DNA from: Octopus sinensis
Lineage: Eukaryota
Assembly (NCBI RefSeq): GCF_006345805.1
Contig: NC_043012.1
Span: 12,338,001 to 12,402,000, forward strand
DNA length: 64,000 nucleotides
Direction of reading: 5' to 3'
In this document: piece after piece, positions 1-64,000 of the stretch
How positions within the stretch are numbered: the first letter of the stretch is position 1
How the letters are laid out: every line of letters begins with the position of its first letter
The notes under the pieces: model-generated
Database searches by the model: none
Told to the model about the DNA's origin: nothing
The model's input: the letters and a program-made list of their open reading frames with translations, nothing else
Program-made: the position numbers and the translations under genes

Positions 1-1201
1 ATAGCACATCATATAATATTGTATTGCATCATCCTGTACATTGCATCATTCTTCTTGTAATCCTTTAATAGTTACTATACGCATCATCATCATCATCATC
101 ATCATCATCAACATCATTACTAATTCGTTACTCTTATAGAGACCCTGAGAGCTTGTCATAGAATTGGAAAATTCAATTGTAACAAAATACTAAAAATAAG
201 CAAAAAAAAAAAATAACAACAAAAGAGTTCCTCCGAATTTAATCGCAATTTCGGGTGGACAATCCAATCCTTTAAAAGAACTTAATTCCTTGCAACATTC
301 GTCAGTATTGCATACCTCAAACGAATAAGAAAAAAAATATGTGAGCAGACGTAAATAAAACAGACGTGCATAATATTCATACTCTTCAAAATATATTCGA
401 ATATATATATGCGCAATTTAGTCGATGGAGCTGCAAAACAACACAAAATAAACAGGAAATAACTATTTTTACTGGAAATACAAACATTAACTATAATAAT
501 AGTAAAATTGAACTCTTAAAAAACAGTGGAAGTTTTCTTTATAACTTTCAAATACAAATGCCCATTGAAAGAAAAATCTAATTAAAAAGGAGTAAAGAGT
601 GACAAAAAATTAAAAGATAAAAGTAAATTAAAAGAAACGCATAGCATCTGAGAAGAAATTTAACAAACACATCATCTAACTCTACTTGACTCCTTGAATG
701 TTTTATATATACCTGGTGGCCTTTTCGAGGATTTCATTAATTATCTTTGCTGTCATTACCATGTCTGAAGAGAAGAAAGCTAAACAGTTTAATACCTCGC
801 AGCTATTGAACTTGTACAACAAATACATGAGAAACTCGTAACTAAATCTAACCACCCAGTGCGACCTACATCTATAAACGCAATCACCTATAAAGCAACC
901 ATACACAAACACACACACACACACATACACACACACACACACACATACACAACAACACACACACACACACACACATACAATGATATACTCACGTATAAAC
1001 GTACATGTTTACATCATTTTTTAAAGAATATATTAAAAAATGATGCATGCTCATATTAGAGCTCAAACTCCTACAATACCAACACATACACACGCACATA
1101 CACACACACATACACACAACCACAAACAAACACACACACACACACATATACATATATATGTATATATACTTTATTTAAAGCAGCAGAAAATTCAACAAAA
1201 C

Positions 1202-1239
1202 CTGTTACTCTGAGTTTCACGTTCCCGTTCGTCGGACAG
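1202..1239 (-). ncRNA. Hammerhead variant (CCGACGA core) at the tip of a 28-bp hairpin
   Basis: CUGU-CCGACGA-ACG-ggaa-CGU-GAAAC-ucaga-GUA-ACAG. Confidence 0.7.
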
Positions 1240-1582
1240 TTGAATTTTCTTCTGCTTTAAATAAAGCATATTACTCTACCACTGGTATTTGAGTACTATT
1301 TTTTCCACCTTTTTTCACATTTATGTGTTTATTCCGGTATATATATATATATATACACACATATATGTAACCATGCATACACAGATACATATAGACACAC
1401 ACACTCATACACACTCACGTTAATGAAAATACTTAAGATTAAGCTAAAGAATAATTCAAAACTACTTTCATAAAGTACGTATTTGTGTTAGTTTTACCAG
1501 AAGACGGGCGACAGTCTTCTTTGATGATGAACAAGCCGAAACTACGAAATTACTGTCTCCTCTTCTTGTAAAGGTATAATAA

Positions 1583-1644
<62 letters not shown>

Positions 1645-1680
1645 ATATATATATATATATATATGTAATATATATATATA

Positions 1681-1719
<39 letters not shown>

Positions 1720-1758
1720 TATATATATATGTATTATATATATAATATATATATATAG

Positions 1759-1808
<50 letters not shown>

Positions 1809-1847
1809 TATATTATATATATATATATAATATATATATATATATAT

Positions 1848-2214
1848 AAACGGCAGTTTGTCTGTGCGTTTTCTGTGTGTCTGTTTTCTCGTACCCTCAT
1901 TCTGACCACGGCTTTCAACCGATTCTGATGAAACTTGACACACACATAGCCCAATGTCATAATTCAAAACTAACGCAGCGAAAATTTTGAAAAGTTCCCC
2001 CAGTTCTGAAAAAAATCGATAAATTCGACATGGGGTCGAGAATCAGAAACCCAACCACAGACCGTCTAGTGGACGCAACTCCACCTTTTTTAACTCTCAA
2101 AAAATTTACCATCATTTTTTTTCCATTTTTTGCTATTTTTGGGCTATAACTCTCTAAAAATGCTTTATAGTTATTTCCCTTACAAACCTGAGCAACGCCG
2201 GGCGATACTGCTAG
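1848..2214 (+). mobile_element. Non-autonomous Helitron (5' end hidden in (TA)n)
   Basis: 3' hairpin CCTGAGCAACGCCGGG followed by ...CTGCTAG|T terminus. Confidence 0.7.
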
Positions 2215-2228
2215 TATATATATATATA

Positions 2229-2274
<46 letters not shown>

Positions 2275-2344
2275 ATATATATATGTATATATATATATAT
2301 GTATGTATATATATATATGTATATATATATATTATATATGTATG

Positions 2345-2405
<61 letters not shown>

Positions 2406-2420
2406 GTATATATATATATC

Positions 2421-2454
<34 letters not shown>

Positions 2455-2479
2455 GATACATACATATACATTCTTCTAT

Positions 2480-2698
2480 TCTTTTATGTGTTTCAGCCAT
2501 TTGATTGTGGCCATGCTGGAGCAACACCTTTAGTCGAGCAAATCGACCCCACGACTTATTCTTTGTAAGCCTAGTATTTACTCTATCGGTCTGTGTTGCC
2601 AAACCGCTAAGTTACGGGGAGGTAAACACACCAGCATCGATTGTCAAGCGATGTTGGACGACAAACAGAGATGCACAAACAACATATAAACACACACA

Positions 2699-2743
<45 letters not shown>

Positions 2744-2915
2744 CTATATATATATACGATGGGCTTCTTTTCTGTTTCCATCTACCAAATCCACACATAA
2801 GGCTGTGGTCGCTCCTGAGGCTATAGTAGAATGCACTTGACCAAGGTGCCACGCAGTGGGACCAAACCCGGAACCATGTGGTTGGTAAGCAAGCTACTTA
2901 CCACACAGCCATTCC
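2480..2915 (-). mobile_element. SINE family S2, full length
   Basis: Reverse complement of 8541-8940, with an internal (CA)/(TA) tract. Confidence 0.88.
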
Positions 2916-2921
2916 TCCACC

Positions 2922-2954
<33 letters not shown>

Positions 2955-3517
2955 GGGGGAGAGAGAGAGCGAGAGAGAGAGCGAGAGAGAGAGAATACAG
3001 TATATAGATCGTCAACCTTCAGAACTACCCAGTACTAACGGTAGTATTATTCTATACTTCCAAATTTAAATTTGGGATTCGTCGTTTGTGAAAATGGAGT
3101 CATGAAGGAGTATAATTCCGCAGTTATTTATTATTCGCTATAAATTTTCCGACGTAACGTAGTTCTCCAGGAATACGGTATTTGATTACACAATTGTTTT
3201 TGTGCATAATGAGATTTAAGTTGTGTTTCCTTAGGCGATACACGTGTGTTACCCCGGTTATTTAATATTATCGACTTCAAACACATCTCCCCTGTTCGTC
3301 GAGGTTTGAATTTAGTAGCGGCTGATAGACCCATCGTGGGTGCCGTCAGAGCTCGTTTGTCAGAATGCAATGAACGATAGTAAATGGTACTGGCTGGCAT
3401 TTAAATGAGATTGGTATTCTCTTTGATTGTATCTCTGATCTGTTCTTCATGGTTGGCTACACATGTGAATTTCTTCAGCTGACATTTAGCACTAAGTGGT
3501 CGGATATATACACGCAT

Positions 3518-3561
<44 letters not shown>

Positions 3562-3719
3562 ACACACACAAGCATATGTATATATGCCTACATGCAAACA
3601 TACATGCACTCACATATACGTACATACACGTACATACGCATACTTACATACATATATTTAGGTAACGATTTATACTTATGCGTACATATATACATACACC
3701 GACCAACATATACACTTAT

Positions 3720-3752
<33 letters not shown>

Positions 3753-3895
3753 CACTCGCATTTGTGGGTATATATACATACCCACATACGTACACATAAA
3801 TAAGTAAATAGACTTACGACTTTGACTCATACATATAGCGAAGTACGCGTGTATATACACACTCTTACTCACATACATACATATATATGTATATA

Positions 3896-5100
3896 CTAAC
3901 AGATATATCCAGCGTTTCACGAGTTAAAGAGAATAATGAAATTTAAGAACGCGGACTAGATTACGTAGGTCTCAACTTTCTGCATTAATAACTCTCCAAC
4001 CCATGCCAGCATAAAACATAGATGTTAAGTGAAAAGTTCAAAGAATCTTTTCAACTCATGTATGTATATAAAGTAGATACATCTAATCCAAAAACACGTT
4101 TTGTGTAGCATAATTTGTACCCAAAAAAAAACCAGGTACAGATTATAAACAATGAAACGCCGATATTGGTGGTTCATTTGACAGAGGTCGTAGAGAAGCA
4201 ATTCGATGATAAAACTGATCTTGGATCTTGAAAGTTTGCATGAATCCTGGCTCAGTGAAATCTCTTGTGGCTCCAAATGATGCCATCTGCAGCGTTGTAT
4301 TGTCTAATTTTGTTTTGGCAATACTTGGAATCCTCCGTTTCTTCGCTTCAGCCATCGCAAAAAATCGACGAACAGGAAAGAAGTATTGCTCTACAAAGAC
4401 ACACCACGTAGTGGTATGACAGAGTCAGGAAATACCGGTTGGCAGACTGATATATGAGAGTCGAATTACGTTGGTTCTAGCAGTGGAAGCCTCAACTACA
4501 ACGGGTTTGTCCTACAGAGAACGGTACCGGTTACTTTCGGGTTCCCCTCCTATAATATTCGGAGACATGAACTCAGTTCGACACACACCTATAACGAATG
4601 CTCACGCAGAGTTCTACTAATTAGCAATATATGACGTATTAAAACCTAGTATGTTGTAGACATGCACATACAGCCACGAATAAATGGAAGCACGTACGTT
4701 CATAAAGGGGTATATATAGGGGTACATTCCTCTAAAGAACTAATCGAATAACGAATGATTTTTCTGAAAAAAAAAGATGGTAATAAAACAAGTTGAAATA
4801 TGATCAGCCCAACCGTTTGGTGAGGTGGAAATTGAACAACAATCACGAGTACGCTATACACGCTTATGAATATTCGGAGAACATATACGAACGATCCGCT
4901 AATTGAACAAATTGTCGCCAAGAGGTTTTCCACAGATAATTGTAATCGTCCAACGAAATGAAATTTGAACGGCAAAGCACGAGTTGACAGAACATGCATA
5001 TAAGTGCCTTGGAGAGTGTATGGAGACGGTTCGTTAACATCAACACTTCACAAGAATGGTTGTATTTGTCGAGAGTAATATAGTCTTACAACGCATAATA
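3896..5100 (-). mobile_element. Internally deleted Helitron with an N-terminal RepHel fragment
   Basis: Minus-strand QMASFGATRDFTEPGFMQTFKIQDQFYHRIASLRPLSNEPP (4143-4355) resembles the RepHel QMTSFGA...FKIQGQVYHRIGSLLP motif. Degenerate 3' hairpin and CTAG-like end at 3896-3925. Distal boundary approximate. Confidence 0.7.
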
Positions 5101-5273
5101 TATGAAAACCTAAATGCTACAAATATAAATGTAATATACATTTTAAGTTTTCAGAAATACTTGCCCATTTTGCTTTTATTAAAACATGTCTAAATGGAAT
5201 AACCAGTTTTTTGTTTTGTTTTGGGTAAAGCACAGAATTGATAACTAACATAATGTTATATCATATTTCGCAG

Positions 5274-5388
5274 GATATTTGGAGCAGCAATTACCATTTC
5301 TTCATTCTTAAACTTGTTCCTTCCCGGAGCTGCCTCTGTACATTATGGATTAGTCATGGCAGTGAGAATTCTTCAAGGGTTGGTCGAG
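5274..5388 (+). CDS. VGLUT: VGLUT exon A (115 nt): (R)[38 protein letters not shown]
   Basis: tcgcAG|G acceptor and GAG|GTAAGG donor; hand translation. Confidence 0.95.
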
Positions 5389-5467
5389 GTAAGGAAAATG
5401 AAAGTGATGCTTTTTTGCCCATCTTAATATTGAACTGGAATATGTGTGTATATACATATTCATATAT

Positions 5468-5520
<53 letters not shown>

Positions 5521-6210
5521 GAAATTTACACAAAAACAATGGACGAAGACAGGTGTATGAACAACAAGCAGGTGTATTCCTTTGACGCCCAGAGAAGTGG
5601 GACAGTCTTGTAAGTTCCGAGCCTACGCTCTTCAAAAGAAAGGAATAAGAGAAAATAAACAGAGAGAGAATAAAAGAAAATTGTGTATATGAATTGAAAC
5701 TGCAAGGGTGACAGAATTTCACGCCACTGTCTTCGCCAGAAGATTGCAATGGTGCGGAGGGGTCCGTTGTATATTAACAAACCAAATTTCAAAACCTCTA
5801 TTACACATCTACTTGTAAAAGCATTATAAATACACCCACAGGCACACACACATTTACAACACACACACACACACGCAAACAGATGTATGTATATATGCAT
5901 GCATATATATACGTATATGTATGCATGTATTTGCGTTTGAGACGCCAAGAGAAACTTCTACATGGTAGACCAGATAGAAGTCACAGACAAATACTCCATA
6001 AATTCTGGTACTGAGCATTATTGAGTTTTCGAAAAGTTCCGGCCTTATTTTAACTTCAGGGCATGTGATCTGCCTATGTGGCAAAACTCATTAAAATCGG
6101 TTGGGAGGAATTAGAGTAACCCCAAACACAAACAGACAGACACCATTACATATTTATGCATACAGATATATGATATATGTATGTACGTAGCATATATATA
6201 TATATATATA

Positions 6211-6762
6211 CGAGAGTGAGTCAAAACGTAATGCCATTTTTTTAGGACAGGTATAATTACCAACACAGGAACATGTAACATACATCAAAATGAAGATGGT
6301 CCTCTGTGGACCAAATCCCTACTTCTCAATATAGTCACCGTTTCTCTCAATGGCAATGTTTCACCTTCAAATGAGAGCGTGTATCCCTGTCCTGTAAAAT
6401 TCAGTTGATTGTTCTTTGAGCCACTTCTTCACTACAGTTTTCACTTCCCCGTCGCTGGAATAATGTTTGCCTCTCAAACTCTTTTTCGTGGCGCCGAAGA
6501 GATGATAGTCTGATGGCGCTAAATCTGCCTAATGTGGAGGTAGTGAAGAAGTAGCTCAAAGAACACTTAACAAAATATTTACGAGCCAGGGATACATGGT
6601 CTCATTCGAAGGTGGAACATTGCTATTGAGAGAAACGGTGGCTATGTTTCTGTAGGGAAGTGATCCACAGAGGACCAGCTTCCTTTTGATGTATGATATA
6701 TGTTCCTGTACTGGTAATTAAGACTGCCCTAAACAAAATTCCCTTACTTTTGACTCACCCTC

Positions 6763-6763
<1 letters not shown>
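6211..6763. mobile_element. Non-autonomous mariner element made of two inverted transposase 3' ends
   Basis: TA target duplication; TIR CGAG(A/G)GTGAGTCAAAA; minus-strand DLAPSDYHLFGATKKSLRGKHYSSDGEVKTVVKKWLKEQ...IERNGDYIEK*; 6540-6720 is a diverged inverted copy of 6250-6440. Confidence 0.85.
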
Positions 6764-6828
<65 letters not shown>

Positions 6829-7644
6829 CGAATTAGAGATAAAACCACTATTATGCAACACAAACAGTGATAGACATAAATAACAAACAATATATAAATT
6901 TATTTATATATTTATTTTTCAAAAAGCATAAAATGAATGATAACTATAATATAATAAGTAAAAACACTAAGTACGTTTCATGGTTATAATTAAATTCGAA
7001 TAACAATTAAGTTTGAATTACCTGTAAGTTTGGAGTTATATTCCCTAATATTACTATTATTATTATTATTATTATTATTATTTTATTATTATTATTATTA
7101 TTATTAGTATTAGTATTATTATTATTATTATTATTGTTGTTGTTGGTGTTGTTGTTGTTGTTGTTATTATTATTATATATATGTGTGTGTGTGCGTGTGT
7201 GTGTGCATGTATTCCGTTCATAACATATGTGTATGATGGTATGATACTTTATTGGAGGAGAGGAAACGACAAAGCATGAGAGGTCATCATGACCCCTGTG
7301 CTTCCAGTGCACCAGAGCTTAGTGTTCAAGGATCGTTTAAATTAACCACCCGAGGGCTTGCCTATATCCCTCACAATTCTCAGAAATGACGAACTGCTAT
7401 CAACCTCATGAATATTGTGCCGTCAACTTATTTCGACTCCTATTAATTGGTGGACATCCGGGTATACAGAGTGTTTTAGGTACAATTAATATAGGAATTA
7501 CCGTTGATTTTACTTTTTCTTCTACATGGAAATACATGCTTAAATAAATACATAGTATGTCGGCCAATCCATTAAGACTGCCATATTTGTTCAAGTCATG
7601 GTTACCAATATTCTGCTTAGAGAAACTCTGTGTGATAGCAGAAT

Positions 7645-8220
7645 CGTTACCGCGCCGGAAAAAAAATGGTTATTAGTATTTCTTCTGGTTTACCGTTCTG
7701 AGTTCCAATGACGCAGGATTCGACTTTGCATTTCGAGTTCGATAAAATAAGAAGCAGTTGAACACTGGGGTCGATTTCTTCGATTCACCCCCTCTTCCAT
7801 AATTTCTGGCGTTGTGCCAAAATATGAAACCATTATTTAAGGCGGTGAGCTCGTAGAATCGTGAGCACGCCGAGCAATATGCTTAGTCGCATTTCGTCCG
7901 CTTTTTTCATTCCGAATTCAAATTGCTTCCAAAGTCGACTTTGTCTTTCATTCATTCGTGGTCGATAGCTGAGCAATGGAGTCGATGTAATCAACTTACC
8001 CCTGCACCAAAATTGATTAAATAAGTACCAGCTACGCACTGGAGACGACATAATCGATTTAATCCGTTTGTCTGTCCTTGTTTGTCCTCTCCGTGTTTAG
8101 CCCCTTGTGGGTAGTAAAGAAATAGGTATTTCGTCTGCCGCTACGTTCTGAGTTCAAATTCCGCCGCGGTCGACTTTGCTTTTCGGATTCGATAAATTAA
8201 GTATCAGTTGCGTACTGGGT
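7645..8220 (+). mobile_element. Cluster of S1 SINEs (old tail-B copies plus a younger truncated tail-A unit and a partial repeat)
   Basis: Recurring head, B box and core motifs; tail B ...ttgtgccaaaatatgaaacc-attatt at about 7830; tail A ends at 8124. Confidence 0.8.
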
Positions 8221-8540
8221 TTGTTCCTAGAGTAGAAAAGGAATTAAATACTTTGTGTATTTCAGAATTAAAACCTATTTATTGCACATAAATTTCATCA
8301 AGAAAACCTTATATGAATCTCCAAGGATCATATGCCTCCCATTTGAGAACCACTGTTTAGAAGGTGAAAACCAAAATTTTTAAATGCACCCGTGGATGCA
8401 TTTGTATGTGGCCTAGATATATATGTGTCATTTTATGTGGTGATAACAGCTAATAAGTCCAACATAGGTTTGTTCGTGAGAATAAAATGGAATGGAAAAC
8501 ATCCACAGCAAAGAACCAAAAAATTCTGTATCAGCTGTAT

Positions 8541-8940
8541 AGGCGCAGGAGTGGCTGTGTGGTAAGTAGCTTGCTAACCAACCACATGGTTCCGGGTTCA
8601 GTCCCACTGTGTGGCATCTTGGGCAAGTGTCTTCTGCTATAGCCCCGGGCCGACCAATGCCTTGTGAGTGGATTTGGTAGACGGAAACTGAAAGAAGCCT
8701 GTCGTATATATGTATATATATATATGTGTGTGTGTTTGTGTGTCAGTGTTTGTCCCCCTAGCATCGCTTGACAACCGATGCTGGTGTGTTTACGTCCCCG
8801 TCACTTAGCGGTTCGGCAAAAGAGAGACCGATAGAATAAGTACTGGGCTTACAAAGAATAAGTCCCGGGGTCGAGTTGCTCGATTAAAGGCGGTGCTCCA
8901 GCATGGCCGCAGTCAAATGACTGAAACAAGTTAAAGAGAA
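8541..8940 (+). mobile_element. SINE family S2 (CORE-like CTTGGGCAAGTG block) with an internal microsatellite
   Basis: Head GGCGCAGGAGTGGCTGTGTGGTAAG, B box GGTTCAGTCCC, tail ...GCAGTCAAATGACTGAAACAAGT-AAAGA. Confidence 0.9.
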
Positions 8941-9607
8941 AAAAAAGAGAAAGAGCTGTGTAAATAAAAAAGGAAAAACAAGCGCATTATAGAGAATAGC
9001 CGACACATAAATGCTTGCCTAAGCAACTGCAAGGATGGCTCTCAATTCAAGGTCGAATTGACGGAGAGCATAAAACCACATGTTCATGGGAAGCACAGGA
9101 TACAGCTCGAGAAATCATCGACATCACTGTCAGCATCACCGAAATATTTGGTCCTCTATCTTTCTCTTTCGCCCCCATCCCCCACTGCAAGTCTCAACCT
9201 TTTCTCCTTCACATCATCAACAACAAAGACAGATTAATAATAGCAAAAACCAAAATAATCATGCATAATAGATATCGCACACACTCCATACATCATCAGC
9301 AAGTGCGTGTATGTGTATAAATATTTATACATGCGTATGCATATATGTATATTCTTATGGATACGAGCGTACGCGTATAATGTGTGTGTGTGTGTCTGTA
9401 TGTGCGTATTTGAAAAGCGAAAGCCAATTGAAATGATACGAAAGGAAATACATACAAAGAAAAAAAAAATTAAACAAACAGTAGAAAGCGTAATAAGGTC
9501 CGGAATAGCAAGGAAACAAATAACAGAACATAATATATATATATATGTATATATATGCATATATATATGCATATATATATATATATATATATACATACAC
9601 ATATATA

Positions 9608-9661
<54 letters not shown>

Positions 9662-9951
9662 GCATATATATATATATAATATATATATATAATATATATA
9701 TATATATAATATATATATTATACACACATAAATATATGTATTTATATATTATATATATATATATGCATATATATTATATATATATAGATAGAGAGAGAGA
9801 GAGAAAGAGAGAGGTATATCAATGAGTATGTGCGCGTAAAATAAATTTAATAGAAATTATTTAGAAAAATGTCAGACACACACACATATACGCACATATC
9901 ACACATACACCTTATACACACAGAAGGACACAGACACAAACACCCATCACT

Positions 9952-9986
<35 letters not shown>

Positions 9987-10474
9987 CACACTCTCTCACT
10001 GAGTCAATCAAAACGAGTCGGAAAACAATAGCATTGTTCGCTTATAGCTGGTGTCGCTGCAGTAGCATCGGCCGTCTCCTAGGTTTAGAAGTAATATTGT
10101 GTAGAGCAGAGAGAACATAATGTATTTGCTATTTATTGCACACACGCACATACAAAGCACATTGTCTCCTTTTCATAAAAGTTCAAGCGCTCGCTTGAGT
10201 ATGCTTTGCGTATGATGTGTTTTGAGAGAGAGCGCTGAAAGTGAGCAAAGAGAAACAGCGGAAAGGAAAATGAAGGGAATTAAGAAGAAAGATTTGACTA
10301 TTATGGAGATAGATGATCGCATTTAATCTCTTGTATATATTATTGTCTGCACAACAATTATTGTTATTATCATTATCGTTATTTTTATCATTTTGTTCTC
10401 AATCTCATTTTTAGTCCCTCCTACACACTTTATACATCTCTCGCTTCCTCTTTCTCTCTGTCTCTCTTTCTCTC

Positions 10475-10913
<439 letters not shown>

Positions 10914-10914
<1 letters not shown>

Positions 10915-13861
10915 GCCTCAGAGACCTGCTCAGACGCTTTCAACTGTCTGACAGGTTTCGACTAGACCACCCGAATGCGCCAACGTGGACATGGAGCAAC
11001 CGCATCGGGTCGTCGAGATCGTATCTAGATAGGATACTGTGTAGGACAGTAGATAGAGATAGCATAGGATGTCCACAATTCCACATAGTCAGCTACACGG
11101 ATCACAAACTTGTGACATGTACGCTAGACTTAGGTAAGACACTTAGGCAGGGTCCCGGATACTGGAAACTAAACGCGTCTTTCCCATCGAGACAAGTTTT
11201 CAGAGACCGGATTAGCACACTAGTAAAGAGGGCTTTGACGGGAGCCATCATCAACAACAAATGGTGGTTTGCCCTCAAGAGAGCAGTAAAAGCAGAAGCG
11301 ATTAGGTACAGCAAAGCACTAGCCATAGATAGAAATAGAGTAGAGGGTGAGCTAGTTAAGAAGCTAGAAGAGGCAATTAGAAGCGGCATCGCATCCGACG
11401 TTTTGGCGGCGAGGTTGGCCCTCGACCAACACTTCAACGCCAAACACGAAGGATGTGCTGTCAGAGCTAGGATGCGTGCTCTAAGGAACGAAGGTGTTGG
11501 AGCCGCGAGAGAGGCCCGGGTGGCAGAGGCGCAACAGGGCAACAAAGCCACCATTCGGTCACTGGTAGATGAACAGGGGCGCGAATTGCTCGAGCCAAGT
11601 AAAATGTGTGAGGCCTTTCAGCAGCATTTTGCCCGACTGTTCGGAACGAGTGGAGGGCAAGAACGTAGGGGGACTTCAGTGCCTACCTACATAGCCTACC
11701 ACGACTCTCGACAAGAAAGGCAGGGTGCTGCGAAGGTGCCATCACGGCGGCGGAAGTGCGGGAAGCGATGGCAGAATGCTCGAGGGACAAATCACCGGGT
11801 TTGGATGGTCTACCCTACGAGCTTTACAATTGTATGCCAGACTTGTTTGGAGATCTCTTGGCGGCGGTGTACTGCAACTGGCAGCAAAACGGGAGCATTC
11901 CTGGTTTTGTGAGCCGAGGAGCCGTAACACTGCTGAAGAAAGATCTAAACAAGGGAAATGTAATAGATAACTTTAGGCCCATCACTCTGCTTAATGCAGA
12001 CTTGAAAATTTTGGCCAAGGTGCTAGCCAAGAGGTTGGCGCTTGTCATCGAGAAACTGGTCGACAAGGCGCAAACATGCGCCGTGCCAGGCCGGACCATC
12101 CATGACAACCTCCATCTGATGCGCTACATCATAGACAGGGTAGTTAACGAACCTGGCATGGGTGGGGCCCTGATCAACTTGGATCAATCAAAAGCCTTTG
12201 ATAGGGTAGACCATCGATACTTGGAGGCAGTCCTGAGAGCGGCTGGTTTCGGTCCCGTCTTCCGCGGCTGGATAGCTGCCTTGTACAGAGGCATCCGTTC
12301 GGTAATTCGCGTAAATGGACATCTATCGAGACCTTTCGACATTGCACGTTCGGTCCGTCAGGGATGCCCCCTCTCGGCGCTTCTATACGTATTGACTCTT
12401 GAGCCACTACTGCGGAAGCTGGCGACTCTAAGGGGCATCCCGCGAGAATTGGGATGCGGGACGAGCGTGTCTGCATACGCGGACGACGTCACCGTCATAG
12501 TGTCTAGCCACGAGCACATCGAGCTGGTCGGCGAGACACTGAAAAACTACGAAGCGGTGACAGGAGCGAAAATCAACCGGGAAAAGTCAGTGGGCTTGCG
12601 ACTAGGCACCTGGAGAAGCAAGCCCATGCCGTCCACCAGCGCCTCCGTCGTGGGACGCTGGACCGACGGCCCGGTTGAGTTGCTCGGGGTCTGGTTTGGT
12701 CCGGACCTCCAAGTGGAGAAGAACTGGAACGAGATAACGAGTAGGGTGGTCACTCTCGCCCGGCAATGGGCCGAGAGGAAACTGTCCCTAAAAGGTCGAG
12801 CGGAGGTGGCGAACACGTACATCGCGTCCGTCATCTACTACCGCCTGACCGTCGTACCTTGTCCCGACCCTACCATCACCAAACTACAACGCATCCTCTT
12901 TCGCTTCTTGTGGAAAGGATGCGTCCCGATGGTTAGGCGATCCATTTGCTGTCAACACCCGTTAAAAGGAGGGCTTGGCATGCCGTGGTTGATGATGCGC
13001 AGACACGCGCTGAGACTGCGACATCTCTGGCTCTATGTAGACGACGGTGAACAGGTGTGGTCGCCGTTTGTGAGGCACGCTTTCCCGCAGCTCGTCTCCA
13101 TGACCGAACTGCAGTCGTGGATCAAAAAGAGGCCGAGGAAGGGCGAATGGCACCGCGAGTGTCGCGTTGCTCTCAAGCAACTCTGCCGTCCTGGGTCGAC
13201 CTTAAGTGACTTCAACACAACCAAAGCATTCTATAGGGGTTTAGTGGAGGGGAGGTACGACGACGAGCTCGGGGCGAACCTGGACGTCGACGAGGAGTAC
13301 CTGACCCGCCTGTTCGGGACGACTTTCGGGCCAGGGCCCATGGACAACTTCCAGAGATCCCTGGCCTGGCAGTGCTACCGAGAAGCGCTACCCGTTCGGG
13401 ATAAGCTCTACAGACACGGCTCGAGAAACACGGGGCCGACCTGCCCGAGATGCGGTCAGAGCGACGAAACCGTTCTGCACGCACTCGTTCAGTGTCCAAC
13501 AATTTCCGACCTGTGGGCTTATGTCGAACAACTGCTGTCACGTGTGGGACGAGTCGGTTTATCAGCTGAATCTATCGTCAATATTGTCACGCCTCCTTCC
13601 TTCAAACGGGAAGGAAGAGCTATTTTCATCATCCTTGTGGCTATGGCGAAAGAATGTATCTGGTGGACGCGTCTGAAAGGATTGGAGACAAACACTTTCC
13701 TCTCTGGTCAATCTCTCATCAACTTCTTCAAGTACCACTTGAAAAGGAAAGTGAGAGTAGAGAGGCAAGTTTTGTCTAGCGAATGTTTTAAAAAAAGATG
13801 GGTGAATGTAGCAAGAATGGCACGTATGAATGACGAAGCCACCTTGAGCATAGTCCTATGA
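10914..13861 (+). pseudogene. LINE ORF2 (partial EN, RT, zinc knuckle) split by one -1 frameshift at the G5 run 11668-11672
   Basis: Frame 3 is open from 10914 ([27 protein letters not shown]...) to ...QERR. Frame 2 continues [13 protein letters not shown]...[19 protein letters not shown] to TGA at 13859-13861. No other stop seen. Confidence 0.9.
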
Positions 13862-14250
13862 ACCCAGAAATCGAAAACAGAGAGTTGCTTATTTGCAAAA
13901 AAAAAAAAAAAAAAAGAAATATAAAATGTGACTTCATTGACCGAGGTTACCGTGGTCTTTTCTGCAGGCTTTTCTTTCCACGGGTAAACCTCACCTGTCC
14001 TCCCCTTTACACTTCATATTGACATTTCTGTGATAACGATCCCTATTGATCATTTTTTTTTCCTCTCCCCCTTTTTTTTTTTTTTTTTTTTTTTTTAACC
14101 CCCCTTATTTTTGTCCTCTTTCTCTCCTTTTACGATCCCTTTTGATCGAACCTCCCCCTTCCTTTTTTTTTTAATACCTTCAAAAGAAAAGCTCTACCTT
14201 GTAATTTGTTCTATCTGTGTGCAGCCCTGTGTGGCTAATAAAGAAACATA
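10914..14250 (+). mobile_element. 5'-truncated non-LTR retrotransposon, L1 clade / Tx1-like
   Basis: GC-rich island with ORF2: C-terminal APE endonuclease motifs ([18 protein letters not shown]), [10 protein letters not shown] (KSPGLDG, FRPITLLNADLKILAK, DQSKAFDRV, VRQGCPLS, YADD) and zf-RVT CPRC..H..C. The 3' UTR ends AATAAAGAAACA, followed directly by (TATC)n. Confidence 0.95.
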
Positions 14251-14264
14251 TCTATCTATCTGTC

Positions 14265-14300
<36 letters not shown>

Positions 14301-14333
14301 GTCATCTATCTATCTATCTATCATCTATCTATC

Positions 14334-14379
<46 letters not shown>

Positions 14380-14395
14380 TTATCAATCTGTCATC
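14249..14395. repeat. (TATC)n array, right flank of the LINE
   Basis: Same variant units as the left flank. Confidence 0.95.
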
Positions 14396-14876
14396 TCTCA
14401 ATCTCTATACGCACATACATTTTACTTGCATAACCCAGCTGTTCTATCAACACACACATATAGAGGTATATACATATGTGTGTGTTTATATATATATATA
14501 TATATATACACACTCATATATATATATATGCATGTATATGTATATATATGTGTACATATATATATATATGTATGTGTGTGTGTGTGTGTATATATATATA
14601 TAAGTAAATATGTGTGTGTATATGTGTGTGCGTCCAGTGACAAAGAGAGAGAGAGAGAGAGAGAAAATGAGGAGATATATGAGTATACGTTTGTACTAAT
14701 GTATATGCACATAGGACTATATGTGTGTGTGTGTGAGAGAGAGATTGCCCGCGCGCGCGTCTGTGTTTGTGTCCGTGCGTGCATATAGTAAGCGTATGCA
14801 TTTATGTATATATATATATATATATATATAATATACCAGTCTGTTATCCTTCTCTATTTGTTTTCTTCAATTTCAG

Positions 14877-14964
14877 GGTGTCACATATCCAGCTTGTCAC
14901 GGTATCTGGAGACATTGGGCACCACCGTTAGAACGCTCCCAGCTAGCAACAATATCTTTCTGTG
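14877..14964 (+). CDS. VGLUT: VGLUT exon B (88 nt): [29 protein letters not shown](G)
   Basis: tttcAG| acceptor after a pyrimidine tract and G|GTAAGC donor; WAPPLERS is an SLC17 motif. Confidence 0.97.
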
Positions 14965-15024
14965 GTAAGCTATCCTGTCCATTTCCTTCTCTCTTCCACA
15001 CCTTACTCTCTCGCAGCACGTCTG

Positions 15025-15076
<52 letters not shown>

Positions 15077-15089
15077 AATCAATCAATCA

Positions 15090-15123
<34 letters not shown>

Positions 15124-15192
15124 AATATATATACATGCATATATACATACATAGATACATACATATATACATACATACATAGATACATACAT

Positions 15193-15238
<46 letters not shown>

Positions 15239-15579
15239 GAAAATATGGGGCTCTAATACACAGGTGTTGTAAACGATTAGGTACGCTAGCTAAGTGCTTT
15301 AATGGATTACTAGGGCTCCATGGTTATAGCCGAGACGGTAGTTATGGAGCCATTGCAGATTTCCGATATAACGGATATATAATTTCTAACCAGGACAGCG
15401 GACGTTAAGGCGAGGTAAACATCTCAAGTCATAGACATTATTATTATTATGGGAAATAAAGTTGAACTTTGAACTTTTATGCTTTTTTTTACTCCTCTTT
15501 CTTCCTCTCTTTATTCACTTATCCCTGTCCTCTATGTCGTCATTTCATTAATCTATACACTTCTCGTTTTCCCTATTTG

Positions 15580-15633
15580 TCTCCGATGACGGAATATCCC
15601 ATACTCTGGGATATCCCAGAAACAGCTCTAAGA
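15580..15633 (+). ncRNA. Decayed hammerhead of the same family as 30489 (CCGAUGA core, GUA changed to CUA)
   Basis: UCU-CCGAUGA-cggaAUAUCCC-auacucu-GGGAUAUccca-GAAAC-AGCU-CUA-AGA. Confidence 0.55.
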
Positions 15634-15718
15634 GTTTGAAATTTTTTCCAATAACAATTTTTGCCTCGCCTTAACGTTTGTTGTCCTCTTTGACAATTAT
15701 ATATATATATATATATAT

Positions 15719-15763
<45 letters not shown>

Positions 15764-17414
15764 ATATATACATACATATATGTATGTATATGTAACACCT
15801 TCTAATGCATCTAAGTGATAAAGTCATCGACAGTGCTCAATAGACAGCTCCATATTAGGATATTTTTAGTTGCAACAGTTGTTTGCAGGAGAATGTGGCA
15901 CAAAATGTTAAACACACAGAAAAATAAAGAAAAGTATTTCAGTGATAGTTTTTAATTAAAAATCTCCGTGACTTTGCTTATTGCTTCTTCGGTTAGTTGC
16001 GAGTTCCACGTTAATTTTCTTTGCGATTGTCATTGGCGTATGAAACACATAGTGGAGTATTTGGTCAATATAAATTGGTTCGAAATCCTGCTCCTTTTAT
16101 AGGATGTCCTATGTAATTATCAACGTTTGTTAAGTCCAAGTAAACCTGTGATAGAAACCATATAAAACATCACCAGGGAATATGTAAGTGTATAAGGTAA
16201 CATGGCTGTATGAAGAGATCCTTTCCATTGTGAAGCAATTTGCAATAGATATGTACACTGAGTATGCCATCCCACCACCAAAAATATTGTCTTTTCTAGG
16301 CTACCAAGTTTTGGTAAATTACCATAGCTGACCAATGTTTTTAAAATATAGAATTTTCACTTTCCAAAATCAAATCAAATTTGAATACTGCATTCTTCAT
16401 TTTCTTTTCTTGTCGTTATTATTTCATGATATTTTTATGTTTAATACAACCCAAAAGAAACCAAAATTCTTCGATGACGGCTATTCCCTTGCATTTTACT
16501 ATCTCTAGTTAAAGGTGATTGGAGCCGAAGTGCACAAAACATTTTACTTTTTGGTATATAGCATAGATTGCTTTCAGAAGCCTATTTATTTCATCACAGA
16601 TGATAGAGCAACACTCATATCATTATCTACATAATTTGACAGCTGGTATGTCCCAATCTTTAACATTTCAGTTATTGTATTTGTTATTGTCTTCATATTT
16701 GTTTGAGCAACTCCCACAAGTTCTTTTTCTTCGTGTCAATTTAAAGGAAAGCAAATAGCTAGTTATGATTTAGTAGATGCATCTGTGTTTTATTGGCCTT
16801 CATTCACTTCAGGTTAGCTACAAATATTGACTGAATTTCTTCTGCACTAAGACTGGTAAATTTATTTTGCATTTGTGATGATAAACACATTCTATTGTTT
16901 TTATATTTCTTCAAATATTTTCAAAATTGGGATAAAACACAATTTTCCACTCAATGGAATCGTGAAAGTTTCTTAAATCTCTGTCAACCTGCAGTTAATT
17001 AATTCAAAGCACGCTAAGCAGCAATGAGTAAAATAAACATCTTTACGTTTGTAATTAACACATCCGTGTACATTCAATTGGAGAAAGGCTTTTGTCAGCA
17101 AATATACTGTTTGCTGTTTACATATAAGAACAAAATACCTTAGTCAAATGTGGACGACTTCTTCGGTGCCTGTAACTGATAATGCGTAGCCATGCATAAA
17201 CACCAACCTTATAGTGTTTTCACACATAATCTACTAAAATAATTTCTCCTCTGAAGCAATTATTGAAGAGAAGGTCTTACTGTGTCTGAGTGAATACCAG
17301 TGTGTTAAATATAAAGGTTTTTGTAAATTTTCGAGTTCCTCTACAATACATGGTCAACAAAGTTTTTGATCAATTGGATAGGTACGTGTAATATTGGTTT
17401 TTAAAGTTTGGCAC

Positions 17415-17822
17415 AAGGCTAGGAACTTTGGCGGAGTTGGGTAAGTCGATTAGATCACCTCAGTGCTGAAGTGGTACTTAATTTATCAACTTCTAAAGGA
17501 TGAAAGGCAAAGCCAACCTTGACGGAATTTGAACTCAGAACGTAAAGACAAACGAAAAGCCGCTAAGCATTTTGTCAAATATCCTAACCATTCTGCCAGC
17601 TCCCCACTTTAAGTATGTGAATTATTAGTTTCACATCTTGGTATAATGCCAGTAATTTTGGGGGAAGGGTAAGTCAATTACGATGAGCCTAGTCCTTAAC
17701 TGGTACTTATTTTATCGACCTCAAAAGAATGAAAGGTATTTGAACTCAGAATATTAAATCGAAAGAATTACCACTAAGCCTTTTTACCCGCACGGTAACG
17801 ATTCTACCAACTCGCCGTCTAA
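17415..17822 (-). mobile_element. Two degraded S1 SINEs
   Basis: Reverse-complement head (ctgccagctc), B box (tttgaactcag) and core (ggtacttattttatcgac) each seen twice. Confidence 0.7.
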
Positions 17823-18446
17823 TGTACGTGAATTATTAAAATAATTATTTCCTTGTTTTGTCTAATAAACTGCTAGTATAAGTGTACATTTTTTTCTATA
17901 GACAGAGTTTTCTTTAGCTAAATAAAACATTTGCACATTGCTGATTGCACTGGTTTCATATTTGATGTTTTTTTGCGTTATTGGTAATTATATCACTTTT
18001 ATCACCTGAAGTATTTTTCCAATCACAGAATGAAACAGTTGTAAATTCTCATTAGCTGATAGCTAAGCACGGAACGTAACACAATTTGTGCAATACGCTT
18101 CACCAGCTTCAAGTGAATTTCTTAAGCACCGAAATTCAATTTCTCATGCTTGCAAATATATGCACTAATTGATAACTTTTGAAAACATAAAGTTGCTTGG
18201 AAGACACAGAATGGTTGACAAAAAGTGGAATTCTTTCAGTTTTTGCTAAATGAATTTATTTCAACTTAACGAATGAAGAAAACAGAATCAACTTAGCCAT
18301 CGATAAATTAATGGTGTTTAGACTTCAACTTGCATTCTACTGTACACTTGTTCAAATTATTATCAACAAACTCAACAGGTAAAAGTACATGGTTATCGTG
18401 TAGAGGTAGTGTTATAAAATATGCATATAAGCAATCAGCAGCAGCA

Positions 18447-18828
18447 GTGGAGGCGCAATGGCCAATTGGTTAGGGCAGCGGACTCGCGGTTTCGATTCCC
18501 AGACCGGGCGTTGTGTGTGTTTATTGAGCGAAAACACCTAAGCTCCTCGAGGCTTCGGCAGGGGGTGGTGGCGACCCCTGTTGTACTCTTTCGCTCCAAC
18601 TTTCTCTCACTCTTTCTTCCTGTTTCTTGTCCCCGACTTTCTACGTAACCGCTGAGTCTGGATGCGCATTCATCCATCCGTCGATGCACTCGGTGTCGGG
18701 GGTTGACCTGCTTTCTCTTCTGCGGGTCTTACGAATAACAAAGGACCACGTTTCGGACTTCTCCCACTATAGAGGCGCGATCTTGCGAGCTCTGGGACGA
18801 GGACCGCTTCGCTCAACAAACAAACAAA
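18447..18828 (+). mobile_element. SINE family S3 with a (CAAA)n tail
   Basis: Head GGCGCAATGGCC..TGGTTAGGGCAGCGGACTC, B box GGTTTCGATTCC; 15-bp TSD caatcagcagcagca (18432-18446 / 18829-18843). Confidence 0.9.
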
Positions 18829-18993
18829 CAATCAGCAGCAGCAAATTTGAAACGATAAATGTTTATTAGTACACATATTACTTCGGAGAAGAATGATATT
18901 TTTGCAGAGTTACATATATTAGGAATTCCTCTGACATCACAACAGAAAATTCATTGCAATTGCTATTACATTTCTCGTCTTCTAATATTTTAG

Positions 18994-19080
18994 GTTCGTA
19001 CGCCGGAGCAGTATTGGGGATGCCTTTGTCAGGCCTTCTCACGCAATATTTAGGTTGGCGCTCTGGCTTCTATTGTTTTG
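18994..19080 (+). CDS. VGLUT: VGLUT exon C (87 nt): [29 protein letters not shown](G)
   Basis: ttttAG| acceptor and G|GTAAGT donor; in phase with exons B and D. Confidence 0.96.
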
Positions 19081-19612
19081 GTAAGTATATGCTTTAAAAT
19101 ATTAAATAACACATACATGCATACACAGCTACAACTCCCCAACACGCATACACACGCGCACAAACGATTTAAACATTTGTCGTGACGATAGTCATTTTGA
19201 GATTATAAACATTCTACGCATGCGTACTAAGTAATTTTGCTCCTTAAATATATGAAAGTCTAAACTCAGATGACGAAGTACACGGAAAATGCTTCAATAA
19301 ATTACAAATGAGACAAATTTAAGTTTAACCGAAATATCCTTTTTGATACTCACCAACCATAGGCCGGAACCACAGAGATTATCCAATTCTACCTGGTGCA
19401 TATCTTTTCAAGTGCCTGGTTCGATCTGAATCCTTATTTTTGTGTTTATATATATACATGTGTGTGTGTGTGTGTGTGTATTTTTATGTGCCTGTTTCTC
19501 TATAAACCTTGCTCTGTATATGTTCGCCAGTTTGCTTTTCTGAAAACTAATCTAATTATCTCACTTTATATTTATTCATTCATATATTTAATTCTCAATC
19601 ACATTTTTGTAG

Positions 19613-19743
19613 GTATGATGGGTATAATTTGGGGTATATTTTGGTACTTGCTATCTCATGAAAGGCCATCAACACACCCTCATATAACAAAAGAAGAGCG
19701 ACATTATATAGAATCGAGCATAGGAGAACCTGCAGGTGCTATT
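19613..19743 (+). CDS. VGLUT: VGLUT exon D (131 nt): GMMGIIWGIFWYLLSHERPSTHPHITKEERHYIESSIGEPAGAI
   Basis: ttgtAG| acceptor and ATT|GTAAGT donor; HPxIxxEERxYIE motif. Confidence 0.94.
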
Positions 19744-19859
19744 GTAAGTAAAATTATAGAATTTCTGTTTTAGCTTTCTCTCTCACTTTCTCTCTCTCAC
19801 GCTCTCCATTTCTCTCAATTTCGTCTTTCTCTGTCTTTATACATCCGCTACATATGTGG

Positions 19860-20300
19860 AAATCGGTGTGTGTTTGTTTGTGGCGCTGTCAGCTAACTCC
19901 TCCTACATCGTTTTATTGATTTTGATGAAACTTGAAACGTGAGTAGAACTCATGTCTGGAAACTTCGTGACATAGATTGTTGAAAAAATCCATAATACAG
20001 CCCCTGGAAGGGACCTTTATATCTACCTCATATAACTAATCTTTTTTAAACACCCAAGGGAAATAACCTATAGCACCTGTACAAAATGTTTTATATACTC
20101 AGGGGAAATAACTCATTTCATTGTTTATGTTCAATTGCTTTGAATATTGATTTTTTTGTGTGTCCTATTTTAAATTTTTGCCGACATTATCACTTTTATA
20201 CTTTATTTGACACGTGAGTAGACCTCATGACTGGAAATCACGTGACATACTTAGATTGCTGAAAAAAATCGTTAACTAGGCCTTTCCAATGGATTATTCT
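19860..20300 (+). mobile_element. Probable Helitron-type non-autonomous fragment with an internal direct repeat
   Basis: gattttgatgaaacttg motif shared with 1920-1940; 19935-19990 is repeated at about 20210-20270. Confidence 0.4.
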
Positions 20301-20879
20301 ATCTAATACAAATTACAAATATTTTATTTAAATAACCCATACCACCTGTAGATTTTAGCAAAGCACTCAATATTTGATTCTCACGATCAACCGACCTAAT
20401 TCTGCCTTTCACTACTCACAGTTTTGAACTGCTAAACATTATTATTGCACTTCCTTAATTTGAATCTTAAACCTTAAAGACTTCATTCATACATTTCTAT
20501 ACATACATAATTTTTTTAACTGCCCATTATTCTGATAATTCTGCATTTTTACTGTTGCACTTTTTCCATCACAGTTCATTAATTTTCTATTCCACACCGT
20601 ATTTGTAGTAGCTTCATGCAGGCATAGCGTGGATTTGATCCCCGATTGCCAAATTTCACTAACACTTCAACAGTGCTTTTTTCACGGTAAAACAATATTT
20701 TTTCTGTGAATGACAGCAGTTAAACATTTCCCAGATACTCCAGATCTTATGAAAGCCTGCTTCCTCTTTCGGCTGTCGGTGGTCGAGTTGTTTGGATAGT
20801 CAGGTAACTATGATCTTTGTGAAAAGCATATAGAGCTGAGACGAGAGACATATGGGGCGAGAGTTTTTTTAAATCTGCT

Positions 20880-21400
20880 CCATCATCCTTCTTCTGAAGC
20901 AGGATAGTATCTGACTCTTTCTCTACACTGAGGGTATTTTACCTTCCTTTAGATAACAATTGGAGCGCAGAACGAAGATTTGCCACCGATCTTCACTGCC
21001 ACATTTTAACATCTCTGTTGTAACGACATCTTCCACCGGAGCTTTGTCTCTTTTCATCAGTTTGGGGGGCGTTTTCAATTTCACTGATCATAAAAGTGGG
21101 ACTACTTCCAGCATTTGTGAAGGTGTGGGATTGAGCTTCTCTAACGATTTAAGAAGGTTGGTGTAGAAGTTTTTGCATTCTTCTTTTATCTTCCCTTTGT
21201 TTAACCCCGAGAGCCCATCCTCATTCTTAATTACTGATACATCGCACCTCTGAAGTGTCAACATTCTCTTGCATATTCTTAAACTTTACGTTTCCTTTGC
21301 ACCCTGCATCAATTTCTTCAGTTTATATTTCTCCAAATCGTTTCTTAGATCTCATTTGATTGCTTTGCAAAGAACAGAATACTCAGAAAAAAATCTCTCG
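20880..21400 (-). pseudogene. Degraded RTE-like LINE ORF2 fragment (pre-RT region)
   Basis: Minus strand: KGKIKEECKNFYTNL ... LMKRDKAPVEDVVTTEMLKCG, with stops and frameshifts. Confidence 0.65.
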
Positions 21401-21677
21401 CTACAGTTCATTTATATATTCAAGCGTTTCTGACAATCATCCACCCCAATCCGGTTTCTGGTTTAGTTTCTCTCTACCACAGTAACCGGCATATGAAGCA
21501 AATTGTGTTTTCTTATATGTAGAATTACAAGAGGTATGACAATGACTTCGAATTATGTGTGTTTGTCAGAGCATGTACGTATATGAATATATCACACATA
21601 ACTATAGTGTGAATATCGATTTCATTATATCTATAAATGATTATATTTCATCTCTTTTCTTCGTTTCCTCTATACAG

Positions 21678-21830
21678 ACCACGTATAATACGCCATGGAA
21701 GAAATTCTTTACGTCTAAACCAGTCTACGCTATCATGGTTGCTAACTTTTGTCGTAGTTGGACATTTTATTTATTAATTATTGAACAACCGACATACTTC
21801 AAAGAAGCGTTCCGTTTTAATGTATCTCAG
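21678..21830 (+). CDS. VGLUT: VGLUT exon E (153 nt): [51 protein letters not shown]
   Basis: atacAG| acceptor and CAG|GTAAGT donor; ANFCRSW retains the conserved TM7 arginine. Confidence 0.97.
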
Positions 21831-21966
21831 GTAAGTTTAATTTGTATTTTCTTCAAATTAAATTTTCCCAACCTTTATAAAACTAAGAATTGAAGTCAAC
21901 AAGTGAGGGCAACCAGTAAACGCATTGTTGATTATTATTATTATTATTATTATTATTATCATCATC

Positions 21967-21998
<32 letters not shown>

Positions 21999-22018
21999 CA
22001 TCATCATTATTATTATTA

Positions 22019-22050
<32 letters not shown>

Positions 22051-22081
22051 GTTATTATCATTGTCATTATTATTGTTATTA

Positions 22082-22525
22082 AGACGGCGAGCTGGCAGAA
22101 TCATTAGCACGCTGGACGAAATGCTTAGCGGTAATTCACCCGTCGCTATGTTCTGAGTTCAAATTCCGCCGAGGTCGACTTTGTCTTTCTTGCATTCGGG
22201 GTCGATAAATTAATTACTAATGAAACACTGGCGACAATGAAATCGACTCATCCCCTCCCCCAAAGTGGCTCTCCTTGTGGCAAGATTTGAAGCCATTATT
22301 ATTATGTTTTTTTAAGGTAGTGAGCTGGTAGAATCCTTAATGCGCCGGGCAAGATTCTTAGCAGAAATTAGTCCGTCTCTACTTTTAAATTCAGCTAAGG
22401 TGGACTTTGCCTTTCGTCTGTTTTGGGGTCGATAAAATAAGTACCAGTTGAGCACTGGGGTCGATGTAATCGACATTTCCCCTTATATGAAAATGTTGGG
22501 TTTGTGCCAAAATTTGAAACAATTG
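22082..22525 (+). mobile_element. Two tandem S1 SINEs with tail B ending in (ATT)n/(ATC)n
   Basis: Heads at 22082 and 22314; tails ...gtggcaagatttgaagcc and ...gtgccaaaatttgaaac. Confidence 0.8.
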
Positions 22526-22808
22526 TCATCATCATTATTATTATTATTATCATTATTATTTTTGCTGTTGTTATTATTATCATTACTATCTTATTCTTCC
22601 AACGTACTTCCAACCAGTTTACACAGACAACAACACCAACCTCCCAGCAATCCCAATATAATAAATAATAATTATAATACTGATTTAATTAATAACATTA
22701 ATAACACTAATAATTTCTACCAATCAAAATATAGTAAACATTTTTTATAGACCGAGTGGAGAGAAACAGTGACAAACGTTGGGGGAAAAAAACTTTCATG
22801 TGAAACCC

Positions 22809-23290
22809 AAAGTAATAAATTTATCAACGAAAACTCTCTCTGCAACAAAAATTTGTATACTAGCTAATGGATTAAAGTTTACTCCGACACTACGAAGATC
22901 TAACCATAATGAAATTAAGGATAATATTCCGTAATTCTGCAGAAAACAACTCACAGAAGTACTAACCGATTACAACAACGAAGATGAGTCACTGGTTAAA
23001 AACAAATGTAATTACCTTCCACATAAACGCTAGATGATTTCTGCGACCATATCCAAAATTATCCATATACTTTCGATAAACGGAAAATTAATTCGAACCT
23101 CAACAATATAGAACGGTAAAATCTGATTGAACTACAAAACGACAAAGACCTGACAATTAAAGAAGCATACAAAGGAAGTGATGTAGTCCCGATGGACACA
23201 GAATACTATAAAAACTTAGTATTATCCATACGAGAAAACAATGGCTTCTACGAAAAAATTCGTAAAATATAAACAACATAAAACAATGAA
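22809..23290 (+). pseudogene. Degraded Penelope-like element ORF (region N-terminal to the RT)
   Basis: KVINLSTKTLSATKICILANGLKFTPT ... NLIELQNDKDLTIKEAYKGSDVVPMDTEYYK matches the PLE pattern VINLS...LxKGLxFxPT...IIKxADKG.VVIMD..Y, with stops and frameshifts. Confidence 0.8.
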
Positions 23291-23671
23291 AAATCTTGCA
23301 TCCTTAATACTTTTACATGGAAAAGGCCTGGCAGAAAAAGAAACAGACTACACCAGGATCTTCAAATAACAACTTGTCTGCCGATAATTATAGCTGCCTT
23401 TGGTTCCAATCAGTGTTACTTAACGAGTCATAACTTAATTTTGATCTATTTAGCTAATAATTTACACTTTTGATTTTGATTTTTATTTATTTATTTTAGT
23501 ATGTTTATGTCTTGTGTGTGTTTGAATCTTCTTGTTCCTCTTTATCAAGGGAATGCTAACAGTAGAAAATGCGTATAAAACATATTGATGATACAGCAAT
23601 GATCTCAAAGCCACTGCAGATGTGCAAGCCAGACAACTGGATCATATGAAATATTTATATACCAATATATA

Positions 23672-24035
23672 GGCACAGGCATGGCTGTGTGGTAAGAAGT
23701 TTGTCTCCCAAACACATGGTTCTGGGTTCAGCCCCACTGCGTTGCATCTTGGGCAAGTGTCTTCTACTATAGCCTCGGACCAACCAAAGCCTTGTGAGTG
23801 GATTTGGTAGACGGAAGCTGAAAGAAGCCTGTCGCATATACATATATGTATAGATATGTGCGTATGTGTATTTGTGTGCCTGTGTTTATGTCCCCATAAC
23901 TTAGCGGTTCGGTTAGAGGCACCGATAGAATAATTACGAGGCTTACAAAGAATAAGTCCTGGTGTCGATACCTTGATTAAAGGCACTGCTCTAGCATGGC
24001 CGCAGTGAAATGATTGAAACAAGTCAAGTAAAAGA
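23672..24035 (+). mobile_element. SINE family S2
   Basis: Colinear with 8541-8940. Confidence 0.88.
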
Positions 24036-24038
24036 GTG

Positions 24039-24072
<34 letters not shown>

Positions 24073-24234
24073 TATATTGGCAGGGCTGGCCTGCTAGGTA
24101 GCCGGCCAGAATGCTAGAAGAAGATCATCAACGATCAAACTACAAGGGAAATTCTCTAGAGGAAGAATTCAGCGAACACCAGAACCAACTTTGGCGGGCA
24201 GGACATATGAAAAATTAAATAAATAACAGACTTA

Positions 24235-24310
24235 AATGCATACCTCGGTTTCGGTCTTAACAAAAGAATTACTTGCATAATTCAAGTGTCCGTGACTTCT
24301 TCAGTACATT
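24235..24310 (-). ncRNA. Minimal type I hammerhead ribozyme, inverted copy
   Basis: Exact reverse complement of 24419-24494. Confidence 0.85.
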
Positions 24311-24418
24311 CGGTCCTCGTGATGCAAACCGCAAGACTAACCCCAGCTCTCTCTAAGCACGTGTCTGTCTTGACACAGAGAGCTGGGGTTAGTCTTGCAG
24401 TTTGCATCACGAGGACCG

Positions 24419-24494
24419 AATGTACTGAAGAAGTCACGGACACTTGAATTATGCAAGTAATTCTTTTGTTAAGACCGAAACCGAGGTATGCATT
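24419..24494 (+). ncRNA. Minimal type I hammerhead ribozyme, direct copy 1; predicted cleavage after 24488 (GUA)
   Basis: AAUGUA-CUGAAGA-aGUC[..GAAUUA-ugcaag-UAAUUC..]GACc-GAAAC-cgag-GUA-UGCAUU; 6-bp stem I, canonical core, A.C mismatch at the base of stem II. Confidence 0.85.
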
Positions 24495-24964
24495 TAAGTC
24501 TGTTATTTATTTAATTTTTCATATGTCCTGCCCGCCAAAGTTGGTTCTGGTGTTCGCTGAATTCTTCCTCTAGAGAATTTCCCTTGTAGTTTGATCGTTG
24601 ATGATCTTCTTCTAGCATTCTGGCCGGCTACCTAGCAGGCCAGCCCTGCCAATATACACATATATTTGAATTTTCTCTGACTCCTCAGATTTTTTGAATG
24701 CTGGACTACTGGTTTTAAATTGATATTAAAATTAATATTAATTTATCTCCCTCAAATTTTAAATATTTAAATAAATACGTTCCCTAGTTGTAAGCACTAT
24801 CCGCAGTGAATTATTCACTGCAGTCCTTCGCTTCAGGAGTCTCTCAGCGCGCCAGAACCAAGACATTTGAAATTTTATTCCCGATGTAATCAGTAAGACT
24901 AAGCACGTGTCTGTCTTGACACAGAGAGCTGGGGTTAGTCTTGCAGTTTGCATCACGAGGACCG

Positions 24965-25040
24965 AATGTACTGAAGAAGTCACGGACACTTGAATTATGC
25001 AAGTAATTCTTTTGTTAAGACCGAAACCGAGGTATGCATT
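24965..25040 (+). ncRNA. Minimal type I hammerhead ribozyme, direct copy 2; predicted cleavage after 25034
   Basis: Identical to copy 1 across the motif, offset 546 nt. Confidence 0.85.
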
Positions 25041-25305
25041 TAAGTCTGTTATTTATTTAATATTTCATATGTCCTGCTCGCCAAAGTTGGTTCTGGTGTT
25101 CGCTGAATTCTTCCTCTAGAGAATTTCCCTTGTAGTTTGACCGTTGATGATCTTCTTCTAGCATTCTGGCCGGCTACCTAGCAGGCCAGCCCTGCCAATA
25201 TACACATATATTTGAATTTTCTCTGACTCCTCAGATTTTTTGAATGCTGGACTACTGGTTTTAAATTGATATTAAAATTAATATTAATTTATCTCCCTCA
25301 ATTTT

Positions 25306-25367
<62 letters not shown>

Positions 25368-25371
25368 ATAT

Positions 25372-25405
<34 letters not shown>

Positions 25406-25415
25406 ATGTATATAT

Positions 25416-25446
<31 letters not shown>

Positions 25447-25449
<3 letters not shown>

Positions 25450-25735
25450 AGGCGCAATGGCCCAGTGGCTAGGGCAACAGACTCGCGGACGTAAGATCGT
25501 GGTTTCGATTCTCAGACCGGGCGAAAACACTTAGAGCTCCACGAGGCTCCGACAGTAGGTGGTGGTGATCCCTGCTGTGCTCTTTCACCACATCTTTCTC
25601 TCACTCTTTCTTCTGTTGGCCTCCTCGATTAGCCAGCGGGGTGGCGTCACTGATGGCTAAAACAATTTGAAGTGCATTGTGACCAGCGATGTGGAGCAAC
25701 ATCTGGTGGCCTGGCCGGGTACATGATCACGTGAT
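25447..25735 (+). mobile_element. SINE family S3 with a different tail
   Basis: Same head and body as 18447 up to ctcactctttcttc, then unrelated sequence. Confidence 0.85.
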
Positions 25736-26573
25736 ATATATATATATACACGTAATAAGAGATTATTATTTACATTTTAATTTATTCTTCATCTAACTTA
25801 CACAAAGGTGTTACCGTCGTGAAACCATGATTTCTGTATTGATCTGCAACCCGACAGTGTTGACAACCCAGTGCTCAGGCTGAATAGTTCTTCGGAAATA
25901 CCCTAACTTCGTACCTTACCAGGATCTAAAACACACACACACACATACACATAAATATACTAAGGGCTTAATTCAGTTTCTCTCTACCAAATCCATTTAT
26001 AAAGCTTGGTTGGCCCCGGACTATATTAAATATATTCGCCCCAAAACGTATGGTTTAAAGCAAACTTCTCACCACAATGAAACCTGCGTATAATATTTAT
26101 ATGCATTCAAACAGAAATATACACGGATAGAGACACACCATAGTTACACATAGCTGAGCATACACAAATGCATACGTTCTTTGTCCTTGTGTATGTGAGT
26201 GTTTCGGTATGGCAGCGTGAGTTTGCAGATGTTAAAGTTTGTAAGAGTGTACTCATTGTACGCGCATGCATTAACAGACACGGCCATCACCGAAGATATT
26301 CGGTTTCAGGCTAATGATTGATGACAAGATTCTGTGTAGAGTTATTGACTACGGTTAATATCTGAGAATACTCTATCACTGAGAATAATATCCATCAGCG
26401 ATATCTGATACTTTGATGATGCTTGATACTGATAACCAAATATATTTTAATCTTCCAACAAACACCTACTTTAGCGAGTATTTATTTTATATACTTATAC
26501 ACATGCTTGTATACATTTACATACACACACCGGACATTCATGCATTATATATACATTATATATATGTATATAT

Positions 26574-26607
<34 letters not shown>

Positions 26608-26609
26608 AG

Positions 26610-26647
<38 letters not shown>

Positions 26648-26755
26648 TGTGCATGTGGTAGGGACGTTGTTTTTACATATGGGGTGTTTTAACCATCTGA
26701 ATCTGGTGTGGCCAATTCGTATCTATCTATGATCAAAGCTGATATCTGACTCCGG

Positions 26756-26802
<47 letters not shown>

Positions 26803-27130
26803 AGAGAGAGACAGAGACAGACAGACAGACAGACAGAGAAACAGAGACAGAGACAGAGAGAGAGACAGGGTGAGATAGAGAGGGAGAGAGATCGTGAGAG
26901 ACAGAATCAGGCAGGGAGAGAGAGAAAACGTTGATCCAAAACTGGATTCTTGTATTCAAATATCCCGAAGACGAGAAAGCAAGATTCATGAAACCAAGTT
27001 TGCTATAATGGTATTATAGAGTTCAGAGCGGTGAGAGCCGCGGCGAATACACACCGTAATTCAATGAATCAGACACGCTAGCGCCTGTACCAATTGACCT
27101 TATGACGTGCACACACATATCCATACATGC

Positions 27131-27170
<40 letters not shown>

Positions 27171-28519
27171 GTATACACAATAACACAAGCACACACACAC
27201 AGAAGCTTACTCAAGCATACACTTACACGCACATGCATACCGCGCATATCCAAACTCATGACCAGTTCTATAACACATATGCGCACTCGTACACGCACGC
27301 GTGCACACACAAACACACACACACACGCGCGCGTGTACACACACACACATTGTGTAACTGGAATTCTCTTGCAATAGTAATGTAAAATACTTATTGGCTA
27401 AAATTGTAACAGCCAATCAAAATTGGATTGCAATAATAATATATAAGCAAATTTCATATGCGTACATTGCCATAGAATATATATCCCATGAGAAATCATT
27501 GTCAGAATTAATTTGATCTGGAAATATTTAATGGCTTTTTAATAACTGTGAGCAGTGACCTTTCTATTCGCTGGAATCTAAAACTACATTTCTGAGGTTA
27601 AAGCCTGTTATTTAAAAATTTGAAAATAACCTTGCGATTATATGAAAGCATAGAGCATTGATGTGACCCTCATTCTGTTTCTGCAGATGAGCCAGTGACA
27701 GAGGCCCTACAGATTCAATCATTCAGCCAGTGAGAAATGTCTGTTACATCTTTCAATCATGTACTGTCGGTGCAGAAAATGAATGTTACTTTGAATAATA
27801 TAATTTTGCGTATAATGCTTCGAAATAAATAATGGAAAAGTATCAGAGCAGGAAAGCCTTTGGTCATTGTCATACCCTGTTAGTGGTCAGTCCTCAAAAT
27901 TTTGTATATATATGTATATATATATATATACAAGATGAAATTTGAAATTTTATAGATATGTCATTATGCCTGTGCGCACGCCAACCAATTTTTTTTCCAC
28001 TCTAAATTTCAATGGATTTCTAATGTGCAACAATTGAAAGTTATTTGCAGAAAATTATATAAAGCATATCCATTTTTTTCTCAAATTTATGAGGAAAAGA
28101 AATTAGGGATGAACACGTGTATAGTTGTGCTCATAGAAGCTCCCCCTGGTAGAGTATGGTGGCAAACGCAAAGGACACTGAACCATTGTAGTAGTAATAA
28201 TAGAAGAGAGACAAAGAGAGAGACAGAGAGAAAAAATGAGAGAGAAAGAGAGAGTTAAAGGGAGAAGGAGAGAGGAAGAGAGCAGAGAGAGAGAGAGAGA
28301 GAGAGAGAGGGAAGGCGGTTATAACACGTTGATGCAGTTGTAACTATAACCTATCGATTACTGATTACTAGCAATTTAATCAGATTATCTTTCTGTTGAC
28401 ACCTTGGTTGTGTTGGTGCGGGCGCGCGTATGTGATAGTGAGCTCAGAATCCGTGTCTTTACGGAAAGTTAGAAAGTCTTGCGGGATGAAGTAGTCTGTG
28501 ATCTCTTCATTGAGGCAGT

Positions 28520-28722
28520 AAAGGCGGTGAGCTTGCAGAATCGTCGGAAAAATGCTTTGCGAATTTCTTTGGAATCATTACATTCTGAGTTCAAATCTCA
28601 TCTAGGCAGACACTGCCTTTTACCCTTACGTGGTCGATAAAATAAATTCCAGCTGAAGAGAGGAATCGATGCAATTGACTAATTCTCTGCCTCCAAATTT
28701 CCGTCCGTGTGCCCACACTTGA
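28520..28722 (+). mobile_element. Degraded S1 SINE, tail B
   Basis: Head aaggcggtgagcttgcagaatcg and B box gagttcaaatc. Confidence 0.65.
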
Positions 28723-28747
28723 AAGAATATGTGTGGGTGTGTAGATG

Positions 28748-28848
<101 letters not shown>

Positions 28849-28850
28849 AT

Positions 28851-28894
<44 letters not shown>

Positions 28895-28977
28895 ATACAC
28901 CTACAAACACACATACATGTATATGTATATATATATATATATGTTTATCAAAATAAAAACATGATGCAAAGGATTTA

Positions 28978-29064
28978 GCGATACATATGTTTCGGGCCTT
29001 TATTAGACGGTTTATAACAATGGATAATTGATGTAAATGTGTATATATAGCCTTCTTCAGTCAC
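28978..29064 (-). ncRNA. Minimal type I hammerhead, canonical core, long stem II loop
   Basis: GUGA-CUGAAGA-aGGC...GCCc-GAAAC-AUAU-GUA-UCGC; palindromic AUAU loop. Confidence 0.75.
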
Positions 29065-29089
29065 GTACAATTACAAGTAGTAATTGTAC

Positions 29090-29176
29090 GCGGTTGAAGA
29101 AGGCTATAGACACACATTTACATCAATTATCCATTGTTATAAACCGTCTAATAAAGGCCCGAAACATATGTATCGC
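29090..29176 (+). ncRNA. Hammerhead variant (U3; UUGAAGA), mirror copy of 28978-29064
   Basis: GCGG-UUGAAGA-aGGC.uaUAGAC...GUCUA..GCCc-GAAAC-AUAU-GUA-UCGC. Confidence 0.65.
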
Positions 29177-29294
29177 TAAATCCTTTGCATCATGTTTTTA
29201 TTTTGATAAATATACTCTATCACCTACACCACTAAATGGTATATACAGGTGCTTACAATTATCAAGTATCCATCCTGATTTTTTGTACCCAACT

Positions 29295-29375
<81 letters not shown>

Positions 29376-29407
29376 TGTGTGTGTGTGTGTGTGTGGTGTG
29401 TATAATA

Positions 29408-29630
29408 GTGGAGTAGGCCAGTTTATGGCATTACCCTGGGTTTCCCGCTCATAAGGGTTCAGCCTTACGGCGTATTTTCAGACTCTTAACACTGCCCTCC
29501 TGAGTGCTCATTAAAACATCTTTCAAAGAGGTCACAGACCAGCAGTGTTTGCTGTTTGAAGATACGCCGTAAGGCTAAACCCCTTGTGAGCGAGAAACCC
29601 AATGTAATCCCATAAACCGACCTACTCCAG
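29408..29630. mobile_element. MITE with about 75-bp imperfect terminal inverted repeats
   Basis: TA flanks; left (g)TGGAGTAGGCCAGTTTATGGCATTACC... against right ...GTAATCCCATAAACCGACCTACTCCAG. Confidence 0.75.
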
Positions 29631-29695
29631 TATAATATTAACTAGTCTACATCTTAGAGTATGCTTCTCCTCCAGATTTATGTTTCTCTATAAGC

Positions 29696-29745
<50 letters not shown>

Positions 29746-29919
29746 AATATTAGGGAATAAATCCAAATTTACAGGGAAAAAAATCAGATTTAGGATTAAA
29801 TCCAATTTTATAGTAAAATATTATATAATATTAATTCGAGACAAAACCACTATTTTGCAAAACAAACAAGGAAAGACTTAATCAATACATAAAAAATTTT
29901 AATATAAAGAAATAAACCG

Positions 29920-29962
29920 CCACTACAATCGTTTCATGTCTTCAATGACATTCGTCAGGTGG
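29920..29962 (-). ncRNA. Minimal type I hammerhead, canonical 43-nt motif
   Basis: CCAC-CUGACGA-AUGUC-auugaa-GACAU-GAAAC-gauu-GUA-GUGG; all three stems pair. Confidence 0.88.
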
Positions 29963-30011
29963 ATTATCGATCTCCTAATCTGTTTTAATAACAGATTAGG
30001 AGATCGAAAAT

Positions 30012-30053
30012 CCAATGACGAATGTCATTGAAGACATGAAACGATTGTAGTGG
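30012..30053 (+). ncRNA. Defective mirror copy of the 29920-29962 hammerhead
   Basis: CCA-AUGACGA-AUGUC..GACAU-GAAAC-gauu-GUA-GUGG; C3 changed to A and one stem I base lost. Confidence 0.6.
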
Positions 30054-30488
30054 CGGTTTATTTCTTTATATTAAAATTTTTTATGTATTGATTAAGTCTT
30101 TCCTTGTTTGTTTTGCAAAATAGTGGTTTTGTCTCGAATTAATATTATATATATATAATATATATATATATGTGTGTGTGTGTTATGAGAGGTAATGGTG
30201 TCAACAAGACACAACGTTGTCAGGTAATGCTGAGTAAGTGCCATGGAGAGACTATAGTTAAGCTCGAGGTTCGGTGATTACAAACCCTATGCTTGGAATG
30301 ACCAATTATAAATACTACTGGAACTTACTTACAAGGTACAGGAATCTTTTATATATACCCTTGTGCCTAAATGATGGAACTACAGATAGAATATCCCTGC
30401 ATATATCGTGTCTACTTTCATTGCTCCACTTCACTCTCGATTTCATATCTTATCTAGAATAATTATTGCTTAACCATTTTCTCACACC

Positions 30489-30536
30489 GTCTCCGCTGAA
30501 GGGATATATAAATTATCCCGGAAACAGCTGTAAGAC
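30489..30536 (+). ncRNA. Hammerhead variant with CCGCUGA core
   Basis: GUCU-CCGCUGA-aGGGAUA-uauaaau-UAUCCCg-GAAAC-AGCU-GUA-AGAC; palindromic AGCU loop. Confidence 0.7.
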
Positions 30537-30653
30537 CTATTTATAAATGTTCTGAAATCTTTCACAGCCTTGGATCTTTATCTCATTCTGTTAATTTTTT
30601 TATACATACATACATACATGCATACATACATACATACATACACACATGCATAT

Positions 30654-30707
<54 letters not shown>

Positions 30708-30854
30708 AGCTTAGAGAAGAAGAAACGAAACGAAACCAAACGAATCGAATCGAATCGACGCGAAGGCGCTCAGTCATACAACAGTGTAAAAAATAAAATA
30801 TATGCATACATACAAACATATATGTACGTACCTACATCTACATGTATATATACA

Positions 30855-30911
<57 letters not shown>

Positions 30912-32709
30912 TACAGATCGGTAAGATAGCGTAAATCAAATATTCAATACTGAATGCCTTAAGTTTTATCGAAACAATACCGCTAATCTTATCCACTTTA
31001 CTAGAAATGTCAACAGGGTATATTTTTTTCTATCGTGTAATTTATAGATAACTACAAGCAAACTCCAATGAATGCATGCACTCTTGCTATTTCAATTGGA
31101 GAAAAGAAAAGGAAAATATGTGTAAAAGGCGCACGTTAAATAATCAGTGTGATATTTAATTAAAATATAATATCAAAAGTGGACTACCTCGGAATTCCTG
31201 CTAGGTAATGTGCTTATCAACAGGTGAACGAAATAGAAAATCAATGCCATCTTATTTTCTTGTTCTTTTTATTAATTTTTTAAATGAATGATTTCAGGTG
31301 TCAGCTTACGTCAAAGATAAGTAACGAATGTATTTTTAGAATAATCCACAAGGCATTGTAAGAGATGCATAGAATGAGAGAAAAGGGAGAGAAAGGGAGA
31401 TAGAGAGAGAGAGAGAGATAAAGTGAGAGAGAGAGACAGACAGAGATAAAGAGAGACAGAGAGAGAGAGATAAAGAGAGACAGAGAGAAAGGGATGAAGA
31501 GAGAGAGAGAGACATACAGAGATAAAGAGAGACAGAGAGAGAGAGAGAGATAAAGAGAGAGAGACATACAGAGATAAAGAGAGACAGAGAGAGAGAGAGA
31601 GATAAGAGAGACAGAGAGAAGGGATGAAGAGAGACAGAAAGAGAGTGAGAGAGAGAGAGAGCAGGGGAGAGAAAGAGGGGAAATACATATCTATTTGCTT
31701 CCGCTGAATTTATCATTAAAGGGAGAGAATCACTTCAAGGGTACACTGAAGAACATTTTTTTTTATCTGTTAAATTTTATTCTCTAATTTTTTCTATTGT
31801 TAGTGGTGTTGTTGTTTAGCCATTGGTCATTCTTGATTTAGCAAACCTATAATCAAAATCTTTACAATTGTGACCATCTTAATCCGTCCTTCTTAGACGT
31901 AGTTTATCAAGGGCTGCATTGCGTTGGACGTTATAATCTGACATTTGTTTGCTATTTCTGGCACGTACAGTTGCCACGTACAAACTACTATTTTTGTTTA
32001 TCTATAGACCTCTTTGATTCTTATTTCACCCAGAGGTGGGGACCGCATAGCCATTGGGAATTGTATAAAAATATGTTGAACCAGTTTATTGCACATAAGC
32101 ATAACAACAAAATCATATATGTACTTCCAATGACCATTGACGTAGATGTTTCCTTATAATTAGCTATCGTACACACATTCAGTGCTTCATCACTGCTGTA
32201 AATGTGATGGAAATTTAAGAACTAATCTTTCGTTACTTTGCTATCCTAAGAGATATGTGTTTAATAATGATATGAAAAACACCATTCCAGTTCTTCCTGA
32301 AAAGATTCCTCTGCGGCTCTTCAAACAATTATACTAGCTGTTATTTCAATCTCAATATCAAGTTAGACAAACAAATATACATGTACTTTTTACATACAAC
32401 CACACGCCAATCACATATACAGATTTGGTGCACACCGAAACAATAGTTAGTTAATTGTATATATTGGTTCACAGTAAAATTGCATTATCACCGCACGTTC
32501 ATATTTATGCTCTACTGAAATGTTATATCCAGAGCGATATGAATGGAAGATTAGATTATTTTTGCAATACTCTCTTGAAATATAATTTTCTGTTTTCGTC
32601 TACGAAATCACCCCACAAGACTTTGGTCATCCCATGCGATGAGGCAGAACCCAACATAACATGCTTGGAAAATCGGCAATTTGAGCACCGTCTGTGAGAA
32701 AAACAGCAC

Positions 32710-32910
32710 CATGACGCAATTCACAATTAGCAAACAACATGGTGTACTGCTTGGCATTCGTGCCGGAAGTTCCAATACGAATATTTCAAAGTATTTGGGT
32801 GTCAATCTGAAGACAGGGTAATCTGTGGACATGTACCGAGAGTGATAAAAATGAAACATCCAGTCAACATTATGATGTTTGAAGTAATCAAAAGTGATGG
32901 GGACAATAGA
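32710..32910 (+). pseudogene. Internally deleted Tc1/mariner (maT-like) transposase remnant
   Basis: MTQFTISKQHGVLLGIRAGSSNTNISKYLGVNLKT (HTH-like) joined to PRVIKMKHPVNIMMFEVIKSDGD. Confidence 0.6.
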
Positions 32911-33727
32911 TTCGTAATGACTTTTACGGCTGTGCCTGTCACCTGGATGGTGAGGAATCCTACATTGGGAGCAGTAACAACTAGGGTAGGGTAGCTGACT
33001 ACTTATTGTGATCATTCGTCTTTTGGTTTCCTGTAGCTTTGCTCTCTTTTACAAACCCAGTGAACATATATTTCATATTTCAAAGAAATTCAAACAATAG
33101 ATATAAGACACAAGTTTAAAAAATTCTCAACAATTCAACTTCTCTGGTTGACATTAAGACACCCAACACCAACAGAGGCCTTGACTCTCACATTTTATAG
33201 CTCCATGGCCTTCATTTTTCAGGTGCAAAATCCTTTTAACAGGTACAATAAGAGTGGAATTTTGGAATATGCGCATAAAAATCAGTAGTATGGGATACAT
33301 GTGGCACGATTACAAATTTTTTTAGGGTGAGTAAAAAGGGAAATCAACCTCATCTGTAAGTTTGATGAAATTCGAAACATAGATATTCTAGTTTATTACA
33401 GGAAATACAACAGAAAACTCTAATTCTTCAATTGCATGTAACACAGGCAATGCCGGGTATCTCTGATGGTTGAATATATTTACCCTTTAGTATATCAAGA
33501 TATCGTTATGTATCTGTCAAAACAGATGTTTAAATGAGATGTCAGTGTTATTTTCGTTTTTGCGTAATTTACACGAGAGTTTAATCACCGCACCCTGTAC
33601 ATCCACCCATCCATCCATCCATCCATCCATACATACATACGTACATCCATCCATACATATATACGTACATCCATCCATACATACATACATACGTACATAC
33701 ATATACATACATACATACATACATACA

Positions 33728-33763
<36 letters not shown>

Positions 33764-34080
33764 TATTCTGTCAGGCATTTGCCATGATAGATCGCTAGCC
33801 ACTACAAATTCTTTATTTTCTCGCCTTGCTTCTTTCTGTGTTCCTTTCTGTAGAAGAGCGTAGGCCCAGACCGTTAAAAACTATTTCACTTCCCGAGCGT
33901 AATACTAATACATCTGTTTGTTGTCTATACCATATTTTTTTGTGAATTCTTCCCCTATATACAGTAAATCCCAAAAAGAAAAACAAACGAAAAAGTTAAA
34001 AGACGCAAGGACGTGGTACACGTATTAGGAGACGCTCAGGGAAGGAAAGAAAGATTGCTTAACGTTTCGAACAATGTATG

Positions 34081-34114
<34 letters not shown>

Positions 34115-34163
34115 ACAAAGTGGAGTTGTAGGGTACCGCACGAGTGGAATTATATACGAAAGA

Positions 34164-34596
34164 AGGTTTGAAAATGCAATTTTAAAAGATGTTTATTTAC
34201 TTCACCGGTTTCACTCTTTGGAAAAAGGTTGTCAAAAGTAACATGTAGAAGTTTGGTTGCGTTAATTATTGGTTGTTACAAATTGCTACATTACATATAT
34301 ACAATCTTTGGTGACAAGGACATGTTAAGGACATAAAAAAGTTTAACAAGTTCCTTAAAATATTGGGCACAAAAGATTACTACATAAATAATCATTCTCA
34401 ATAAGGACCTTGTGAAACTTTTTTTATGTCCTTAACATGTCCTTGTTACCAAAGACTGTATATATGTAATGTAGCAATTTGTAACAACCAATAATTAACG
34501 CAACCAAACTTCTACATGTTACTTTTGACAATCTTTTTCCAAAGAGTGAAACCGGTGAATTAAATAAACATCTTTTAAAATTGCATTTTCAAACCT
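34164..34596. repeat. Fold-back element, arms about 194 bp, 44-nt spacer, with a hammerhead-like motif (34519-34563)
   Basis: Arms 34164-34357 / 34402-34596 differ by 6 substitutions and 1 indel; right end abuts a (TA)/(CA) tract. Confidence 0.9.
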
Positions 34597-34632
34597 ATAT
34601 ATATACACATATGTATATATATACATATACAT

Positions 34633-34698
<66 letters not shown>

Positions 34699-35004
34699 AC
34701 AGACAGACAGACAGACACAGACACAAACACACATACACAAACACACATACACAAACACACATACACAAACACACATACACACAAACGACGATATATACAC
34801 ACGGATAACCACATTATCATATTTTTTTCAATATGGCTTCCATTTCAATTTACCAAGACAGAAACGAATTCAACTCATTGGAGCATTTTCATGGAAGATA
34901 TCACCCATTTTCCAAGCTATACATCTTTCTTGTATTTGCGCCGCGAGCTTATCAAATTTTCTTTACACACACACTCACACACACACACACATGTTTGTGT
35001 GTAC

Positions 35005-35045
<41 letters not shown>

Positions 35046-35608
35046 AATATATATATATATATATACAAATATGTATGTATTCTTGGTTTATTCATTCTTT
35101 GATATTTACTTTTCTTTCAAATTTTTTTGACGTTAATATTTTTAAAAATTAATATTATTCAATACATATATTCAAATGATATGTCAATGCAGACAGAATA
35201 AATAATTTTACCTTACAACAGTTTATCTTCAATTAACTTCCAGATTAATGAACTCATAGCCTTGGCATACATTTAAAGTCTGTGTTCGAAACTAAAAATC
35301 ACGTGGTCTAATTTTAGATTGCGCATGGACAAATGTGAAATTAGAATATGACACGAGAATTGAAAGATAAAACGATAGCGACCTGTTGAAAGCGCGTATA
35401 ATTTGCTAGCAAGGACCATGATTTCGCTTATTCTCTCCTTTTAGCTTTGAAAGAGTGGAAATTCTATCACGTGACAACCGAGATAAAGCGGGAGAGAGAG
35501 AGTTTGTGTGTGTGTGTGTGTGTAAAGGAGAGAGAAAGTTTGTGTGTGTCTGTAAGAGAGAGAGATTTTGTGTGTGTGTAAGAGAAAGGGTTTGTGTGTG
35601 TGTGTATG

Positions 35609-35644
<36 letters not shown>

Positions 35645-35794
35645 TGTGTGTGCGTAAGAGAGAGAGTGTGCGTAAGAGAGAGAGAAACTTTGTGTTTGGG
35701 TGACAGAGAAATTTGTGTGTGCGAGAGAGAGAAAGAAAGAGAGATTTTGTGTGTGCGAGAAAAGTTTGTATGTGTGTGTGGATGTGTGTGTGTT

Positions 35795-35826
<32 letters not shown>

Positions 35827-35833
35827 AGAGAGG

Positions 35834-35869
<36 letters not shown>

Positions 35870-36141
35870 AAGAGGACTGCACTTGCTCCCTACTGGTGCT
35901 AATTTCAGCTAAGTAGATTTTAGCTCTGTGAAATGAAGTGCTTTGCTGAATGCAACAACCTACTATCTAGTCCAGGAATCAAAACCACTACATTAATTTC
36001 ATGAGTATAATACCTTAAACGCTAGGCCATAGAATATCACCAACGGATTATAAATTTAACGAAAGCAAAACTGAAAATATCGAACAGTAAATTTGAAGTT
36101 AACTAAACGGAACCGTTAACTCCCAGCAGTATATGAAACTA

Positions 36142-36552
36142 AAGGCGGCGAGCTGGCAGAAACGTTAGCGCACCGAGCGAAATGTTTAGCGGTATTTCGT
36201 CTGCCGTTACGGTCTGAGTTCAAATTCTGCGAAGTCGACTTTGCCTTTCATCCTTTCGGGGTCGATTAAATAAGTACCAGTTACGCACTGGGGTCGATAT
36301 CTTAATCGGTTTATCTGTCCTTGTTTGTCCCTTCTGTGTTTAGCCCCTTGTGGGTAGTAAAGAAATAGGTATTTCGGCTGCCGTTAGATTCTGAGTTCAA
36401 ATTCCGCCGAGGTCGACTTTGCCTTTCATCCTTTCGGTCGATAAATAAGGTACCAGTTACGCACTGGGGTCGATGTAATCGACTTAATCCCTTTGTCTGT
36501 CCTTGTTTGTCCCCTCTATGTTTAGCCCCTTGAGGGTAATAAAGAAATAAGA
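36142..36552 (+). mobile_element. SINE family S1, tail type A, dimeric copy
   Basis: Head GGCGGCGAGCTGGCAGAA, B box GAGTTCAAATTC, core GTCGACTTTGCCTTTCATCCTTTCGGGGTCGAT; 17-bp TSD agcagtatatgaaacta (36125-36141 / 36553-36569). Confidence 0.92.
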
Positions 36553-37469
36553 AGCAGTATATGAAACTACTGTAGTAGTTAATCCCACTTAAGCGTGAAT
36601 GTTTTAATTGAACAAATTATACTGCAGATGTTACCATTACAGAAACTGCCACTCGCTTTCTGTTAGCGATATAAACGAATGCATTTTGCACCAAAAAATA
36701 AAACCATTATGAGAGTTTCTCTCCTGGTAACTGCCGAATATGGATTGTTCTAATAAAACATAACCGCTTAAATGAGGATAAATATTATCTCAGTTTTAAT
36801 ACTGCCTCTGCCGCTCATAGATATTTTTAACAAGATCACTGACTAATCGCAAGAGCAGTGCCTGTTCAGGTAATGTCAATCTATATATCGCTGGTGGGAG
36901 TAGAACCGCTGAGGCGTCTAGCGATCGAGTATCTCTCATTGACAAACCCAAATCACGTGATCTGGTGGTCTCGGGGCTGGATGCAACGGTGATTTATCTC
37001 CCCGCCAGCGATATAAACGAGTGCATTTTGCACCAGAAAGACAAGGAGTGTACGTCTCGAATGGTAATTACCCCAGTGTAGTTTGTTTCTAATAGTTCAT
37101 TCAAGTGAGGATCAAATATTACCTCTTGGCATCATTGCTGCTTCTGTCGCCAAAAATATATAGTTTTAACAAGCTATACTGTTGTAATGTGATAAGTTCA
37201 ATAAACAACTGATAAATAGGAATGCTAAGTATATGCTGAAAACATCTTTTCTGAGCTTGTGTTTAAATTAGAACTGAAAGTTCAAGAAACACACGTCAAT
37301 GCTATAAAAGTTCTGCTGCTTGACCTCCTCCCCCTCCTCCTCCTCCGCTCCTCCTCTCCTCATCCTCTCCACCTCCTCTCCTCCCCTTCCATCTCGACCT
37401 CCTCCTCCTCATCATCATCACCATCGTCATCATCATCATCATGTTTGCATGTGAATATATATATAAATA

Positions 37470-37959
37470 CAGTAATCCCTCGGCTGTGGAGGCGCGGGGC
37501 TTAGTGGTTAGTGTGTCAGCATCATGACCGTAAGATTGTGGTTTCGATTCCTGGGCCGGACGACGCGTTGTGTTCTTGAGCAAAACACTTCATTTCACGT
37601 TGCTCCATTCCACTCAGCTGGCAAAAATGAGTAACGCTGCGATGGACTGGCGTCCCGTCCAGCTGGGGAACACATACGCCATAGAAACCGGGAAACCGGG
37701 CCCATGAGCCTGGCTAGGCTTTAAAAGGGCACATTTATTATTTTTTTTTATAACCCCTCGACTATCGCGGATGTTACATTCCAAACCCTCCGCAATAGGT
37801 GAAAATCCGCGAAGTAGAAACAGTAATGCATATTCTTTGTATTATCTTTATAATTTGTATATATTTATTTTATTAAAAATGCAAAACAACCGGAAGAATC
37901 GACGTATACTTAAAAAATATACCGCGATAGGTGAACCGCGGTATGGCGAGGGATTACTG
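37470..37959. mobile_element. pogo/Tigger-like MITE interrupted by a SINE
   Basis: TA|CAGTAATCCCTCG ... CGAGGGATTACTG|TA. Confidence 0.85.
37486..37750 (+). mobile_element. tRNA-like SINE, family S4 (CORE-like block plus V-SINE-like GCGATGGACTGGCGTCCCGTCCAG block)
   Basis: A/B boxes TAGTGGTTAG...GGTTTCGATTCC; about 13-bp TSD taa(t/c)ccctcg(g/a)ct; degraded relative at about 47565-47930. Domain names are from recall and unverified. Confidence 0.75.
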
Positions 37960-38000
37960 TAAATATACATATATGTGTGTGCGCGCGCATGCGTGTTTGC

Positions 38001-38038
<38 letters not shown>

Positions 38039-38280
38039 GTTCCAACTCACTGATAGAGCATTCGATTCGCATTTGAAAAAAATCCGCGGTCAGTCCTTGT
38101 TATATTCAAAGCAAATATTTTCAAGGCAGGGCCCAGAATGATACGGTTATATTCATGTTTGTGTGTGTATGTGTGAGTGTGTGTGTCTGTGTGTCTGTGT
38201 CCGTGTGTCTTTGTCCGTGTGTGCGTGCATGTGTGTGTGTTTGTGTGTGTATTTATTCGTCTGTGTGGGTGTATTTATTC

Positions 38281-38324
<44 letters not shown>

Positions 38325-38719
38325 ATTTCAATGTTGCATTTAGAAACTTAGTCACGCTTAAAGTTCGATAGAGCTGGGCCGTGGTACTTTTAATAATGAA
38401 AACATCGTTTCCTAACAAGTGACGGTACAAGTCGGAGTGAAGTAGGAAGACTCTAAAGTAGCAGTGGTGGTATGAGTTGCTGTAACAACAAGTTAGAGGG
38501 GGGGGGGAGTTGAGAAGGGGGAAGGGGGAAGGGAAGGGGATGAAGCGATAAGAACGGAAACGTAACAGTGACGGTTGCAAACAGTCGAAGCAAAAATAGT
38601 GGCAGGAGCTGGAGTGAAGGAAGGGCAGATGGGTTTCAACAGTAGTCTGAAGAACGGAATACTAATGCTATGCGCACGAACATAATTTCATATATTTTAT
38701 AATTCATTTATATCTATCT

Positions 38720-38729
38720 CATCTATCTG

Positions 38730-38792
<63 letters not shown>

Positions 38793-38799
38793 GCCAGTG

Positions 38800-38856
<57 letters not shown>

Positions 38857-38887
38857 GTCTATCTATCTATCTATCTATCTGCCAGTG

Positions 38888-38956
<69 letters not shown>

Positions 38957-39002
38957 GCCAGTGTATCTATCTATCTATCTATCTATCATCTATCTATCTA
39001 TC

Positions 39003-39049
<47 letters not shown>

Positions 39050-39056
39050 GCCAGTG

Positions 39057-39112
<56 letters not shown>

Positions 39113-39149
39113 GCCAGTGTATCTATCTATCTATCTATCTATCTATCTG

Positions 39150-39192
<43 letters not shown>

Positions 39193-39199
39193 GCCAGTG

Positions 39200-39230
<31 letters not shown>
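38720..39230. repeat. (TATC)n with six periodic GCCAGTG interruptions
   Basis: ctgccagtgtatct recurs at about 38791, 38880, 38956, 39048, 39110 and 39191. Confidence 0.9.
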
Positions 39231-39441
39231 TCATGTGTGTGTGTCTGTAATTATGCATGTGTATATGTGTGTGTCTATGCACACACACACATATATATAT
39301 ATACGCACACACACAGATATATATTTATTTGTATACAGGTATATATCATTGTACACACGCACACATTATGCACATATATTATAGTAGCAGAGGAGGTAGT
39401 AGTAATAATACGCTTGAACACCAAGTGCAACAGTAGAAATA

Positions 39442-39504
<63 letters not shown>

Positions 39505-39791
39505 CAGCAGCAGCAGTTGTAGTTAGTAGTGGGTGTTACAATGGTTGCTGTAAAATTCTCCATTGTTATCGACACACATGTTGCTATATGAAGATGATAA
39601 TGGTGTTGCTGTTGCTTGTGGTGTCTTACCGAACCACTCAGTAGTTATCCTACAGACTTATAAAGGATCATAGTCTTTCAAGTCATGACCATCCAACCTG
39701 AGAATTTTTATTTATTTATTTATTTATTTAATTATTTATTCATTTTTTTCATGCTTATATATTTCAAGACGCGTTTTTTACTTGATATATT

Positions 39792-39995
39792 AAGGTGGTG
39801 AGTTGTTGGAACTGTTAGCGCGTGGGTCAAAATGCTTTGAGGTATTTCGTCTGCCGTTACATTCTGAGTTCAAATTCCGCCGAGGTCGTCGACTTTGCCT
39901 TTCATTCTTTCGGAGTCGATAAACTAAGTACCAGTTACGCACTGGGGTCGACGTAATCGCCTCAACCCTCCCCCGAATCCTCAAACCTTGTACCT
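39792..39995 (+). mobile_element. S1 SINE, tail B-like
   Basis: Head, B box and core motifs present. Confidence 0.8.
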
Positions 39996-40119
39996 ATAGA
40001 GCAAAGGATTTTTATTGGATATTTTAAGGCAACGAGGACCGACTGTCACGTGAAGGTAGATGTCCAAAATCAGCAGGAAGTCACATGCTTATGGAATACA
40101 TAGATACCCCCCAGCACAC

Positions 40120-40156
<37 letters not shown>

Positions 40157-40580
40157 TAAATTATATATATGTGAGCGAGTGTGCATTTATCTACGTGGTT
40201 AAGGGTGACGTTTGCGCATTGGCCAATTATAGTATGTGATGCTAAAGCATTTAGTAGTAGGAGCTGAAAAAACTTAGAGCTACTAGTTGATAGGAAAATA
40301 CAAAATGATAGGAAAATATAAACAAACTACAACTATATTTTTCACCTTACTGATTGAAATAGTTATCCATTATTGATTATTACTGCCTAAACATCAAAAC
40401 ACACACACACACACACACACACTCACAGACATAAACATATATGTACACACACAAACACATACACACACGCGCGCACACACACATATATACTCATTTGTAT
40501 GCTGGTTGAAGGTCATTCAAATATTAGAAACTGTAAGTTGTCCATTGTGAATTTAGGCATTATTAGTTACGTCACTACTG

Positions 40581-40643
<63 letters not shown>

Positions 40644-40688
40644 GCTGCTGCTGCTGCTGCTGCTACTACTACTGCAGCTGCTGCTGTA

Positions 40689-40728
<40 letters not shown>

Positions 40729-40749
40729 ATTATGATGCTGTAATTACCC

Positions 40750-40787
<38 letters not shown>

Positions 40788-41149
40788 GCTACTACTATTA
40801 CTGCTGTTGCTACTGCAACTGCTGCTACTACTGCTGCTGCAGCTAACGTATTTAAGTTATTTGACCGCTAAACAAATCCGATATCTACTTTTGGGGATCA
40901 CGACACCACAAGATCAAGAGGATTGTTTTTTTTCTGAGGCCGAGAAAATTGCATAAATTTATCGACGTAAAGCGCTATATATATTATTACAGCAGGTGGC
41001 TAATTTCTCCGCTTACCTGGAGTGTTATCTTTGTTAAAGCGAGGTTAGTGTCAAATAGTTTCTAGGTATTAATTAAACTGTTAAATTCAGTTCGAAAATA
41101 TTTGGACCCCAACATATGACAATATAAGTCTTAATTGATGAGGAAAGGT

Positions 41150-41450
41150 CAATTTGTCAGAAAAAGCAAAAGAAAATCACTACATGAGATCTAAAATGTT
41201 CTTGAACTGAAAAATCCAGCAGAAGATTTGATCTGTTTTTTCTCAAACGAGAAAAACTTCAACCAAGATCGAAAAGAAGAAATGAAAGATGATCATGTGC
41301 AGACACTTCTGAAGTTCCAAGTGTTATGCATACAAAATTTCCAGCAACTGTCATGGCTTTAGGGGTTGTCAGCAATGAAGGAGATGTGATGACTCTTTAC
41401 TACTTTCCACAAGGCATTAGAGTTAACTCTGCCAGAGTCAGAGTAATGTT
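41150..41450 (+). pseudogene. Tc1/mariner (maT-like) transposase remnant
   Basis: FFSNEKNFNQD (decayed first catalytic D motif) ... VPSVMHTKFPATVMALGVVSNEGDVM...FPQGIRVNSA. Confidence 0.75.
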
Positions 41451-41699
41451 CAGAATGAACCAGGACCACTTGATTCGAGCATGTAGATGATTTAGATCTG
41501 TGGAAAAATATTAATGTTTAAAGATAAAAATTATGTCTTAGCTCTGCAAATATTTCAGGGATTTCACTGACAGTATTTGTTTCCTATAAACATCTGCTTC
41601 ATTTCTGAGGATTGGTTGCAAAGAAAGCTTCTCACATATTTCTGAAGTGACAAGCACTAAATAGAATGATAAAAATTCTTTCACATTTTGGTACAATGA

Positions 41700-41882
41700 C
41701 AGAAAATCTTGTGGAAATGGTTAAGTCACTTACATCTAGATTTTTTTTCTTGATTGGTACTTATTTTATCGACCCTGAAATGATGAAAATAAAAATTGAT
41801 CTCAGAATATAAAGGGCTGGAAGAAATGCCGTTATAGTATTTTGTCCGCTGCTCTAACGATTCTGCTCATTTGCCGTCTTAA
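41700..41882 (-). mobile_element. Degraded S1 SINE
   Basis: ggtacttattttatcgaccc core and taacgattctgc head in reverse orientation. Confidence 0.55.
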
Positions 41883-42358
41883 ATATAATGACAATAATAA
41901 GCATAAATAGTTGGTGCATACTCTAAAAATTACGTCGCCTTTATGAAGAATAAAACGAAATTATGCAAGTACACAGCATATTGTTACACAGTTTCCATTA
42001 TTTGGGACATGTAATAGAGACTCCACAAAAAGAAAATGCGACCAATATTTAACTAAAACGCAATAGAACAACACATGAACACACGCACATGCACATAGCA
42101 TACAAAAATAACACTACTATACATTGTGCTCATCCAACGTAGAGCACTTTCAATGATTCAACAAAAACAAAAGCAAGAAAAGATCGTCACAAAATGCACA
42201 CAAAACAGCAGAAGTAAGAGAAATAAGAAATAAAACTCCCTTGATCGTGTATTAAAATACACAATAAATATAAAACTATTGAAGTAAAAGAAATTATTGT
42301 TGTCATCTAATATTTTCAGTCTTGAAACTTATTGTTTTATATTTTTTTCTTCTTACAG

Positions 42359-42491
42359 AGTGGCATCGTATCTGCTCTTCCTCATCTTGTTATGGCTATT
42401 ATTGTACCATTTGGTGGTCAGTTGGCCGATTTTTTGAGGCGAAATGGCTACTTATCAACCACAAATGTAAGGAAAATATTTAACTGCGGAG
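42359..42491 (+). CDS. VGLUT: VGLUT exon F (133 nt): [44 protein letters not shown](G)
   Basis: ttacAG| acceptor and G|GTTTGT donor (weak, but required for phase with exon G). Confidence 0.95.
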
Positions 42492-42617
42492 GTTTGTATA
42501 TATCTATATTTATTTATTTAACCACTTTTTAAATACATCTTCAATTGCTTTTCGCAAAATAAATTGTCTACATGGTACCTTAGTGTAATATTTACACGTA
42601 CCCACACAGAGATGTGT

Positions 42618-42815
42618 GGAGAAACAATGGCCCAGTGGTTAGGGCAGCGGACTCGTGGTCGGAGGATCGCGGTTTCGATTCCCAAACCGGATGTTGTGCA
42701 TTTATTGAGCGAAAATACCTAATAGCTCCACGAGGCTCCGGCAGAGGGTGGTGGCAATCCCTATTATACTCTTCCGCCCCAACTTTCTCTGTTCTTTGTT
42801 GTTTTCATTTATTTT
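42618..42815 (+). mobile_element. SINE family S3, 3'-truncated
   Basis: Head and body match. Confidence 0.8.
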
Positions 42816-43243
42816 AAACGTGAAAGATTACAGGAGAGTACAGGTCATGCTACACAAGCACATCCCATGGAGCAAGAAACTTATCGGAGTTCATATTTAA
42901 ATCCTGTCTCTTGCTAAATAGTATGCTTTCTTTATTGATCATACAAATAAAGGAACAGTATACTACGATTGTATACATATATGTGTGTGTGTGTGAGGGA
43001 GAGTGTGTATGTGTGTGTGTGAGAAAGAGATTGTGTTTGCATGTGTGTGTGCGTGTGTAGGACGAAATTATTTTCAATTAACTAAGATATTTCTTTTGTA
43101 TAAAGCGATCAACAATAAAACAAAGAATAAAAAAAGGAATCCAACAATAATAATAAATCTAAAATTCAGCGAAATCCAGAAAATATAATCAAGCTACATG
43201 TTCATTCAAATAAATACATTAACATATATATATACATTGTCCC

Positions 43244-43474
43244 AGGTGGCGAGCTGGCAGAAACGTGAGCACGCCGGGCGAAATGCGAAGCCGTATTTCG
43301 TCTACCGTTACGTTCTAAGTTCAAATTCCGCCGAGGTCGACTTTGCCTTTCACCCTTTCGGGGCCGATTAAATAAGTAGCAGTTACGCTCTGGAGTCCAT
43401 ATAATCGACTTAATCCCTTTGTCTGTCCTTGTTTGTCCTCTCTGTGTTTAGCCCCTTGTGGGTAGTAAAGAAAT
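43244..43474 (+). mobile_element. SINE family S1, tail A, full length
   Basis: About 20-bp TSD atatatatatac(a/g)ttgtccc. Confidence 0.9.
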
Positions 43475-44399
43475 ATATATATACGTTGTCCCTGCATATT
43501 TGTTTTATCTCACCCACACACACATATGTACATACATTTGTGCGTATATGTGTGACTGTATGCATTTAAATATATATTTTTTTCATTTATGAGTGAGTAT
43601 AAATCCATTACGCTATAATGTGTTTGCAATCAATTCGATGTATCGATGATTCTTTCCTATATGAATAATTTATTTGCGATCATTTCCTGTTATTTTGCCT
43701 TCTCTGTAGTATTTGTTGAGTTGCGTCTATTAGGCTAAATTCCACAAGTCTATACGTATTCAGATATTTACTGGACAAACTTCTACTTTTATTTGCTTGA
43801 ATGTTTGTGGTTCGTCTGTGTCTACCTACGTAACACTATTTGTGTGTCTGTAAGGTGTCCTCAAAAGTTCTGGTTCACTTGGTTTGTCATGGTTTATATT
43901 TGTATATTTCCCTGTCGACAGTGAATTAGAAGTCATGGAGGACACGTTAGGAAGGTTGTACCAAATTCTGTACTACTCCTCAGACAACGCCCTGTTTTCA
44001 GATTCTGCTTCGATCAAATTTGCGCACTTTACAAACGAGACATATACTGGCGACCGGTCAATATATATTTCCCTTTTCCCGTGTTTTGTATCAGCAAAAG
44101 AAATAGCAGAGATTTTAGGAAGTGGGACGAAATGTTTGAATTATTTAGTTACGTATATCACATTATACTTCAGCTAATTTTGCATTAGTAAAAATGTGAA
44201 AATTACATGCATCTGCATTATGCATATATAATCATTATATGCATATGGCATTATACTTATATCTTTAACTATTCTACCAATATTGCTGAACAACTACTAC
44301 ACTTCCACTATATAAATAACATAGAAAAGTTTCTCACTAAACTCCACCACTTAAAATAGCACTTACAAAACAATAAACCTCAGGTAACCCTCACCCGAT

Positions 44400-44810
44400 G
44401 GTGGTTACAGCAGTCGCTGCCAAAGAGAATCCGATCAGAAAGTGACAGTTTACTGTTTGTCTGCATTTATTGCTGCTGGTGTGCAACACAACATACTATT
44501 CCAGGCTGGTGAGGCTGTTATTATTGCACATATTTCTCAATGCCTGTATGTTATAGCGTTTGCATGGGCAGAGTCGGAGATATATTTCTTAAGTTCTGCT
44601 GCACTAGTATTCTCGGTTATGGTAGACATGACTCTATGTGAGTAGATGGTGGGGTGATTTGTTTTATATTAGTGGCATGACATGGAATCTGGTGACTGAA
44701 TATTGCCGTAGCAACAAACGGCGCTCCTTCAGTGTTCAATACACCGATTTGATGAGTGTACGCTGCTTGAATACTGACACACACATATGAATTGGAGAGT
44801 CTTGACATGA
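44400..44810 (-). pseudogene. Possible highly degraded RTE-like LINE C-terminal fragment
   Basis: Weak similarity of TLKERRLL...VTRF...LRLCPCKRYNIQAL to the RTE LxxRRLRWxGHVxRM...RxxDxxKRDxKAL region. Confidence 0.35.
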
Positions 44811-46456
44811 ACTTTTAAACTTTAGTCGTAGAAATTAACAGCGTAATCATTATTAGCTGTAATTTAGAAGACTGTTAATTTAAAACTTTTGGGCAAATTG
44901 ATAGGAATGGGTGCTATTCTATTGAACCCATGCTGTATACAAATAACGAAGGGATGAACGAAAAAGTGCTGGAAAGTCCATTTGGAAAGGATTTGAACTT
45001 AGACTGTCAAAGGATGCAATTAAAACTGCAGCTAATTTATTCGGCTCTCTAAAATTTTTGTCGCTCAAAATTTGGAGCAATTAAATGGTAATGAAATATT
45101 TAGCGTTTTAATTGGTTCTGGCTTTTGCCCATTGGCCATCTTGACTTTTTTGTTTTCAGATGGAAACCATGTATTTAGGAGTACATAATCAAATATCTTT
45201 CTCCATTGAATTCACTTATCTGTGATTTGAACGGGATCTAGCTGAAAATCGCAGCAGGTCGAGCGCCATTCTGTACTGTAGTTTCCGTTTGCCGACTTAT
45301 ATCTCAATAGATTCCGGTTTCTTACGATTTCTATCCGTAATTTAAAATTTCTATAATCGAATGCATTTTCGATCATAGTCTTTTATTTTCTATTAACTTG
45401 CTTCCAAACCTTATTCAATATTTTCGTCATCAGAAAACAGCTAGTTAATTATAATTTCTAATTGCTAAATCAGTCGATGTCTGATTGCTGAGGGCACATT
45501 CTGATATTGTTTCCTTTACTTTGATAATCCACTGTGTAAATTTAATAGATCCCTTAACTTCTAGTTGTGTTCATTTTAACAATAGGAGAATTCTATTGGC
45601 ACATGTAGAATATTGAAACCTAAAGTCTGAAGATTTCCATTCCCTTCTTATCTTGACCTTTTATTGCCTGATTCTTAAGAATGTTAAATCGCTTTAAAGG
45701 GGAAGCAAAATAAAGAAATCCATAACGAGACCTTTCTCGGGCAATAATTGGTATTTACTTCACGCCATTGCAGGGGTTTCCATTTTATTAACGCTGTCTT
45801 ATGTAACAAAATTTGATTCCAACTTATGCTTCATTTTAATACATTTATATTTTCCAATATCAACAAATGGGGAACAGGTATTGGAATATATATATTATTA
45901 TGAATTAATGTCGATTCAAAATTTTACTTTGCCTTTATTTACAAATATAATTAATCGTAAACCATAAAAAGTGATACACTTTTCTAATGCATTTTATACG
46001 GTTCTATAGACCTTGTCAGTCTAGTTATGTTAGACCAATGTTTTAATTACTTCTATACTTGTAGACATTTTAAAAATAAATTTAGCACAAGCCCTGCAAT
46101 TTTACTTTTAATTATGTGAAGTTTTTCTTGTACGGAAGGAGATAAACATCATCAGGGGTTGTAGACAACAATATCATATTCGCTTGTTGAACTTGAGAGA
46201 AGTCTTGCGTAATCTTAATGTTTCAACTACTGACTGTATTTGTAGTGATGATTGATTTCTTTTTCGAAAACCTTAGATTTCCAGACTGTAACTTTGGCAT
46301 TTACTCACAAACCCAAATGCAGCAATGATTATTGGTGTAAATTGGAATTTCTAACTTGGGTATTGAATCAGGAGATTTCAAAACAATTGTCAGTAGTTAT
46401 TCGCTTGCTCCTATGTTATGTATGTATGTATGTATGTATGTATGTATGTATGTATG

Positions 46457-46487
<31 letters not shown>

Positions 46488-46539
46488 GTATGTATGTATG
46501 TATGTATATATGGAAATCTAATCTTTTTGTTTTTCTTAA

Positions 46540-46984
46540 GGCTTAAGGCTGTATCATGCGCGGGGACATAGAAATAATCGGACTAAATACACGTTCGCGC
46601 GGTTAAACCATTGGGAGTGAAGGACTCCTAGGGCATCCTTCTAGGAGAAGGTAACTCAGGTAACTGGGATAACTCCGACATAAAACCTGCGGCTCAGTGG
46701 TTACCGATGATGTTAACTTGTTCTTCTTTTCTGATTATGGCTGCTGTTGCTTAGTGAGTGGGATTGACTCTGTGCACAGCCTTTCCTCACTTTAAAAAAA
46801 ATCTTCCTGCAGAGGCATTGCACGGTAACAACATTGTTCATGATTGTTGATCTTGCTGTGAGTCTCAACTGAATGGCTGGCTGTAGCCTTAAAAAGCAAT
46901 TAAAAGTCACATTCGATCACAGCACCAATAACAGTTAAGCTTCGTGCAATGGCCATCCTCGATAAAGAGGGGGCAGCCATCGTC
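46540..46984. mobile_element. Unclassified retroposon-like segment ending directly in a long (TATG)n tract
   Basis: Higher-complexity, GC-richer segment; ...ggggcagccatcgtc joined to (TATG)n 46985-47405. Confidence 0.35.
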
Positions 46985-47405
46985 TATGTATGTATGTATG
47001 TATGTATGTATGTATGTATGTATGTATGTATGTATGTATGTATGCATGCATGTATGTATGTATGCATGCATGTATGTATGAATGTGTGTATGTATGTATG
47101 TATGTATGTATGTATATATGTAAGTATGAATGTGTGTATGTATGTATGTATGTATGTATGTATGTATGTATGTATGTATGCATGCATGTATGTATGTATG
47201 TATGTATGTATGTATGTATGTATGCATGCATGTATGTATGTATGTATGCATGCATGTATGTATGTATGTATGCATGCATGTATGTATGTATGTATGTATG
47301 TATGTATGTATGTATGTATGCATGAATGTGTGTATGTATGTATGTATGTATGTATAGTATGTATGTATGTATGTATGTATGTATGTATGTATGTATGTAT
47401 GTGCA
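46985..47405. repeat. (TATG)n microsatellite
   Basis: Direct reading. Confidence 0.95.
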
Positions 47406-48814
47406 TAAATGTATGTTTGTATTTCTATGTGCTTGTGCAGTTGTTTAGTCTCAAGTCAGCTCTTGTTGAACAGATACTTTCAGGACATTTCAGTCACAAA
47501 AATGCCATCTTTCCGCCAGTCAGATTCTTTAGTATTCATTATCACACATAAAAACGCATCGTTATGTGGCTAGAGCGTCAGCCTTATAATCATGATGTTG
47601 TGATTTCGATCCCAGACTGAGTTGAGTGTTGTGTTCTTGAGCAAGACGCTTTATTTCATGACGTTTCTTTTCAACCAGCTATAGAAATGAACTAAGACGT
47701 CACCGCTGCTAAGGTGTATCAACCTTTGATTTTTTTCTTGGATTGCATGAGCGAAGTGGACGCGAGAGACTGCTTGGGCGACTGCTTATCTTCTACAAAC
47801 AGCCTTGCCCGCACTTGTGCATTTGAGGGGAACTTTCTAGGTGCAATCCTCTGGACATTCGTAGCCGAAGGGCGTCGTTATCCTTTCATCATCCCTTATA
47901 ATTTTTCTTTCTTCATGACGGTAGGATGTGATTAAACAAAAGTTTCGGCTGCTACTTCTATCCGCTCGAACGACCGTATAGACAATTTCTTATTAGTTAT
48001 TTGGTTCTGTTCTTTTTGAATTCGTGTATGTAACGTTCTTGTAAATATTTGAGCATACATGCAAACCCAAAGTAGTGAAGATCGTCATCCGGTTTCGTGT
48101 GAGTGCAGGATTTTCAGTCTTCGTATGTGAATGTATTTGTCTGTATATGTGCCTTGTGCGATGAGTTTGTGTGTATATAAGTTAATGAATGCGCGTGTAT
48201 ATATGCATTTCTGTACAAATGTATGTTGTTTTCTTTATGGAACACCAACATCCTATTTTGCAAACAGATCCACAGAATGTTCTCACCATTTCTTCCGTTA
48301 CAGCTCGACATACGTTTGATTTCATTACTATTTATGTTGATGTTCGCATCCTAGCTGTCTTCCATGTTGTTGTAATTCTGTTTGGTGTTGTTGTTGTTGT
48401 GCTTGATGTTGTTGTTGTTGCTACTGATGTTGTTGGTATTCTTATTAGAATAGCTTGATTCTCTGTAGGTCATTATGCTGCATACTTCTGTAAGCATCCA
48501 TCCGAAAGATAAGGTTCTAATCAATAATGTATGCTTTTGTATGTATTGTATCTGAACATTAGCAAAGCTCTCTTCCTTATCTTTCGCTTCTTCCTTTCGC
48601 TTTTCTTCAAACTTAGATTTTCTTCCTTTCCTCCATTTTCTTTTATCATAGGCATAATGCATATGTGGTTGTATTTTTTATGTGACTTTTTAGTGTGTGC
48701 GCGTGTATATACGTACATATATCTCTATAGACACGTAGATTTATCAACAAAGTAGCATATATACATACATACATATATATAAATTATATATATATATTAT
48801 ATATATATATATAT

Positions 48815-48847
<33 letters not shown>

Positions 48848-49034
48848 ACTAAGAATAAAGGGTTTAGCAACGAATTGCCTTACCACATACCGAATTTAGA
48901 AATAGCAGTCAAAGAGTTATAGCTATTTCTTCTACTAAAAAGGGAGATCTCAGTAAAAACAGCAATTGGAAGGCAGACCACAAACAGGTAAGAGAGAATG
49001 AATTGACGGCAATCTATCATACATTTTTAAGTTA

Positions 49035-49138
49035 TCTACGGACGTACGTTTCGAAATCAAGTTTTTAGGAACATAAGAATTAAATATAAGTATTAAATAA
49101 TTCTATCTTACCGAAACTTCTTTTCTCTTCAGCGTAGA
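49035..49138 (-). ncRNA. Minimal type I hammerhead, canonical, with a large stem II loop
   Basis: UCUACG-CUGAAGA-GAAA...UUUC-GAAAC-GUAC-GUC-CGUAGA; 6-bp stem I, palindromic GUAC loop, GUC cleavage triplet. Confidence 0.85.
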
Positions 49139-49379
49139 ATACTATAATCATAAATGATTATATATTGAATTTTGAGATACTAGAAGGCACCAACTCAACT
49201 CAGTATCAGAGCGAGCCTAGAATCCGCAACTAGTATCACCGAATTCAATATGTGAATGAAACGATTGTGTCACCAGCCCCTTCCCACCCGCGTGTATATA
49301 TATATATGTATGTATGTATGTATATGTATATAAATATATGTATATGTATATGTATAGTATATAATATATATATTATATG

Positions 49380-49437
<58 letters not shown>

Positions 49438-49577
49438 ATATATATATGCATATGTGAGTATACATGTGTATATATTTCAATGTATGAACATATGTGTGTG
49501 TGTCCGTGTGTGTATATATCCAGATAATATGTAAATATAGTTACCGTAATTAACATACATGAATCATATATATATAC

Positions 49578-49619
<42 letters not shown>

Positions 49620-50336
49620 TGGCATAATCCTATGGTTGGAGCATATCGCTTTTGAATTCACATGATTCTAAATTCAATATCACTACTCCCCCGCATTTTA
49701 AAATTGTCTCTTGACCAAGAAGTTGTGGATGCAATGTGAGAAATCACATGTTTGGAAATCACGGGGTGGAGACCGTTCCAACTTTATATCAGGAACCTTA
49801 ATACTTTGCCTGTATTAGCACTGCTACTTGGCGAAGTACATCCAGATGTAAGCATTCTGCACAAGTCTCAGGCCAAAATTATATTCTTTTAATCCTCCAG
49901 CAGTTCTTGTAAAAGAGTAATGGAATCATGTGTCAATTTGTTAGATATCAACTTAAAAGACTAAAGACAGGATATAACGCTCACCGTTATTACTAACCGT
50001 TTATTGTCTTATAACTGCTTCTAAACGTTGACGCACGAACTTAATGCTTGGCGTCGCTCTTAAGCCTCATTTTTACTTACCGAGAGACAGGAATCAACAA
50101 GAAATAAGTTATGCCCAATGGCACAGCACATCTCTCAGTCTGGGGGATGGAAAGAATTATCGTACGATCGAGGGCCTAGATGTTAACCGCAAAATCATAC
50201 ACTTACACAGAATGTAATGTAGATATAAAATTAAGAGATAATAAATATCAGACTGAAAGAGATATTTGGGTCGCTGTAATCGACTATGAACAAGCCTTGA
50301 CTGGGGTTTATCAGTATAATTGCAGATTAATAATTA

Positions 50337-50396
<60 letters not shown>

Positions 50397-50414
50397 GACT
50401 ATATGTATGCCTGT

Positions 50415-50482
<68 letters not shown>

Positions 50483-50525
50483 TTATCTATCTATCTATAT
50501 ATCTGTCTGTCTATCTATCTATCTC

Positions 50526-50570
<45 letters not shown>

Positions 50571-50859
50571 ATATCTATATATCTATCTATCTATCTATCA
50601 ATAATAATGGGTAAAATTAATTAATCAATTAATAATTAATAATTTTACCTAGTAGTTCGGTATGTTAAAAGAACCATTATCGGTAACCTTATACAACGAT
50701 TCAGCAAAAATTGCTTCACCACATACCGAAATTTAGAAATAGCAGTTAAATTCTGCTATTTCTCAGAAATAGTTAAATACCTTTTTATCTAGTTCTCTTC
50801 ACTGTCTCCACAAAGCTTCCATCTATCTTTCTACTAGAGCCACCATCGACAACGTCGTC

Positions 50860-51250
50860 ACTCTTCTTCTTCTTCTTCTTCTTCTTCTATTCGTCTTCCT
50901 TCTTCTTCTTCTTATTTCTTCTCTATTCTCTTTTCTTTTTCTTCTTCTCTTTCTTCTCCTTCTTCTTCTTCTTCTTCTTCTTCTTTCTTCTTATCTCTTC
51001 TTTTCTTCTTGTTCTATTTTCTTTTTCTCTTTCTTCTTTTTTCTCTTCTTCTTTCTGTTTTTCTTTCTTGTTCTTCGTTCTTTTTCTCTTCTTCTTCTTC
51101 TTTCGTTCTCTTTTTCTTTTTCTCTTCTCCCCTCTTTTTCTTTTTCTTCTGTCTTCTTCTTCTTCTTCTTGCTTCTTCTACTTCTTCTTCTATCTCTTCT
51201 CTTCTTTTCTTCTTCTTCTTTTCTCTTCTCTTCTTCTTCTTACATATTTC
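50860..51250. repeat. (CTT)n-rich polypyrimidine tract
   Basis: Direct reading. Confidence 0.9.
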
Positions 51251-52047
51251 TCTACCCTAACTCCTTGTTTTCAGTCATTTCGTAATCCACATACACCGAC
51301 TCCTCTTATCTCTCTCTCTCTCTCTACCTCTATCTCTATCTATCAATATATATGTATATACATATATATATGTGTGTATATGTCTGTCTATATGACTATC
51401 TGTCTTTTGTCTGTCTGTCTATCTATCTATCTATCTATCTATCTATATACGTAAGTATATATACGTATATTTATGTATATATATATATAGTATAATATAT
51501 TATAATATGTATGTTTGTATGTATTGTATATGTATGCGTATATGTATGTAGGTATGTATATAGTCTTCTTTCTCTCATTACCACAACTCATGTGATTCAA
51601 GATTCCTTTATGCTTCTCTGTACTCGACAGACATAACAAGTGCATCGTACATCATGAATCGACTAGTCATTGCTAAATCCTATTCAAAACAATCATAATT
51701 AATGAACTGTGCAGTCTGTTGATAACACGCACAACACTACACGACGTAGACGAAACAAAAACATTTTTGTGCGAATGTAAAGTGTTAGGTGTACCAGTGT
51801 ATGTGACTGCGTCTATACGTAAGTGTGTGAGTATGCACTGGGTGGTATTTATATATTCATGTATGTAAAATAGCGTATCTAAGAGTGTTTATATTATATA
51901 TAAATCCGTGTGTCTGCGTGAGTGTGTGTGTGAGAGTCTGTGTGTGTTAGAGCATGGTTCTGTGATAGTATGTTATATGTACATATTCTATATGAAAACC
52001 AGTCTCTCTCTTCTCTCTCTCTCTCACTCTCTCTCTCTCTCTCTCTG

Positions 52048-52127
<80 letters not shown>

Positions 52128-52496
52128 GGTATAAATCTTATGCGTGGATGAGCGTTTATAACTTTTCGCAGAATATTCATATCATCAACCGCTCATTAAG
52201 CACATAGGTCTCACAATATTTTGCAAGATCGATAGTTCGATTTATTGATTTATTCGTATTTCAGCTCCAGCAATATTAGCATTGATTAATTTTGTATTTG
52301 ATCACTGTAGTGTATTTATTTATGCATCGTTTCATATCTTCCTCTCCTGTATATGTGCAGGGTGCATATAGACATACACACACTCATTCATGCATACATA
52401 CATACATTCGTGAATACATACATGCATAATACATACTTTCACATACATACATTTATAAATGTATAAATATATATAATATATACGTATATGCATATG

Positions 52497-52586
<90 letters not shown>

Positions 52587-53127
52587 TTGCTATTATGCAA
52601 AAGTGTCATATGTCCAAAACGTTGATTTTCAGCAAACGAAAAAATTGTTTCACCATTCCATTTCACTACACTTTGACAATTTTTTCTTTCTTGGCATCTG
52701 AAGCAACTGGAGATACGATAGGTTGATCAAAAGAACCGACAATTGCAAGCAACTATAAATTTCCCTAAATTTGGACATACGGCAGTTGAAAATAATAACA
52801 ACGATATGCATATATAATATATATATATATATTTATTCTTTTACTTGTTTCAGTCATTTGACTGCAGCCGTATCAGAGCACCAGCTTTACTCGAAGAAAT
52901 CGTTCCCAGGACGTATTCTTTGTAAGCGCCGTACTTATATGGTTTTTTTTTTTTTCGCGAACCGTTAAGTAATAGGGTCGTAAAAATGCCAACATCTGTT
53001 GTCAAGCGATGGCGTGGGACAAAAACAGACACACAATCATATACATATATCTCACGAGCTGGTTGTTCAGTTCCTCGGCTGTTTGCGTGCGTGTGTATTC
53101 TATATATATATAATATATAGATATATA

Positions 53128-53170
<43 letters not shown>

Positions 53171-53645
53171 ATATATATATTTATACTGCAATAAGAAAAT
53201 GGAGGGGATCAAGAGATGGTATTCATCAACATTTAGACATTATATCATGTCTATTTATCTATTAAAATAAAACATTTATAACAATATACATGCATATATA
53301 ACATACTTTACATATATAATATATAAAAATACCAGTAATTATTAATACGCGGAAATTTATTACTTTTAGTATCAACTAATATCAAATGTATTACTATAAA
53401 TACTCTAACCCACTTATTTTGGACCTTTGTCTAAAGCCCTCAATAGAAAATATATCGCATGTTTATATGAATATAAATATGTTTGGGTATAATTATTATA
53501 ATCATATAAAAACAAAAATACAAACTTCTGCAATAATCCTCCCTTTTCATCACATGTCATATGTATGAACCTACGGCTATACTTGTACGTTTATATATAC
53601 ATATATATGTTATATATAAATATATACATACAACACTACATACAT

Positions 53646-53719
<74 letters not shown>

Positions 53720-53759
53720 CTATATATATACCACATTATATATATTATATACCCACACA

Positions 53760-53817
<58 letters not shown>

Positions 53818-55182
53818 GATATATGTGTGTGTGTGGGGGTGTATGTATGTATGTTTGTATGTATGTATGTATTCCTCATTTATATACCTTTTCATTCCTA
53901 CATAACTACAATAATTTTCAGATATATTGATTATTTAAATTCCACTATTATTTTTCTTTTGATAACTTTCTCCTTCCTTTGTTTATACTTAATCTAATAA
54001 GTATAATATAATACACCCAATAATAATAATAATTAATACCTTTGTATGCATATGCATATACATAAATATATATATATGTGTTTATGTATATTTATGTATA
54101 TGTATGTATATGTAAAAGTGTATATATATTTATGTATTTATATTTATAACTTAACCTTCTGAACTTTCTAAACTCTGCGACGAACCCCAGAGACACACCC
54201 AAGTACCTTAATCTAATCTTCCAAATACTTCAGTTCACTGTAAGATGGAAGTCGAGTGGGTTACTATGGCCTCTTGGCTGAAAAAGCTGTAAGATACTAT
54301 CCTCCTTTCTATGCTTTACGTTATATATTTTAATAATTCCTGGTATTTTTTATATATTATATATGTAAAGCATAATATGTTATACATACATACATTTATA
54401 TATATATATATATACACACATATTGTTATAATTGTTTTGTTAAAAAATAGATAAATACATATAATATAATGTCTAAAGATTGATGAATACCACCACTTGA
54501 TCCCCTTCATTTTCTTATTGCCGTATAAATAAGGGTTAAAAAGGGTAAAAAAATTATGGTATAAGAATCTTTTTACCCTCACCCATTTATTACGTTCAGT
54601 AGTGTAATTGCCATGCGATGAAAAACCACTTGTTAATTAAGAATTAGGTATTCTACCAGTACTATATTGGATAGATATTATCCCTTAGTTGGTTATACAT
54701 ATATATATATGTATATATATATATGTATATATACGTGCGTGCGCGTATACACACACATATAAACACACACACAGCGTTTATCACTGAAGTAGACATTAAA
54801 ATACTCCTCATACACTCATTCACCATGTAAATTGGTAAGGATTGGTTGCGATAACAGAATATAGCAATAGAAATTACAATACAAAACACAATAGAGAAAT
54901 ATAATTAAAATCAGAAAACGAGCGCCTAATATCCTTGCTTCTGATTTTTCGCGTCCGGATCTATAGAAACCTAACATGACCAGAACCTTTCGAGTTTGGT
55001 TTTGAAGAGAGAATAAATAACGTTATTCTTTCCACTACATCATAAACGATGTTTCTTGATCAACTTAGAAATTTTGGAATTATCAATATGTCTAAGATTG
55101 AAGATAGAAGTTATAAGTGTACAGACACACACACACACACACAACACACACACACACACACTCGCGTATACTATATGGACTC

Positions 55183-55280
55183 AGGTGAGGCTGTGTGGTA
55201 AGAAACTTTCTTTCCAGCCACCAAGGCCGACCAAAGACTTGTGAGTAGATTTGCTAGACGGAAACTGAAACAAGGCTATC

Positions 55281-55355
<75 letters not shown>

Positions 55356-55625
55356 ATGTGTGTGCATGTGTGTGTGTGTGTGTTGGTGCATGTGTGTGGG
55401 TGGGTGGGCGTGCGTATATATGTGTGTCTGTGTTTCTCCACCCACTATTGCTTGACAACCGATGTTGGTAGGATTACGTCCCCGCAACTTAGTGTTTCAG
55501 GAAAAGAGACCGATAGAATAAGCACTAGGCTTACAAAGAATAAGTCCTGAGGTCGATTTGTTCGACTAAAGGCGGTGCTCCATCATGGCCGCAGTCAAAT
55601 GAATGAAAACATAAACGGATAAAGG
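55183..55625 (+). mobile_element. SINE family S2 with an expanded internal (TG)n
   Basis: Colinear with 8541-8940; partial copies also at about 25925-26080(-), 52845-53040(-), 61900-62015(-) and 63640-63805(+). Confidence 0.85.
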
Positions 55626-56261
55626 AATACAAGAAGAATGAGAATAAGAGAGGGAGGGAGAAAGAGACATTTGAATTGTCTCCCTCTCCTCTTACACAGA
55701 AAAGCATGCTCATACACATAAACACAAAAGAGAAAGAGGATGGCGGTGAAAGAGGGGGAAGAAAGCGAGAGGTGGTAGAGAACGAGAGAAACATTAAAAA
55801 GGAAATATTAAAATGACTGCTGTCAAATAAGTCAGCGTCGAATCCGTGATGCCAAATACACGGCGCTAAAACATCTCGGACACATATAAAAGCATACATG
55901 TTTATTGAGGTAGAAGCAAGTGTCCATCGCTGTCCTGTTGTCTTCAGAAAAAAAGAACACAGTGTCTTTTCTGTAATAGCTTGTCAATTCCAGAGAATTC
56001 TTGATTCTTGAGAATGTCACTGAGAAGTGAGGGAGAGGGAGTGTTTGTGAGTAGGTGTGTGTGTGTGCGCTCACGTGCCTGTGTGATATTGTATGTTTTA
56101 ATCATGTCTAGCCGACGATAACATGTATTATAGAAGATTCAATGCTGCTTTTAATTTGGATACAGAGAAAGTTTTTGACATCTTATTCTAAGCATGAATC
56201 TAACGCGTAATTTCACACTTCCTTCAATATTCGTTTAACTTTGATTAGTGTTACATAAGTG

Positions 56262-56765
56262 GATGCGCAATGGCCCAGTGGTTAGGGCAGCGGACTCGCG
56301 GTCGTAGGATCGCGGTTTCGATTCCCAGACCGGGCATCGTGAGTGTTTAATGAGTGAAAACACCTAAAAGCTCCACGAGAAACCGGCAGAGGGTGATGGT
56401 GAACCCTGCTGTACTCTTTCACCACAAATTTCTCTCACTCTTTCTTCCTGTTTCTGTTGTACCTGTATTTCAAAGGGCCAGCCTTGTCACACTCTGTGTC
56501 ATGCTGAATCTCCCCGAGAACTACATTAAGGGTACACGTGTCTGTGGAGTACTCAGCCACTTGCACGTTAATAAATGAGCTGCGACGTCAATGGTGCCAA
56601 GCTGTATCGACCTTTGCCTTTCCCTTCGATAACATGGGTGGCGTGGAGAGGGGAGACTGGTATGCGTGGGCGACTGCTGGTCTTCCATAAAAAAAAACTT
56701 TGCACAGACTTGTACCTCGGAGGGTAACTTTCTAGGTGTAATTCCATGATCATTCATGACCGAAG
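56262..56765 (+). mobile_element. SINE family S3 with a third tail type (possibly composite)
   Basis: Head and body match; continues as tgtacctgtatttcaaagggccagcc... Confidence 0.8.
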
Positions 56766-57083
56766 GAGGTCACAAGTGTTACATAAGGAAGACAATTACG
56801 AAAATATGGTGACACTTTAAATGTACATACCTTGAGTTTACTTGTATAATTATTGTAATATAATGTATAGCACCCAAACATTTACGGTGGATATAATTTC
56901 ATGCAACAGAATATGTTACGTATATTTGCAAATATTACATGTTCATGTCATGAATATATGAACAAAAGTGACGTTGGATAATTGAACGTAAATATCCTTG
57001 CAATACCTCACTGCTTCGTTGTACAAGGGAGCCCTTATATATGTATAACAATAGTACTATTACTAGCTATATAATCTATGATA

Positions 57084-57316
57084 AAGGCGGCGAGCTGGCA
57101 GAAACGTTAGCACGCCGGGCGAAATGCGTAGCCGTATTTCAGCTGTCGATACGTTCCGAGTTCAAATTCCGCCGAGGTCGACTTTGCCTTTCATCCTTTC
57201 GGGGTCGATATATTAAGTACCAGTTACGCACTGGGGTCGATGTAATAGACTTAACCCCTTTGTCTGTCCTTGTTTGTCCCCTCTATGTTTAGCCCCTTGT
57301 GGGCAATAAAGAAATA
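57084..57316 (+). mobile_element. SINE family S1, tail A, full length
   Basis: 16-bp TSD tatataat(c/a)tatgata (57068-57083 / 57317-57332). Confidence 0.9.
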
Positions 57317-58625
57317 TATATAATATATGATAGTATTATGCTTTAAATGACTTGAACTCACTTTTGATACTTATCTAATGTCACTAGTTATTTGTAAAGT
57401 AAGGCGCTTTGTCAGTAACAAGTCGAAGCCCATTTTGAATAGTCACCAATGTCTCCGTAATTACGAGTTCAAATCCTTTCGAAGTGAACTTTGATCTTTA
57501 TAATTCGTATCCAATAAAATAATGTTAAAGAAAACCACAGGTCTGATATCGCTTTACTTTCTGGAAAATCTGCAGCCGAGTCTCAATGCTAACATAAATA
57601 TCTTTGCATGTTTTGAAGAAGAAAGTATTGTAAACCCCAACATCCAAGTTTCTCTTGACCAGTAAAATATATGGTTGCCCCATGGTAAATAGAAGTTGGT
57701 TTCCGGTTAGTTGAATATATATATATATACGTATATATATGTGTGTGTGTATGTGTGTGTGTATGAATAGTAATAAAGAACTTGGTTGATATGAATTTGA
57801 TTTTACCATGAACGATCAAATTAATACTAAATTTGAGAGAAGTATAAAAAATTATCTTTCCAATTGTTCTAAACGAGAATGCTGTTATGTAAAAATAAAA
57901 GTGTTAGATTAAAAATGCAAAATATAGATGTAAAGTTACATCTGAGGGTAATGGCTACTTTTACATCGGTGCGACATCTCTAATTTTCAAGAGAGACTGG
58001 CAAATCATTTGAGTTCATTTAGAGATAAAAATAAAAGATTCTAAACAAGTCTTAATAAATTAATGTGGTCTAGTAAAATCAGAAACAAAGACTATACTAT
58101 GGATTGGGAATTAATTTGTACGGGCAAAACCATACAGACATGGAACTAAAAGATGTGATCTATGTTTAGAAGAATTTTCCCAAATTTTTACATCTAAGCG
58201 TAATTTGATAAATTCTAGACAGGAACAAGCTTTGAGATGCTTTCGCATGGAGAAATTCACATTAGCCTAGTATAAATGAATAATAAACGTTGAAAGAACA
58301 GTACGTTTTGAAATGACGAACTATAAGTGATTATCCAAACAAAACTTGAACTGAAGATAGTTCGCGTCTCACTTAACGAACAACTCTACATCATACAACG
58401 AAGAACTAAATACTTTATACAATTAAAACGAAGGATATTAAGGAAAAGATCCTGAAGAAACTGCACCAGTATTATAGTAGGGCTCCAATTGCAACGGTTA
58501 CTAATTAGTGCAGTTGAAACGTGTAGGTCTATGTGAAGCTGTATATCACTCGGGAATTTCCTCACACAAAACATGGACAAAATTTCTTCTTACGAAAAAA
58601 TATATATTCAAATAAGTAACACATA

Positions 58626-58660
58626 ATATCATGAATAGCGATAGCGAAACCGGTCGATAT
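58626..58660 (+). ncRNA. Candidate hammerhead with A3-U8 core (AUGAAUA)
   Basis: AUAUC-AUGAAUA-GC-gaua-GC-GAAAC-CG-GUC-GAUAU. Confidence 0.5.
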
Positions 58661-58739
58661 ATTAAAAATTATATTATAACTATGTAAGTGTGCGTATTTT
58701 CCTTTTTAATTTCTTATACATATATATATATATATATAT

Positions 58740-58803
<64 letters not shown>

Positions 58804-58996
58804 AAATGTAATGCTATGCCACATTGTAATAATCATTATTATTATTATAGTTGATATGTGTGTGTGTGTGTATAAATGTCATATTATGATACGCTACAAT
58901 AATATGCTGCTAAACAGATTAAACTATTTTAGGTTTTGTGTTTAATTATATGAGAGACTTGTTTTTCTAACTTCATTATTTTTTTACACGTTGCAG

Positions 58997-59107
58997 GTTT
59001 CGGAATGGAAGCCGTATTCCTATTAGGTGTTGGCTATACAGCTGACAGAGTTACTGCAATTATATGTCTCACATTAGCAGTTGGCTTCAGTGGATTTGCT
59101 ATATCAG
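58997..59107 (+). CDS. VGLUT: VGLUT exon G (111 nt): [37 protein letters not shown](G)
   Basis: ttgcAG| acceptor and G|GTAATC donor. Confidence 0.96.
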
Positions 59108-59307
59108 GTAATCATTTTACACTTATTACTACACTTATTAAATATTGTTGTTATTCACTGTGAATGGTGACATTTTACGGACCCCTCCATGTTAAAAATA
59201 TTTTGTTCCAAGATTACTTTAAGAAAAAAAGTCGGAAAAGGAGCATTTGAATATTTACATAGTTTTCTTTAAAAAAATATTGTTTGTAATATTTATTTAT
59301 ACGTAAG

Positions 59308-59745
59308 AAGGCGGTGAGTTGGCCGAGCCTTTAGCACGCCTAGCAAAATGCTTATCGGTATTTCGATCACTTAAGGTGGCGAGCTGGCAGAACCGTTAGC
59401 ACGCCGGGCGAAATGCTTTGCGGTATTTCGTCTGCCGTTACGTTCTGAGTTCAAATTCCGCCGAGGTCGACTTTGCCTTTCATCCTTTCGGGGTTGATAA
59501 ATTAAGTACCAGTTACGCACTGGGGTCGATGCAAGCGACTTAATCCGTTTGTCTGTCCTTGTTTGTCCCCTCTGTGTTTAGCCCCTTGTGGGTAATAATG
59601 AAATAGGTACTTCGCTCATTTTTACATTCTGAGTTCAAATTTCGCCGAAGTCGACTTTCATTCCATAATCTCTTGGTCGATAAAATGAATACCAGTCAAG
59701 CACTAGGTTCGCTGTAATCGGCTTACCCCTCCCCCAGCATTGCTG
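59308..59745 (+). mobile_element. Young S1 tail-A SINE (59373-59605) nested in an older S1 tail-B SINE
   Basis: TSD ggtatttcgatcactt / ggtacttcgctcattt (13 of 16 identical). Confidence 0.85.
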
Positions 59746-62064
59746 TAAGTATATAGCGTTTTACTTTGTTTGCTTTAATTCATTCACTTCATTCATTATA
59801 CATTTAGAGTTCGAATCTTAATTAGTTTCCCTTTTTACGTTTTTCCTGTCTATTTTAATATCTTTCTACCACTTTCTTCCATCCTCTCGTTCCTTCTTTA
59901 ACATTTTTTTCATACTTACCATTCGGAATTTCATATTCTATATATATGTCTCTATCTGTGTATATGTATGGACATATGTGTATGTATACATATGTATTTA
60001 GCGTCCATTACCGTTTTTACACGCTTTCTTTTCTAGACTTTAATCCCCTGCGTCTTATATTGACTTGTCATTCAAATTGCAACTTCAGGACAGAAACTTC
60101 CTTAAAGACTATCCGTTTTGTGTCAAACCATCAGCTCTGCTGTTACGAAGATATTCTAAATTCGAACATATCTTGAGAATTACAGTTTGACGTAGTAAAG
60201 AAAACCAACAAAAAAAAACAATAACAAAAGCGTACATTAAAGTTGACTATTTACGACTGTAATTCGTTATGCGAAGAAACACATGTCAAAGCGTAAATAT
60301 CTAAGCTACTGTTCGTCGCGTGTGTTGTAAGTCCTATGATATATAAAACTTTGTGTCCATAAATCCTATGTTGAACATTAAGTACTATCTTAATTTCAAA
60401 TCAAGTTTGTTTCCATAGCATTTTTGCCATTGTGAATCAAATAGTTACCGATCTTTACCACCTTTCTGTTTCTTGGGTCGTTGTATTCGCTATAGAATTA
60501 GTTCGCAATAGATTTCAATGTTTGTCTAAATTCTCTGCGATAGTTTGATTGGGCTCGGAAATCTTAGTTGCACTTATTTTCCTCCCCAGGATATGGCTTC
60601 ACTTCTCACTCTCCTCGGTGACTAAACTAGCCCAGCAGAGTTTGCTCTGGTTGGCGAGTATTGAATTATATCTTTGCCAGTATTAGGTTTCTCTCCGCCT
60701 GTCATTTAATTGGCCTTGACCTGATACATCACCCTGCCTACCACAAACAGACGAACATGATCTTGTATGGACATGCATTCAAAGCTACCTCACTTACTAA
60801 TCCATTAAGGGTGCTCCCATGTGTTATAACGTTTAAATGGCCTCACCTCTATGCTTTAGCCTCAGCTGGTAAACATAATACGATGCATCACTTACTATCA
60901 TCTCTTAGTCATAGACTAATTCCATATCCTCGATTTTAGGCTGCAATCCTCATAACAGACACACTGGTTACATCCCTGGCCATGCTTTTGTACATAAAGG
61001 TTGGGTCCGGCATAATTGATCGCATTAATATCATCAGTGTTAGAACCTCTGTAAATGATCAAATGTTCTCTGACAATCATAGAAAACGGGGTCACAATAC
61101 ACGGCGAGTTTACATGCTGGTAGTGAAATCTACAGATAAAATATCTCTGTATACTACCTAAACATATTCTGAAATTAGCCAAATCAGCCCAATCCAAATA
61201 TAACCATTTCAGTATGCTGCTAGAATCAGTTGGCAAGAAAACAAGATCAGATACATGTCTAGATTTGAGAAATTAGAACTTGCCATTTTACTTCACCATG
61301 ATGATTAAAAAAAAAAGAGAGAATATTTGTATACCAGTGTGTCCGTTCGTCTGCCTGCCTGTCGCCCTCTCCTCCCTCTCGCGCTCTCCTCCTCCTATCC
61401 TCTGTCTCTCTCTCCCCCCCACTCTCTTTCTTCATTGTAACTGTAAATAAAAAGTTCACTCACATTGTATTATTATAATGCAACCTTTAATGTCCATTTG
61501 CCTGTGGAATTCTGTGCATCAGTCTTTTCCAATGTTCTCTTTCACGAATAACAATTTAGTAGATTCAACTACGGAGTGCTTATCCTGATCATCGATACCA
61601 ACAGACTATCCACTACCATCTATCTCATTGTTTCCGGTGCGATGAAAGGGAGATCTAAAACCGGTGATATTCCAAACCAGAAATGTATTCAGGAGATGAC
61701 TGACCAGTGCTGGACATTTAACACTCTGATGTTTTAAACCTATTAATACATAGCAATTTTGCAGAAATGCTAAGTTATGATAACGTACACAAACCAACAT
61801 CGGTGTCAAGTGGTAAAAAGAACAAACACCAATATCCATGCATGCGCGCACGAACACACACACTCGCTCTCTCATTCACACTCGATGAGCTTCGACACAG
61901 TTTCCATAGTTTCTATATTTACTCATAAGACATTGGTCAGCCTTTTGTCCAAGGTGCCGAGGGGCAGTAGCGGCTGAAGCCGGAACCATGTGGTTGAAAA
62001 GAGAATTCCTTAACCACAGTCTGTGCCTAGTCATGATCTTTCTTTCTTTTTTCTTTCTTTCTCC

Positions 62065-62098
<34 letters not shown>

Positions 62099-62584
62099 AT
62101 CTTTCTTTCTTTCTATTTCCCTTCACCCTTTCCTTCTTCGTTCCTTTCCTTCCTTCCTTCGTTCCTTGCTTGCTTCCTTCCTTCCCGTTCTTCATTCTTT
62201 TTTCCTTCCGATTTTTCTTCGGTTCTGTCTTTCTTTCTCTTTTTCTATCTTTCTTCCGCTCTATTTCCTTCCTTCCCTATTTCATTCATCTATTCTTTCT
62301 TTCATTTTTTCCTTCTGTCCTTCCTTCCTTTCTTCCACACATCCATCCATCTATCCATCCATCCTTCCCTCTTGCCTTCCTTTTCTTTCTTCCTTCCTTC
62401 CTTCCTTCCTTCCTTCCTTCCTTCCTTCATTCATTCATTCAATATCTATCATTCATTGCCACGAAATGTTGCTTCCTTCGGTTGTCAACATTGGTATTTA
62501 GGATTCCGATCACGTGCCATCACACGTTGCAAAGAGCGAAATGTAACCGGAATGTCAACATGATTACTTAGCACGGTTTATAAC

Positions 62585-63110
62585 GTCTTCTTCTTCTTCT
62601 CCTTCTTCTTCTTCTCCTTCTTCTTCTTCTCCTTCTTCTTCTTCTTCTACTTCTTCTTCTTTTTCTTTTTCTTTTTCTTCTTCTTCTTCTTCTACTTTTT
62701 CTTTTTTCTTCTCTCTTCTTCTTTCTTCTTCTTCTCCTCCTTTTCCCCCCATTCCTCCCAGTTTTCTTCTTCTTCTTCTTCTTCTTCTTCTTCTTCTTCT
62801 TCTCCTCCTCCTTTTTCCCCCATTCCTCCCCAGTTCTTCTTCTTCTTCTTCTTCTTCTTCGTTTTCCTCTTCTTCTTCTTCTTCTTTTTCTTTTTCTTCT
62901 TCTTCTTCTTCTTCTTCTTCTTCTCCTCTTCTACTTCTTCTTCTTCTTCTTCTTCTCCTCCTTTTTCCCCCATTCCTCCCCAGTTCTTCTTCTTCTTCTT
63001 CTTCTTCTTCTTCTCCTCCTTTTTCCCCCATTCCTCCCCAGTTCTTCTTCTTCTTCTTCTTCTTCTTCTTCTTCTTCTTCTTCTTCTTCTTCTTCTTCTT
63101 CTTCTTCTTG
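62585..63110. repeat. (CTT)n polypyrimidine tract with four copies of ctcctc..ttttcccccattcctccccagtt
   Basis: Units at about 62735, 62805, 62955 and 63015. Confidence 0.9.
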
Positions 63111-64000
63111 CTGCTGCTACCCTTATTATTGCTCTTACCATCATTAGTAATGTTTTTCATCGATCTCCAAGTCCATGCATTGTTGTTATTGGCACTATTC
63201 TTTCAATATTACATTTTAAAGTCTAAATGTTAACTTTCCCTTCCAATCGATCGCTGCCGAGAAATCGAACGTCTCTATCTCTTCTTCATAATTTCATTCT
63301 CTCTCTCTCTCCCTCTCTCACCCCTCTCTCTCTCCCTCTCTCACCCCTCTCTCTCGCCGTCTCCGTCTTTCTCGCTCTCTCCGCCCTCTCACTCTCTCAC
63401 TTTTAAGAAAAGTATAGGAGACTATTGAAAAGGTCAATTGATTCGGATTTTTTCTTACAAGAAATCATAAAACAAACCAAAATCACCCGTTTTGTATGTC
63501 TATTAGTATCATTATTGATTATTTTCGCTTTATCTATAGCGTACATAAACATATTCAGATTTTCAGGCAAAAGTGGTGTGGGAGAGATTTTCGAATGATT
63601 GACATCCATGGTGTGAAAAAAGGCAGGAAAAAAAAATCATTAACATATCGCTGCAAGTGTCTTTGTGGTTTTTTTCCCAGTCACTTTGTTCCGGGTTCAG
63701 TCACACTATAGAAACTTGGACAAGTGTCTTTTACTGTAGCCCGAGGCCGACCAAATCTTTAAGAGTCGATTTGGTAGGCCGACAGTGTAAGCAGCCCGTC
63801 GTATGTATGCTAGAAAATTAAAATAGGTATGATTATAATTCGGTAAATTCCTCTAGCCAATAGTGTACTGAGTCAGGATTGACGTGCTACTGGGCAACAA
63901 TAATAACAAAATATAATTATAAACCATCCTACTCTCAGAGATGGAGAATGCAAAAGACAGATACTGCAGAGATGGCGGATGCAAAAACCTTCTAAAACAC

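What the first reader, a model, noticed from the sequence alone, without database searches (positions are those of the whole stretch)
14205..14250. The Tx1/L1-like LINE and the S1 tail-A SINE share their 3' end: candidate partner pair
Seen: LINE terminus tttgttctatctgtgtgcagccctgtgtggctaataaagaaa (14205-14246) against the S1-A tail consensus tttgtccYctctgtgtttagccccttgtgggtaRtaaagaaa (copies ending 8124, 36367, about 36550, 43474, 57316 and 59605) gives 35 of 42 identities with no gaps. Both can form a small terminal stem-loop, and neither has a poly(A) tail. Established: stringent LINEs mobilise SINEs that carry the LINE 3' end, whereas mammalian L1 recognises poly(A). Inference: S1-A is mobilised by this LINE or a sister family through stringent 3'-end recognition.
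Basis: partly seen in the sequence, partly recalled or inferred. Interest (0 to 1): 0.75.

Follow-up and report, generated by a model that had tools for sequence, protein, structure and literature searches.

The report
Octopod LINE and SINE share tail
A jumping gene (an L1/Tx1-type LINE) and a short parasitic repeat (SINE) in this octopus-like genome end in the same roughly 50-base hairpin-containing tail, so the SINE most likely borrows the LINE's copying enzyme; this is a well-known trick but apparently an unreported pairing for octopods.

Summary
Window 14205-14246 matches the SINE tail-A consensus at 35/42 positions without gaps. The next-best non-SINE 42-mer on either strand scores 24/42. 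The 42 nt are not a stray SINE fragment. The same terminal motif (CTGTGT..GCC-CTTGT-GGCY-AATAAAGAAA) closes the 3'UTR of four further LINE 3' ends downstream of related ORF2s or their UTRs: three in Argonauta hians and one on a metagenome contig. A fifth copy is degenerate. The UTR of the closest relative (82% aa) is collinear with the window's until its contig ends inside the shared segment. The LINE is an L1-group element: RVT_1 plus zf-RVT, an N-terminal endonuclease remnant, and human L1 ORF2p as best solved-structure match. It is 5'-truncated (10915-14246) and sits inside one (ATCT)n array. The SINE copies have 16-19 bp target duplications and no A-tail. They carry one of two alternative 3' modules, and the LINE similarity begins where the modules diverge. 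Argonauta SINEs carry the Argonauta LINE tail almost exactly. A 4-bp hairpin with a conserved CUUGU loop shows compensatory stem changes. Trans-mobilisation is inferred, not shown. A sister lineage matches the SINE as well as this copy does (40/48 vs 39/47). Verdict: a real stringent-type SINE/LINE pair, a new member of a known kind.

The parts
10915..14246 (+). 5'-truncated copy of an L1-group (L1/Tx1-type) LINE
   Evidence: tblastn of a full-length 1153-aa relative (L007 ORF2) aligns residues 166-414 to 10917-11657 and residues 418-1139 to 11669-13828, so there is one frameshift and the copy starts inside the endonuclease domain. Boundaries were read.
11756..13861 (+). Open 701-aa remnant of ORF2 (reverse transcriptase plus C-terminal zinc domain)
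   Evidence: Pfam RVT_1 E = 4.7e-31 and zf-RVT E = 1.1e-7. The best solved-structure match is human LINE-1 ORF2p at E = 2e-37, against R2 at 1e-18. The closest proteins are cephalopod: 82% P0121, 72% P0001, 65% Argonauta hians P0002.
13862..14246 (+). LINE 3'UTR. It contains an internal A20 run (13897-13916), T-runs and a conserved inverted-repeat block (13936-13995).
   Evidence: [quoted passage not shown] It has the same overall architecture as the UTRs of L002, L003 and L005.
14193..14246 (+). Tail module shared with SINE tail-A (about 54 nt).
   Evidence: 35/42 ungapped. 39/47 over the last 50 nt. Covariance-model hit of 45.6 bits, E = 3e-8.
14223..14236 (+). Terminal hairpin AGCC-CUGUGU-GGCU, followed by AAUAAA (14237-14242) and GAAA
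   Evidence: Minimum-free-energy fold. Stem pair table across LINE and SINE tails. Pair counts of 90.6% paired, with 0 of 500 shuffles reaching that value.
10446..10914 (.). Upstream half of the (ATCT)n microsatellite into which the LINE inserted
   Evidence: The private variant unit CTGTCATCTATC occurs 4 times here, 2 times in the downstream half, and 0 times in the five other (ATCT)n arrays of the window.
14247..14404 (.). Downstream half of the same (ATCT)n array. Part of it could instead be the LINE's own 3' repeat.
   Evidence: A possible 16-nt duplication TATCTATCTATCT(A/G)TC lies at both junctions.
43244..43473 (+). SINE copy with tail-A (full length, 230 bp)
   Evidence: 92.6% identical to the consensus. 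Flush 19-bp target-site duplication TATATATATAC(A/G)TTGTCCC.
57085..57314 (+). SINE copy with tail-A. Its stem variant GCCC/GGGC is fully Watson-Crick.
   Evidence: 94.3% identical to the consensus. 16-bp target-site duplication. Stem read.
36143..36547 (+). SINE tail-A dimer: a full copy (36143-36365), then TA, then a copy lacking the first 48 nt (36368-36547), inserted as one unit
   Evidence: BLAST. A single perfect 17-bp duplication AGCAGTATATGAAACTA flanks the whole dimer.
59374..59603 (+). SINE tail-A copy nested inside an older tail-B-type SINE (59309-59365 and 59606-59750)
   Evidence: 96.1% identical to the consensus. The host SINE sequence GGTA(T/C)TTCG is duplicated at both sides.
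7840..8122 (+). SINE tail-A copy with an internal ~50-nt insertion. It abuts other SINE fragments on both sides.
   Evidence: No clean target-site duplication was found.
22082..22306 (+). Context: a SINE copy with the same head and body but the alternative tail-B (...GGCTCTCCTTGTGGCAAGATTTGAAGCC(ATT)n). Other tail-B copies lie at about 7638-7838, 17380-17572 (-) and 39810-40000.
   Evidence: Alignment A2 shows the A and B copies sharing consensus positions 1 to ~175 and then diverging. Sequence read.

Best explanation
The window holds a 5'-truncated copy of an octopod L1-group (L1/Tx1-type) non-LTR retrotransposon. The family's 3'UTR ends in a conserved module of about 50 nt. This module consists of a pyrimidine-rich lead-in (..UCUGUGU..), a 4-bp hairpin with a conserved CUUGU-type loop, and then AAUAAAGAAA.

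The abundant ~230-bp SINE of the same genome carries a copy of this module as one of two interchangeable 3' ends (tail-A). The most likely mechanism is stringent-type target-primed reverse transcription. The LINE's ORF2 protein recognises the terminal hairpin and tail on its own RNA. The SINE transcript, presumably made by Pol III, presents the same tail and is reverse-transcribed and inserted in trans.

What is shown:
- the homology and its co-terminal position;
- that the tail is integral to the LINE family and conserved across octopod genera;
- that the SINE copies are retroposed units with 16-19 bp duplications and no A-tail;
- that the tail is a swappable module;
- that Argonauta SINEs carry the Argonauta LINE tail;
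- that the stem covaries.

What is inferred:
- that the ORF2 protein binds this hairpin;
- that mobilisation happens in trans;
- that the tail moved from LINE to SINE;
- which LINE subfamily is the actual driver.
For: (1) The match is 35/42 ungapped, against a background maximum of 24/42. It lies at the exact 3' end of both elements.

(2) The tail is part of the LINE.
- Argonauta hians ORF2 relative P0002 (65% aa) has a ~270-nt UTR ending TTCTGTGTCAGCCAGGTGGCTAAGAAAGAAA.
- A UTR-only 5'-truncated copy lies next to it and ends TTCTGTGTCGGCCCTTGTGGCTAATAAAGAAA.
- Metagenome contig L003 (72% aa) ends GGGCCCTTGTGGCCAATAAAAGAAA followed by (ATT)n.
- A third Argonauta lineage, L024, ends GTCCCCTCTATGTTTTTGCCCTTGTGGCTAATAAAAGAAA.
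- The UTR of L023 (82% aa) is collinear with the window's up to its contig end, which falls inside the shared segment.

(3) The SINE is modular. Tail-A and tail-B copies share positions 1 to ~175 and then diverge. The LINE similarity starts at that breakpoint.

(4) The pair recurs in Argonauta. SINE tails there (TTCTGTGTTCGGCCCTTGTGGCTAATAGAGAAA) match the Argonauta LINE tail at 41-42 of 45-47 positions. A second, short SINE made of a tRNA-like head plus this tail also carries it. The covariance model finds at least 20 tails in 23 kb of Argonauta DNA.

(5) The hairpin pairs in 90.6% of cells, and 0 of 500 shuffles reach that value. Slid controls give at most 62%. Double-sided changes keep pairing: G-C to C-G in the window SINE, GACC/GGTC and GGTC/GATT in Argonauta copies, and C-G to G-C in decapod relatives. 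The CUUGU loop is kept even in LINE relatives with 46% aa identity.

(6) The SINE copies have duplications of 19, 16 and 17 bp and no A-tail.

(7) Stringent recognition of a 3' stem-loop, and SINE parasitism through a shared tail, are established for other LINEs (PMC4176376, PMC3472496, PMC3747384).
Against: - No experiment or population data show mobilisation.
- Only one LINE copy is in the window, so ages of LINE and SINE cannot be compared.
- The window LINE differs from the SINE in the loop (CUGUGU against CUUGU) and in one stem pair.
- A sister lineage known only from Argonauta matches the SINE tail slightly better (40/48 against 39/47). This particular subfamily may therefore not be the driver.
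- The hairpin is only 4 bp, and its folding energy is no better than that of shuffled sequence.
- The pair counts come from an alignment fitted to the model. The six C-G cells are one inherited event.
- The SINE head gives no tRNA hit, so Pol III transcription is inferred from a B-box-like motif only.
Confidence: 0.8

Rival explanations
1. The partner is a sister subfamily rather than the subfamily of the copy at 10915-14246. The SINE tail was copied from, and is recognised by, a related lineage of the same octopod LINE family. The window copy is only a cousin.
For: - The window SINE tail matches the Argonauta L024 lineage at 40/48 and the Ahia2 lineage at 39/48, against 39/47 for the window LINE.
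- The SINE loop CUUGU is that of the L024, L003 and Ahia2 lineages, not the window LINE's CUGUGU.
- The upstream stretch GTCCCCTCT(A/G)TGTTT is identical in the SINE and L024.
Against: - L024 comes from another genus, and no such lineage has been seen in this genome.
- The differences amount to 1-2 positions, which is within noise for about 50 nt.
- No known LINE tail has the SINE's GCCC/GGGU stem.
Confidence: 0.45
2. The tail is a relic. The SINE once took its tail from this LINE family but is now, or was mainly, mobilised by an unrelated LINE. Alternatively, it is no longer mobile.
For: - Octopus genomes hold active RTE, CR1 and Dong-R4 LINEs as well (PMC13282606, PMC9115989).
- SINE-A copies in the window are 4-9% diverged from their consensus.
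Against: - The tail is the best-conserved part of the copies. All six score 40-42 of 42.
- The stem variants keep pairing.
- The SINE ends exactly at the LINE-type terminus.
- In Argonauta the SINE tail tracks the local LINE tail. That implies continued selection by this LINE family.
Confidence: 0.08
3. The direction is reversed, or the tail is a chimera. The 42 nt at the LINE end would be a SINE fragment that landed there, or the LINE family captured its terminus from a SINE.
For: SINEs are extremely dense in this genome and nest into each other.
Against: - Four further LINE 3' ends carry the motif as the last ~30-50 nt of their UTRs, 230-280 nt after the stop codon or UTR start.
- No SINE body sequence precedes it in the window.
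- L023 is collinear with the window's UTR through the junction.
- Decapodiform LINE relatives keep the same CUUGU hairpin. SINEs are reported to be scarce in those genomes (PMC8967140).
- The AAUAAA signal is intact in four of the five intact LINE tails but decayed in SINE tails.
Confidence: 0.04
4. The match is chance similarity between two AT-rich, low-complexity ends.
For: The region is pyrimidine- and A-rich, and the window is 64% A+T.
Against: - 35/42 against a background maximum of 24/42 over ~128,000 positions.
- A 16-mer with up to 2 mismatches is expected 0.15 times and is found 7 times, only at these elements.
- The motif recurs in other genomes.
Confidence: 0.01

Closest known systems
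UnaL2/UnaSINE1 of eel and ZfL2 of zebrafish: stringent-type LINEs whose ORF2 protein recognises a conserved 3' stem-loop (Kajikawa & Okada 2002, cited in PMC4494074; PMC4176376)
   Same: - The SINE and LINE share a co-terminal 3' tail of about 50 nt.
- The hairpin is small, with a conserved loop and a variable, covarying stem.
- There is no poly(A).
- Short repeats follow the tail: (ATCT)n or (ATT)n here, (TGTAA)n in UnaL2.
   Different: - Those are L2-clade LINEs of vertebrates. This one is an L1-group LINE of a cephalopod.
- The tail sequence is unrelated.
- Recognition and trans-mobilisation were shown by assay there and are only inferred here.
L1-clade stringent pairs: maize LINE1-1_ZM with ZmSINE2/ZmSINE3, and Chlamydomonas L1-1_CR with SINEX-3_CR (Ohshima 2012, PMC3472496)
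   Same: - An L1-group LINE has a conserved ~45-50 nt 3' end that forms a hairpin with compensatory changes and is shared with SINEs.
- It shows that L1-group elements are not all poly(A)-recognising.
   Different: - Those are plant and green-alga elements, and the alga pair ends in poly(A). In that 2012 survey only 3 of 58 SINE/LINE pairs involved the L1 clade, and none was from an animal.
- The present pair is from an animal, and its tail contains AAUAAA.
Tx1-clade LINEs and their dependants: Tx1-Mar with SINEU in crocodilians, and the microsatellite-specific Kibi and Koshi (Kojima 2015, PMC4494074)
   Same: - Both are L1-group elements related to Tx1.
- The window copy sits inside a microsatellite, as Kibi, Koshi and the crocodilian Tx1 group do.
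- Both are proposed to drive SINEs.
   Different: - The SINEU/Tx1-Mar link rests on shared target preference, not on a shared tail.
- Here the link is a shared tail, and target specificity rests on a single LINE copy.
- Tx1-clade membership of this LINE was not tested phylogenetically.
Mammalian L1 with Alu/B1 (relaxed, poly(A)-dependent mobilisation)
   Same: The RT is most similar to L1 ORF2p among solved structures. The architecture is endonuclease plus RT. Target duplications are about 16-19 bp.
   Different: Neither the LINE nor the SINE has a poly(A) tail, and the two share a specific tail sequence.
Mosaic, tail-swapping SINEs of molluscs (PMC4758252, PMC11481361)
   Same: The same head and body are combined with alternative LINE-derived tails (tail-A and tail-B here).
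   Different: The partners named in the passages read of the bivalve study are Nimb, CR1-Zenon and an I-type LINE, and a term search found no mention of Tx1 there. Here both tails resemble lineages of one L1-group family.

Membership tests
SINE/LINE partner pair with a shared 3' tail (stringent type) | The 3' end of the SINE is homologous to, and co-terminal with, the 3' end of a LINE of the same genome | tested here: met
   35/42 ungapped against a background maximum of 24/42. 39/47 over the last 50 nt. Both elements end at ...TAAAGAAA.
SINE/LINE partner pair with a shared 3' tail (stringent type) | The shared segment is an integral, conserved part of the LINE 3'UTR in independent copies or relatives | tested here: met
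   It is present at the UTR terminus of L002 (two copies), L003 and L024. L023 is collinear with the window's UTR into the segment. L005 has a degenerate version.
SINE/LINE partner pair with a shared 3' tail (stringent type) | The SINE is a short, non-coding, multicopy retroposed unit with target-site duplications | tested here: met
   Six tail-A copies of about 230 bp that are 91-96% identical to their consensus. Duplications of 19, 16 and 17 bp.
SINE/LINE partner pair with a shared 3' tail (stringent type) | The tail holds a conserved stem-loop supported by compensatory changes | tested here: met
   A 4-bp stem with 90.6% of cells paired, 0 of 500 shuffles as high, and slid controls of at most 62%. 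Double changes were seen at three of the four pairs. Caveats: the stem is short, the alignment was fitted to the model, and the folding energy is not exceptional.
SINE/LINE partner pair with a shared 3' tail (stringent type) | The LINE protein mobilises the SINE in trans, and this depends on the tail | not testable with these tools
   This needs a retrotransposition assay.
SINE/LINE partner pair with a shared 3' tail (stringent type) | LINE and SINE amplified over the same period | not testable with these tools
   There is one LINE copy in 64 kb. The host genome is not searchable here, and a pattern scan of the metagenome collection gave only chance hits.
L1-group non-LTR retrotransposon (L1/Tx1) | ORF2 has an N-terminal APE-type endonuclease, an RT, and a C-terminal zinc-binding domain | tested here: met
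   The window copy has RVT_1 plus zf-RVT. An endonuclease remnant aligns from residue 166 of a full-length relative. That relative has Exo_endo_phos plus RVT_1 plus zf-RVT, and an ORF1 with a weak CCHC knuckle.
L1-group non-LTR retrotransposon (L1/Tx1) | The RT is closer to L1-group than to other clades | tested here: inconclusive
   Among solved structures, L1 ORF2p gives E = 2e-37 and R2 gives 1e-18. The PDB, however, holds no RTE, CR1, Jockey or Tx1 proteins. No RT phylogeny with reference clades was possible. Published octopus annotations list L1-Tx1 as the only L1-group superfamily among the LINE types they name (PMC13282606, PMC8967140).
Tx1 clade specifically | Sequence-specific insertion (into repeats, multicopy genes or microsatellites) | tested here: inconclusive
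   The one window copy lies inside a single (ATCT)n array with private variants on both sides. Relatives are followed by TCTAT or (ATT)n. The sample is too small, and the repeats may be the element's own tail.
tRNA-derived SINE | The 5' head is derived from a tRNA and has A and B boxes | tested here: inconclusive
   ARAGORN and Rfam give no tRNA hit on the window SINE, even at E <= 10. Only a B-box-like GAGTTCAAATTCC is visible. A short Argonauta SINE with the same tail gives a sub-threshold full-length tRNA match (21.8 bits).
Relaxed, poly(A)-dependent L1 mobilisation (Alu/B1 type) | LINE and SINE end in poly(A) and share no other 3' sequence | tested here: not met
   Neither ends in poly(A). 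The A20 run at 13897-13916 is internal to the UTR. A specific tail is shared.

The most novel reading that the evidence does not exclude
A cephalopod-wide L1/Tx1-type LINE family uses stringent recognition of a 3' hairpin with a conserved CUUGU loop. Different lineages of this one family would have supplied both tail modules (A and B) of the dominant octopod SINEs. If so, the octopus-specific SINE expansion (about 12% of the genome) was driven largely by this LINE family. It would also be the first animal example of a stringent L1-group SINE/LINE partnership. It may further involve homing to TAT-containing or (ATCT)n/(ATT)n microsatellite targets through the tail repeats.
Probability: 0.35. 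Interest if true: 0.6.

Novelty: new member of a known kind. Interest (0 to 1): 0.42.

Why it matters
SINEs are reported to make up about 12% of an octopus genome and to be enriched in brain transcripts. In the recent repeat annotations I could read, most are listed as 'unclassified' and no LINE partner is discussed (PMC13282606, PMC8967140, PMC9115989). Naming the LINE family whose tail they carry tells which reverse transcriptase most likely drove that expansion. It also gives a concrete RNA element to test: a hairpin with a CUUGU loop followed by AAUAAAGAAA.

The pair also adds an animal case to the very short list of L1-group LINEs that appear to recognise a specific 3' end rather than poly(A). 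That survey found 3 such pairs out of 58, all from plants or algae (PMC3472496). This bears on whether stringent recognition is ancestral for the L1 group. The principle itself, a SINE borrowing a LINE tail, has been textbook knowledge since 1996-2002.

Tried and rejected
- **Metagenome pattern scan.** I scanned the JGI metagenome collection for CCYKTGTGGSYARTAAAGAAA to collect more LINE and SINE tails. The 12 hits were all unrelated chance matches with no upstream tail context. This used the only scan of that collection.
- **LINE ending at the A20 run.** I considered that the LINE ends at 13897-13916 and that the rest is foreign. Rejected: L023 is collinear across and beyond that point and has no A-run there.
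- **Folding energy as evidence for the hairpin.** Z-scores run from -0.05 to -1.5, so this is not informative.
- **tRNA origin of the window SINE head.** ARAGORN and Rfam find nothing.
- **Contigs that end too early.** L001 (72% aa) and L022 stop before the LINE terminus. P0007 is not on record.
- **The Petrosino et al. octopus brain LINE.** It is an RTE element, not this family.
- **Recurrent SINE 'dimers' as a dimeric family.** One is a true unit with a single duplication. One is a nested insertion with its own duplication. One is unresolved.
- **Lower stem (UCU/UGU with AUA/AGA).** It is predicted in several tails. Its sequence is nearly invariant and MAFFT registers it inconsistently, so I make no covariation claim for it.
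- **Species identity of the window.** Not determined. Its own ORF is not in the protein collection.

Full report
**1. What is at the coordinates**

Window 14205-14246 reads tttgttctatctgtgtgcagccctgtgtggctaataaagaaa and is followed by CAT and an (ATCT)n array. The six SINE tails score 40-42, this site scores 35, and the best of the remaining ~128,000 positions scores 24. BLAST of a 230-nt SINE consensus against the window recovers the same pair (E = 6e-4). A 16-mer from the tail with up to 2 mismatches is expected 0.15 times and occurs 7 times, only at these elements. The six tail-A ends are at 8122, 36365, 36547, 43473, 57314 and 59603, all on the + strand.

**2. The upstream element is a LINE, and the 42 nt are its true end**

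- The ORF at 11756-13861 (701 aa) has RVT_1 and zf-RVT.
- Its best solved-structure relative is human L1 ORF2p (E = 2e-37; R2 scores 1e-18).
- A full-length 1153-aa relative has endonuclease, RT and zf-RVT domains, and an ORF1 with a weak CCHC knuckle. It aligns to the window from its residue 166, starting at 10917, with one frameshift near 11660.
- The copy therefore spans 10915-14246 and is 5'-truncated, as LINE copies usually are.
- Its nearest proteins are cephalopod: 82% (P0121), 72-74% (P0001, P0003, P0004) and 65% and 60% (Argonauta hians P0002 and P0123).
- Published octopus repeat annotations list L1-Tx1 among the LINE superfamilies present, and name no other L1-group type (PMC13282606, PMC8967140). 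I could not run an RT phylogeny, so Tx1 versus L1 proper stays open.

The key test was whether other copies of the LINE carry the tail. They do.

- Downstream of the Argonauta ORF2 (L002), the UTR ends ...TTCTGTGTCAGCCAGGTGGCTAAGAAAGAAA.
- A neighbouring UTR-only, 5'-truncated copy ends ...TTCTGTGTCGGCCCTTGTGGCTAATAAAGAAA.
- Contig L003 ends ...GGGCCCTTGTGGCCAATAAAAGAAA followed by (ATT)n.
- A third Argonauta lineage (L024) ends ...GTCCCCTCTATGTTTTTGCCCTTGTGGCTAATAAAAGAAA followed by (ATT)4.
- L005 has a degenerate version.
- The UTR of the closest relative, L023, is collinear with the window's UTR block by block until its contig stops inside the shared segment. It has no A-run where the window has A20 at 13897-13916.

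The LINE therefore does not end at that A-run, and the tail is not a stray SINE fragment. No SINE body sequence precedes it.

**3. The SINE**

The ~230-bp element is multicopy, with copies 91-96% identical to their consensus. It is flanked by target-site duplications:
- 19 bp at 43244-43473;
- 16 bp at 57085-57314;
- 17 bp, perfect, around the dimer 36143-36547.

It ends at GAAA, or GAAATA, with no A-tail. It is modular. A second set of copies shares the head and body up to consensus position ~175 and then carries a different end, tail-B...CCCCAAAATTGCTGGCCTTGTGCCAAGATTTGAAACC(ATT)n. The similarity to the LINE begins at this A/B breakpoint. That is what one expects if tail-A is a captured LINE module. 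ARAGORN and Rfam do not recognise a tRNA in the head. Only a B-box-like motif is visible, so 'tRNA-derived' is unproven here.

**4. The pair recurs in another genus and the tails track each other**

The two Argonauta loci contain SINEs whose body is homologous to the window SINE. Their tails (TTCTGTGTTCGGCCCTTGTGGCTAATAGAGAAA) match the Argonauta LINE tail at 41-42 of 45-47 positions. A second, short SINE consists of a tRNA-like head (21.8 bits, sub-threshold) joined directly to the same tail. It occurs three times in tandem. A covariance model of the tail finds at least 20 copies in 23 kb of Argonauta DNA, and in the window only the six SINE tails and the LINE.

The window SINE tail is about equally close to three LINE lineages:
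- the window LINE (39/47);
- the Ahia2 lineage (39/48);
- the L024 lineage (40/48).

The family is identified but the subfamily is not.

**5. The hairpin**

All tails can form a 4-bp stem around a 4-6 nt loop, followed by AAUAAAGAAA or a close variant (A[AG]UAAAGAAA, AAUAGAGAAA). The stems seen are:
- AGCC/GGCU, GGCC/GGCU, GGCC/GGCC and UGCC/GGCU (a U·U outer mismatch) in LINE tails;
- GCCC/GGGU and GCCC/GGGC in the window SINE;
- GACC/GGUC and GGUC/GAUU in Argonauta copies;
- GGC/GCC in decapodiform LINE relatives with 46% aa identity (L006, L021, and L008 from Acanthosepion pharaonis). These keep the CUUGU loop about 35 nt from their ends.

On the model-fitted alignment, 90.6% of cells pair. 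None of 500 shuffles reaches that value, and sliding the partner by one column drops it to 45-62%. There are caveats. The stem is short. The alignment leans towards the model. The six C-G cells are one inherited change. Folding energies are unremarkable. A conserved loop with a variable, compensated stem is the signature described for stringent LINE tails (PMC3472496, PMC4176376).

**6. Mechanism proposed**

I propose stringent-type target-primed reverse transcription. The ORF2 protein recognises the terminal hairpin and tail on LINE RNA. The SINE RNA presents the same module and is copied in trans.

Two side observations fit this.
- The tail contains AAUAAA. It is intact in four of the five intact LINE tails (window, Ahia2, L003, L024). 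It is AGUAAA in three of the six window SINE copies and AAUAGA or AACAGA in the Argonauta SINEs. This is expected if the signal serves only the Pol II-transcribed LINE, and it suggests the tail moved from LINE to SINE.
- The sequence just after GAAA contains TAT within about 7 nt in every case: TATAT.., TAGGTAT.., CATATCTATC.., and TCTAT.. in Argonauta. This hints at a common nick-site or tail repeat. The numbers are too small for a logo.

**7. Target**

The LINE lies inside one (ATCT)n array. The variant unit CTGTCATCTATC occurs four times upstream, twice downstream, and never in the five other (ATCT)n arrays of the window. This is reminiscent of microsatellite-specific Tx1 elements (PMC4494074), but it rests on one copy.

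**8. Comparison with known systems and novelty**

Shared SINE/LINE tails and stringent recognition are established (PMC3747384, PMC4176376). Within the L1 group they are rare. A 2012 survey found 3 of 58 pairs, all from plants or algae (PMC3472496). SINEU was linked to Tx1-Mar by target preference, not by tail (PMC4494074). I found no paper assigning a LINE partner to octopus SINEs. Repbase and Dfam could not be consulted, so prior curation cannot be excluded. I rate this a new member of a known kind: well supported, moderately interesting, and useful for understanding the octopod SINE expansion.

**9. What led nowhere**

These are listed in full under Tried and rejected. The main ones were the metagenome pattern scan (chance hits only), contigs that end before the LINE terminus, and the tRNA searches on the SINE head.

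Noticed in passing
window 7638-7838, 17380-17572 (-), 22082-22306, 39810-40000; L006:6610-6677, L008:6040-6107, L021:7120-7190: The SINE's alternative tail-B (...TGGCCTTGTGCCAAGATTTGAAACC(ATT)n) carries a hairpin (UGGC-CUUGU-GCCA). This hairpin resembles the one near the 3' end of decapodiform relatives of the same LINE family (GGCCTTGTGCC; BLAST 18/19, E = 0.006). Both SINE tails may therefore come from lineages of one LINE family.
   Followed up: partly
window 10446-10914 and 14247-14404: The LINE copy splits a single (ATCT)n microsatellite. Private variant units are shared by the two halves and are absent from the five other (ATCT)n arrays. This may reflect microsatellite targeting, as in some Tx1 elements, or it may be chance (the arrays cover about 3% of the window).
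   Followed up: partly
window 8122/8125, 36365/36368, 59603/59606: Three of the six tail-A ends abut the same sequence, TA+GGTATTTCG (position ~47 of the SINE). One case is a nested insertion into an older SINE with its own duplication. One is a dimer that moved as a unit with a single 17-bp duplication. One is unresolved. This suggests an insertion hot-spot inside the SINE, or read-through transcription producing dimers.
   Followed up: partly
window 8122-59603 and 10915-14246: All six tail-A SINE copies and the LINE are on the + strand. That is about 5 independent SINE events, so chance is roughly 0.06. Strand bias within a transcription unit is possible.
   Followed up: no
window 14237-14242; SINE tails at 8113-8118, 36356-36361, 43464-43469; L002 SINE tails: The polyadenylation hexamer AATAAA inside the tail is intact in four of the five intact LINE tails. 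It is AGTAAA in 3 of the 6 window SINE copies and AATAGA or AACAGA in the Argonauta SINEs.
   Followed up: partly
window 13936-13995: This is the most conserved block of the LINE 3'UTR, about 93% identical to L023. It contains an ~11-bp inverted repeat, GGTTACCGTGG...CCACGGGTAAACC. It may be a second structured element.
   Followed up: no
L024:900-1362: An Argonauta short SINE (~157 bp) consists of a tRNA-like head joined directly to the LINE tail. It is present as three head-to-tail copies, each inserted right after the previous copy's ...GAGAAATCTATTTG.
   Followed up: partly
L003:2010-2105; L024:847-899 and 7189-7205: LINE and SINE tails of the 'AATAAAAGAA' lineage are followed by (ATT)n, up to 17.7 or more than 30 units. 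The window/Ahia2 lineage is followed by (A)TCTAT or (ATCT)n. The tail repeats appear to be lineage-specific.
   Followed up: no
protein P0007: An NCBI protein labelled 'MAG: zinc-binding domain-containing protein [Herbaspirillum sp.]' is 64% identical to the C-terminal part of this octopod LINE ORF2. This is probably eukaryotic contamination in a bacterial metagenome-assembled genome.
   Followed up: no
L006 and L007 (ERZ21867824 ctg122906l): Two identical full-length copies of the decapodiform LINE relative (ORF1 plus a 1153-aa ORF2) lie in tandem, 6596 bp apart.
   Followed up: no
window 13897-13916, 14048-14097, 14163-14172: There are long homopolymer runs inside the LINE 3'UTR (A20, about T25, T10) and an internal duplication (acgatccc(t/a)ttgatc...). 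The 82% relative lacks the A-run and the long T-run, so these are copy-specific or subfamily-specific expansions.
   Followed up: partly
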